IMG/VR virus record: IMGVR_UViG_3300038314_000845
Coordinates: 1-42,048 of that record
DNA length: 42,048 bases
Reading direction: 5' to 3' (one strand)
DNA from: a virus
Taxonomy: Duplodnaviria; Caudoviricetes
Shown: one piece after another, positions 1-42,048 of the stretch
Position numbering within the stretch: the first letter of the stretch is position 1
Layout of the letters: every line of letters begins with the position of its first letter
Translations under genes and position numbers: made by a program
The notes under the pieces: generated by a model
The model's input: only the letters and a program-made list of their open reading frames with translations
Database searches by the model: none
What the model was told of the DNA's origin: nothing

Positions 1-710
1 GTTATGGTGTTGCTGGTCGTTTGGTCGCAAGCGTTCGCTATGGTTTCAATAGACTGGTCATCCATGAAAGCGCTTGCAAGCCCTTTCCCATAAATAGGAT
101 TGGTTAGGTAGTCACGCAAGCACATGGCAGGGTTTTCGCTGTATTCTGTTAGTCCAGTGCGAGTATCTAGGACTTTCTTGCCGCGTATTACAGCTTGAAC
201 CTGAGGCTCGCCGCGCCAGACCGACAACTGCGCTTCTGGGTCCGGCATTTGCAGCACGATATAGGCGTAACAAAGCCCGTCTAGCCGATGGTCGATAGTC
301 CAGTTTGGGATGCCTGAAACCGCAGCAGCGCTTGCCGGTTGCCCTGCTTCGCCAGTGAAAAAGTCAACGCTAAACCATTTCCCGTTTAGCCGTCCTCCGA
401 TGAACTTTTCATCGGTTGACTTTACCCCGTTAAAGTAAAGCGTTTCTAGGCCGTCAACTTCGCCCTCTGAAAACACGCATATAAGGTGCAGCAGGTCGTT
501 CCATGCCTCTTCGGGCGTGTCTGTAACGTATTTGTGAACCTTAATCGCGCCCACTTTGCGTGTTCCGTAGATGACGGGAATCGGCTTATCCGCACCTTGA
601 CGCTCAACCGTGATTGGGTTTTCAGGCGTTGGCGTTTCTAGGAAGTCCCATATTGACCCAAGAAACTCTATTTTCTTTAAAAAGTTTATAACACTATCGA
701 CAAAACCCAT
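1..710 (-). CDS. Tail tip / central tail (host-specificity J-like) protein, N-terminal part, runs off window
   Basis: Not in ORF track. ATG at 710 overlaps the upstream stop (TAATG). Manual translation MGFVDSVINF...KPIPVIYGTRKVG...LICVFSEGEVDG...RGKKVLDTRTG..YSENPAMCLRDYLTNPIYGKGL carries motifs typical of siphophage tail-tip proteins. Confidence 0.85.
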   Translation of the reverse strand, partial: MGFVDSVINFLKKIEFLGSIWDFLETPTPENPITVERQGADKPIPVIYGTRKVGAIKVHKYVTDTPEEAWNDLLHLICVFSEGEVDGLETLYFNGVKSTDEKFIGGRLNGKWFSVDFFTGEAGQPASAAAVSGIPNWTIDHRLDGLCYAYIVLQMPDPEAQLSVWRGEPQVQAVIRGKKVLDTRTGLTEYSENPAMCLRDYLTNPIYGKGLASAFMDDQSIETIANACDQTTSNTI

Positions 711-1273
711 TAGTCCCTAGCTCCCCATATAACTTCTTTCTGTACGGCGGCGGCAAACTCAAACCCTTTATCTCCCGGATAAAAACGCTGCTGACTCGCT
801 GGCGTTGTGCGCCTGCCCGCTGGCTTCTTCCAGTCTGCAAGCTCAGATGCAACCTTGAGGCTCACTACTGACTCTCCGTTTGGGTTTTCTTTGCTTCCGC
901 TACCCACGATGCGCCAGTTGTTTAATCGCATAGCATAATCGCCAACAGGCTGACTGCTAGAGTCAAGCCAAACGCGGTCAACGAACAAGCGCTTATTGAG
1001 TGCCCCGCTATTGTTTAGCAGTAATGCGTTCATAGTTAAATCAGCGCCAGAAAAATTTACGCTAATCTGGTTAACACGAAGCTCAGCGCTATACTTTGGC
1101 GTACCCATATCGAGAATAAGCCCGTTACCCAGAAACGTATTGCCTCCAAACTCAATATCAAACGCCGCCTCAGTGAAGTAATACTCGCTGTCACCTACCT
1201 GAACTGTAACCAAATGAGCAACGGGCAAATCATGGCGCATTGCGTCAATCACTGCTTGCGGTATATCAATCAT
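710..1273 (-). CDS. Tail tip/hub protein (gpL/DUF2163-like)
   Basis: Lies between distal tail and tip genes; C-terminal SQQRFYPGDKGFEF...IWG motif. Confidence 0.7.
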   Translation of the reverse strand: MIDIPQAVIDAMRHDLPVAHLVTVQVGDSEYYFTEAAFDIEFGGNTFLGNGLILDMGTPKYSAELRVNQISVNFSGADLTMNALLLNNSGALNKRLFVDRVWLDSSSQPVGDYAMRLNNWRIVGSGSKENPNGESVVSLKVASELADWKKPAGRRTTPASQQRFYPGDKGFEFAAAVQKEVIWGARD

Positions 1274-1833
1274 AGCGCCTCCACTAAATCCAAGTCGATT
1301 CGAACCGAGTCGGTATCTGCCGATGCGTTAAACTCAAGCGGCCTACCTCGCAGCTTGCATGACCATGTAACATCGTTAAACGTGATTGTTTCACCGCTCG
1401 TCACGGTTCGACGCAAGGCAGGCGCGAAGTCGAAGTTTCCACCGCCCACGCTGGTTACAACATAAACTTTTGAGTGTCCGCCAAACTGGAAGAACTTGCC
1501 GACCTTGACGTCCGCAACTGAGCCAGTCGTAGTTATATTGGTGTCACCTATCGCGCCAGTTGTGCTGGTTGTTTTGTCTGTTGCGTCACTGTACGAATAA
1601 CGAGGCAATCTTACGTCGATTAACTGTAAGTCCTGCTCTCTTGCCGCCATAAACCCCCACACCGCGTCTGCATCATCAGGCGTTAGCAATGTGGAGCGCA
1701 AACTAATATCCCATCGCTGCGACGGCGTTTTTCGCTGCAAATAAATCAAGCTCTGCGATTCACTTGTTGTCACAGGGCTATTATTTTGCACGCGAGCGCT
1801 CTCTATTCCGTATTCTTCTGGTAAAAGCGGCAT
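1270..1833 (-). CDS. Distal tail protein (Dit-like)
   Basis: Directly follows the tape measure gene; 187 aa beta-rich, coupled starts and stops. Confidence 0.65.
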   Translation of the reverse strand: MPLLPEEYGIESARVQNNSPVTTSESQSLIYLQRKTPSQRWDISLRSTLLTPDDADAVWGFMAAREQDLQLIDVRLPRYSYSDATDKTTSTTGAIGDTNITTTGSVADVKVGKFFQFGGHSKVYVVTSVGGGNFDFAPALRRTVTSGETITFNDVTWSCKLRGRPLEFNASADTDSVRIDLDLVEAL

Positions 1834-4037
1834 TATCGGCTGCCTCCTAATCTCATGCCTCGGTCGTCAGCAACGGACGCGACAAGGTTGTAGAATAAAT
1901 CGCGGTTTCTGGTCGCCCATTGTGTTAAACCTTGCTCACTTGGCGGAAGATTAAAGTTAAATTCGGCTTTCATTTCTCGCTGCTCATTGTTATTCGTCGT
2001 ATTCATTTCGTTGCGCAACTGGCTGTTCGGCATAACTGAGCCATTAGTATTCATGCGTACAATTTCGGGTCCGCGTTCACCAACTAGATATTCGTTGCCT
2101 GCTAGGACTTGTCCGCCTGCTGCGCGAGGACTGTACTGCTGTCCCTGTATAGCTGACACTTGAGCTGCCCCCATTGCCGCAGCAGATACGCTAAAAGCAA
2201 CTGCAACAGGCCACGGAACGCCGGGCGTCGCGAGTGCGTTTGCTGTCGCCTGAAACGTGCTTATAAGAGCCTGAGCGGTCGCAAGGTCTTTGTAGCGCTC
2301 AAACGACTCTTTGCCTCCTTGCTTAGCTATTTCAGCAAAGTTACCAAAAGCCTGACCGAGATAATCAAGCGACTTCATCATAGACTGATTCTGCTGCTCT
2401 TGCTCCTGCTCAGCTATCCTTCTACGCTCCGCCGATGCCTGCTCTTGTATAGCTGTTTTCTGGTCTTCGAATTGCTGCGTTAACTCAAGCTGTGCTTCAT
2501 TCGCTTCTTGAATGTTGGCGTTCTCAGTCTGACGATACTGGTTGATTATGTTCGTGCGCTCCATGTATCGCTGTTCGAGCAAAGCAAGTTCGGTTTGCGT
2601 TTCGGCTCGCACTCGCTCTGCTGCCGCTTCGCCCTGACTCATATCGCCAGTAATCTGCGGCTGAACGGTTAATCCTTCTTTGGCTATGTCTCCTTGTAGC
2701 TTTTCAAAATCAGAGCGCACTGACTCGTCATCTATGCCGTTGTCACCGCCTTGCTGCCCACCCTGAAAGCCTCCAAACAACCCTGACGGTTCGCCAAGTG
2801 GTATCTCATTCAGGGCAATCTTGGCTTCGTTTGCTTTTTCTTTTAAGTTATTCAGGTATGCGTCTGCGCTGTCAGTTGGCAGGGGTTCATTCGCCAGCCT
2901 GACCAGCTCCAGTCTTGTGTTAGCTACATCCTGACTAGCTTCGTCCAGTGATTGCCTTAAACTGGGAACCTGTGAGGTGTCAAATTCTAGTTTCGGTATA
3001 TCATCAAGGAATGGGAGCGCATTATATCTTTCTATTATAGCGTTTATGTTAGCTGTCACGCTTTTTTCTATTTCTATGAAGGCTTGCTGAACAGACACAG
3101 CGAAAGACAGCGCAACCTGCTCTGCTGTTCGGAAAGCGAGCTCAGCAGACAGAAGCCCAAGCTCGATACCTCTAAAAGCGTCCCCAACAAAAGCGCCACC
3201 TCTAATAATGCCCTCAAAAGCAGCTCTAGCTGAATCGTCAAAATCAGATAGGTTCTCAGATAAGTCTACAATTACATCACCAAGCAGGGATATTGCACCA
3301 GAAGACTGATTAGCCTTTCCTAGAAATGTTGTCAGATTATTATTCGCAACAGTCAACGACTGTCCGAACGTGCGCTCTGACTTATCGAATATGTCATCAA
3401 TCGTATCGCCGTAGTTTTCCAACGAGCGGATTAGAAGCTCTGACGTTATCTGGCCTTCTGCTGCAAACTCTCGCAGCTCACCAATCGTCTTACCAGTTTC
3501 AGCGGCAACAGCCCGTAGTATCTCAGGTGCGCCCTCGGCAACGGAGTTGAACTCGTCACCACGTAACGCGCCAGCCGCCAAGCCTTGTGACAACTGACGG
3601 ATTGCGCCAGCAGCTTCTTGGGCAGTTGCTCCGGATGCAGCGAATGACTTGTTGATGATGTCAGTGATTCGCACCAAGCGGTCTTGCGATATATTTAGTT
3701 CGGTGGTGTTTCGTGCAAGGGTTGCATATAGCCCCGCCGTTGACTCAAGCTCGGAGCGCGTATTATTGGCAACCTCTAGCAACTCGCGCTGAATGTTGGC
3801 AAGCTCTGAGGTTGATTCTGTAACTATTTTAAGCTGGTTCTGTACGCTTGTGTAAGCGTCCGCATACCTAACCACGGCGCGAACACTTAAAGCCCCGCCC
3901 AACGCCACAAAAGCATTGCGCAGAGCAGTTGTAGCGGTCGTCGTAGACTTCCCTCGACTCTCAAGGCGCTCAAGGTCATCCGTCGCCCGTCTGACTTGAC
4001 GACTGTCTGCTAATAGTTCAACTCTTGCTTGCGTCAT
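1833..4037 (-). CDS. Tail tape measure protein
   Basis: 734 aa helical; QLSQGLAAGALRGDEFNSVAE tape-measure motif; C-terminal RAAGGQV...YLVGERGPE. Confidence 0.95.
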   Translation of the reverse strand: MTQARVELLADSRQVRRATDDLERLESRGKSTTTATTALRNAFVALGGALSVRAVVRYADAYTSVQNQLKIVTESTSELANIQRELLEVANNTRSELESTAGLYATLARNTTELNISQDRLVRITDIINKSFAASGATAQEAAGAIRQLSQGLAAGALRGDEFNSVAEGAPEILRAVAAETGKTIGELREFAAEGQITSELLIRSLENYGDTIDDIFDKSERTFGQSLTVANNNLTTFLGKANQSSGAISLLGDVIVDLSENLSDFDDSARAAFEGIIRGGAFVGDAFRGIELGLLSAELAFRTAEQVALSFAVSVQQAFIEIEKSVTANINAIIERYNALPFLDDIPKLEFDTSQVPSLRQSLDEASQDVANTRLELVRLANEPLPTDSADAYLNNLKEKANEAKIALNEIPLGEPSGLFGGFQGGQQGGDNGIDDESVRSDFEKLQGDIAKEGLTVQPQITGDMSQGEAAAERVRAETQTELALLEQRYMERTNIINQYRQTENANIQEANEAQLELTQQFEDQKTAIQEQASAERRRIAEQEQEQQNQSMMKSLDYLGQAFGNFAEIAKQGGKESFERYKDLATAQALISTFQATANALATPGVPWPVAVAFSVSAAAMGAAQVSAIQGQQYSPRAAGGQVLAGNEYLVGERGPEIVRMNTNGSVMPNSQLRNEMNTTNNNEQREMKAEFNFNLPPSEQGLTQWATRNRDLFYNLVASVADDRGMRLGGSR

Positions 4038-4065
4038 TACGGACTCCGTTTGCGGTTATGCTGAT

Positions 4066-4115
4066 AGTATAGCGCAACTGGTCAGACCAGACAAACGGGG
4101 ATTGTTTGGTATGGT
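4066..4115. promoter_or_regulatory. Divergent promoter pair with palindrome CTGGTCAGACCAG (4078-4090)
   Basis: Minus: TTGTCT-17-TATACT toward tape measure. Plus: palindrome-19 bp-(TGG)TATGGT toward cassette. Confidence 0.75.
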
Positions 4116-4145
4116 TGGGGTGTTGCTAATTGAGAGGAGGTAATA

Positions 4146-4223
4146 ATGCTAGACATATTTTTTACAGTTATGACTGCTATAATATTAATTATGGGAATAC
4201 TTGCGCTTTTCGATAAGGATTAA
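4146..4223 (+). CDS. 25-aa single-TM micropeptide
   Basis: MLDIFFTVMTAIILIMGILALFDKD, strong SD GAGAGGAGG, first gene after promoter. Confidence 0.65.
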   Translation: MLDIFFTVMTAIILIMGILALFDKD

Positions 4224-4225
4224 TT

Positions 4226-4489
4226 ATGACTGAAACGATACCTAAAGAACTTGATGAAATACTAGACCTTGTAACAGATTTTCTAGAGGATAAAGGGAAC
4301 AAAAGCTACTTTATTTCTTCATTCAAAAAGCGCGGCGAATACAGAGTGGAAGTTAAACTCATGATGTCGTCCAAAGAAGCTTGCGATTTGTGGGTTGAAT
4401 TCATTGATGTTTTGATAGATAAAGAAATGGATACCGATTACCCAATGGTTCATTTTGGAAGGAGTGAACATTATGATGAAGAAGCGTAA
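4226..4489 (+). CDS. Hypothetical protein (accessory cassette 1)
   Basis: ORF with SD AAGGA, AT-rich. Confidence 0.7.
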   Translation: MTETIPKELDEILDLVTDFLEDKGNKSYFISSFKKRGEYRVEVKLMMSSKEACDLWVEFIDVLIDKEMDTDYPMVHFGRSEHYDEEA

Positions 4490-4679
4490 TACAGTTGGTG
4501 ATGCTGTAATAACCAATATCTACAAAGACAAATACGAACCGGAGGATACAGTGATAGAGTTTAAAGGCAGCAGCATAACAGCAGATGAAGTTCAATACGC
4601 CCTTGAACAGCGTGCTAACGAGTTGTTTGGCGAAGAAGTTGGCGGCGGCAGCTATAACATTGGATATGGAGATGGGTGA
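4473..4679 (+). CDS. Hypothetical protein (accessory cassette 1)
   Basis: SD AAGGAG before ATG 4473; TGATG coupling to next ORF. Confidence 0.6.
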   Translation: MMKKRNTVGDAVITNIYKDKYEPEDTVIEFKGSSITADEVQYALEQRANELFGEEVGGGSYNIGYGDG

Positions 4680-4771
4680 TGCTATTGGGTGAGTGGGTTC
4701 TTGCAGCGTATCTGGCAACCAACTTGATATTGCTGTTTTTAATAATGTGGAGAGGCATTAATTATGATTAA
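4679..4771 (+). CDS. 30-aa single-TM micropeptide
   Basis: MLLGEWVLAAYLATNLILLFLIMWRGINYD; overlaps both neighbours. Confidence 0.55.
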   Translation: MLLGEWVLAAYLATNLILLFLIMWRGINYD

Positions 4772-5126
4772 GGGTGAATGTGAACACGGAAACAGGTCGC
4801 ACCAATGCATCTATTGCGAAGCCGATGAGCTTAACAGAGAGGTGGATGAACTAAAAAACACAATTACTGAATTGGAAGAATATATAAAGTTGGTAGATGA
4901 GGAGAACTATTTGTTAAACCTTACTCACAGAGACTGCCGCAGAATTATAAATAAGCACCAAGAGTCATTGAAGAGCGTTGACGAACAAAGAGAAGATACA
5001 GCTATCGCTATTAGAGGTGAGCTTAACAAGATTTTAAGGTGGTCAGTAAGGCGACGGTATATACAAGCCTTTAACCATGCTTGCTCTAACTTAGGAATAT
5101 TGAAGAATCACACAACTTGGAAATAA
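4764..5126 (+). CDS. Hypothetical protein with N-terminal Cys/His motif and coiled coil
   Basis: CEHG...CIYC then heptad repeat; SD GGAGAGG. Confidence 0.7.
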   Translation: MIKGECEHGNRSHQCIYCEADELNREVDELKNTITELEEYIKLVDEENYLLNLTHRDCRRIINKHQESLKSVDEQREDTAIAIRGELNKILRWSVRRRYIQAFNHACSNLGILKNHTTWK

Positions 5127-5137
5127 AGGATAACACA

Positions 5138-5569
5138 ATGACTCAACTAACAACCGAACATATAAAAGCAATACTAATTGGCGCACCTGACGTGGCAACG
5201 CATTACGAGATAGGCGGTATATATTATAGACAGTTAAATAGTGATGGCTGGTTTTGGTTTAATATGGATGAATGGGTTAAGGGTGGCCCGAGCTCTCTTA
5301 ACCCTCCTCTATATTCACTTGAGCATCTTTATGAGATATTTGTACTGAGGACTGGCAAAGAGACCCTTAGCCAGTTTACAGAAAATGAAAACGAACTACC
5401 GAAAATCGGGGAGTTTGTCGAAATAAAGGAGTGGGTTAACACTTGGGAGGTTTTGAGATACTTTACTCATAAAGAGCTTGGTTATGGAGCTATTTTATGC
5501 TGCCATACAAAACTTAATAGCTTCGGTTTCTTGCCAATAGATGACTTTAAAGAAAGGCTTGTTAAGTAA
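5138..5569 (+). CDS. Hypothetical phage protein
   Basis: SD AAGGA before ATG 5138; GAPDVATHY motif common in small phage proteins. Confidence 0.7.
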   Translation: MTQLTTEHIKAILIGAPDVATHYEIGGIYYRQLNSDGWFWFNMDEWVKGGPSSLNPPLYSLEHLYEIFVLRTGKETLSQFTENENELPKIGEFVEIKEWVNTWEVLRYFTHKELGYGAILCCHTKLNSFGFLPIDDFKERLVK

Positions 5570-5572
5570 AAC

Positions 5573-5599
5573 AAAAGCCCTCACTCCGAGGGCTTCTTC
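5573..5599. terminator. Bidirectional intrinsic terminator
   Basis: AAAAGCCCTC-actcc-GAGGGCTTCTT between convergent genes. Confidence 0.7.
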
Positions 5600-5937
5600 T
5601 GACTCTTACACAAACACCGCCAAATCCCCATAACAGCCTGCACCTCAAACGGTGCGGGCTTTATGCCATGCAAGCTAAACCACGACTGCACCGCTTGTGC
5701 TGAAAAGTCATCGCCGTTCATGGTGCGAATCTCACAGAACCATTCCCACAAATAAGCAGCTTCATTCGGAAACGGCAGCGGCTTGTACTTGTCGGGTATC
5801 TCGCGCTTCTTTGCAAGAAATGACCAATGCTCTTCGTATGTTAGGCTTTTCGGGTTTTTCGGGTCGATTTTTTGCCAGAGGAAGAACTGTCTTTCGCACC
5901 ATCGGATGAGTCGGTCGATGGCTTCGGCTCTGGCTTC
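5581..5937 (-). CDS. Tail assembly chaperone, gpT-like part reached by -1 frameshift
   Basis: 119-codon -1 frame with no start codon at its 5' end: EARAEAIDRL...PLPFPNEAAYLWEWFCEIR...; overlaps end of gpG-like ORF; candidate slip site GGGGAAG (5934-5940). Confidence 0.75.
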   Translation of the reverse strand, partial: EARAEAIDRLIRWCERQFFLWQKIDPKNPKSLTYEEHWSFLAKKREIPDKYKPLPFPNEAAYLWEWFCEIRTMNGDDFSAQAVQSWFSLHGIKPAPFEVQAVMGIWRCLCKSQKKPSE

Positions 5938-6257
5938 CCCAAGCGCCCTGCTTCAATGTAAATCTTGTCAATGAGCGCACGCTTTTTGCGTAGTAGCTCG
6001 CAGGCGTTTTCGATGGTCAACTCATCGTCGAGATTCCATTCTTTGATTAGATGCGCTGCGGCTTCGCGGTCGATGGTGTCTTGCTCTGCTGGCGTGCGCT
6101 TTTTGGCGTCGTCACCTTTAACAAGATTCTCACGCCAGATTGAACGAATGTATGCGCTGTACACGCTGGATTCTGTACTGAGTATGGTCAAATCAATGCC
6201 GTCATGCTCAACTTTGCCAGATAGCGTATCAGGGTCTTTCATGTCAGATAGTTTCAT
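5841..6257 (-). CDS. Tail assembly chaperone (gpG-like)
   Basis: Between tail tube and tape measure; LIKEWNLDDELT.EN motif. Confidence 0.8.
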   Translation of the reverse strand: MKLSDMKDPDTLSGKVEHDGIDLTILSTESSVYSAYIRSIWRENLVKGDDAKKRTPAEQDTIDREAAAHLIKEWNLDDELTIENACELLRKKRALIDKIYIEAGRLGKPEPKPSTDSSDGAKDSSSSGKKSTRKTRKA

Positions 6258-6351
6258 TGTAACCTCATGCCTTGCGGTTAATCCGGTTGATTAGGCGCAG
6301 CAGGCGACTGGATGAGTTCCGCTTTTCGGGTTGTTCCCTAGCTGCAATGAA

Positions 6352-6398
6352 ATAATACCACTGGTAAGACCAGTTGAGCAAATAAAGTGTGGTATGGT
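6352..6398. promoter_or_regulatory. Divergent promoter pair with palindrome CTGGTAAGACCAG (6361-6373)
   Basis: Plus: palindrome-19-(TGG)TATGGT. Minus: TTGCTC-18-TATTAT. Confidence 0.7.
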
Positions 6399-6426
6399 GG
6401 GGTGTCAACTAAAAAAGGAGGTTTTT

Positions 6427-6789
6427 GTGGAGCTTATAAAGAACGGGAGTCCGGCTAAGTGCGACACAACCAAAATGTCGGAGGCGGACATTCAAATGGC
6501 CATAGCTAACAAAATGATGGAGGCAGGTATTACACCTAGATTAGAAGTTTCAATGCGCAGCTTTTTTATGGGCAAGAAAAAGGCTGTTATAGACATTGTG
6601 GGGTTCGTAGATGGTATGCCAGTAATTGCTTTTGAGGTAAAGACACCAAAGACAATAAAGACAAGGAGCAAGCAAAGGTTTTATCAAGATATGGTTATGA
6701 CTTGGTTGTACAATCATGGCATCCCTTCGCTCTTTGTGTGCTCTGTTTGTGATGCAGTTAAAAAGATGAGAGGCGTAGGACTTATTTAG
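6427..6789 (+). CDS. PD-(D/E)XK nuclease-like protein (VRR-NUC-like)
   Basis: SE..IQ...IDIVG...AFEVKT...Q motif; GTG start after SD AAGGAGG. Confidence 0.6.
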   Translation: MELIKNGSPAKCDTTKMSEADIQMAIANKMMEAGITPRLEVSMRSFFMGKKKAVIDIVGFVDGMPVIAFEVKTPKTIKTRSKQRFYQDMVMTWLYNHGIPSLFVCSVCDAVKKMRGVGLI

Positions 6790-6823
6790 TCCAAAGCAAC
6801 CCGCTACCAATCGCGGTGGCTGC

Positions 6824-7150
6824 TCACCTCGTCAACCACCAAGCGAAAAAACTACCAGCCAACGCCGCGATGGTTAACCATAAGCCAAACTTCTTGAGCG
6901 CGTCCATTTGTCCTTTTTGGTATCCTTCATGCTCGCGCTTTTTGCCTTCTATATCGTCGATGCGCTCACCTATCGCTCTAAATCCATCGCGTATTTCTGT
7001 TCGGAAGTCATCAATGCTGGTTTCTACGGCGGACAAGTGTTTCATGGTTTCTTTGTGGTCTGACTCAAGTCGTTTAATGCGCTCATCGTGGCGCGTCTTG
7101 CTTTCTTTGAGTCCATCCACTTCATGCCACAGCTTTTCCATTGGTTCCAT
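6824..7150 (-). CDS. Coiled-coil protein with C-terminal TM helix
   Basis: Heptad region followed by FGLWLTIAALAGSFFAWWL. Confidence 0.7.
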   Translation of the reverse strand: MEPMEKLWHEVDGLKESKTRHDERIKRLESDHKETMKHLSAVETSIDDFRTEIRDGFRAIGERIDDIEGKKREHEGYQKGQMDALKKFGLWLTIAALAGSFFAWWLTR

Positions 7151-7188
7151 CAGTTCGCCCTATAAGCGCAGTGTAATCGAATGTTTAC

Positions 7189-7256
7189 AGTATAACCGTT
7201 CGGGTCATGGTGGCGCAAGTGATCAGACCAGTTTTGTGTGGGGAGTGTGGTATAAA
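7189..7256. promoter_or_regulatory. Divergent promoter pair with degenerate palindrome GTGATCAGACCAG (7219-7231)
   Basis: Plus: palindrome-19-(TGG)TATAAA. Minus: TTGCGC-18-TATACT. Confidence 0.65.
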
Positions 7257-7288
7257 GGGTGTGAAAATTAACTAAAAGGATATATGAA

Positions 7289-7519
7289 ATGTCAGAGTCA
7301 ATAGAAAAGCTAAAGGGTGAATCGGTTTTAAAGTGGAAGCACGAAATGACAAAGAGGGAGATTGACGTAATAGAACAGGCTCAAGACGCTAGTAGCGTTG
7401 AAGATATTGCAACTTGGTCGCTCAATAATCCCTACAAGATAGTAACTGGCAGGTCACTATACCATATAATTAGGAAGATATTAAAGAAAGTTGAACGCAG
7501 AGAAAAAGCCCCGCACTAG
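7289..7519 (+). CDS. Hypothetical protein (single-gene cassette)
   Basis: SD AAGGA, own promoter, convergent with tail tube gene. Confidence 0.7.
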   Translation: MSESIEKLKGESVLKWKHEMTKREIDVIEQAQDASSVEDIATWSLNNPYKIVTGRSLYHIIRKILKKVERREKAPH

Positions 7520-7545
7520 GCAGGGCGTGTATTCTTCGGTGCGCC

Positions 7546-8484
7546 TTAAACAACAGGCGTGCGCTCAACAATAATCGTTGAGCCAGTTGCACTGTCAAGC
7601 TCTGCGGTAAAGTCCAGTGAGATTGTGATTTCACCCTCACCGCCAACGTCTGTATTACCTGTGTTGAACATAGTGCGTGGCAAGGTAATCTTGTACGCAT
7701 TGCCAGCCTCGTCTAGCAGGTTAACTTCAAGGCTCGACTTCTCGCCAGAAATGAACTTATCGTACAGCGTAAAGTTCTGGAACTGAGCCGTCACGTTGCC
7801 GCTGACGTTAATCTTGCCTTGCGGTTTTGAGCCGGTCGTCTTGCTAAACAGTACAAAGCTCGACTCGATGTTGTTCTCAACCGTCATGGTTAACTGAGTC
7901 ACATCGGCAAGCTCTACGCCATCATCAAGAATCGAGCCTGAATCATAGCTGAACGGACAATCACCGCTTGGCTCAATATAGGTTGCGCCTGCTTTCTCAG
8001 CGTGCTCATTAGGCGAGTCAACGCCAATAACGCCAACCGTGAACACAACATCAGAGTTTGGTGTTAGCTCCAAGTTCAGCGTGTTCATCTCACAGCCGGT
8101 GTAGTAGCGGTATGAATCAGCGCCCAATGCAGGGTCTTGACGGAAAATCGTGAAGCCGCGACGCACTGAGCCGTTGGTCAGCTGGTCGGTTCCGACTGCT
8201 GGCGTGTCAGCTTCCCAAGTGCCCCCAAGCGCCGCTTCCAGTAGGTCGTCCTGATGCCCGTAAATCAGCAGTGACGGAATATCGCCGCCCACTGTACGGT
8301 TGCCGTGTCGCAAGCATTTACGGTCACGACCGCCAAGTAATGTTGCCTCGATTAGCTCTTTCGTCAAATTGACGTTAAAGCCTGTTGTTTCAAGCACTTT
8401 AAACTCTGGCGTTGCCGGAGTTGTGCCAATGGTGCTTTCAGCTACATATCCGACTCGTAGCCCTGAGCCTGTTGCAGTTGCCAT
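7546..8484 (-). CDS. Major tail tube protein
   Basis: 312 aa; YVAESTIGTTP start, YTGCEMNTL motif; position after tail terminator. Confidence 0.9.
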   Translation of the reverse strand: MATATGSGLRVGYVAESTIGTTPATPEFKVLETTGFNVNLTKELIEATLLGGRDRKCLRHGNRTVGGDIPSLLIYGHQDDLLEAALGGTWEADTPAVGTDQLTNGSVRRGFTIFRQDPALGADSYRYYTGCEMNTLNLELTPNSDVVFTVGVIGVDSPNEHAEKAGATYIEPSGDCPFSYDSGSILDDGVELADVTQLTMTVENNIESSFVLFSKTTGSKPQGKINVSGNVTAQFQNFTLYDKFISGEKSSLEVNLLDEAGNAYKITLPRTMFNTGNTDVGGEGEITISLDFTAELDSATGSTIIVERTPVV

Positions 8485-8490
8485 AGGTAA

Positions 8491-8898
8491 TTACCTCTGT
8501 TCGTATGTGTAAAAATCAACGTCGATTATTCTGCTGAACCAAACATCCTCATCAGCGCCTTGTCTGGTTGCAGCGGAATTTATTTTAACCACCTGCCCAC
8601 CGTGGCTAAGTGATGCGCCTGTTTTGAATGTCGCTCGTACATTGTCAACAGCGCCATAAAGTGTGTTCATGCCTGAGTTCTTAGGCGTGAAAACCGTGAT
8701 GCGTAGTAACCCGTCGCGGCGGTTGCGTCCACTTGAGCCAAGCGTAAGCACTTCATCCTCAATCGGCAAAATCTGCACACGCACCCACGGCTCGTTGGTT
8801 GGTGTCGTAAACCGGCTGTTGTCGTACTTGGTCGGATACGGCACGTTAGCCGCTACCACGCCACCGACAAGCGCGTTCTTAATGTTTAGGTCGCTCAT
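8491..8898 (-). CDS. Tail terminator protein
   Basis: PWVRVQI...G.LRITVFTPKNSG motif; start at MSDLN overlaps upstream stop. Confidence 0.75.
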   Translation of the reverse strand: MSDLNIKNALVGGVVAANVPYPTKYDNSRFTTPTNEPWVRVQILPIEDEVLTLGSSGRNRRDGLLRITVFTPKNSGMNTLYGAVDNVRATFKTGASLSHGGQVVKINSAATRQGADEDVWFSRIIDVDFYTYEQR

Positions 8899-9254
8899 GC
8901 TATCCGCTTGCTCCTTAGTATCGCCTGCCAACGCCTGACGTTCGTTGCTACCATTGCCGTTGCTGCCATTTTGCTTGTGCCTTCTTCCACATAGACCGCA
9001 TATGGAACATTATTGTAAAGAAGCAAAAAGCCGCCCACGTCCGGTATTTGTTGCGTCGTTATGGTCGGAATCTTATCTCCTGTTGAGCCGTCGTTAGTCT
9101 GACCTATAAGCCAGCCTTTGATTAGCGTAGAAGTCCTAACAGGTGTCATCTGAACCGTGCCGCGAAACAACTCAACAACAGACTCTTTCCACTGCTTGTT
9201 GAGCGCGTCGGTTGCTATGTTCACAGCGCGTGATAGCTCGGTGGCGAAGGTCAT
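8895..9254 (-). CDS. Neck / tail completion protein (HK97 gp10-like)
   Basis: TPVRTSTLIKGW...NNVPYAVYVEEGTSKM motif. Confidence 0.8.
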   Translation of the reverse strand: MTFATELSRAVNIATDALNKQWKESVVELFRGTVQMTPVRTSTLIKGWLIGQTNDGSTGDKIPTITTQQIPDVGGFLLLYNNVPYAVYVEEGTSKMAATAMVATNVRRWQAILRSKRIA

Positions 9255-9334
9255 TACAAATCCCAGTCGGGAGAAATAATGTCTTGCGTAGAGCCAAAAC
9301 CCCAATCTTCTTCAATGTTAAACACGCCTATCAT
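9254..9334 (-). CDS. 26-aa acidic micropeptide in neck operon
   Basis: MIGVFNIEEDWGFGSTQDIISPDWDL; TGATG and TAATG coupling at both ends. Confidence 0.5.
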   Translation of the reverse strand: MIGVFNIEEDWGFGSTQDIISPDWDL

Positions 9335-9717
9335 CACAAAGCCCTCACCTGCATCGTCCAAACAGCATCAGCCGCATCTTTCTGTGCGCTGACAATCTGA
9401 CACTCTGTACCGTCAACATCGACCGTTACGCCGTCTGTACGTGGCGTGAGTTGCGCGAACGATGACACCTGCGCCAACAGCTTAAAGTCACCAATTTGTA
9501 TCTGCACACCGTCGTACTGGCTTGCGTTGTAATCCTCACGAATGCACGGAATAGACTCAGTGATTGCAGGGTCGCCGCCTGTGGTCGTTTCGGTCACAGG
9601 GTCATACGTTCCGCCTGACTCTGGCTTGGTAAAATCACGCAACGGCGCGAAGTCTGCGAACTCGATGCCAAATAGTTCGCTTGCTACGTCCTGAAATTCG
9701 GCTTTTGTTGTCGGCAT
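9334..9717 (-). CDS. Head closure / head-tail joining protein
   Basis: GTYDPVT...DGVQIQIGD motif; synteny. Confidence 0.75.
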   Translation of the reverse strand: MPTTKAEFQDVASELFGIEFADFAPLRDFTKPESGGTYDPVTETTTGGDPAITESIPCIREDYNASQYDGVQIQIGDFKLLAQVSSFAQLTPRTDGVTVDVDGTECQIVSAQKDAADAVWTMQVRAL

Positions 9718-9746
9718 AACCCGCCCCGTATCTATTCAATGCTATT

Positions 9747-9791
9747 AGTATAACTGGTCTGACCAGTATTGACAAAAAGTTGTGCTATGGT
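9747..9791. promoter_or_regulatory. Divergent promoter pair with palindrome CTGGTCTGACCAG (9754-9766)
   Basis: Minus: TTGTCA-17-TATACT. Plus: palindrome-19-(TGC)TATGGT. Confidence 0.8.
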
Positions 9792-9821
9792 TATGGGGAA
9801 CTTAGATGAAGGAGAGGAAAG

Positions 9822-10034
9822 ATGGATGAAAAATTAGCTGAGCAGATTATGCAAGCGAAGATTCGTGATTACACATCTAATAACGGGTGTTACCCGAAAG
9901 CCATGTATGTCGAGCCAGATATATTCTGTGATTTAAGATTCGCGGGGCTTCTTGATGTAATTTGTACATTAGGAACTGATGACCAATGCTACTACAGCGG
10001 CGTTAGATTACTGATTGATAAGGAGCAACAATGA
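9822..10034 (+). CDS. Hypothetical protein (accessory cassette)
   Basis: SD GGAGAGG. Confidence 0.7.
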   Translation: MDEKLAEQIMQAKIRDYTSNNGCYPKAMYVEPDIFCDLRFAGLLDVICTLGTDDQCYYSGVRLLIDKEQQ

Positions 10035-10363
10035 AAACCTACAAACAACGCTTACCAGAGATTGACAAGGCTATATTCGACAAGTGCGGAGAATGGTACG
10101 AAAACACGTCTGATTACTTGATGTGCATACGCTCTCATGGCGTTGGACTTAACTACGCAACAAGCCACTATATATGGTCAGAAGATGACCATATCTGCAC
10201 CCGCACCGAATTCGAATCACGCCTAGCAGATTGGCGGCGGTTGTATGAGTGGATGAATGCTAACGAGGATTTTTCAGGATGGCTTAACAATATGGCTGGA
10301 AAGCTATCAGGAATAAATGAAGCTAGAGTGCAAGACTTCAACTGGCAAAAATCATTGGAGTAA
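10031..10363 (+). CDS. Hypothetical protein (accessory cassette)
   Basis: SD AGGAG, ATGA overlap. Confidence 0.7.
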   Translation: MKTYKQRLPEIDKAIFDKCGEWYENTSDYLMCIRSHGVGLNYATSHYIWSEDDHICTRTEFESRLADWRRLYEWMNANEDFSGWLNNMAGKLSGINEARVQDFNWQKSLE

Positions 10364-10366
10364 GAT

Positions 10367-10642
10367 ATGGAAGAAGATACTTACACGCACGAATGTGGAA
10401 TCAAGCCATGTGAAAATGCAGAAGACTGGGAGCGTTGCGGCGTTGATGTTTCTGATTTCGTGCTTAGCGTTACTCAGACTGACAACAAAATAATTAGTGT
10501 TGAGGTTCGTAGTGCCAAGCGAGATAAAACAATAGCCGCCGCTGAGCACGCAATAGAGTTACAGACTAACGAGCCTGCAAACTCTACGCACTTGGGGATT
10601 TTGTATGATGCGGGGCTACTAACCCCTAACAACGCTACCTAA
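10367..10642 (+). CDS. Hypothetical protein (accessory cassette)
   Basis: SD GGAG; 3' end overlaps convergent adaptor gene. Confidence 0.65.
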   Translation: MEEDTYTHECGIKPCENAEDWERCGVDVSDFVLSVTQTDNKIISVEVRSAKRDKTIAAAEHAIELQTNEPANSTHLGILYDAGLLTPNNAT

Positions 10643-11083
10643 CCCACCACCAACAGTAAACGCACGCAACAGCCTGTCCACGCTTGTTGTCGGATAGGTT
10701 GTTGTGTACTGATAGCCCTCGGCGTATGACGTAGAGGTAGATAATGAGCCGACTTGCTTAGTCTCGCTAGTCACCGCCCCTTTCTGACCTATGGAAGCAG
10801 GGTCAACAAACAAACGCCCGTTGAATTGCAACCATGCGGCTTGTGCTGCGGCGTTTTCCACGTCGCTAATAGCAACACAGTCGGTGGGTAGTTGCATCAC
10901 TTGTGTGTCGTCTAGCGGCTCACCCTTGAACGTATACTGAGCGTTCATGAAGTCAACCGACGCAATAACAATCGCCGCTTCAATAGCAGCGTCATCTGTG
11001 CCGTAATCATAACCACGCGCATCAGCCCATGCTTTGAAGCCTGCCAGTGTGATGTATGCGTTTTCGCCTAGTGTGAGTGCCAT
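10619..11083 (-). CDS. Head-tail adaptor (DnaT-like domain family)
   Basis: NAYITLAGFKAWADARG...FKG...Q..QLP motif; follows capsid gene. Confidence 0.8.
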   Translation of the reverse strand: MALTLGENAYITLAGFKAWADARGYDYGTDDAAIEAAIVIASVDFMNAQYTFKGEPLDDTQVMQLPTDCVAISDVENAAAQAAWLQFNGRLFVDPASIGQKGAVTSETKQVGSLSTSTSYAEGYQYTTTYPTTSVDRLLRAFTVGGGLGSVVRG

Positions 11084-11217
11084 TATCTACCTCGCTGGCT
11101 CAAAGTCTGTTGATAGGTTGCCTTCGCGCCAACTGGCGCGGTGCGATCACCCTTTACGTTCACGGCGGCGCTGTTGAGAGCGCCATGCGCGATAAAGAAA
11201 AGAGTTTGGCGGCGCAT
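11083..11217 (-). CDS. 44-aa hypothetical protein
   Basis: MRRQTLFFIAHGALNS...; TAATG coupling to adaptor gene. Confidence 0.5.
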   Translation of the reverse strand: MRRQTLFFIAHGALNSAAVNVKGDRTAPVGAKATYQQTLSQRGR

Positions 11218-11219
11218 AA

Positions 11220-11363
11220 TCACTCTTCTTTTGATTTTGGTTTGGCATCTTCTTTCGCCTTCTGCTGTTTCTTGACTGGTTGCTTAGGCTCTGGCTTTTC
11301 ACCATTTCGCAAGCGCTGGTCAATCTTGTTTGCTGTCGCTAACATTTCTTGCATAGTAGGCAT
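11220..11363 (-). CDS. 47-aa Lys/Glu-rich protein after capsid gene
   Basis: MPTMQEMLATANKIDQRLRNGEKPEPK...; SD AAGGAG. Confidence 0.6.
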   Translation of the reverse strand: MPTMQEMLATANKIDQRLRNGEKPEPKQPVKKQQKAKEDAKPKSKEE

Positions 11364-11377
11364 AAATCGCTCCTTAT

Positions 11378-11407
11378 AAAAAGCCCCGCCCATAGCAGGC
11401 AGGGCTT
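11378..11407 (-). terminator. Terminator/attenuator after capsid gene
   Basis: Minus strand AAGCCCTGCC...GGCGGGGCTTTT. Confidence 0.65.
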
Positions 11408-11427
11408 GTATCGACTAACAATAGTGA

Positions 11428-12441
11428 TTATCCGTTTGTCTTAAGAAAACTTAACGGAACGTTCTTGCGCTCGACAACACGGTCCCAAGAAGTATCCGCA
11501 GCCAGCTCAGATAGAGTAAAACTCTCGCCTGATGGCGTGCCGGTATTCTGGAAGCCGAACGGATGCAGCAACCACGTGTTACGCAGCCATAAGGTTTCGA
11601 TGCCACCGCCGTTGCCTTGCTCTGGCGCTCGGTCAAGCTCTACTGGCACATCAGGAGAGCCAACGCCGTAACCAAACGCGCCCGCACCAAACAGGATAGA
11701 CGTGTAAACGAAACCAGACGTGCCGCCCTCTTCAACTGGCAAGCCATCATCAAGGATAACGCGACGACCCAAGTAAGTTGGGATAGTCAACTGGCCTTGT
11801 GAGTCAGGGATAAAGTCGATGTCGTCATTGTCAACCATGCGCTTGTACACAACAGAGTGAACCGCAATCGCTGAATAGTCATCGAAGTGGTCACCTGATG
11901 TAAACGCTGCACTGGTGAATGCCTGACGGCTGAACAGGTTGTCAGCGGTCGCGTTAGCGCCGTCAGCGATAGATACGTCGTTGACCATATCTGAGCCATC
12001 GTTTGCCACGTTGTCTGCTAGGACACCGTTACAAGCCGCAATTAAACGACGCTGCCATTGGCGCTGGAAATACATGTCGGTACGCGCCCGAATGTGGTCC
12101 ATTGCTTTTGGCCCCATTGCGAGCTCTGATGCTAAATCAGCAACCTGCCAGCCTTGGTTAACAAACGCTTTACGCGCAATCTGCTCGCCCTGTGTTACTT
12201 TCTGCGGAGTTGCAGAGTTAGCAGGGTTATCGTCAGAATAGTTAACCTCAATAGAGCCGTCCAAGTCTTTCCAGAATGGAAGCTCTGCGGTTTTACCTGC
12301 GGCACTTGCTAGTTCGTCAAGCAAGCCGTTTTGGTTGATAATGCCTGACTGGAAAAACGCAGTTTTCTCAGGGCCATTTACAGGCGGCAAGTCACGAAAT
12401 ACTGTGACATCAATTACATCGGATAGGCGTGTAGTAGCCAT
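11428..12441 (-). CDS. Major capsid protein
   Basis: 337 aa, MATTRLSDVI...LPFWKDLDG...HPFG, typical HK97-fold siphophage coat; follows scaffold. Confidence 0.92.
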   Translation of the reverse strand: MATTRLSDVIDVTVFRDLPPVNGPEKTAFFQSGIINQNGLLDELASAAGKTAELPFWKDLDGSIEVNYSDDNPANSATPQKVTQGEQIARKAFVNQGWQVADLASELAMGPKAMDHIRARTDMYFQRQWQRRLIAACNGVLADNVANDGSDMVNDVSIADGANATADNLFSRQAFTSAAFTSGDHFDDYSAIAVHSVVYKRMVDNDDIDFIPDSQGQLTIPTYLGRRVILDDGLPVEEGGTSGFVYTSILFGAGAFGYGVGSPDVPVELDRAPEQGNGGGIETLWLRNTWLLHPFGFQNTGTPSGESFTLSELAADTSWDRVVERKNVPLSFLKTNG

Positions 12442-12451
12442 AGTTTATACC

Positions 12452-13207
12452 TCAACTGTTGTTAAATTCAGCTTTGAGGCGCTCATATTCTGCTGGATTG
12501 CTTTTACGTAGCTCTGCCAGCTCTGCGCCGTTCATTTCGTTAAATTTCTTTTTAACGGCACCGCCGCTTCCAGAACCTTTAGCCTGGCCACCGCCATTGG
12601 TGACGATTCCAGACTTTAAAAGCGGGGCAAAGGCTTCATCTTTTTCGATTTCGCCTTTAAACCCTGCCATATCCAATGAGGTGGCACTGCCATTCTCATC
12701 CAGAAACGTTGCTTCACCCGTTTGCGGGTCAATATCAATTCGACTTGAGATAAGCGCTTTAAATGCTTTATGCGCCTTGTCGTGCGCTAACTCTGCGCTA
12801 AGGTCTGACACAATACTGTTGCGCTTATCTGCTTTAATCTGCTTCTCAAGCGTTTCCAGCCGTTCTTTATACTGGTGCTCGCTTTCCTCTGTGCGCTTCT
12901 TCATGTCAGCTAATTGCTGCTGGTAGCGCTCTTCAATGGCTTTTACATCACCATTGGTTCGAGCCTTTTCTAGCGCTTCAGCTCGCGCTTGCTCGATTTC
13001 CTTTTTCTTTTCCTGCTCGTAGCTATTAAGCCGCTCTTCCAGCTCTTTAGCCCGTTGGTCGGCGCTCTTGTATTTGCCATCCAAGTCATCCAAAGTCTGC
13101 TTCAACTTCGCATCCTTGACGGGTACATATTCCTCGCCGTCCTGCACAAACGCTTCTTTTGCGTAATCGGGTAAATCTTCGTACTGCTCTTTCGTTAGTT
13201 TAGACAT
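12452..13207 (-). CDS. Capsid scaffolding protein
   Basis: Coiled coil, C-terminal GGGQAKGSG linker, directly upstream of capsid gene. Confidence 0.85.
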   Translation of the reverse strand: MSKLTKEQYEDLPDYAKEAFVQDGEEYVPVKDAKLKQTLDDLDGKYKSADQRAKELEERLNSYEQEKKKEIEQARAEALEKARTNGDVKAIEERYQQQLADMKKRTEESEHQYKERLETLEKQIKADKRNSIVSDLSAELAHDKAHKAFKALISSRIDIDPQTGEATFLDENGSATSLDMAGFKGEIEKDEAFAPLLKSGIVTNGGGQAKGSGSGGAVKKKFNEMNGAELAELRKSNPAEYERLKAEFNNS

Positions 13208-13262
13208 GGCACAGCCTCGTCAGTGTTTTAGTTTTAACAATCACAGATTGCCGTTCATGTAA

Positions 13263-13291
13263 AGTCTAACCTAACTGGTCAGACCAGTCAA
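13263..13291 (-). promoter_or_regulatory. Scaffold/capsid promoter with palindrome CTGGTCAGACCAG (13275-13287) in spacer
   Basis: TTGACT-17-TAGACT on minus strand. Confidence 0.75.
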
Positions 13292-14791
13292 CTATTCAGG
13301 CTCTCGCGGCAACTGATTCGCAATCGAACTAATGCTTGGCGCTTCTTCCTCAAGATTCGCAAGCCACGTTTCAATCTCTTCGCCAGTACCCCAGCCGCCT
13401 TGCTCAAGAATCTTGATGGCCTGCTCGGTGGTGTATAAGCCTTCGGTTTTAGCGTCTAGCAATACACGCACTTCTTCGACGGACAGCTTAGGCGTTGCAA
13501 AGTCGCGCGGCAAGTCAATCACGATTTGGTCAAGTGCAGCCTCAACCGCGTCAGGCGCAAACAGGCCCTCAAACATGCCACAGTAAGCAGCCATGCGCTT
13601 CCATGCGTATTCCAGTTGTGAGGCCACAGATTCCAGCATGGCGTTCTGCTCAGTTGCGTCAATGTCCGCCTCAGTCGCTGTGCGCTGCGCCTGCATACCG
13701 TCTTTGAATACACCACCAAGCGCTTTAACTTTCTTGCTGTTCGCTTCAAAGTAGCGCTCAAAGCCTTCTAGCTCTGTGTTGACGCTCTTAATGTCAACAT
13801 CAACCTCATTAGGTAGGTTGTTCGCACAGCCCGGCCCCCACGCCATTTGCTCGCGTCCATTCACCTCAACAAAGATTTCTTTATCGCCTTGTTTCCAGCC
13901 TTTCGTGAACGTGGTCGGCACAAGGTAGCGCATAGCTTCTTTGTAATCAGCCGATACGCGGTAACGGTACAGGGCAGACTCGCAAATTGGGTACAGCATA
14001 CCCATGCCTTGAGGCAAGTCACCAACGGGCAATTCCTCATCGCTGACAATCTCAACGGGTAGCCATTTCAAATTAGCGCCGCCGATGGTCACGTAGTCAG
14101 GGTCGCCGTCTTTTCCGTCAACTTCTTTTTGCTGGTAGTAGTTGCCGTCTTTGTCCAGTGCCAGCGTTAAGAACGATTCAATCGGGTCGCGTACGTTTGT
14201 TTCAGGATTAAACTCATACCCTGTTTCGCGTAGCTTGACATACGACAACTGCATCACGCCGTTAATGCGGCGATAGTTCCAGTCCACCAACGCCTCGCGT
14301 GTGTACTGCTTAATCGTTGCTCGAGGCTCTAATTCTTCCGCATCTGCTTTGGTGAGCTGGCTGATGTCAACGTCAGACAAGCCTTGATAGTCAGCGACTA
14401 AGATATGGTATTTCGTCTGGAATATGTTAGACGCGCACGACTCAAGAGCAGACAGTAAAGGCGTACCGTCACCGTCTGCGTTCTGGATAAGGTAGTTTAG
14501 GCGCTCTGGAAGGTCGGTTGTTGTATTGCTAACGCGCATCTTACCAAGCCACGCACGCAAGGATAAAGCAGGGTAGTTGTCGAACTCGGCGCCTTTGATG
14601 TACATGTCGTAACGGGCTTGCTGCTCTTTGCTGCTCGTGTCAACTTGCGACGGGTGCGGTAGGTAAGTGTATTTTTCACGCTTAATACGCCAAGAGCCTT
14701 CCACACAATCGCGGACGGTTTCAAGCGGCACAACCGTTTCAGTATAATGCGGGTGAACGTCTGCGGAGTTGTAGCTGTAATCGTGCGCCAT
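13292..14791 (-). CDS. Portal protein (DUF4055-like)
   Basis: 499 aa; YLPHP...RYDMYIKGAEF...NADGDG...RTATEA motifs. Confidence 0.88.
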   Translation of the reverse strand: MAHDYSYNSADVHPHYTETVVPLETVRDCVEGSWRIKREKYTYLPHPSQVDTSSKEQQARYDMYIKGAEFDNYPALSLRAWLGKMRVSNTTTDLPERLNYLIQNADGDGTPLLSALESCASNIFQTKYHILVADYQGLSDVDISQLTKADAEELEPRATIKQYTREALVDWNYRRINGVMQLSYVKLRETGYEFNPETNVRDPIESFLTLALDKDGNYYQQKEVDGKDGDPDYVTIGGANLKWLPVEIVSDEELPVGDLPQGMGMLYPICESALYRYRVSADYKEAMRYLVPTTFTKGWKQGDKEIFVEVNGREQMAWGPGCANNLPNEVDVDIKSVNTELEGFERYFEANSKKVKALGGVFKDGMQAQRTATEADIDATEQNAMLESVASQLEYAWKRMAAYCGMFEGLFAPDAVEAALDQIVIDLPRDFATPKLSVEEVRVLLDAKTEGLYTTEQAIKILEQGGWGTGEEIETWLANLEEEAPSISSIANQLPREPE

Positions 14792-14821
14792 ACCAAAGCC
14801 CTGAGTTGGTTAATTGCTAAT

Positions 14822-14866
14822 AGTTTAACTGGTCAGACCAGATAAGGCAAATAAGTGTGGTATAAC
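14822..14866. promoter_or_regulatory. Divergent promoter pair with palindrome CTGGTCAGACCAG (14829-14841)
   Basis: Minus: TTGCCT-17-TAAACT. Plus: palindrome-19-(TGG)TATAAC. Confidence 0.75.
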
Positions 14867-14890
14867 AACTAGACAAAACTTGGAGGGGTT

Positions 14891-15283
14891 ATGATTACAC
14901 AAATAGTAACGTCAGAGCTTGGCAGATTTACCGTTCATTTTAACCACGGGCACAAAGTAAGTACTTGGTCTAAAGAGCCTATTTGTATTGACGCTTATAG
15001 TTACCCAGAAAACATTGATGAGTGGTTGCCCTGCCCTTGCTGCGGATTAAAGCCGAAAGCTTGGGAGTATGACAACGGTAGGCAGACAGCTTGTGGCTGC
15101 GGCAATAACAAGTATGACCATTTCGCTGTATTTGCCGAATCAATAATGAGTGTCCACATTCGGTGCGGTGGTAGCTTGGCAGAGTATGATTCTGACCTAT
15201 TACGTAAAAATTGGAATGAATACTGCCAAACAATGATTAACCCATGTTCGCATGGTGATTTAAGGCAGGAAGGGAAATGGTAA
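14891..15283 (+). CDS. Hypothetical zinc-ribbon protein
   Basis: LPCPCCG..P...ACGCG...WN pattern reminiscent of Lar-like proteins; SD GGAGG. Confidence 0.65.
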   Translation: MITQIVTSELGRFTVHFNHGHKVSTWSKEPICIDAYSYPENIDEWLPCPCCGLKPKAWEYDNGRQTACGCGNNKYDHFAVFAESIMSVHIRCGGSLAEYDSDLLRKNWNEYCQTMINPCSHGDLRQEGKW

Positions 15284-15321
15284 CTGGTCGTACCACTAAC
15301 ACCAAATAACTATGCTATGGT
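15284..15321 (+). promoter_or_regulatory. Promoter with palindrome CTGGTCGTACCAC (15284-15296)
   Basis: Palindrome-19-(TGC)TATGGT. Confidence 0.7.
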
Positions 15322-15353
15322 TATTGGGAATCACAAATAGAGGAGAGATTCGG

Positions 15354-16067
15354 ATGAGTAAATTTAAAGTTGGGGACAAAGTGAAACTTCTTAAAAACAT
15401 TTGCGAACTCGATGGTTATGCGTTTGTAAAAGGAATTAATACCAGCGGTGTTGCTGGACTGCATTTATGCGAAGTTGAAGATACCTCAGAGTGTCTGAAC
15501 TTTTACGAGAGGGAGATTGAGCTGATTAGCAGGAAATTCACCATCACCCGAGGCGACTACATCGACAGCCGCGAGTTTACCCACGAAGAATGTGAGCGGT
15601 TTTGCGAGTTGGCGGTGGAGTGTGGTTTTGAGCGTGGTGATGAGGAATATTCTAATAGCTGGTTACTGCTTGGAATTAGCGATGGAAAAACGTTTGTTTA
15701 TCGCATGAATAGAAACTTCACCACCAACATCACAACACAATTCCGCGAATTTTTAGATAAGGAGAAAGGCATGAAACAGTTTACGAAAGATGATTTTAAA
15801 GATGGGATGCGTACTTTGTGGCGTGATGGAAGGGAGTTTTATGTATGTGGCGACAGTCTTATCAGCATAGATAAAAAGCATAATCACCTTGATTGTTACT
15901 TAAACGACTTAAAAAATAATAAATACCCAAAATTCGACATCATGAAAGTAACCGACCGCGACGGCACAGTCCTATTCGAGCGTGAAGAAGAGCCACGCGA
16001 ACTGACGCTAAAAGAAATAGCTGAACAGTTCGGTGTGCCTGTTGAGCGGATTCGGATTAAAGACTGA
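15354..16067 (+). CDS. Hypothetical multi-domain phage protein
   Basis: FKVGDKV N-terminus, DIMKV...LFERE and ELTLKEIAEQFG C-terminal motifs; SD GGAGAG. Confidence 0.75.
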   Translation: MSKFKVGDKVKLLKNICELDGYAFVKGINTSGVAGLHLCEVEDTSECLNFYEREIELISRKFTITRGDYIDSREFTHEECERFCELAVECGFERGDEEYSNSWLLLGISDGKTFVYRMNRNFTTNITTQFREFLDKEKGMKQFTKDDFKDGMRTLWRDGREFYVCGDSLISIDKKHNHLDCYLNDLKNNKYPKFDIMKVTDRDGTVLFEREEEPRELTLKEIAEQFGVPVERIRIKD

Positions 16068-16074
16068 TTAGATT

Positions 16075-16095
16075 AGCCCGCGCAATGCGGGCCTT
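16075..16095. terminator. Terminator hairpin between convergent genes
   Basis: GCCCGC-gcaat-GCGGGC. Confidence 0.55.
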
Positions 16096-16098
16096 GCC

Positions 16099-16836
16099 TT
16101 AGAATTTAATGGCGTACTGCATCTGATTCTCTTTACGCCACTTCCATTCCGCTTTCATGTGGCATGATTTGCATAACGCCTCTAAGTTGCTCATTCTGTT
16201 TGCTTGTGTTTTATTTCTGTGTTGATGAAAAGGCTCAATGTGGTTTACATCAAGCTTTCTTCCGCATTCCTCTTGTGGTATACCGCAGTGCTCGCATTTG
16301 TACCCGGCTCGTTTCCTTACTCTTTCTGCTATCCTAGGCCATTCAACGCCTCTATAACCTCTTCTTGTTCCTCCTCCCTGCCAGTTATGGTGCTTATCCC
16401 CTCGCTCTGACTCGCCTATCTTGCGCTTTCTTTCCTCGTCTGTTCGGTAGAACATGTGATGGCATTCAGGTGAGCATACCTTTCTTGATGTGTGGCGAAC
16501 TAACCTTAACGTTCCATCTTTTCTTTTATTCCAAGCTATGGCAGAAAACTTTACCTTACAAACTAGACACTCTACCAAAGACCTGTTTATAGCATCTTGG
16601 CTCCTGCACTCCATAGAGCAGAACTTATTGTTTTGATTTCTTGCCTTCTCAACTCTTTTCCCGCAGCATTTACAATTAAAGCCTTTTGATTTCCAAATAG
16701 ATACTCTATGTAGGTCGTAACACTCTCTGCCGCAGAAAACTTTATCTGAAACCAGTCCTGTCCTCGTATTTACGTTAGGAGTTTTACTTGTAGGCTTGCC
16801 GCAATGATGGCAGTGGTGTATATTTGTCTTGCTCAT
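16099..16836 (-). CDS. HNH endonuclease with N-terminal zinc-finger repeats
   Basis: CxxC...FCxxxC repeats; CEHCG...LDVNHIEP...N..SNLEALCKSCH. Confidence 0.9.
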   Translation of the reverse strand: MSKTNIHHCHHCGKPTSKTPNVNTRTGLVSDKVFCGRECYDLHRVSIWKSKGFNCKCCGKRVEKARNQNNKFCSMECRSQDAINRSLVECLVCKVKFSAIAWNKRKDGTLRLVRHTSRKVCSPECHHMFYRTDEERKRKIGESERGDKHHNWQGGGTRRGYRGVEWPRIAERVRKRAGYKCEHCGIPQEECGRKLDVNHIEPFHQHRNKTQANRMSNLEALCKSCHMKAEWKWRKENQMQYAIKF

Positions 16837-16899
16837 GTCGTTACCTCTAATAACGTTATGGGAAATGGTTGGACGGGTGTTGTCGCACCCGTTTAGCCT

Positions 16900-16929
16900 A
16901 TTATATCAACAGGTCATACCAGATTACAA
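16900..16929 (-). promoter_or_regulatory. Promoter of HNH gene with palindrome CAGGTCATACCAG (16910-16922) in spacer
   Basis: TTGTAA-18-(TGA)TATAAT. Confidence 0.6.
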
Positions 16930-17937
16930 ATCTATTCCCTCTCTTCTGGCTATCTCCTGCAATGTTAATGGCCTTAGGCTTGCGTCAGTTAAGTTTCTTA
17001 TTGATAGCTTCCCTTCTCTGAATAACTGCGCCCGCTCTGGGCCAAGCCAATCATCTTGCCATTCGTTAGACTGACGGCGTGCAAACTGGTCTATTTCTGT
17101 GCCGGCTTGTATTTGAGTTGTCTTGCCTGAGTCGCCTCTAGCCGCTCTTGTGCCTACCAATCGCTGCCCATCAGCCATTGGAATAATTTGAGTTCGGCAA
17201 GAAAAATGATAGCTGGGATAACCTATGGGAGATTGCCCAACAGGCCAACCTTCTTGCCCATAACGAGCGGCAATAGACGCACAGATTTTGGTTTGCCTGC
17301 TATCGAACACAGTAAGCGGCACCTCCCTAGTCACCACATCAGGATTCGCCGCAGCAAACGCACGCCGCCCAATGGTCGAGTAGTGATTAGTTGCAGTGCG
17401 CGCCAGCGTTTCAGCGTTTCTGGCTATTTCAGAATCGAATCTGCGAGATACTTCACGCCGCATTTCTCTGGCGGTTAGCCCTTGAGCATAAGCTGTACGC
17501 AACACATTCGACACAGCACGCATTTGGCTCTCTTGGTTCGCTTGCACAAAGTCAGGCCATAAGCCGGAGTTGAACTTGTCGCCTGACCTCAGCACCATCA
17601 TAGAGTTGTCAGCCAACCGCTTAACACGCTCACTCGTTGCAGCCGCACCGCCTATCAACTCAGCAAAGAATCGGTTGTCATAATCCGCCAAGCTGTCAAG
17701 GTCACTTTGCAACGCAGCCCACCCCTCTTGACCACGAATGACACGGCGAATCTCAGCTTCCAATGAGCGTAGCTGACGTTGACTTGTGATTGAGTCCGTT
17801 TCTGCTAGTAAGCGGCGAATGTCGCGCAGGGTCTGAGCAAGGCTTGGCGCAATGTGCGCTTGGTAGCCTTGGGTTTCTAATCGAGACAGTCGCACCTGAT
17901 GGTCTAGGATTTTGTCGAGGTTGATGTTAGTTGGCAT
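16924..17937 (-). CDS. Head morphogenesis protein (SPP1 gp7 / Mu gpF-like)
   Basis: AETLARTATNH...DSRQTKIC...PSYHFSCRT...Q.DWLGPERAQLFREG. Confidence 0.88.
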   Translation of the reverse strand: MPTNINLDKILDHQVRLSRLETQGYQAHIAPSLAQTLRDIRRLLAETDSITSQRQLRSLEAEIRRVIRGQEGWAALQSDLDSLADYDNRFFAELIGGAAATSERVKRLADNSMMVLRSGDKFNSGLWPDFVQANQESQMRAVSNVLRTAYAQGLTAREMRREVSRRFDSEIARNAETLARTATNHYSTIGRRAFAAANPDVVTREVPLTVFDSRQTKICASIAARYGQEGWPVGQSPIGYPSYHFSCRTQIIPMADGQRLVGTRAARGDSGKTTQIQAGTEIDQFARRQSNEWQDDWLGPERAQLFREGKLSIRNLTDASLRPLTLQEIARREGIDL

Positions 17938-18434
17938 TACTCACCTACAATATAGCCTTTGCTAGTATCAACGACACCGCCGCTAGAGCGATAGCTATCA
18001 ATAAACTCCATCGCCTCAACATTAAACACATGAACCTTGCCGCCTGTTCCAGTGTCGCGTGTCATGGCATATTCAACCGCTTCTTTTGCGCTCTTGCCGT
18101 GGTCGAGCGCGGCTAGGGCGAAGTCTGCACCTGAGCCAATAGCTCTGCTGTGGTCTAGCGGTGCATGGCAACAGTAATCACCGTTGAAGCAAACAAGCCA
18201 AACGCCGTCACTGTTAGCCATGATTGCTGATGAATCAGGCTGCACTTCTGGCTTGTCATTGTGCGTCATTTCGATAAGTTGACTATAATCCGCAGTCGTG
18301 CCGCACAAAAACCAGTGACCGTTGTCGTTCTCTACCCACTTGGCAGCGTCATTTGACGATATTAGCGTGCCTGCCGTTACACGTGAGTCGATAGCAATCT
18401 GCTTACTCTTGTGGTCGTAGACTATTGTGGTCAT
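17937..18434 (-). CDS. Ntn-hydrolase, proteasome beta / HslV-like protease
   Basis: N-terminal (M)TTI, AIDSRVT, AIGSGADFALAAL, RDTGTGG motifs. Confidence 0.8.
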   Translation of the reverse strand: MTTIVYDHKSKQIAIDSRVTAGTLISSNDAAKWVENDNGHWFLCGTTADYSQLIEMTHNDKPEVQPDSSAIMANSDGVWLVCFNGDYCCHAPLDHSRAIGSGADFALAALDHGKSAKEAVEYAMTRDTGTGGKVHVFNVEAMEFIDSYRSSGGVVDTSKGYIVGE

Positions 18435-18571
18435 AGCTTCTGCCTATATGTCGGTATTCCGGTTAAAACCCATTCAATATCTCTCTCAGGATAGCGCATA
18501 ACAAGAGGAAATCCATAAGCACAATGCAATGTGTAAGATACACACAGATAGAATATCAATCTTGAAATCAT
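18431..18571 (-). CDS. 46-aa hypothetical protein
   Basis: MISRLIFYLCVSY...; ATGA overlaps at both ends. Confidence 0.45.
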   Translation of the reverse strand: MISRLIFYLCVSYTLHCAYGFPLVMRYPERDIEWVLTGIPTYRQKL

Positions 18572-18840
18572 AACTCTTCATCCAGTTGGTTAATAATATA
18601 AGCCGCCATCGCCTCCTGCTGGCTAGGCGTTGTGTCATGGTGTCCGCGTGCAATAAAACGCAATTCAGCCGCAGGAATCACCACAGGCTCTCCATGTGCG
18701 TCGCTGGCGATTAGGGCTGGTTGGTTAACTGTAAGTGAAGTGACGGACAAAATAAAACCCCTAACGTGGTTTATAGGGGTAGTATAGCAAGTGTGTTGGT
18801 GTTGGGCTAGTTCCTGTCGATAAACAAGATTACTCGCCAA
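18568..18840 (-). CDS. Hypothetical protein
   Basis: ORF in co-oriented small-gene run; start uncertain. Confidence 0.5.
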   Translation of the reverse strand: MASNLVYRQELAQHQHTCYTTPINHVRGFILSVTSLTVNQPALIASDAHGEPVVIPAAELRFIARGHHDTTPSQQEAMAAYIINQLDEEL

Positions 18841-19013
18841 CTATGCCAGAATAAATCTTTGGCTTGCCACCATATTTTTGATGCCGACCATTGCTTTGTT
18901 CCTTGCCGTTTTCTTACCGTATTTGACAATGCAAAACACCAAACTAACCAAAGCGGGAACAGTAGAATATAAACAACCGCAACACAGTAATTTGCCAGAT
19001 TCCTATTCATCAC
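18807..19013 (-). CDS. Small membrane protein
   Basis: Hydrophobic N-terminal helix, ATGA coupling. Confidence 0.6.
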   Translation of the reverse strand: MMNRNLANYCVAVVYILLFPLWLVWCFALSNTVRKRQGTKQWSASKIWWQAKDLFWHSWRVILFIDRN

Positions 19014-19315
19014 TCACCATCCTTACCGTTGCGGATTTGTTGGGCGTAGCCCATCATCATATCTACATTGTCTGACCTATCATCGTTTTTGCTCATGTTG
19101 TCTAAAAGATAGTTAACAGCATTTTCAACCGCACTGGCACGAACTTCGGCTACCTCGGCGTTCGTTAAGCATAGTTTGCTCATCTCGGTTACATTGTACC
19201 TTAACTCAGCATTCTCCCGCTCCAACTGCTCGATTCGGTCGGCGGCTTGTCGCATTTCAAGTGTTGTTATTTGCTTTGCGTTGTATGTTTTTAATACTTT
19301 CACTAAATCACTCAT
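19010..19315 (-). CDS. Hypothetical coiled-coil phage protein
   Basis: AADRIEQLERENAEL motif; SD AAGGAG. Confidence 0.7.
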   Translation of the reverse strand: MSDLVKVLKTYNAKQITTLEMRQAADRIEQLERENAELRYNVTEMSKLCLTNAEVAEVRASAVENAVNYLLDNMSKNDDRSDNVDMMMGYAQQIRNGKDGE

Positions 19316-19473
19316 TTGCTCTGCTCCTTCATCCGCGCATCAATGTCGATGTTAATCAGGCTGTATTCGCCAACCATGTTTTGCGTTAAGTTAAAATCAA
19401 CATTGTTTAAAACAACCCAATTTTCATAGGCTTTTTGCCATGCTTCACGCAATAGCTGTTGCACTTCGTTCAT
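19312..19473 (-). CDS. Hypothetical protein
   Basis: SD GGAGAGG before MNEVQQ. Confidence 0.6.
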   Translation of the reverse strand: MNEVQQLLREAWQKAYENWVVLNNVDFNLTQNMVGEYSLINIDIDARMKEQSK

Positions 19474-19503
19474 CGCCCTCTCCATCCAATTAAACACACC
19501 CAA

Positions 19504-19541
19504 AGCCTAGCACGGTTTTGTGGTGGAAGTGGTATGACCAG
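19504..19541 (-). promoter_or_regulatory. Promoter with palindrome CTGGTCATACCAC (19529-19541)
   Basis: Minus strand palindrome-19-(TGC)TAGGCT driving small genes after terL. Confidence 0.7.
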
Positions 19542-20771
19542 TTAAAAAGCAATCTTAACGGCGGAGGTGGTTTTGTGCTGAATCGGGAACAGCGAGTGTA
19601 TCTGATACCCAAGCGCATCAGTAATATGGTCTAGCCCAAGTGACTTATCAGGCTGACTTGTGCCTTCCTTGTAAGTCATACCATCAAGCCCTTTTATTAG
19701 CTCTTTGCAGCGCGGGTGAATAAACAATCTGCGTTCGCCGTCCGTATTGCACAACATCGCTTGCACTTCGTTTATGCGGTCTGCTACTGCAGGCGCTTTA
19801 TTTGGCGCTAAAACTAAAAAGCCGTGTTGCTCAAGTATGGTGAAGTCAGTAACCCCGCCTGCAGCACTGGTTTTCCGCGCATTTCCGCTGGGGTCTGGGT
19901 AAGCCCTGATTTTGTGATTCGGGTATCGTTTCTTGATTTCCTGTGACAGCTCGGTTGTGTTTGAGTTTCTGATGCACAGCTCATCCACTATGTGTAACTG
20001 GTCAGATACTTTCACGGCAACGGAAGCTGTTATCGGATCGATATTAAAATCGACTCCGATATGCAACTCTGAAACACTATCGATGGTGGCGATGTCTGCA
20101 GACACGTTTATATCTCTATCAAAATTCGAATAAACCCTATTTGATAGTGTTTCAAAACTAGCCAAGTATTCTTGTTTAAAGGTTCTTTCTGGGAGCTCCC
20201 TTCTAGCCGCCTCTATTTCTTCTTGTGTTACGTTTCCGCCATCTGCAGTCGTGAACTGAAAAGACTCCCAGTCTGGCTCATCTTGATTCCTGCCATGCTC
20301 GTAAAGGTCTTTAAACCAGTTGAATCCGCTAGGTGAAGATATAAACATGACTGGCGCAAGCTTATCCGATGTGGCTGGTCTTATTACGTCAGTCCAGACC
20401 TCCCTAGCCATGAAGCTTGCTTCGTCAAGACACACAGAGCTAAGGGAAACGCCTCGTAAGCTATCCCTGTTCTCTGCGCCCTTTAATTGGATAACCGCCC
20501 CGTTTGCGAACTCGACTGATAAATCGGATTCGTTCTTGTGCTTGATATGCTCGATGAAAAGCTCTTTAAGTAGCCTCCATGCGATCTGCTTAGCCATAAC
20601 GTAAGACGGCGCAACGTAGTAGTGCAAGCCGCCTTTTGTCATTGCGTTATGAACAAGCCACGTGAGCGCAAGGTAAGACTTTCCAAAACGGCGACCTGCA
20701 GACACAATTTTAAATCTGGCGGGTGACTTCCAGACTCTTGTTTGTGGTTTTGTCAGCCTAACCTTGCTCAT
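19542..20771 (-). CDS. terL: Terminase large subunit
   Basis: Walker A AGRRFGKS, Walker B VCLDEA, nuclease GVDFN and DHITDALGY. Confidence 0.95.
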   Translation of the reverse strand: MSKVRLTKPQTRVWKSPARFKIVSAGRRFGKSYLALTWLVHNAMTKGGLHYYVAPSYVMAKQIAWRLLKELFIEHIKHKNESDLSVEFANGAVIQLKGAENRDSLRGVSLSSVCLDEASFMAREVWTDVIRPATSDKLAPVMFISSPSGFNWFKDLYEHGRNQDEPDWESFQFTTADGGNVTQEEIEAARRELPERTFKQEYLASFETLSNRVYSNFDRDINVSADIATIDSVSELHIGVDFNIDPITASVAVKVSDQLHIVDELCIRNSNTTELSQEIKKRYPNHKIRAYPDPSGNARKTSAAGGVTDFTILEQHGFLVLAPNKAPAVADRINEVQAMLCNTDGERRLFIHPRCKELIKGLDGMTYKEGTSQPDKSLGLDHITDALGYQIHSLFPIQHKTTSAVKIAF

Positions 20772-21438
20772 ATTTTGCGCCTTTTGAAAAGTTTTCATCA
20801 GCCCATAGTGGCCGCAAATTTTCTAGTGCATTGATTATAGCAGGGTCTGTTACGCCTTCGTCAATAAACGCTTTAACTGGCTTGATATGGTCAATATGCC
20901 ATTCGCCGTAGTTATTCCATGACATTCCGCCTTGAAACATACCTTCTAGATGTGCAACCAGCTCTTCGCTAGTATAAGGCAGGTAATCTTTTGTTCTTTT
21001 ATATTTCTTCTGACCTGAGACACCTAAGGCTCTGTGCAACATTCTTCTTGACACCAAATACATTTTAAAAGACGGGTCGCTAGACGCCTTTCTTTTAGCC
21101 CATTCTTTTTTATACTTGGTTCTTTTTGCTGCGTTCTCTGCTTGGTACTTTAATGTGGCAGCTTTTATTTTTTCTGAGTTTTTTGCGTAGTATCTTTTAT
21201 TTCTTTCGCGCATTTTTCTCAATACTTCTTCTCTGTTCTCTCGGTGGTATCTTCTTGATGCCAGTCGCGCTTTTTCTTTGTACTCAGGAGAGCTATCTCT
21301 CATTTTTTGGCAACTCAGGCATTGTCCGTCTTTTGTTCTTCTGACTGAGGTATGAGAATGCTTGCAGGGTTTTCCTGTAAAGTAGAATTCTGAATCGACT
21401 TCAAATGCTTTCTTGCGGGTGCTAGGTAGGTTTTTCAT
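20758..21438 (-). CDS. HNH-type homing endonuclease between terS and terL
   Basis: YFTGKPCKHSH...CLSC N-terminus; MSWNNYGEWHIDHIKP...NLRPLWADEN. Confidence 0.85.
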   Translation of the reverse strand: MKNLPSTRKKAFEVDSEFYFTGKPCKHSHTSVRRTKDGQCLSCQKMRDSSPEYKEKARLASRRYHRENREEVLRKMRERNKRYYAKNSEKIKAATLKYQAENAAKRTKYKKEWAKRKASSDPSFKMYLVSRRMLHRALGVSGQKKYKRTKDYLPYTSEELVAHLEGMFQGGMSWNNYGEWHIDHIKPVKAFIDEGVTDPAIINALENLRPLWADENFSKGAKYEQG

Positions 21439-21541
21439 GGTAAGCCCTCTTGAGCTAGAGTGAGCCTGAATGAGAATGGTGGCTGCTAGGGGCTCATTCC
21501 TAACACGGCTTGCAAACCGCTGCCACCGTCATAAAATTATA

Positions 21542-21916
21542 CTATTCTTCGTCGTCCTCGTCCAGCACAACAACCAATGGCTGCATTGTTCCGTCTTGCG
21601 AAGAATGGTTAAGGTCTTGTTTGTCTGAATAGCCGTGCTTGGTAAGCATCATCTTTGTTACTGCAGGATTGAATCCGCCAATTAGTCCGCCGTTGATTAA
21701 CTTTCGCTCCTGATATTCTGCTACACGCGTAAAAATGTCCGAAAACTCTGGCTTGTCTTCATCTTTCGACCATTCATAAAGCGTGCTTCTGGCAATTCCA
21801 ATCTCGCAAGCCATGCCTGCAACTGTTGGCACAGCGTCGCCATATTGCTCGTGATTGTCAACATAGTCTGCAGCTTTGGCTAGGATTTCATCGTTGTAAT
21901 CTGTAGGACGCGCCAC
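21542..21916 (-). CDS. terS: Terminase small subunit
   Basis: MARPTDY...PTVAG...STLYEW...GYSDKQ motifs; upstream of terL. Confidence 0.85.
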   Translation of the reverse strand: MARPTDYNDEILAKAADYVDNHEQYGDAVPTVAGMACEIGIARSTLYEWSKDEDKPEFSDIFTRVAEYQERKLINGGLIGGFNPAVTKMMLTKHGYSDKQDLNHSSQDGTMQPLVVVLDEDDEE

Positions 21917-21963
21917 CGGCTCACCTCGTTAAATCGTTACAAGCACCGCTTGAATATGCAGAC

Positions 21964-21992
21964 AGTATAGCGTAAGAAAAATTGTGGGGCAA
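21964..21992 (-). promoter_or_regulatory. Sigma70-like promoter for terminase genes (no palindrome)
   Basis: TTGCCC-17-TATACT. Confidence 0.55.
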
Positions 21993-22354
21993 GTGGAAAG
22001 CCGCGACGTAGGTAAATGAACCAAGAGGCCGCGGGCGTGTTGTAATGCGCCGACCGAGTTTGCTCAATCCGCATAACGCATTTTTGAGTTGGCCGACCAA
22101 ACTTACTCCCTTAAAGGGCTGTTCGGCGGAGTATTTAAACCTGCCAGCGACCAACTCAAAAATACGCCCTCTCTCGAGTATTGCAGCGCCTATCGGGTTC
22201 TTTGTCTCCTGTACGCTGCGACAACGTTTTTAAACGCGCCCCACTCTGAAAAGGGCTTGTTTCCGTAGTAGTAAAAAATCAAATACACGGCTACGGTTTA
22301 AGAGCAACAGTCCTTTCACCTGCTCGGCCACTCTGCGGAGGCTATGAAGTAATC

Positions 22355-22636
22355 CTAGTCCATTGACCACAAACATTCAAGGTAAATATCATTTTGAAAG
22401 TCTGTAACCGGCTTCGTGCGATAACCCTCTGGATATTGCGGGCGTTTGTATGCCGTCTTGATAATATCCTGTAGCAGCTCATTGTCGGTAATCTTAATCA
22501 TTTTGACCAGCGGCACGCCAGCCTGCCGATTTTCCATGACAGTCTGAGCGAATCCAGCCATTTTCTCGCAAACGGTTTCCTCGGCGGCCAGTTGTGTGCT
22601 TGCCAGTGCCAGCGTGAGTAGTAGTGGTTTAATCAT
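22355..22636 (-). CDS. Secreted/periplasmic protein
   Basis: Signal peptide MIKPLLLTLALASTQLAA, two Cys. Confidence 0.7.
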   Translation of the reverse strand: MIKPLLLTLALASTQLAAEETVCEKMAGFAQTVMENRQAGVPLVKMIKITDNELLQDIIKTAYKRPQYPEGYRTKPVTDFQNDIYLECLWSMD

Positions 22637-22880
22637 TTTGGTTCTCAAGTTGTTCTAGTAGTGCATCGGCATATTCTGTAGCTGACTTGCTCACAGCATC
22701 AGGCGTATACTCACCATACTCATTCCAGTATGGATTGGATAGAATTCCCTGCATTGCCGCCATTGCAAATTGCTCGCGTTTGGTTAGTCCGCTTAATCCC
22801 TTTTTCACGTAATCTCCTCGTGTATTGTGATGCTGGTAATCAAGTGGCATTGCTGGCATATCTCCGTTCTTAATCTTCAT
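22629..22880 (-). CDS. Conserved phage hypothetical protein
   Basis: GLTKREQFAMAAMQG...ADALL motif; SD before MKIKNG. Confidence 0.75.
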   Translation of the reverse strand: MKIKNGDMPAMPLDYQHHNTRGDYVKKGLSGLTKREQFAMAAMQGILSNPYWNEYGEYTPDAVSKSATEYADALLEQLENQND

Positions 22881-22948
22881 AATCTTTCTCCCTCCAATAA
22901 GCTCACCAACAGCATAGCAAACTTTTTCGAGGTAAGTGGTCGGATGAG

Positions 22949-23179
22949 TTAAGCCACCCGCCAAATACGAACGCCGCCGCATGGCTGAGTTCTGCATTTT
23001 AGTTTGATTTCTGTTCTAAAATTAAAAACGTGAGCCGCACTTATAGCTTTTTTCTTGTTTACGGCATTCACAAAAATACTCTCGCCTACACGCATATCTC
23101 TAAACGGGTACTTCGGCGGCTTACCCACGCAAGATGGGCTATCAATCTCAATTCCTTTTTCTATCTCATATTTAGTCAT
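22949..23179 (-). CDS. Small putative DNA-binding phage protein
   Basis: IEKGIEI...KYPFRDMRVGES...GVRIWR motif; SD GGAG. Confidence 0.7.
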   Translation of the reverse strand: MTKYEIEKGIEIDSPSCVGKPPKYPFRDMRVGESIFVNAVNKKKAISAAHVFNFRTEIKLKCRTQPCGGVRIWRVA

Positions 23180-23254
23180 TTTTACACTCCGTATGCTCAG
23201 TTTTTTAATTGTATCGTATGTAATAATATTTGCAAGATAAGTGTTAATTATTTC

Positions 23255-23650
23255 ATTTTGCCCCATTTGCCGCGCCCGTATTTAAAGGGCTGTAGCGATT
23301 TTAATGTCTGTCTGCGGCATGGATGTAAGCTATGGGGAGAATTTTGCCCCATCTGGAATCCTTATAGAATAAGGGATTAAGTATAATAAAGAGGTATATG
23401 TAACTTAACTTAACTTATTTTCTTTTTTGCTTATCTTATTCTCACCTACTACCGCCGCAAAATTTTCATTCACACATACATGCCACCCCAAAAATCTGCC
23501 GCAAATCGACGAAAAACGCTGAAAGCCTTTACTGGCGTGGTCTACGCTTGGGGCAAGAATCTTACACGGGTGCCCCATAGATTAGTTTAAGTTATTGATA
23601 TATAAAGTAAAACCCATTCTCCCCACGTTGCCGCACATCTGCCGCAAATA
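23255..23650. repeat. Putative replication origin with TGCC(C/G)CA iterons and an IHF site
   Basis: About 12 exact or near copies in both orientations around an AT-rich core; TATCAATAACTTA (minus, 23588-23600) matches WATCAANNNNTTR. Confidence 0.6.
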
Positions 23651-23713
23651 GCCTGTATTCGATTATTTTTTAACCTATTATTGGGTTAAGTGTTGTTATT
23701 CAGTCATGATGTG

Positions 23714-23742
23714 TTGACTAAATGAGTTGATGCGCCTAACAT
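23714..23742 (+). promoter_or_regulatory. Promoter of replication operon
   Basis: TTGACT-17-TAACAT. Confidence 0.6.
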
Positions 23743-23777
23743 TGCACCTAACAGATAACAAAACCAAACAGTGAACG

Positions 23778-24032
23778 GTGGTTAAAATGCTTTTATCAAA
23801 ATCCCAAATAAAAGAAAAACAAGCGGCAGAATTGGCGCGTCTAATTGATTACGTCGGAAGCCGTAACGCGTTAGCTTCTCAATTAGGTGTTGATTATTCC
23901 GTCGTTACTATGTGGATAAAGCGCGGCCGTATCAGTGCGACACAAGCAACAGCGGTTGAGCGTCTAAGTGAAGGTCGCTTTAAGCGTCAAGACTTGCGAC
24001 CTGACGTTCCAGCGTGGCGCGAAGAAGTGTAG
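23778..24032 (+). CDS. Cro/YdaS-like HTH transcription regulator
   Basis: GSRNALASQLGV..SVVTMWIKRGRI...LRPD. Confidence 0.85.
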   Translation: MVKMLLSKSQIKEKQAAELARLIDYVGSRNALASQLGVDYSVVTMWIKRGRISATQATAVERLSEGRFKRQDLRPDVPAWREEV

Positions 24033-24040
24033 AGGTCGCT

Positions 24041-25180
24041 ATGAGTGATTTTTTACTGGATTATCACGATATAGAGCCACAGATGCGCGGTCAGTGGGAA
24101 GGCTTTATTGCCAACGAAACGGGTATTGATGCAGGTCTTGAAGGTCGTCAGCGTGGCAAAAATGGCGAGTGTCCTATCTGTGGCGGAAATGACCGAGCGC
24201 ATTTCAGAGAGCATGACGGGCGTGTATTTTTATTTTGTCGTGGCGGCTGTGGCAATACGGATTCTACGTGGGGCAGTAATACATGCAGCACGCCGGAATA
24301 CTTGTGCATGACAATAGGCGGCTATGACTTTTCAACGCTTGTCGAGCGCTGCGCTGAGTGGTTAGGCATGCAGGTTCCTGAGCGTAAAAGCAGTTCCGCC
24401 GCAAAAATCTCGCCAGTCAACTCAAAACCTAAAGCGTTCACCACGCCTGACAACAAAAAGCCGTTTTACAAGTCGCCGGAAGATTATGAGAAAGCGCAAA
24501 AAGAAGCGACTGAGGATTCTAGCTCACCAAGCGTCGAGCCAACCCAAAAACAACCATCAAAAACGACCAAATTCGTAAACGTAAACGACGCTATGGCATT
24601 ATCTGAGGTTGTGGCATGGCATCGTATAGGGTACTGCGCTAAAAACGCTGTAACTGGCTCTGAGGGTGAATTTCTATCAATCAAACGTGGCGAGCAATAT
24701 AATTTATTGGTGCCGCTTTTTCTTGACACGACAAGGCGAGTTGTTCTGGTCGGAGCAGTTGAGATTGATTCTGATGGTAAAGTAATGAAATACGGTTCAT
24801 GCGGTGGCGCTTATGCAACGCTTGATGGTGATAGTGATATGCGCGTTTTTTGCACTGACTACGCAACGGCTTTAAGAATAAACCGTGAAGCAGGCTGTAA
24901 GTGTTATTACTCACCGACACCAAGCGCCTTTAAAAAGACCGATGCGAATTACTGCTATATCAACAGTTACGACCATGAAGTGATGCACAAAGCGACCGCG
25001 TTTTACGGCCAGAAAGTGGAGTACATCATTCCGAGCGCATGGATAAAAGGCTTTTTTGATGAACAGTCATATCGCTCAAACAGTTTAATTCAAGACAAAT
25101 TAAAAGGGTATCGGATAATGACTTATGACGAATGCCAGCAATACATAAAAGAATTTGAAGATGCGGAGGTGCAGGCATGA
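24041..25180 (+). CDS. Primase-like protein with P4-alpha-type zinc-binding domain
   Basis: CPICGGNDRAHFR...FCRGGCG; C-terminal TOPRIM-like region looks degenerate; SD GAGG before 24041. Confidence 0.7.
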   Translation: MSDFLLDYHDIEPQMRGQWEGFIANETGIDAGLEGRQRGKNGECPICGGNDRAHFREHDGRVFLFCRGGCGNTDSTWGSNTCSTPEYLCMTIGGYDFSTLVERCAEWLGMQVPERKSSSAAKISPVNSKPKAFTTPDNKKPFYKSPEDYEKAQKEATEDSSSPSVEPTQKQPSKTTKFVNVNDAMALSEVVAWHRIGYCAKNAVTGSEGEFLSIKRGEQYNLLVPLFLDTTRRVVLVGAVEIDSDGKVMKYGSCGGAYATLDGDSDMRVFCTDYATALRINREAGCKCYYSPTPSAFKKTDANYCYINSYDHEVMHKATAFYGQKVEYIIPSAWIKGFFDEQSYRSNSLIQDKLKGYRIMTYDECQQYIKEFEDAEVQA

Positions 25181-26733
25181 ACGAAACACAGAAAAAAGAC
25201 CTGCTAGCCGCAAAAGAAATTGCCAAGCGTGAAAGTATCGCGGTTCCATTGGCATCGAAAAAGCTACATGAGAACAATGTGAACTTAGAGCAGTATTGGC
25301 CTGAGCCTTTGGCGATTGGTGAGGATTCGGTAAATTATTCTGATGTTGACTTGATTACTCACGGTGGCTGGCTAGGTGAGTTCGCCACATCGGTTGCAAG
25401 CTCGATACAATTTCCGGCGAACACGGCTTTTTTGCACTTGCTAGGAATTATGAGTTGCGCCACTGCAAAATCATTCCGTTATGAATACTACGGAGATTCG
25501 GCATCGGTTAATCTTTACGCTGTTACAGCGCAACCTTCATCTAGCGGGAAAAGCGGCATTCATAAGCGTTATGCAACGCCTTTTCAAGTTGCTTTGAGTG
25601 AATTTAACCGACTGAATGCGGTTGAGAAGGCTAAGATTGATAAAGAAATCGACGATCTGGAAAAACAGATTGCACAGCGCGAAAAAGACGGTCAGGCAGA
25701 TACGGAAATGCTAAGAGAGTTAGCTGACCTGCAAGAGAAGGGCGAAAAGTATAATCGCATTGAATTCGCGTTTGATGACATTACACCAGAAGCGGCAGAG
25801 GCTGCGGCGGTTCGTCAGGGCGGATTGATTAACATTGCCAGCGCCGAAGCTGATGCGCTTAATATCATATTGGGTGATGTTTACAAGGGGCAAAGCTCTA
25901 AAGCTAACTACGGAATGTTCTTGAAAACGTGGGATACGGAGTGGCATTCACCGAGCCGTATCACACGTAACACGAAAGCGGGATTTGTTTATGGCTCCGT
26001 TGCGGTGATTGCTCAACAGGCGGCTATCGAATCAATCTTGCAAGCTGGCATGAGTGGGCGAGGAATCAGCGAACGCATGTTGCTATTATCTGAGCGCCCC
26101 GTTTTAGGTCATCGTGACCACACTAAATACACGCCCGTAAATAACGAACTGAAAGAGCGATACGGCCATTTATGCCGGAACATTATTTTTGAGCGTGAGC
26201 CTGTTTTGTTGAAGCTTGATAGTAAGAGCATGGATTTAATCGTTGCTTACCGTCAAGAGATTGAGCCTAAGCTGGCAGATGATGGTGAATACTCAAACGC
26301 TATGATTCGCGGCGCAATGGGTAAGGCGGATAAGCAGATTATAAAAATCGCTTCATTGCTTCATATTGCGGAAGAATGGCAAGGAGAGCAGCCACGCAGA
26401 AAGCCATTTATCACAGTCGATTGTGTCAAGCGTGCGATTGAGATATTCGAGCAATTATCACAGACTTACATTCAGGCAGCAGCGCGATTAGGTTTTGCCG
26501 GAGAAGAAACTGAGGTTTTATGCTTAATTGAGGCGCTAGAGCGGTACGCAAAAAAACGCAAAATGAAAATAACGGTTCGTCAATTCCGTGATGCAGTTAA
26601 GAACCTAAAGCCAATGCAGAACGTGCCAAATGTTACTCAGAGAATACGCGAAATTTTATTGCCAAAAGTTGAGGGTATGGGCTACGTCGCTATTGAAGAT
26701 GAGCAGATTTACATTAACCCAAAATTAAAATAA
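25177..26733 (+). CDS. DUF3987/YfjI-family P-loop protein (putative replicative helicase)
   Basis: NLYAVTAQPSSSGKS, DDITPEA, GRGISERML motifs. Confidence 0.75.
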   Translation: MNETQKKDLLAAKEIAKRESIAVPLASKKLHENNVNLEQYWPEPLAIGEDSVNYSDVDLITHGGWLGEFATSVASSIQFPANTAFLHLLGIMSCATAKSFRYEYYGDSASVNLYAVTAQPSSSGKSGIHKRYATPFQVALSEFNRLNAVEKAKIDKEIDDLEKQIAQREKDGQADTEMLRELADLQEKGEKYNRIEFAFDDITPEAAEAAAVRQGGLINIASAEADALNIILGDVYKGQSSKANYGMFLKTWDTEWHSPSRITRNTKAGFVYGSVAVIAQQAAIESILQAGMSGRGISERMLLLSERPVLGHRDHTKYTPVNNELKERYGHLCRNIIFEREPVLLKLDSKSMDLIVAYRQEIEPKLADDGEYSNAMIRGAMGKADKQIIKIASLLHIAEEWQGEQPRRKPFITVDCVKRAIEIFEQLSQTYIQAAARLGFAGEETEVLCLIEALERYAKKRKMKITVRQFRDAVKNLKPMQNVPNVTQRIREILLPKVEGMGYVAIEDEQIYINPKLK

Positions 26734-26769
26734 TAGCTGTAACGATAAATTTACAGAATGGAGAGAAAT

Positions 26770-28740
26770 ATGAATCCACAATTTGACCTTTCAAAATACA
26801 CGCATCCGAATCTAAACGGGTTTGAGTTGCGACCTGAATATCAGTGGCCTGCTCATATTGCGACGATTGAGCATTGCCGCCGCACGTTTACCAAAGAAGA
26901 GTTAAAGCAAGGTGAATGGCAGCCGCCGTGGATGCACGAACCCGCTGTGATAGATGCGACGGTTGGTGCAGGTAAAACAATCAATATCGGCTCAATGGCA
27001 AAGCACGTTAGCTCGAAAGGCGGTAAGGTTTTAACACTTGCGAGGCAAGGTGAGTTAATTGAGCAGAACAGCGCTGATGCTTGGTCGATGGGTTGTAAAT
27101 GCTCGATATTCAGTGCCAGCTTAAACCAGAAATCAACATCATTCCCTGTGGTCATGGGAACCGAGGGGACAGTTAGTAACTATTTAAACACCACGTTTGG
27201 TTATCAGGTGGATTCGGAAGGTGAGCGCATCAAAGATGATAACGGCAACTTCGTTGGGCGCTGGGTGCCTGATGTTATCTTGATTGACGAGTGCCATCAT
27301 GTCGATTGGCAGGACTTGATTAAAAAGTTTGACGACCCGAAGCATGAAACCAAAAACCAGTACACGATGATACTGCATCATTTCATTACCATGAAGCCGG
27401 ACGTTCGCATAATTGGCTATACTGGCTCACCTTATCGCGGGCGCACTGATATTATTGTGCCGACGAAATCGCCGATAAAAGGGTTTTGGTGTAAAAAGCT
27501 CTACACAGTACCGACAATGCAGCTTGTTGAGTTGGGCTATCTTGTACCGCCCGTTTTTGGCTTTGGAGACGATGACCACAAGTACGATTTGCACGAATGG
27601 ACACCAGATGGTGAGCAAGGAGCTCATGATTACAGCTCAAAAGAGTTACAGGCAATGCAGCGCAAAATTGTAAAAGACCAGACGCGCACTCAAATCATTA
27701 TGGAAGAAGTTGTTGAGCGAACAAAAGATGATGGTGGCGTGTTGATTACTTGTGCAGGAAAAAAGCATTGCGAACAAGTTTCAGAGTGCTTGCCGGATGG
27801 TAGTTGGGGAATTGTCACAGACTCGACCAGCACCAAAGAGCGGCGCAGAATCTTGAACGGAGCCAAGCGTGGCGATATTAAATACGTGATCCAAATTGGC
27901 TGTTTAACAACTGGGGTTAACGTTCCGTGGTGGCGTTACTGCGTGATATTAAGACGCATCGGAAGCCTAACCCTATTGACTCAGTTAATTGGCCGCGTGT
28001 TGCGTACATTGAAGCCTGACCAGATAGAGGCTGGCATGGTAAAAGATGACGCGGTCGTTTTGGACTACACCGACACAATGGAGTCAATGGGCGACATTTA
28101 CGACGACCCAATGTTAGAGCGTGCAATGGCAGCAAAAGCGAAAGAAGATAAGCGCACGCAACCATGCCCTCAATGCCAGACAGAAAATAGTATGTACGCG
28201 GTTCGCTGCATTGGCACTTCAGACACCGAAGTTGATGGTCGTTGCGGCCACTTCTTTTCGTTCTCTATGTGTCAGGGTTGCAACACGATGAATGCTCCAA
28301 GCGCTCAAGAGTGCCGAAGCTGTGGCGCGACCATGATTGACCCTAACAGTAAGCTACTTAAAAAGCATTACACTGACGCAGATTACAAACCTGTCCTTGA
28401 TATGCGCTTTGAGCATAATAAAAGCGGTGGGCTTTCTGTTATTTTTGACTTGGATAGCACGATTGCCGAAAAAGGCATTGAGCGCGATGAGGTCGCAACT
28501 GAGTATTACGACCCAACCAGTAAAGACCGCGCTAAAAATGGTCGTTGGTGGGCTTTTGTTCGTGCGCATGTTAATAGCCGATCATTTCAGCGGGCCATCA
28601 TGGGGATGAGAAGCGTGAAAGAGATTATTAAAAATAAGGCGATGTTCGACAAGCCGACACACATCACGCACCGAGTTAACGAAAAAGGGTTTTCAATCGT
28701 TAACCGTCGCAAGTTTTTAAGCGGGAGGGAAGCAAGATGA
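26770..28740 (+). CDS. Superfamily 2 DNA helicase with C-terminal zinc fingers
   Basis: TVGAGKT, IDECH, GYTGSPYR, LTTGVNVP, QLIGRVLR motifs; CxxC repeats. Confidence 0.92.
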   Translation: MNPQFDLSKYTHPNLNGFELRPEYQWPAHIATIEHCRRTFTKEELKQGEWQPPWMHEPAVIDATVGAGKTINIGSMAKHVSSKGGKVLTLARQGELIEQNSADAWSMGCKCSIFSASLNQKSTSFPVVMGTEGTVSNYLNTTFGYQVDSEGERIKDDNGNFVGRWVPDVILIDECHHVDWQDLIKKFDDPKHETKNQYTMILHHFITMKPDVRIIGYTGSPYRGRTDIIVPTKSPIKGFWCKKLYTVPTMQLVELGYLVPPVFGFGDDDHKYDLHEWTPDGEQGAHDYSSKELQAMQRKIVKDQTRTQIIMEEVVERTKDDGGVLITCAGKKHCEQVSECLPDGSWGIVTDSTSTKERRRILNGAKRGDIKYVIQIGCLTTGVNVPWWRYCVILRRIGSLTLLTQLIGRVLRTLKPDQIEAGMVKDDAVVLDYTDTMESMGDIYDDPMLERAMAAKAKEDKRTQPCPQCQTENSMYAVRCIGTSDTEVDGRCGHFFSFSMCQGCNTMNAPSAQECRSCGATMIDPNSKLLKKHYTDADYKPVLDMRFEHNKSGGLSVIFDLDSTIAEKGIERDEVATEYYDPTSKDRAKNGRWWAFVRAHVNSRSFQRAIMGMRSVKEIIKNKAMFDKPTHITHRVNEKGFSIVNRRKFLSGREAR

Positions 28741-29243
28741 CTATAAAATCAGCAGGAATTATTGGCATTGACCCCGACATGAAAAAGTCGGGCGTTGCAA
28801 CGGTTAATTTTGACGGTGGAATCGTTGATATAAAAAGTATGAGCGTCACTGAGTTAACTAAATTCATAAGCGATAATGAGAGTTGCTTTTTCGCCATAGA
28901 GGACGTGAATAAACATGGCGCGATTTACCAACATAATCGAAAAGGCGGGCGTGGTGTTCAGTCGCGCATTGCTCAAAACGTCGGAATGGTGAAAGCGGCT
29001 GGCAGCATGATTTGTGAGATTATCGAGGATGCAACAGGACGACCGCCGATAATGGCACCGCTTGGTATTGGCAAGCAAGTCAAGCGCAACGGAAAGTTAT
29101 TTAATCAGTTGACAGGTTGGCAGGGCAAGTCAAACGAAGATACGCGCGACGCTGCTTGCATTGGGCGATGGGTTGCTAGCCAGTTGCGCGACGGATGGGT
29201 AATTGATAACAAGGCAGGCCAACTGGTTAGACCAGTTAAATAA
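28737..29243 (+). CDS. RuvC-like Holliday junction resolvase/nuclease
   Basis: IIGIDPD...AIEDV...NEDTRDAA. Confidence 0.75.
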   Translation: MTIKSAGIIGIDPDMKKSGVATVNFDGGIVDIKSMSVTELTKFISDNESCFFAIEDVNKHGAIYQHNRKGGRGVQSRIAQNVGMVKAAGSMICEIIEDATGRPPIMAPLGIGKQVKRNGKLFNQLTGWQGKSNEDTRDAACIGRWVASQLRDGWVIDNKAGQLVRPVK

Positions 29244-29260
29244 AAATAGTGTGCTAAAGT
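29223..29260 (+). promoter_or_regulatory. Promoter with palindrome CTGGTTAGACCAG (29223-29235)
   Basis: Palindrome-19-(TGC)TAAAGT upstream of recombination genes. Confidence 0.7.
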
Positions 29261-29293
29261 CACTAGCGAAACAATAAAACGGATGGAGAGAAA

Positions 29294-30182
29294 CATGACT
29301 AAAGTCAAAGCAGGCTACTACGCAGACATGCCGCACGATGAATATCGTGAAGCGGAAGGTGTATGCAATAGCGACTTATTGCTATTAGAAAAACGTCCGT
29401 CAAGCGTTAAGCAATCAAAAACAGCGCCACGCGACCCAAGCAAAACAGGCGCAGCAGACTACGGCACAATCGTTCACACTGCATTGCTTGAGCCTGAGAA
29501 GTTTGAGGGTTCATTTGTTATCGGCCCCACAAAGTCACGCGAAACAAAGGCGTTTATGGAGTTTGAGCAACAGCCAGAGAATCATGGAAAGTTGATTTTG
29601 CTTGAGCATGAATACGACCAGTTACGTTTGACAGTCGATTGCGCTCTAGCAGACCCAACGATGGAGGAATTTTTACGCCAACACAAGTTTGACGCAGAGG
29701 CTTCTATTTTTGTGCAGGATGAGCGCTTGGATATTATGCGTAAAATCCGCATTGACGCTAACTACGTGCCGCATGGGTTGCCGATTGTTGGTGATATGAA
29801 ATCAAGCGCAGGGAAAGGTGAAGGCGTTATTGAGACGTGGAGTAGCCCGATTGAATGGAAGAATCCGCTGTTTTCTCTTAACTATGGACACGGCGCGGCG
29901 TTTTATCTTGACACGGCAAGCCTGCACTACGGCGAGTCGATTGACAGCTATTACTTCTTAATCATTGGCAAGACAGCAGACTTTGGCGTTTACCCTGTCG
30001 ATGTTCGAGAGGTGACGCGCCAAGAGTTAATTGAGTATGGATTTTTTGAGCGCATGACGCGAAACCTAGAGGAATACGCAGAGCGCTTACACACCGACAA
30101 CTGGAAAAGTATCAGTCGCTTCCCTGTGTTTGGTGATAAAGAGCCTGAAAAATTTGAATACGTTGAAGATGACGCCTCATAG
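29294..30182 (+). CDS. RecE/exonuclease VIII-like PD-(D/E)XK exonuclease
   Basis: GTIVHTALLEPEKF, EASIF, KIRID, GDMKS motifs. Confidence 0.85.
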
Positions 30183-30202
30183 TAGGGCGCAAGGAGAGAG
30201 AA

Positions 30203-30799
30203 ATGAGTAATTGGAAAATCAGTGACACGATTGTCACAAAATCAGACCAACTTAACGCAGAGGACTTGCTTCATGGCAACCGCGTTATCAAAATTACTGG
30301 CGTTAAAAAGTTGAGCGACCCACAGCAGCCTATGGTGATTAGCTATGACGGCGACAATGGACGACCTTTTAAGCCATGCTTAACCATGCGTAAATTGCTT
30401 GCTTTTGCATACGGCGACAACCCTGACAATTTAATCGGAAAGTCGCTAGAGCTTTACTGTGACCCTGAAGTTAAGTTTGGCAAAGACCGTGTTGGCGGCG
30501 TTCGCATTAGCGGCATGAGCGACATTAAAGGCACGATTCGCACCTCATTAACCGAAACTCGCGGACGCAAAAAAGAGTACATCGTAAAGCGCATTGACGG
30601 AGCAGAAAAGCCGCCATACCCAGCGGATAAGTTTCAGGCCGCGTTCGATAAAATGAAAGAGTACATCATCAGCGGCGAAATGACGCATGAGCAGGTAATC
30701 AACCGCTGTGAGCAGTCGGGCAAGCTCAACGACGAGCAGAAAGAGCAAATACGCTCTGTTGAAGTTGACGACGAGCCGCAGTTTGTCGAAGGCGAGTAG
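30203..30799 (+). CDS. Putative recombination / ssDNA annealing protein
   Basis: KSDQLNAEDL...DPEVKFG...GGVRISGMS; between exonuclease and SSB as in T1-like phages. Confidence 0.65.
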   Translation: MSNWKISDTIVTKSDQLNAEDLLHGNRVIKITGVKKLSDPQQPMVISYDGDNGRPFKPCLTMRKLLAFAYGDNPDNLIGKSLELYCDPEVKFGKDRVGGVRISGMSDIKGTIRTSLTETRGRKKEYIVKRIDGAEKPPYPADKFQAAFDKMKEYIISGEMTHEQVINRCEQSGKLNDEQKEQIRSVEVDDEPQFVEGE

Positions 30800-30853
30800 T
30801 AATTTTTAATTGTGCGGGTTAACGCCCGCTTTAACTAAGAGTGAGAAAAGAAG

Positions 30854-31306
30854 ATGGCACAACGTGGAATCAACAAGGTTATTGTTTTAGGTAATTTAGG
30901 GCAAGACCCCGAAGTTAATCACACACAAAACGGAACGGCGGTTGCTAATTTGTCAGTCGCAACCAGTGAAACGTGGAAGGATAAGCAAACAGGAGAGCAG
31001 AAAGAGTTTACCGAATGGCACCGTGTCGTACTGTGGGATAAGCTGGCAGAAATTGCGGGCCAATACCTCAAGAAAGGCTCAAAGGTTTATATTGAGGGAA
31101 AACTGCAAACTCGGAAATGGACTGACCAAAGCGGAAGCGACCGTTACACAACTGAGATTGTGCTTAAAGGCTTTGATGGCACTTTGCAAATGCTTGATTC
31201 GCGTGAAGGCGGGCAAGGTGGCTATCAGAATAATCAGCCTGCACCGCAACAACAGCAATCAATTCAAGGTCAGAATCAATTAAACGGTGATGAGCCTCCA
31301 TTCTAA
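30854..31306 (+). CDS. ssb: Single-stranded DNA-binding protein
   Basis: [17 protein letters not shown]...TEWHRVV...[16 protein letters not shown]; acidic PF tail. Confidence 0.97.
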
Positions 31307-31344
31307 CTGGTCGTACCACCTAAGCCTAGCCTTTGTGTTAGGCT
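31307..31344 (+). promoter_or_regulatory. Promoter with palindrome CTGGTCGTACCAC (31307-31319)
   Basis: Palindrome-19-(TGT)TAGGCT. Confidence 0.7.
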
Positions 31345-31373
31345 TAGTTTTATTGGAAGCGACGGAGAGATTT

Positions 31374-32651
31374 ATGAACCAGTTATCATGCCCGACTAGC
31401 ATTAAAGAAGTCATCGAAGAATACCGCCACAAGTCGGAGTTTTTAGCAGATGCCATAAAAACCTTTGAACAGGCAGAGCGAGACATTGATTCTGCTGTTC
31501 AGGTTATCGGAGGTTTTACAGGCGATTCATTTATAAAAAAGAATTACCTATCGGAAACACACGGACAGCGCATATTGTTAGCAAGCGCATGGAAGTCGAT
31601 ATATCACCGTCTAGGGCTTGATAATGTGTTTAGCGCAGATGATAAGCGCAAGTTTGAGCAATCCCTGACGCACCCAGCTCCGCTAACGCTTGAGAACTTA
31701 CAAGCTAGTTTCGGTAAGTATTGGGAAAACCCGCGCTACTATATCTTGAAAGGGCTGGCAGAGGCATTCTTTAAGCTCGATAAGTTCTATAAGTCCCATT
31801 CAAATTTTGGCTTTGGGGTTAAGGGATTGCCTAAGCGTGCAATCATTAGTAATTTTGCTGGCTATGGTTCATGGGGTAGCGGCCACTTAAAAGATATGTG
31901 CGAAGCTATTTTGCAAGTAACAGGCTCACCAATGCTTACGCAGGATGAGAAAGGTCTTATATACCAAAGCAAGCTACGTTCAGAGGACTTTAATTTGCCG
32001 CGCTTAGGTTTATCAATCCGAACATTCCAAAACGGCAACGCGCACGTTTACTTCGATAAAAACTCGCTACGCATTGTAAGTGAAGCTCTACATGAGTTTT
32101 ACGGGAATGTATTGCCTGACGCATACGAACAAGGGGAACGACCACAAAGCACAGAAGTGGCGAAGGATTTACAGTTTTACCGCACGCCAAAAGCGGTTGT
32201 AGAGCATGTTTTGTCGTCGGTGCATATTCCTAAGGGCGCAACTGTATTAGAGCCTAGTTGCGGCGATGGGGCAATCATTGACGAACTAAGCCTAATGGGC
32301 GCTAAATGCGTTGGCGTTGAGTTCGACAAAGCAAGAGCCGCACAAGCAAAAGCGAAAGGTCATGCCGTTCATGTGGCTAACTTTTTAGAAATGGCTCCGA
32401 CGCCAGAATTTGACTTTGTAATAATGAACCCGCCGTTTTACGGTAAGCATTATGTCAAACATATTGAGCACGCCAAGAAGTTTCTGAAAGAAGGCGGTAC
32501 GCTTGTTTCAATACTGCCAGCTAACGCTTGGTATGAGCACAAGCTGTTAAAAGGCGAATGGCATGACTTGCCGATTGGCAGCTTTAGAGAATCGGGAACT
32601 AACGTCAACACAGGCTTTTTGATAATGCGGAGGGTCGGAGGTGCTAAATAA
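31374..32651 (+). CDS. DNA amino-methyltransferase (likely N6-adenine) with DUF4942-like N-terminal domain
   Basis: Motif I LEPSCGDG, motif IV MNPPF; SD GGAGAG before ATG 31374. Confidence 0.85.
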   Translation: MNQLSCPTSIKEVIEEYRHKSEFLADAIKTFEQAERDIDSAVQVIGGFTGDSFIKKNYLSETHGQRILLASAWKSIYHRLGLDNVFSADDKRKFEQSLTHPAPLTLENLQASFGKYWENPRYYILKGLAEAFFKLDKFYKSHSNFGFGVKGLPKRAIISNFAGYGSWGSGHLKDMCEAILQVTGSPMLTQDEKGLIYQSKLRSEDFNLPRLGLSIRTFQNGNAHVYFDKNSLRIVSEALHEFYGNVLPDAYEQGERPQSTEVAKDLQFYRTPKAVVEHVLSSVHIPKGATVLEPSCGDGAIIDELSLMGAKCVGVEFDKARAAQAKAKGHAVHVANFLEMAPTPEFDFVIMNPPFYGKHYVKHIEHAKKFLKEGGTLVSILPANAWYEHKLLKGEWHDLPIGSFRESGTNVNTGFLIMRRVGGAK

Positions 32652-32796
32652 GCGAGTGAAAAAATCAAAAGCTTACAGCTCTGCGTCGACATGTTCTGAC
32701 GCCTCATGGCGCACCCACTGGCGGCGTTATCTAATGTGCCGCTTGGGTATTAAGTGGCAATCGGATTCACGGAAAAGAGGGGATTATGATGAGTAA
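32641..32796 (+). CDS. 51-aa basic hypothetical protein
   Basis: GTG start with SD; fills gap and overlaps neighbours. Confidence 0.45.
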   Translation: MLNKRVKKSKAYSSASTCSDASWRTHWRRYLMCRLGIKWQSDSRKRGDYDE

Positions 32797-32953
32797 TGTC
32801 CGCTACCAACCTAAAGGCGGTATGTGCCGCGTATGCAGACACAAACACGGCGACTGTTCAATGTTGCCGTTTCACACAATGAAACCAATCGAGCGTAAAG
32901 GCGACACTGTTATTGTGCGTTGTGGTTGGTTTGAGAGGGCGGAAAATAAATGA
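32786..32953 (+). CDS. 55-aa Cys-rich phage protein
   Basis: YQPKGGMCRVC...C..LPF.TM...VIVRC; ATGA coupling. Confidence 0.7.
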   Translation: MMSNVRYQPKGGMCRVCRHKHGDCSMLPFHTMKPIERKGDTVIVRCGWFERAENK

Positions 32954-33468
32954 TTATCGGACTAACAGGTAAAGCAAGAAGCGGCAAGGACACACTTGCC
33001 AATCACTTAGAGCAAACTCACGGCTACCATCATTATTGGTTCAGTAAGCCAATGAAAAACGCTTGTCGCCATATTTTCGGATGGGATGACCGCCACTTGT
33101 ACGGCGAGTTAAAAGAGGTAGTAGACGAGCGTTACGGGGTATCACCTCGCTACGCATTGCAGACTATTGGCACGCAATGGGGGCGAGACATTATCAACCG
33201 CGATTTGTGGCTATTACGCGCCAAAGAAGAAATACGACTAAACAAAGATATTGTTATCAGCGATGTTCGTTTCGACAATGAAGCGCAGATGATATTGGAT
33301 CAGGGCGGCTTGGTCATCAATATCGTTCGACCTGACGCTGAGCAAGTCAACGAGCACGAATCTGAGTCGGGCATTGACGCGAACTTAGTGAGCTTCACGG
33401 TAGAAAATGACCGCGCTGTTGATGATATGTTCCGTGATTTTGATTATGTCATGTTTGGAGTGGATTGA
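32950..33468 (+). CDS. Deoxynucleoside monophosphate kinase
   Basis: IIGLTGKARSGKDT, PRYALQTIGT, ISDVRFDNE, HESE. Confidence 0.9.
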   Translation: MIIGLTGKARSGKDTLANHLEQTHGYHHYWFSKPMKNACRHIFGWDDRHLYGELKEVVDERYGVSPRYALQTIGTQWGRDIINRDLWLLRAKEEIRLNKDIVISDVRFDNEAQMILDQGGLVINIVRPDAEQVNEHESESGIDANLVSFTVENDRAVDDMFRDFDYVMFGVD

Positions 33469-33719
33469 TGATTGCTTATATAGTCGCCTTTGCCGTGTCT
33501 TTTGTGTATATCTACCTCAAGGCATGGCAGCAAATAAATGTAATGCACGAAAGGTACTCATGGGTTATGCCAGTTTCTTTTGCTATGGCAATATGTGAAG
33601 TTTCAGTGATAGGTCTTGTTGTCGCCAAGTCGTTTTGGATGTTTGTGCCTATTGGTCTAGGTGGTGGCTTAGGTTGTATGCTGTCTATGAAGCGTAACCA
33701 TCGTGCAAAGCGCGTATAA
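33465..33719 (+). CDS. Small multi-TM membrane protein
   Basis: Three hydrophobic segments. Confidence 0.7.
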   Translation: MMIAYIVAFAVSFVYIYLKAWQQINVMHERYSWVMPVSFAMAICEVSVIGLVVAKSFWMFVPIGLGGGLGCMLSMKRNHRAKRV

Positions 33720-33766
33720 ATAACATACAATACAGCGATAGCAACCACTATCGCTAAGGATGACAC

Positions 33767-34891
33767 ATGAGTAACATTACAGACGAACAGGTTATTGAGG
33801 CTTTGGAGTCTGGCCTTTCAATCCGCAAATCTGCTGAAAAACTTGGTTGCAGCCATTCTAACTTGATAAAACGGCGGGATAGGTTGGTACGTAGAGGGCG
33901 ATGGGGAACGAATAACCAGTTAGACAAGCCAGCGCCTGAGCCTTTCCTGCTTAATCGCCGTTCAGAGCATACAGGCAAAGACGGAACGATAACAGGCTGG
34001 AATATCTACGAACCTGATAAGGTCAAGGCGTTCCAGATGCTGCAAGAAGCTGTTAAGGCAATGGCAGAGGAAGTTCCGCCCGCACCTCCTGTCACCTCTA
34101 TTCCACCTCAAGGTCAAGATAACATCACCAATCTCTATGTTATTACTGATTATCACCTAGGCATGATGGCGTGGGGAGAAGAAACTGGCGCAGACTGGGA
34201 CATGAAAATCGCTGAGGATATGCTGCTTAACTGGTTTAAGCGAGCAATCGAATCAGCGCCAGCCGCGAGCAGCGCAATACTGGCTAACATAGGTGACTTC
34301 CTGCATTGGGATGGAATGGAGGCAGTAACGCCAGCATCAAAGCACCTCCTAGATGCAGACACAAGATTTACGAAGCTAATACGTGTCTGCATTCGTGTAT
34401 GGCGACAAATAATCCCTATGCTTCTACAAAAATACGAGTCTTTACACGTCATCATGGCAGACGCCAACCATGACCCTGCTAGTGAGAGCTGGATGCGAGA
34501 AATGCTACACGCATTTTACGAGTATGAGCCGCGGGTAACCGTTGATACATCGGCAGACACTTATTACTGTTATGAGTTTGGAAAGGTCAGCCTGTTCTTC
34601 CACCACGGTCATAAGCGCAAGCCCGCTAACATTGACACGGTATTTACTGCCAAGTTCCGTGAGGAATTCGGCAGAACTTCTTTTAGTTATGCTCACATGG
34701 GGCACTTACATAGCGTCGATGTAAAAGAAACTAACCTTATGCTTGTTGAGCAACATAGAACACTAGCTGCCCCAGATGCTTACGCAAGCAGAGGAGGATG
34801 GATAAGCGGTCGAGACGCAAAAGTAATAACTTACCACAAGGATTATGGCGAGGTCGCAAGATGCACAATTAGTGCTGACATGCTCAAATAA
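33767..34891 (+). CDS. Metallophosphoesterase with N-terminal HTH
   Basis: TDYHLG, GDFLH, ANHD, HHGH, GHLH motifs. Confidence 0.88.
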   Translation: MSNITDEQVIEALESGLSIRKSAEKLGCSHSNLIKRRDRLVRRGRWGTNNQLDKPAPEPFLLNRRSEHTGKDGTITGWNIYEPDKVKAFQMLQEAVKAMAEEVPPAPPVTSIPPQGQDNITNLYVITDYHLGMMAWGEETGADWDMKIAEDMLLNWFKRAIESAPAASSAILANIGDFLHWDGMEAVTPASKHLLDADTRFTKLIRVCIRVWRQIIPMLLQKYESLHVIMADANHDPASESWMREMLHAFYEYEPRVTVDTSADTYYCYEFGKVSLFFHHGHKRKPANIDTVFTAKFREEFGRTSFSYAHMGHLHSVDVKETNLMLVEQHRTLAAPDAYASRGGWISGRDAKVITYHKDYGEVARCTISADMLK

Positions 34892-34904
34892 CCCCACTGC
34901 CGAC

Positions 34905-35444
34905 AACATGTATAAGAAAACGGACTTTCTATACATGCCCGTCCAATATGTACAAATTTATGTACATAGTCTACAAAAGGTTTTTACTTTTAGTAACGAA
35001 GCGTACACCAAGCGCCCTTTTATGCGCATTTAAATGTAACTTTAGACACTTTTATGCGCATAAAAACGTAAAATTCTATTTTTGTGTTTTCAATCAGACG
35101 AGAACCAGTTTACAAATTGACACATATACGCACCATAAGACCGTTCAGAGAGCTATATGTAAACCATTTCTGTCATAACTGTGACGATAAACACCACATA
35201 CCCAACATAACTGTCACAATGATAATGCACCTTATATGACTCATTAACCGCATAATCCGCCAAAAATGAGCTAAATAAGGGTCATTATACGCCAACCCGC
35301 ATAAACCTGCTTTATACGCCAACGGGTATAATAATCCCGTTATCGAGTGAATTATGGGATTATTAGGTGTTAAGTCCAATTTTTTTCATGCGCTAGATGT
35401 AACCGTAATCAGTAACAATCTCCAATGTAACTAATTTTAGTAAC
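34905..35444. repeat. Non-coding array of diverse paired operator-like palindromes
   Basis: See findings; includes TATGTACA-N6-TGTACATA, TTTTATGCGCATAAAA, TAATAATCCC-N17-GGGATTATTA. Confidence 0.7.
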
Positions 35445-35491
35445 TGGTCGTACCAGTTTTTTCTTGTAAGCACAATCTACTGTGCTATATT
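35444..35491 (+). promoter_or_regulatory. Promoter of HTH gene with upstream palindrome CTGGTCGTACCAG (35444-35456)
   Basis: TTGTAA-16-(TGC)TATATT; palindrome 29 bp from -10. Confidence 0.65.
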
Positions 35492-35522
35492 TACCCCATC
35501 AACAACACAGATGGAGAGAATA

Positions 35523-35726
35523 ATGTACAAATCAATACTGGACACAATCTTTAACCTGACTGAGCGCATGAAGCGTCATAAGACGATGGATATTGCACGT
35601 GCGTCAGGCGTTCATAGAAACACTGTCAGGTCGATTAAGAACGGTGTCAATAAAAACCCTAGCGTTGATACATTAAACGCCATACACAAAGCCCTAGACA
35701 GTATGGAGGGCGTTGAGCATGACTGA
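35523..35726 (+). CDS. XRE-family HTH regulator
   Basis: DIARASGVHRNTVRSIKNG..KNPSVDTLNAI; SD GGAGAG. Confidence 0.85.
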   Translation: MYKSILDTIFNLTERMKRHKTMDIARASGVHRNTVRSIKNGVNKNPSVDTLNAIHKALDSMEGVEHD

Positions 35727-36006
35727 TAAATTCACACCAAAGCGCATTGCAGAGTTAAAGGCAGCAAAAAGCCTGACACCTGCTCATATTCAAATGAGCA
35801 AGCCAGAGTACATCGAGTGGCTGATTGACGTAGCACCGGATTATATTAACGACATAGCCGAGGAGCTATCAGAATGCGGCTACGCTCAAATAATCATTGC
35901 AGCGCAACTTGAAGCATTCATCGACGCAATCGACAGAAGTGAGCCAGTGCATTACTCAGAAATGATTGCGGCGCATCGTATTTTATGGGAAAAGTTTGGA
36001 GGTTAA
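35713..36006 (+). CDS. Hypothetical protein
   Basis: SD GGAGG, overlaps upstream gene. Confidence 0.7.
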   Translation: MSMTDKFTPKRIAELKAAKSLTPAHIQMSKPEYIEWLIDVAPDYINDIAEELSECGYAQIIIAAQLEAFIDAIDRSEPVHYSEMIAAHRILWEKFGG

Positions 36007-36129
36007 TATGAAAGACTACGCACCACAAAACGAATTGAAGCGCCCAGCTAAGAAACACGGCTGGGTATGGATTGGCGTTTGGTTCGCCGTGAGTTTAATG
36101 TTCTGGTACACGCTGGCGGGGGCTTTGGT

Positions 36130-36366
36130 ATGAGTACACCAAAAGTCACCATGAACACTTTTACGGTCATCGTTAAACTTGCCTCGCTCGGTGAAACCTT
36201 TTACCGCAAGCAAGCCGCAAAACTCGGAGCAGACGCTTACATGATGAACCGACTGGCGCGGAATGATTTTATCGAAAAGGCGGAAGGCATATGCCAGTGG
36301 CGTATTACTGATACGGCTTACCGCCACATGACGAACATGCAGAAACTTTTGGAGCAAGTACAATGA
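36130..36366 (+). CDS. Hypothetical protein, possible winged helix
   Basis: LARNDFIEK....WRITD pattern; start uncertain. Confidence 0.5.
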   Translation: MSTPKVTMNTFTVIVKLASLGETFYRKQAAKLGADAYMMNRLARNDFIEKAEGICQWRITDTAYRHMTNMQKLLEQVQ

Positions 36367-36539
36367 CAGCACACAGCGAAGGTTACGGAGCAGGTTACAA
36401 CTCTAGCTATACAGTAGGAAACAAAACTTCAGGCGGCAATCCTTACGCAGAAGGAACGCCAGAGCATGAATAATGGCAAAAAGACTTTAGAGAAGGCGAG
36501 CTGGATGGCTCACACGACAAGATGGAGAGGTTTGTATGA
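36363..36539 (+). pseudogene. Small Rmf-like gene with in-frame TAA at 36471
   Basis: GY.AG...NPYAEGTPEHE*WQKDFREG; coupled ATGA overlaps at both ends. Confidence 0.5.
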
Positions 36540-36634
36540 ACAAGAAACAGAAAGCGCTCATCGTATTCACAGCGCTACTTATCGTAAACGCAATAGTAAT
36601 GACAGGAGCATCGTTATGGCTTCACTTCAAATAG
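36536..36634 (+). CDS. 32-aa single-TM micropeptide
   Basis: MNKKQKALIVFTALLIVNAIVMTGASLWLHFK; SD GGAGAGG. Confidence 0.6.
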   Translation: MNKKQKALIVFTALLIVNAIVMTGASLWLHFK

Positions 36635-36825
36635 CAATAGACGAACTAAGCAAGCGCCCACAGACGAACAAAGGCGTATTGTGGCACCTGATGGAGCATA
36701 AGCACGACTTAGAGCGTCTTATGGCGCAAATTGAAGTAGTGCTTGAGCAACACAGGAAAGGAGCTGTTCATCCTGTTTATTTCATGGACTTGGAGGACAT
36801 ATGGCTGGCATTGAAACGGTTTTAA
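36616..36825 (+). CDS. Hypothetical protein
   Basis: SD AGGAG before MASLQ. Confidence 0.6.
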   Translation: MASLQIAIDELSKRPQTNKGVLWHLMEHKHDLERLMAQIEVVLEQHRKGAVHPVYFMDLEDIWLALKRF

Positions 36826-36893
36826 GCATCGTTGGGCTTGTGTTTTTAATTGTCGTCATCGGGGCGGCACTATTGGACAGGAGAAGAAAATGA
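36801..36893 (+). CDS. 30-aa single-TM micropeptide
   Basis: MAGIETVLSIVGLVFLIVVIGAALLDRRRK; SD GGAGG. Confidence 0.6.
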   Translation: MAGIETVLSIVGLVFLIVVIGAALLDRRRK

Positions 36894-37054
36894 ATGTACA
36901 GCAAGAAACGGCTCGCATTATGGATACGCTGGCACGCATCGACAAGGAGTTAAAAGCGGAAGAAAAAGCCAAGCGCAAGGAGATTGCAAGGCGCAGACAG
37001 CAAGCGGAGTATAACCGCGATATTGATAAGCGAATGAAGGAGTTTGAGTTATGA
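36890..37054 (+). CDS. 54-aa charged helical protein
   Basis: SD AGGAG, ATGA overlaps. Confidence 0.65.
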   Translation: MNVQQETARIMDTLARIDKELKAEEKAKRKEIARRRQQAEYNRDIDKRMKEFEL

Positions 37055-37245
37055 AACCACTAACCGCACAATTCATCGATGCAAAGGGGAACTACTGGCG
37101 CATCTGTAAAACTACGCGCCACTATGAGAAATGCGTTGACGGAGTTTGGGTACAAGATGATTCAGCCGATGAGCTTTACCCATTGGACGAAGCAGCGCCG
37201 AACGGATACAGTCACAGCGAAAAGGCAGAATATCGTGCTGTATGA
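37051..37245 (+). CDS. Hypothetical protein
   Basis: SD AAGGAG. Confidence 0.65.
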   Translation: MKPLTAQFIDAKGNYWRICKTTRHYEKCVDGVWVQDDSADELYPLDEAAPNGYSHSEKAEYRAV

Positions 37246-37337
37246 TTTTGTCGCTTGGAGTATGGGCGCTCTCACTGTTTATCTGTTGGTGATTGCGCTT
37301 GTTCAGGCTTGGAAACGGGATGGGGAAGATGAGCAAT

Positions 37338-37366
37338 AAAAAAGAAGCCCACCGAAGTGGGCTTAA
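37338..37366. terminator. Bidirectional terminator between early arm and lysis genes
   Basis: AAAAAGAAGCCCAC-cgaa-GTGGGCTT. Confidence 0.75.
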
Positions 37367-37411
37367 TGCCATTGGAACAAAGGAGAGAAAAACCAACGGC
37401 TGTCTGGGAGA

Positions 37412-37600
37412 TTATTTACACAGTTTGTCGTATTGCGCGTTGTGTGTCAACTCTTGTTTCACTTCTTCGTCCGTCATAGCGTCAACGGTCTGACCGCTAA
37501 ACTCATGCGGCTCGGCAATCAAGCAGTATTCACTTGTGCTTGCGCAACCGCTCACGACGCTCGTCAGGGCTAAGACGGCTAATATCATGCTCAACTTCAT
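37412..37600 (-). CDS. Outer-membrane spanin (Rz1-like lipoprotein)
   Basis: Lipobox VSGC after signal; overlaps i-spanin in another frame. Confidence 0.75.
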   Translation of the reverse strand: MKLSMILAVLALTSVVSGCASTSEYCLIAEPHEFSGQTVDAMTDEEVKQELTHNAQYDKLCK

Positions 37601-37748
37601 TGGCTTCTTGCACTCGGTTAAGTGTTTCGGCTTTCTGCTTTAGCTCTTGCGACTTCTTACCTGCACGACGGCTTGAGAATATAAGCCAGCAAACAAGCAC
37701 AATTCCAGCTAAAACGTAAAAGCCGATTGCTTTAATCTTTGCTAACAC
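37530..37748 (-). CDS. Inner-membrane spanin (Rz-like)
   Basis: N-terminal TM then charged helix; follows holin. Confidence 0.7.
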   Translation of the reverse strand: MLAKIKAIGFYVLAGIVLVCWLIFSSRRAGKKSQELKQKAETLNRVQEANEVEHDISRLSPDERRERLRKHK

Positions 37749-37944
37749 GCTTGGACGCCTTAACTCGACCATAGATAGCCACTAATGAGCCCACAGCTCC
37801 ACCAATGATAGACAGTGAATCAATCAGTAACGACTGGTCATCGCCAGTTATCGAGTAGCCAAACGCACCTAACAGGACAGCGAGTAATGCAACAATACCA
37901 CCCCACACTGATTTGCTTTGATACCATTTTTTTGAGTCTTTCAT
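37732..37944 (-). CDS. Holin-like two-TM protein
   Basis: KKWYQSKSVWGG...AIYGRVKA; between endolysin and spanins. Confidence 0.7.
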   Translation of the reverse strand: MKDSKKWYQSKSVWGGIVALLAVLLGAFGYSITGDDQSLLIDSLSIIGGAVGSLVAIYGRVKASKRVSKD

Positions 37945-37945
37945 A

Positions 37946-38329
37946 TCAATAACTCCATATAACGGGATTCGGAAAACTCTTGTCAACCCCCAAATGAATA
38001 AACCGCTTTGAATAATCGCCACGCTGCTTAACGCCAATGCGCGTAAAGCCATGCTTCATAGCGAGCTTGATTAAATTATAGGCGTTTTCACCTGAAACAG
38101 CAACGTCGCACGCATTACCATAAGTATGCTCACCTCTTTTCGGCTTGTCACGCTCGATGGAGTGGTCAGGGCTGCGATACCCTGACGTTATAACCATAGG
38201 CTTGCCATACTCACTACGAAGCGCATAAAGCCGATTCATAAAATCAAGCGTCATTTCGTTTTCGCCAGTTTCCTGACAATCGAACTCATGCTTGTAAAAT
38301 AGCGGCTCGTAATCAGTCCAGTTTATCAT
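37946..38329 (-). CDS. Endolysin, peptidase M15 family
   Basis: ITSGYRS...EHTYGNACD...RIGV...FIHLG. Confidence 0.9.
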   Translation of the reverse strand: MINWTDYEPLFYKHEFDCQETGENEMTLDFMNRLYALRSEYGKPMVITSGYRSPDHSIERDKPKRGEHTYGNACDVAVSGENAYNLIKLAMKHGFTRIGVKQRGDYSKRFIHLGVDKSFPNPVIWSY

Positions 38330-38465
38330 TTTTCGCCTCACGCTGCTGCTGTTGACTCACCTGCAGCCCAATCGCCTGCAACGTGCTTGCCACGGTCTTA
38401 TACGGGCGCTTTGACAGCTCGTTGATGATAAGTTGGATTTGCTGTTCGGTTAGGTCGAGTTTCAT
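38313..38465 (-). CDS. 50-aa protein after tail fibre (possible fibre chaperone)
   Basis: MKLDLTEQQIQLIINELSKRPYKTV...; ATGA coupling. Confidence 0.65.
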   Translation of the reverse strand: MKLDLTEQQIQLIINELSKRPYKTVASTLQAIGLQVSQQQQREAKNDKLD

Positions 38466-39946
38466 TGTGGTTGCTCCGTTGATTTGTCTGATTGTTCGTT
38501 ATCTTCTTCAACTGGTTTCGGCTCAGTCAACAGCCAGTTCGCTACGTTCGGGTCACTACGCTCAGCCATAACAAGTACATGGTATCTACCGGCTTGGTTA
38601 GCTGTTAGAGTAAGCACTCCATCAGTTACTTCACCATAAGCCTGTCCAAAGTGCTTACACGGAGAGCAAAACACTGTACAGGTATTGCCATTCAACCCAT
38701 GAAACCAATCAGGCATTGCGTGAGTTGCTTCAAGTGTTGCGTCAACGTCAATCTCAAGTATGTATTGAGTACGTGGCTTGTCTGACTCAATAGCACTGTG
38801 ATACAGGTATTCATCAGGGTTTGCAGGATTATCAATTCGGAAGTTTTTAGAGCCAGTGACGTTGAGACTGTCAGCAGTTACTTTGTTATTAACAACTAAC
38901 CCCTCAGATGCATTGCCCCTCATAAGCAAGTCACCAGACTCACTGCCGTTATGTAATCTTACTTCGAACTGGGGGGTTCCGGAGGCTTGATACCTGTGTG
39001 CTGCTATTGTAACACCGTAGTTGTCAAGTGGACTTGTAGGAAGCCCCACTGCAAACCTTCCTGAGTTCTCCACCGCGGAAGTTAAAGAGCCCCTAATGGC
39101 AGAGTTTATAAAACTAGCGCCGTTTGTCATTCCTCTAGAAAGAATCTGTTGATACCCTGTCCAAGTATTAGTTTGACCTAATCTAGCTGGGTCTGGTAAG
39201 TTGTAGTCGTGCCACACGTCACGCCAATCAGCAGTGTTCTGCGTTGTTTGATTAACATCAGAGTGACGGAATAGTAACTTTTCATTGTTTCGGGGGATAT
39301 GAATTTGAGCTGATAACCTTTGTTCTGTCCCTTGTTGTGTTTTTTGGGAGAATGTAAAACCCCCTATGTTCGGAACAGGTAAGTTTTGAGTGCCATCTCC
39401 GTAATAGCCGAAGCTAGTTCTTTCGGGGGAATTAATATCAGGGTAGGCTTGGCTGCCTCCTAAACCGAAAGCTCCAACTTCCATTACATCCCCGCCACCA
39501 GTACCGACATCCCTAGAATAAGCAGTCCCCGTCTGCCCCAACGCCACCGCATCATCAGCATCAACCGCATTGGCTGTTTTGACTGCGCCACGTGAGTCGC
39601 GCTTAACAAAACTATCAGCAACAGGTGAAACGCTGACACTATTCTTGAACGTATCAAGCTCAAGTGTCGCCGTTTTTAGCGCATCAGCCAGCGACCGTAT
39701 ACCTTCTGCCGTCATTGTCGCGTAAAAGTTGTAAGTGCCTGTTGCGTGAGGCCATGCTTCTGCGAGCGAAAAGCTATTGCCGCTTGTTGCCTTATCTGCT
39801 TCAACAATATCAAGCACAGGGTCTGATTCAACTTTAACCTGTGTGCCTTTGTCGAAGAATGCAAGCGTACCACTTGATAATGATACGTTGGTAACGGACT
39901 TTGAGCCGTTTGTGAATGTTGCTGTGCCTGTTGGGAATATGGTCAT
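38462..39946 (-). CDS. Tail fibre / receptor-binding protein
   Basis: TGTATFTNGSKSVT anchor, DVGT...VMEVGAFGLG repeat, C-terminal GSKNFRIDNP...LYHSAIES chaperone-like domain. Confidence 0.85.
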   Translation of the reverse strand: MTIFPTGTATFTNGSKSVTNVSLSSGTLAFFDKGTQVKVESDPVLDIVEADKATSGNSFSLAEAWPHATGTYNFYATMTAEGIRSLADALKTATLELDTFKNSVSVSPVADSFVKRDSRGAVKTANAVDADDAVALGQTGTAYSRDVGTGGGDVMEVGAFGLGGSQAYPDINSPERTSFGYYGDGTQNLPVPNIGGFTFSQKTQQGTEQRLSAQIHIPRNNEKLLFRHSDVNQTTQNTADWRDVWHDYNLPDPARLGQTNTWTGYQQILSRGMTNGASFINSAIRGSLTSAVENSGRFAVGLPTSPLDNYGVTIAAHRYQASGTPQFEVRLHNGSESGDLLMRGNASEGLVVNNKVTADSLNVTGSKNFRIDNPANPDEYLYHSAIESDKPRTQYILEIDVDATLEATHAMPDWFHGLNGNTCTVFCSPCKHFGQAYGEVTDGVLTLTANQAGRYHVLVMAERSDPNVANWLLTEPKPVEEDNEQSDKSTEQPQ

Positions 39947-39961
39947 GTTATGCCTCTTGGG

Positions 39962-42048
39962 TTAAAAGTTTAAATCTCTAATCTCTAGTGTTCTTAGGAC
40001 GCAGTTTTGGGCGCTCATAACTGGGGATGTTGGCTGTGAATAAGTTATCGGTAAACTCAGTGAAAATTCAACTGCGTATGTCTTGTCGCTATAATAGCTC
40101 AAACTGGTATTATCAGAAACAGCAGAAAAAGAAACAGGTTGTCTTGTGCTTGCTGAAATAACGTTCGGTAAATTACCATAAATGTCAACTGGCAACTGTT
40201 GGGTAAATATAGTTGTTCCACCCTCTTTTATACGAACCGTTAACGTGCCCTCTCGGCCATCCACGCTTTGTACATTTGGAATACTCCCAATAGAGAAGAT
40301 ACCAGCAAAAAAGTCAGTATCGCACTCACCTTTGACAGTTTTATGAGCGACACTGTACGTTTGGTCTGTACTAAAAGCCCCTCGTGTTGACTTGCGATAA
40401 GTTGTGCTTGAGAAAGTGCCGTCTGACGCTATCCAGAACTCACCATTTTGCTTGGATTGGTTAGCAACACCTATTGTATTGTTTCCGAACCATAGCATTA
40501 AGTCGTTAGCTGGGTCTATACGTACGCGGTTGCCGCCACGGATTACCTCAACGACACCGTTGAAGCTACCACCAGCGGCATCTAAGCTCCCCCCAAACGT
40601 ACCACTATTCGCCACCATATTACCGTTATTATCAACAGCAAACGTGCCATTGCCGATATTTATAGAGCCGCCAGTTATGTTCGATGCGCTTATTGTTGCC
40701 GATGTAACTGTACCAGTAAAACTACCGGCTTGAGCCACAATCTCGCCATCAAACACATACCGACCTTCCGTATTATCGAAATAAATCATCGGCTGACTAT
40801 TACCGTCTAAGAATACAACAGTATCAGATTGAAACTCTATTTGCCGATTCGTTCCGTCATCGTTGACGATAATGCCAGTAACACGATTGTTCACGTCTGT
40901 CCCGAAGAACGCTCGTGCACCTAAGCCGCCCTCACTCTGGTATGCCTGTAATCGAGCAAGAGCCGCCGCCTCACCTGACTCGCCTGTTACGCCGCTGTAA
41001 ATGTCGGTAATGGTTGAGGCGTTGTCATTAGCATCTATTTGCGCCCGTTGTGCGATAGTGTTTGTTGCGCTTAATCCTGTACTAGCGTCATATACATCAT
41101 TTTCTATTGCAGTAATAGACGTAGCATTACCGTCCGCCGTAGTCTGCGCTGTCTGCACGAACTGATACAGAGCAGAAGTATTGTTAACAGGGTCGTTGAC
41201 TTGACCCTGCAATCCACTTATGGCAGTGGCGTTATCACTAGAATCTATCTCGACTTGGTCAACTCTGCTGATGATTGATGTTAAATCGGACTCTAAATCA
41301 TTGACCTCTAGTTGCAATCCACTTATGGCAGTGGCGTTTCCAGAAATATCAACTTCGACCTCATCTATGCGAGTGTTTATAGCATTATTGGTGTATTGTA
41401 TTTCTACTTCAATCTGTTCGAACTGCTGAATACGCTGCTCTTTCTCGGTGTTGACATCTTCGCGACGCTCAAATATCTCTGTAACGTCTTGACCAACTTC
41501 GCTCAACAAATTCTGAACGGTATTCTTCCAGTCACTTGACGGGTCGAACGTGCTGAATTCCGTTTCTAGGTTATCCAGTTCGTCACGTATCGTGTCAAGG
41601 TACGGGTCAATCTGCTCGCCCGTATTGGTCGTCGTAGCACTCGCACTAGTCCAACCACTGACGCCATACGCATTCACAGACCGCGCATAAACAGTATAAA
41701 GCGTATCGGGTAGCAGCCCTGTAAACGTGAATGTGGAAGCCCTGCCACGACTCGAAGGCGTATAACCAGTGCCGTCACCCGCCACAATATCAAACTCGAA
41801 TACAGTACCAAGCCCGATGCCCGCCAATTGTGGCGCAACCTCAAGCTCCCAATCGCGGGGCGTTACTGAAAGCGACGTTGGTGCAACTGGGGCGGCTAGG
41901 GTGAAGGCTAGTGCTGAAGCCCCTGAGCGTGCCCCCACAGTGCTAACAGCGTAAACCTCCGCGGTATAATCGCCAGCATCAAGAAGCGGAACATCCCAAG
42001 CGTTTCCCAGAACATCAACATCAAAGACCGTTCCGCTTGCGCCGATTA
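39962..42048 (-). CDS. Tail tip / central fibre protein, C-terminal part (FN3, coiled coil, DUF1983-like)
   Basis: Frame open to window end; FN3 motif FTGLLPDTLYTVYARSVNAYG, long coiled coil, VTGII...IEFQSD. Confidence 0.85.
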   Translation of the reverse strand, partial: IGASGTVFDVDVLGNAWDVPLLDAGDYTAEVYAVSTVGARSGASALAFTLAAPVAPTSLSVTPRDWELEVAPQLAGIGLGTVFEFDIVAGDGTGYTPSSRGRASTFTFTGLLPDTLYTVYARSVNAYGVSGWTSASATTTNTGEQIDPYLDTIRDELDNLETEFSTFDPSSDWKNTVQNLLSEVGQDVTEIFERREDVNTEKEQRIQQFEQIEVEIQYTNNAINTRIDEVEVDISGNATAISGLQLEVNDLESDLTSIISRVDQVEIDSSDNATAISGLQGQVNDPVNNTSALYQFVQTAQTTADGNATSITAIENDVYDASTGLSATNTIAQRAQIDANDNASTITDIYSGVTGESGEAAALARLQAYQSEGGLGARAFFGTDVNNRVTGIIVNDDGTNRQIEFQSDTVVFLDGNSQPMIYFDNTEGRYVFDGEIVAQAGSFTGTVTSATISASNITGGSINIGNGTFAVDNNGNMVANSGTFGGSLDAAGGSFNGVVEVIRGGNRVRIDPANDLMLWFGNNTIGVANQSKQNGEFWIASDGTFSSTTYRKSTRGAFSTDQTYSVAHKTVKGECDTDFFAGIFSIGSIPNVQSVDGREGTLTVRIKEGGTTIFTQQLPVDIYGNLPNVISASTRQPVSFSAVSDNTSLSYYSDKTYAVEFSLSLPITYSQPTSPVMSAQNCVLRTLEIRDLNF

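Follow-up and report, generated by a model that had tools for sequence, protein, structure and literature searches.

Tiled sites resembling operators of host toxin and defence genes in a gene-free strip of a marine phage genome

The window analysed in this study, a 42,048-nucleotide stretch of DNA, is a near-complete 42-kb phage record from IMG/VR (IMGVR_UViG_3300038314_000845), with marine metagenomes as its source samples; none of the listed holders of window sequence was RNA. Its minus strand carries siphovirus head and tail genes and its plus strand a primase-helicase-exonuclease VIII-SSB block, while a scan of 53 ORFs in the window gave no match to an integrase. The closest named relatives are distant, the capsid reaching 56% to Alteromonas phages R9Y1-3 and the helicase 51% to Pseudoalteromonas phage TW1, and we infer that the host of the phage belongs to the Alteromonadaceae. 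A divergent control region at 23266-24014 is a possible origin; it has three GCCGCA-containing repeats (23451, 23495 and 23627), and a short unlisted ORF precedes the primase there. At 31287-32651 lies a gene that resembles DNA methyltransferases and whose N-terminal part is long; it is missing at the same place in a related viral contig, L240.

The feature under study is a gene-free strip of ~570 bases, bounded by the stop codon of a phosphoesterase gene (34891) and by a hairpin resembling an intrinsic terminator (35442-35466, plus strand), which closes the strip and is identical at 25 of 25 positions in L240. The metallophosphoesterase gene (PHROG 704; 33767-34891, plus strand) is the last gene of the replication operon. 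Its counterpart in L240 (1733-2869) is a distant allele set between neighbours that are otherwise ~80-86% identical. On the 3' side of the hairpin, and thus outside the strip, lie a sigma-70-like promoter with a dyad of its own (35464-35491, plus strand; dyad 35469-35486) and a Cro-like HTH gene (35511-35726, plus strand). A different allele of the HTH gene occupies this place in L240, and the promoter is exchanged together with it. The initial annotation of this region (34905-35444) had described it as lacking any credible ORF, and this holds: three ORFs of 62-76 aa overlap it, none of which is kept in L240, whose copy of the strip is without any ORF of at least 50 aa up to position 3353, so that these ORFs are not conserved. 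The strip is real and non-coding.

The dyads and repeats on which that annotation was built were all found at the positions given for them (34907-34937, 34947-34968, 34984-34996, 35017/35049, 35174/35206, 35223-35246, 35265-35286, 35285/35312, 35329-35365, and 35397/35425 with 35411/35439), the perfect 16-mer palindrome being 35050-35065, in the second box of the 35017/35049 pair. Repeat counts were compared with 300 dinucleotide shuffles. Perfect inverted repeats with arms of at least 7 and a gap of at most 30 numbered seven against a shuffle mean of 1.8, and direct repeats of at least 8 nt within 45 nt numbered four against 0.7; neither count was reached in any of the 300 shuffles. With shorter repeats there was no clear enrichment, as 62 inverted repeats with arms of at least 4 (51 in shuffles) were reached in 20 of 300, and 12 direct repeats of at least 6 nt (7.8 in shuffles) in 31 of 300. 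An excess of palindromes over shuffled sequence, on which the initial proposal depended, is therefore present for the long repeats and not clearly so for the short ones. Among 139 sliding 600-nt windows the strip was joint top (12; mean 4.7), and because four windows of coding DNA scored 11-12, palindrome density by itself is only modest evidence.

The strip was divided into units and segments, A to K, to which no strand was assigned, with a length of ~50 bp per unit. A pattern scan led to one related viral contig, L240, in which the strip lies at the same place with a mean column identity of 83%, between the distant phosphoesterase allele and the different HTH gene. A contig in run X6 provides a third allele, so that the comparison rests on three alleles (window, L240 and X6), a small sample. 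In L240 the 47-bp unit G is missing, the sequence of B-C is a different one, and the H/I junction is longer by 9 bp. The X6 contig is identical to the window over 34900-35061, has a 44-bp deletion of E and different sequence over I-J, and is bordered by flanks of the L240 type. Gain and loss of units at the syntenic locus, which the initial annotation suggested looking for in related phages, were thus seen in both: units are swapped as blocks, and the strip outlasts its neighbours. A further contig, L292, is the same phage as the window (8020 of 8020 identical) and is not independent. Viral contig scans with the HTH gene and the 518-aa helicase gave no strip relatives, and no unit motif was found in TW1, XCL1123, R9Y1, L166 or L167. 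Relatives of the phosphoesterase (80 loci) were also considered as strip relatives and were rejected, being unrelated phages without the strip.

Unit D (35014-35068) consists of paired TTTTATGCGCAT(AAAA) palindromes with a 32-bp period, and its boxes are identical at 22 of 22 positions in L240. The exact pair TTTATGCGCAT-N(18-30)-ATGCGCATAAA was found in 69 GTDB genomes, mainly of marine gammaproteobacteria, and although the gap was left free, the pair spanned 46-47 bp in 62 of the 69, as compared with 46 bp in the phage. In 45 of the 69, with boxes and 32-bp period directly upstream, the pair is followed after 38-134 bp by the start of a protein of ~437 aa with AAA_14 and DUF4143 domains. All five of these proteins that were tested matched the PADLOC model PDC-S01 (E about 1e-120), which has the status of a candidate defence system only. 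The protein has no sequence relative in the PDB; its structure model resembles the archaeal AAA+ ATPases 2fna and 2qen, with a poorly predicted middle part. The ATPase itself would bind the unit D-type site. As the spacer of unit D also resembles host spacers, its sequence suggests capture from a host rather than convergence.

Unit I (35286-35330; TATAC-N8-G(C/T)ATA twice, 27-bp period) was traced from a match on a Sulfitobacter plasmid, where it precedes hipB by 3 bp. The derived pattern occurred in 8 of 151 genomes against one for the control, and in seven of these eight a palindrome pair with the host period lies directly upstream of an HTH gene and HipA, as for a hipBA operator. Like the hipBA operators reported in PMC4150777, unit I is made of repeated short palindromes, and its N8 spacer equals that implied there for E. 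coli and is 2 bp longer than the N6 of Shewanella. It differs from them in having TATAC/TATGC boxes of the Alteromonadaceae/Sulfitobacter type, in having two sites rather than four or more, and in lying apart from gene and promoter.

Unit A (34908-34936; ATGTATA-N15-TATACAT), supported by BLAST and by matrix, corresponds to an ATG(T/C)A(T/C)A-N15 palindrome found upstream of a subfamily of SoFic genes, which encode Fic proteins with a wHTH. Its BLAST match precedes a SoFic gene of 357 aa (L272) by 57 bp, and the same site type precedes the SoFic genes L353, L357 and L358. Among SoFic loci over the cut-off (n = 16, in 81 genomes), three carry the unit A type and 12 carry another site; L272 has the unit A type in addition to these three. 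The allele of unit A in L240, ATGCACA...TGTGCAT, is altered in both arms and is the allele found upstream of L357; in this one case, therefore, the phage allele follows the host allele. The match appears to sit at the position expected for such a site, although the site reported for the related enzyme CccR differs in sequence from unit A (PMC9755527). The commoner SoFic subfamily (L341-L352) has a repeated upstream site of its own, ATGTCGA...TCGACAT, of which the window phage holds no copy.

Two further units were assigned less completely. Unit H (35222-35288; ATGAGCCGAATA-N8-TATTCGGCTCAT) is of a type found at 2 of 18 loci of DUF4172-Fic genes. It is present as a full 32-bp palindrome in L240, while in the window a 9-bp deletion where it adjoins unit I has taken away its right arm. 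The dyad of unit B (34947-34968; TGTACA-N6-TGTACA), half of which is lost in L240, occurs exactly in 84 viral loci, 20 of which precede a P4-family integrase and three a YefM gene. It fits the GTAC-N8-GTAC core described as the yefM-yoeB operator core and as specific to yefM promoters (PMC7544224), and it also lies 40 bp after unit A, which is the period of SoFic sites (7.1 bits). Unit B is thus ambiguous between a yefM-yoeB core, a site of the kind found upstream of P4-family integrases and a decayed second SoFic site. The initial annotation had pointed to operators of type II toxin-antitoxin operons; this stands for hipBA (unit I) and perhaps for the yefM-type unit B, and does not apply to the other assigned units, whose genes encode solo toxin or defence-candidate proteins with a DNA-binding domain of their own (SoFic, DUF4172-Fic, AAA-DUF4143 and SatD-HTH).

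Unit K (35397-35444; GTAAC-N8-GT(A/T)AC twice, 28-bp period) was first recognised through a BLAST match, L266, in which the site lies at the 3' end of the operon concerned. Its pattern was found in 12 of 151 Alteromonadaceae genomes, as compared with three for the reversed control. In all 12 the palindrome pair, with its 28-bp period, lies within ~200 bp upstream of a gene for a SatD-like protein of ~210 aa, which is followed by DUF3307. The first genes of these operons align as one family, and four of the 12 match Pfam SatD. The model of the SatD-like protein shows the fold of a class III nucleotidyl cyclase, followed at the C-terminus by a helical part, in which sigma-4 HTH models match in three of 12, and it would be this protein that binds the K-type site. 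At three distant plasmid SatD loci repeats with other box sequences were found, which is what co-variation of site and protein would produce. The SatD-like protein has no sequence relative in the PDB, PADLOC holds no model for SatD or DUF3307, and the literature searched yielded no publication on either in defence. A cyclase fold beside a membrane protein is reminiscent of signalling defence systems, and the SatD-like-HTH/DUF3307 operon (L293-L304 and L483-L485), which has this composition, is a candidate signalling defence or addiction system. A 3.8-kb plasmid of E. coli and Klebsiella likewise has this operon as its principal cargo. In one genome (L298, G094:C375:1718-2044), about ten tandem 28-bp copies of the K type stand upstream of the SatD operon.

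The K pair recurs widely on viral DNA as a stand-alone element (viral contigs L411-L481; L482, which is phage M5.1; G606, G607 and G609). Exact pairs were found in 71 viral contigs, which represent 48 distinct sequences and include L240; SatD and DUF3307 are absent from the 1.5 kb around the pair in every one, and none of five whole records with the pair encodes SatD. Of the 71, 51 share a single flank type in GC-rich phages and may therefore represent one lineage; two of these were classed as provirus. In the order of G002 the K pair was found in 0 of 201 genomes, which, with the different boxes of the three plasmid SatD loci, leaves the host partner of most stand-alone viral copies, the GC-rich ones included, hypothetical. 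In GC-rich proviruses the pair is intergenic and often 3' of what, by eye, appears to be a DNA methyltransferase gene, and in large phages it lies in tRNA spacers. Pseudomonas phage M5.1 has a near copy that occupies the tRNA-Leu/tRNA-Cys spacer. An unrelated 166-kb phage, G607, carries the K pair before tRNA-Leu and an exact I-type pair after tRNA-Glu, and has no cognate gene. The hipBA-type and SatD-type pairs of G607 lie at L500:4791-4835 and L492:915-960, with more perfect dyads between its tRNAs. Four phages with a K pair were scanned besides that of the window, G607 among them, and the other three carry no further unit.

For the remaining parts of the strip no cognate gene was found. Segment C (34969-35012), which includes TTACT-TTT-AGTAA and is 77% similar to the end of unit K, is replaced in L240 (16 of 44 identical), while segment E (35069-35100) is identical there at 30 of 32 positions; genome searches with either gave no cognate gene. 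Unit F (35101-35171; 61 of 71 identical in L240), an imperfect inverted pair GTTTACA...TGTAAAC, gave five weak BLAST matches among 251, and was found in 1 of 151 genomes and in 0 of 106. Unit G (35172-35221; CATAACTGT twice, 32-bp period), cleanly missing from L240, matched 21 of 151 genomes, roughly as many as the control and mainly inside ORFs, and in symmetrised form in 0 of 106. The dyad of unit J (35329-35365; TAATAATCCC-N17-GGGATTATTA) was found in 7 of 151 genomes at two mismatches, in mixed contexts with no common neighbour gene. E. coli genomes contained no match to 35066-35400. Most of the 33 BLAST matches examined in Alteromonadaceae genomes were set aside as chance matches in or near unrelated genes, and matches on Aliivibrio and Agrobacterium plasmids were uninformative.

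Matrices trained on host sites only were then used to scan the whole 42 kb. The best hits genome-wide fell inside the strip for unit D (63.6 bits; next -48.7), unit K (33.9; next -2.0), unit I (27.4 bits; next -1.0) and unit A (28.6 of 37; next 7.3). The matrix for unit H scored 33.4 of 45.7 bits in L240 and 10.1 (rank 4) in the window, and that for unit I only 3.2 bits in L240. This test is partly circular, because the host sites had been found with patterns derived from the phage; the non-circular evidence is that the host matches lie upstream of one gene family each. Such a search upstream of toxin-antitoxin and defence operons had been suggested at the outset, and its result is positive for units A, D, I and K. 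None of the cognate proteins of the assigned units is encoded in the window by tblastn or HMM search. On these sequence comparisons, the four units very probably derive from host sites. The original idea, which saw in the units the operators of self-regulating host genes rather than the sites of a single phage regulator, accordingly holds for these four and in part for two more.

A common trait of the assigned genes is that they encode a toxic or candidate-defence protein or complex with a DNA-binding domain and have a repeated site at the promoter. HipB binds its own promoter DNA, and the inhibition of HipA is attributed in part to sequestration on operator DNA (PMC4150777). The wHTH Fic enzymes SoFic and CccR are reported to be self-binding (PMC12249575): SoFic, an abortive-infection protein, binds its own promoter DNA as a dimer (bioRxiv 2026.07.09.737422), as does CccR, whose level rises sharply once its palindromes are mutated (PMC9755527). 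The reading that we favour, with moderate confidence, is that the strip would serve as a DNA sink with several targets, drawing off host toxin and defence proteins that repress their own genes. Pieces of host operators would have been taken up by the recombination proteins of the phage and kept by selection. Since self-repressed proteins are probably kept scarce, a genome with two sites for each could bind much of the pool, and tens to hundreds of replicating genomes would exceed it, so that bound host protein would be kept off its target; with hipBA, extra antitoxin made after derepression might also help. It speaks for the sink that no unit overlaps the downstream promoter and that a terminator lies between, while the 12 of 16 SoFic loci with an operator not found in the strip, the decay of unit H in the window and the weakness of unit I in L240 count against it. 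So do the five parts (C, E, F, G and J) that yielded no cognate gene and the 3' position of the K site in L266. Titration could also harm the phage in the case of solo self-repressed toxins, because repression would be lifted too and toxin synthesis could rise, unless host transcription were off. Moreover, the SoFic dimer is reported to be needed for DNA binding and AMPylation alike (bioRxiv 2026.07.09.737422), and a DNA-bound dimer need not be inactive, since the same dimer AMPylates. Titration could thus be helpful for hipBA and risky for solo toxins.

The same sites could act in cis, as a tag or docking strip on which host proteins bind the infecting genome at low copy and are parked there or protect it, with no bulk titration. 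The two-site geometry is kept, as for the assembly of an ordered complex, but the classes concerned (Fic, AAA+, HipB and a cyclase fold) are unrelated and share no obvious mechanism in cis, self-binding being their common feature, and we regard this as unlikely. Sites for host regulators on phage DNA are a known theme (LexA, Spo0A), and the strip directly precedes a promoter and a Cro-like gene, as it would if the phage read the defence proteins present by their binding and tuned its own transcription. That promoter, however, lies beyond a conserved terminator and has a dyad which changes with the HTH allele. Promoter-like sites in 34700-35700 number two against 3.3 expected by chance, the leftward one having lost its -10 element in L240, and where copies stand alone in tRNA spacers no regulatory gene follows them. 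With the promoter free of any unit and the terminator in between, such sensing is distinctly unlikely.

Neutral accumulation of host DNA is conceivable in a phage with exonuclease VIII and SSB genes, and five segments without a cognate gene and two units decayed in one allele are what relics of recombination might look like. Random capture, however, would not yield four operators of one functional class, nor would it account for K boxes conserved over their spacers (20 of 20 against 20 of 26 identical in L240) or for the recurrence of the same two site types in the unrelated phage G607. A role for the strip as part of an origin or packaging site fares no better, as no phage protein family explains the unrelated dyads and relatives lose units freely; we consider either alternative, relics or origin and packaging, very improbable. 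Finally, with a stop codon on one side and a terminator on the other, the strip is probably transcribed, and as a 3' trailer of the replication transcript it might act as a structured RNA through its hairpins. Folding z-scores of -3.6 and -3.7 and the alteration of unit A on both arms in L240 fit with this. Both strands, however, fold alike, as expected for palindromic DNA, the 27-, 28- and 32-bp periods are those of double-stranded sites in hosts, the two-arm change is that of a host allele (L357), and Rfam returned eight matches at E ≤ 5, all far under the gathering score. An RNA function therefore has very little probability.

Nucleic-acid mimics taken from host defence loci are reportedly represented by the pseudo-antitoxin RNA repeats of phage phiTE and by RNA anti-CRISPRs, which, in contrast to a DNA sink, act as RNA and each against one system. 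LexA is said to be a host regulator that binds phage DNA at GIL01; there, the sites overlap phage promoters and the regulators are global, whereas the units of the strip relate to accessory toxin and defence genes. Closer in kind, and a precedent for the sink, is aba of the Salmonella prophage BTP1: as high-copy DNA in trans it can by itself switch off BstA, which it has been proposed to suppress in this multi-copy form (PMC8585504). Like the strip, it is short and non-coding, comes from where a defence gene starts, and has repeats that matter. As described there, however, aba is one 63-bp element that overlaps the start of the defence gene of the same prophage and serves self-immunity, while the strip is tiled with several sites of unrelated gene families, none of which the phage encodes. 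No cognate gene was found in the window by tblastn or HMM, and no bstA-like gene is named beside the strip. Thus the strip, if it works at all, would work like aba but outside the BstA/aba system.

In the literature searched, which scarcely covered subscription journals, no description of operators of defence genes arrayed on phage DNA came to light. It is tentatively possible, at somewhat less than even chances, that phages gather the operators of host toxin and defence proteins that bind their own promoters, and use them as gene-free, modular counter-defence, either tiled or placed between tRNA genes. If true, this would generalise what has been the single, unexplained case of aba, and would reveal a DNA-only layer of counter-defence that is invisible to gene-based searches, as screens seek proteins and, lately, RNAs. 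The self-repression of defence genes would then be an exploitable weak point. Orphan operators on phage DNA would point to uncharacterised immune systems, such as SatD-HTH/DUF3307 and AAA_14-DUF4143, and would become a search tool for new ones, with predictions already in hand for two unstudied families, PDC-S01 and SatD/DUF3307.
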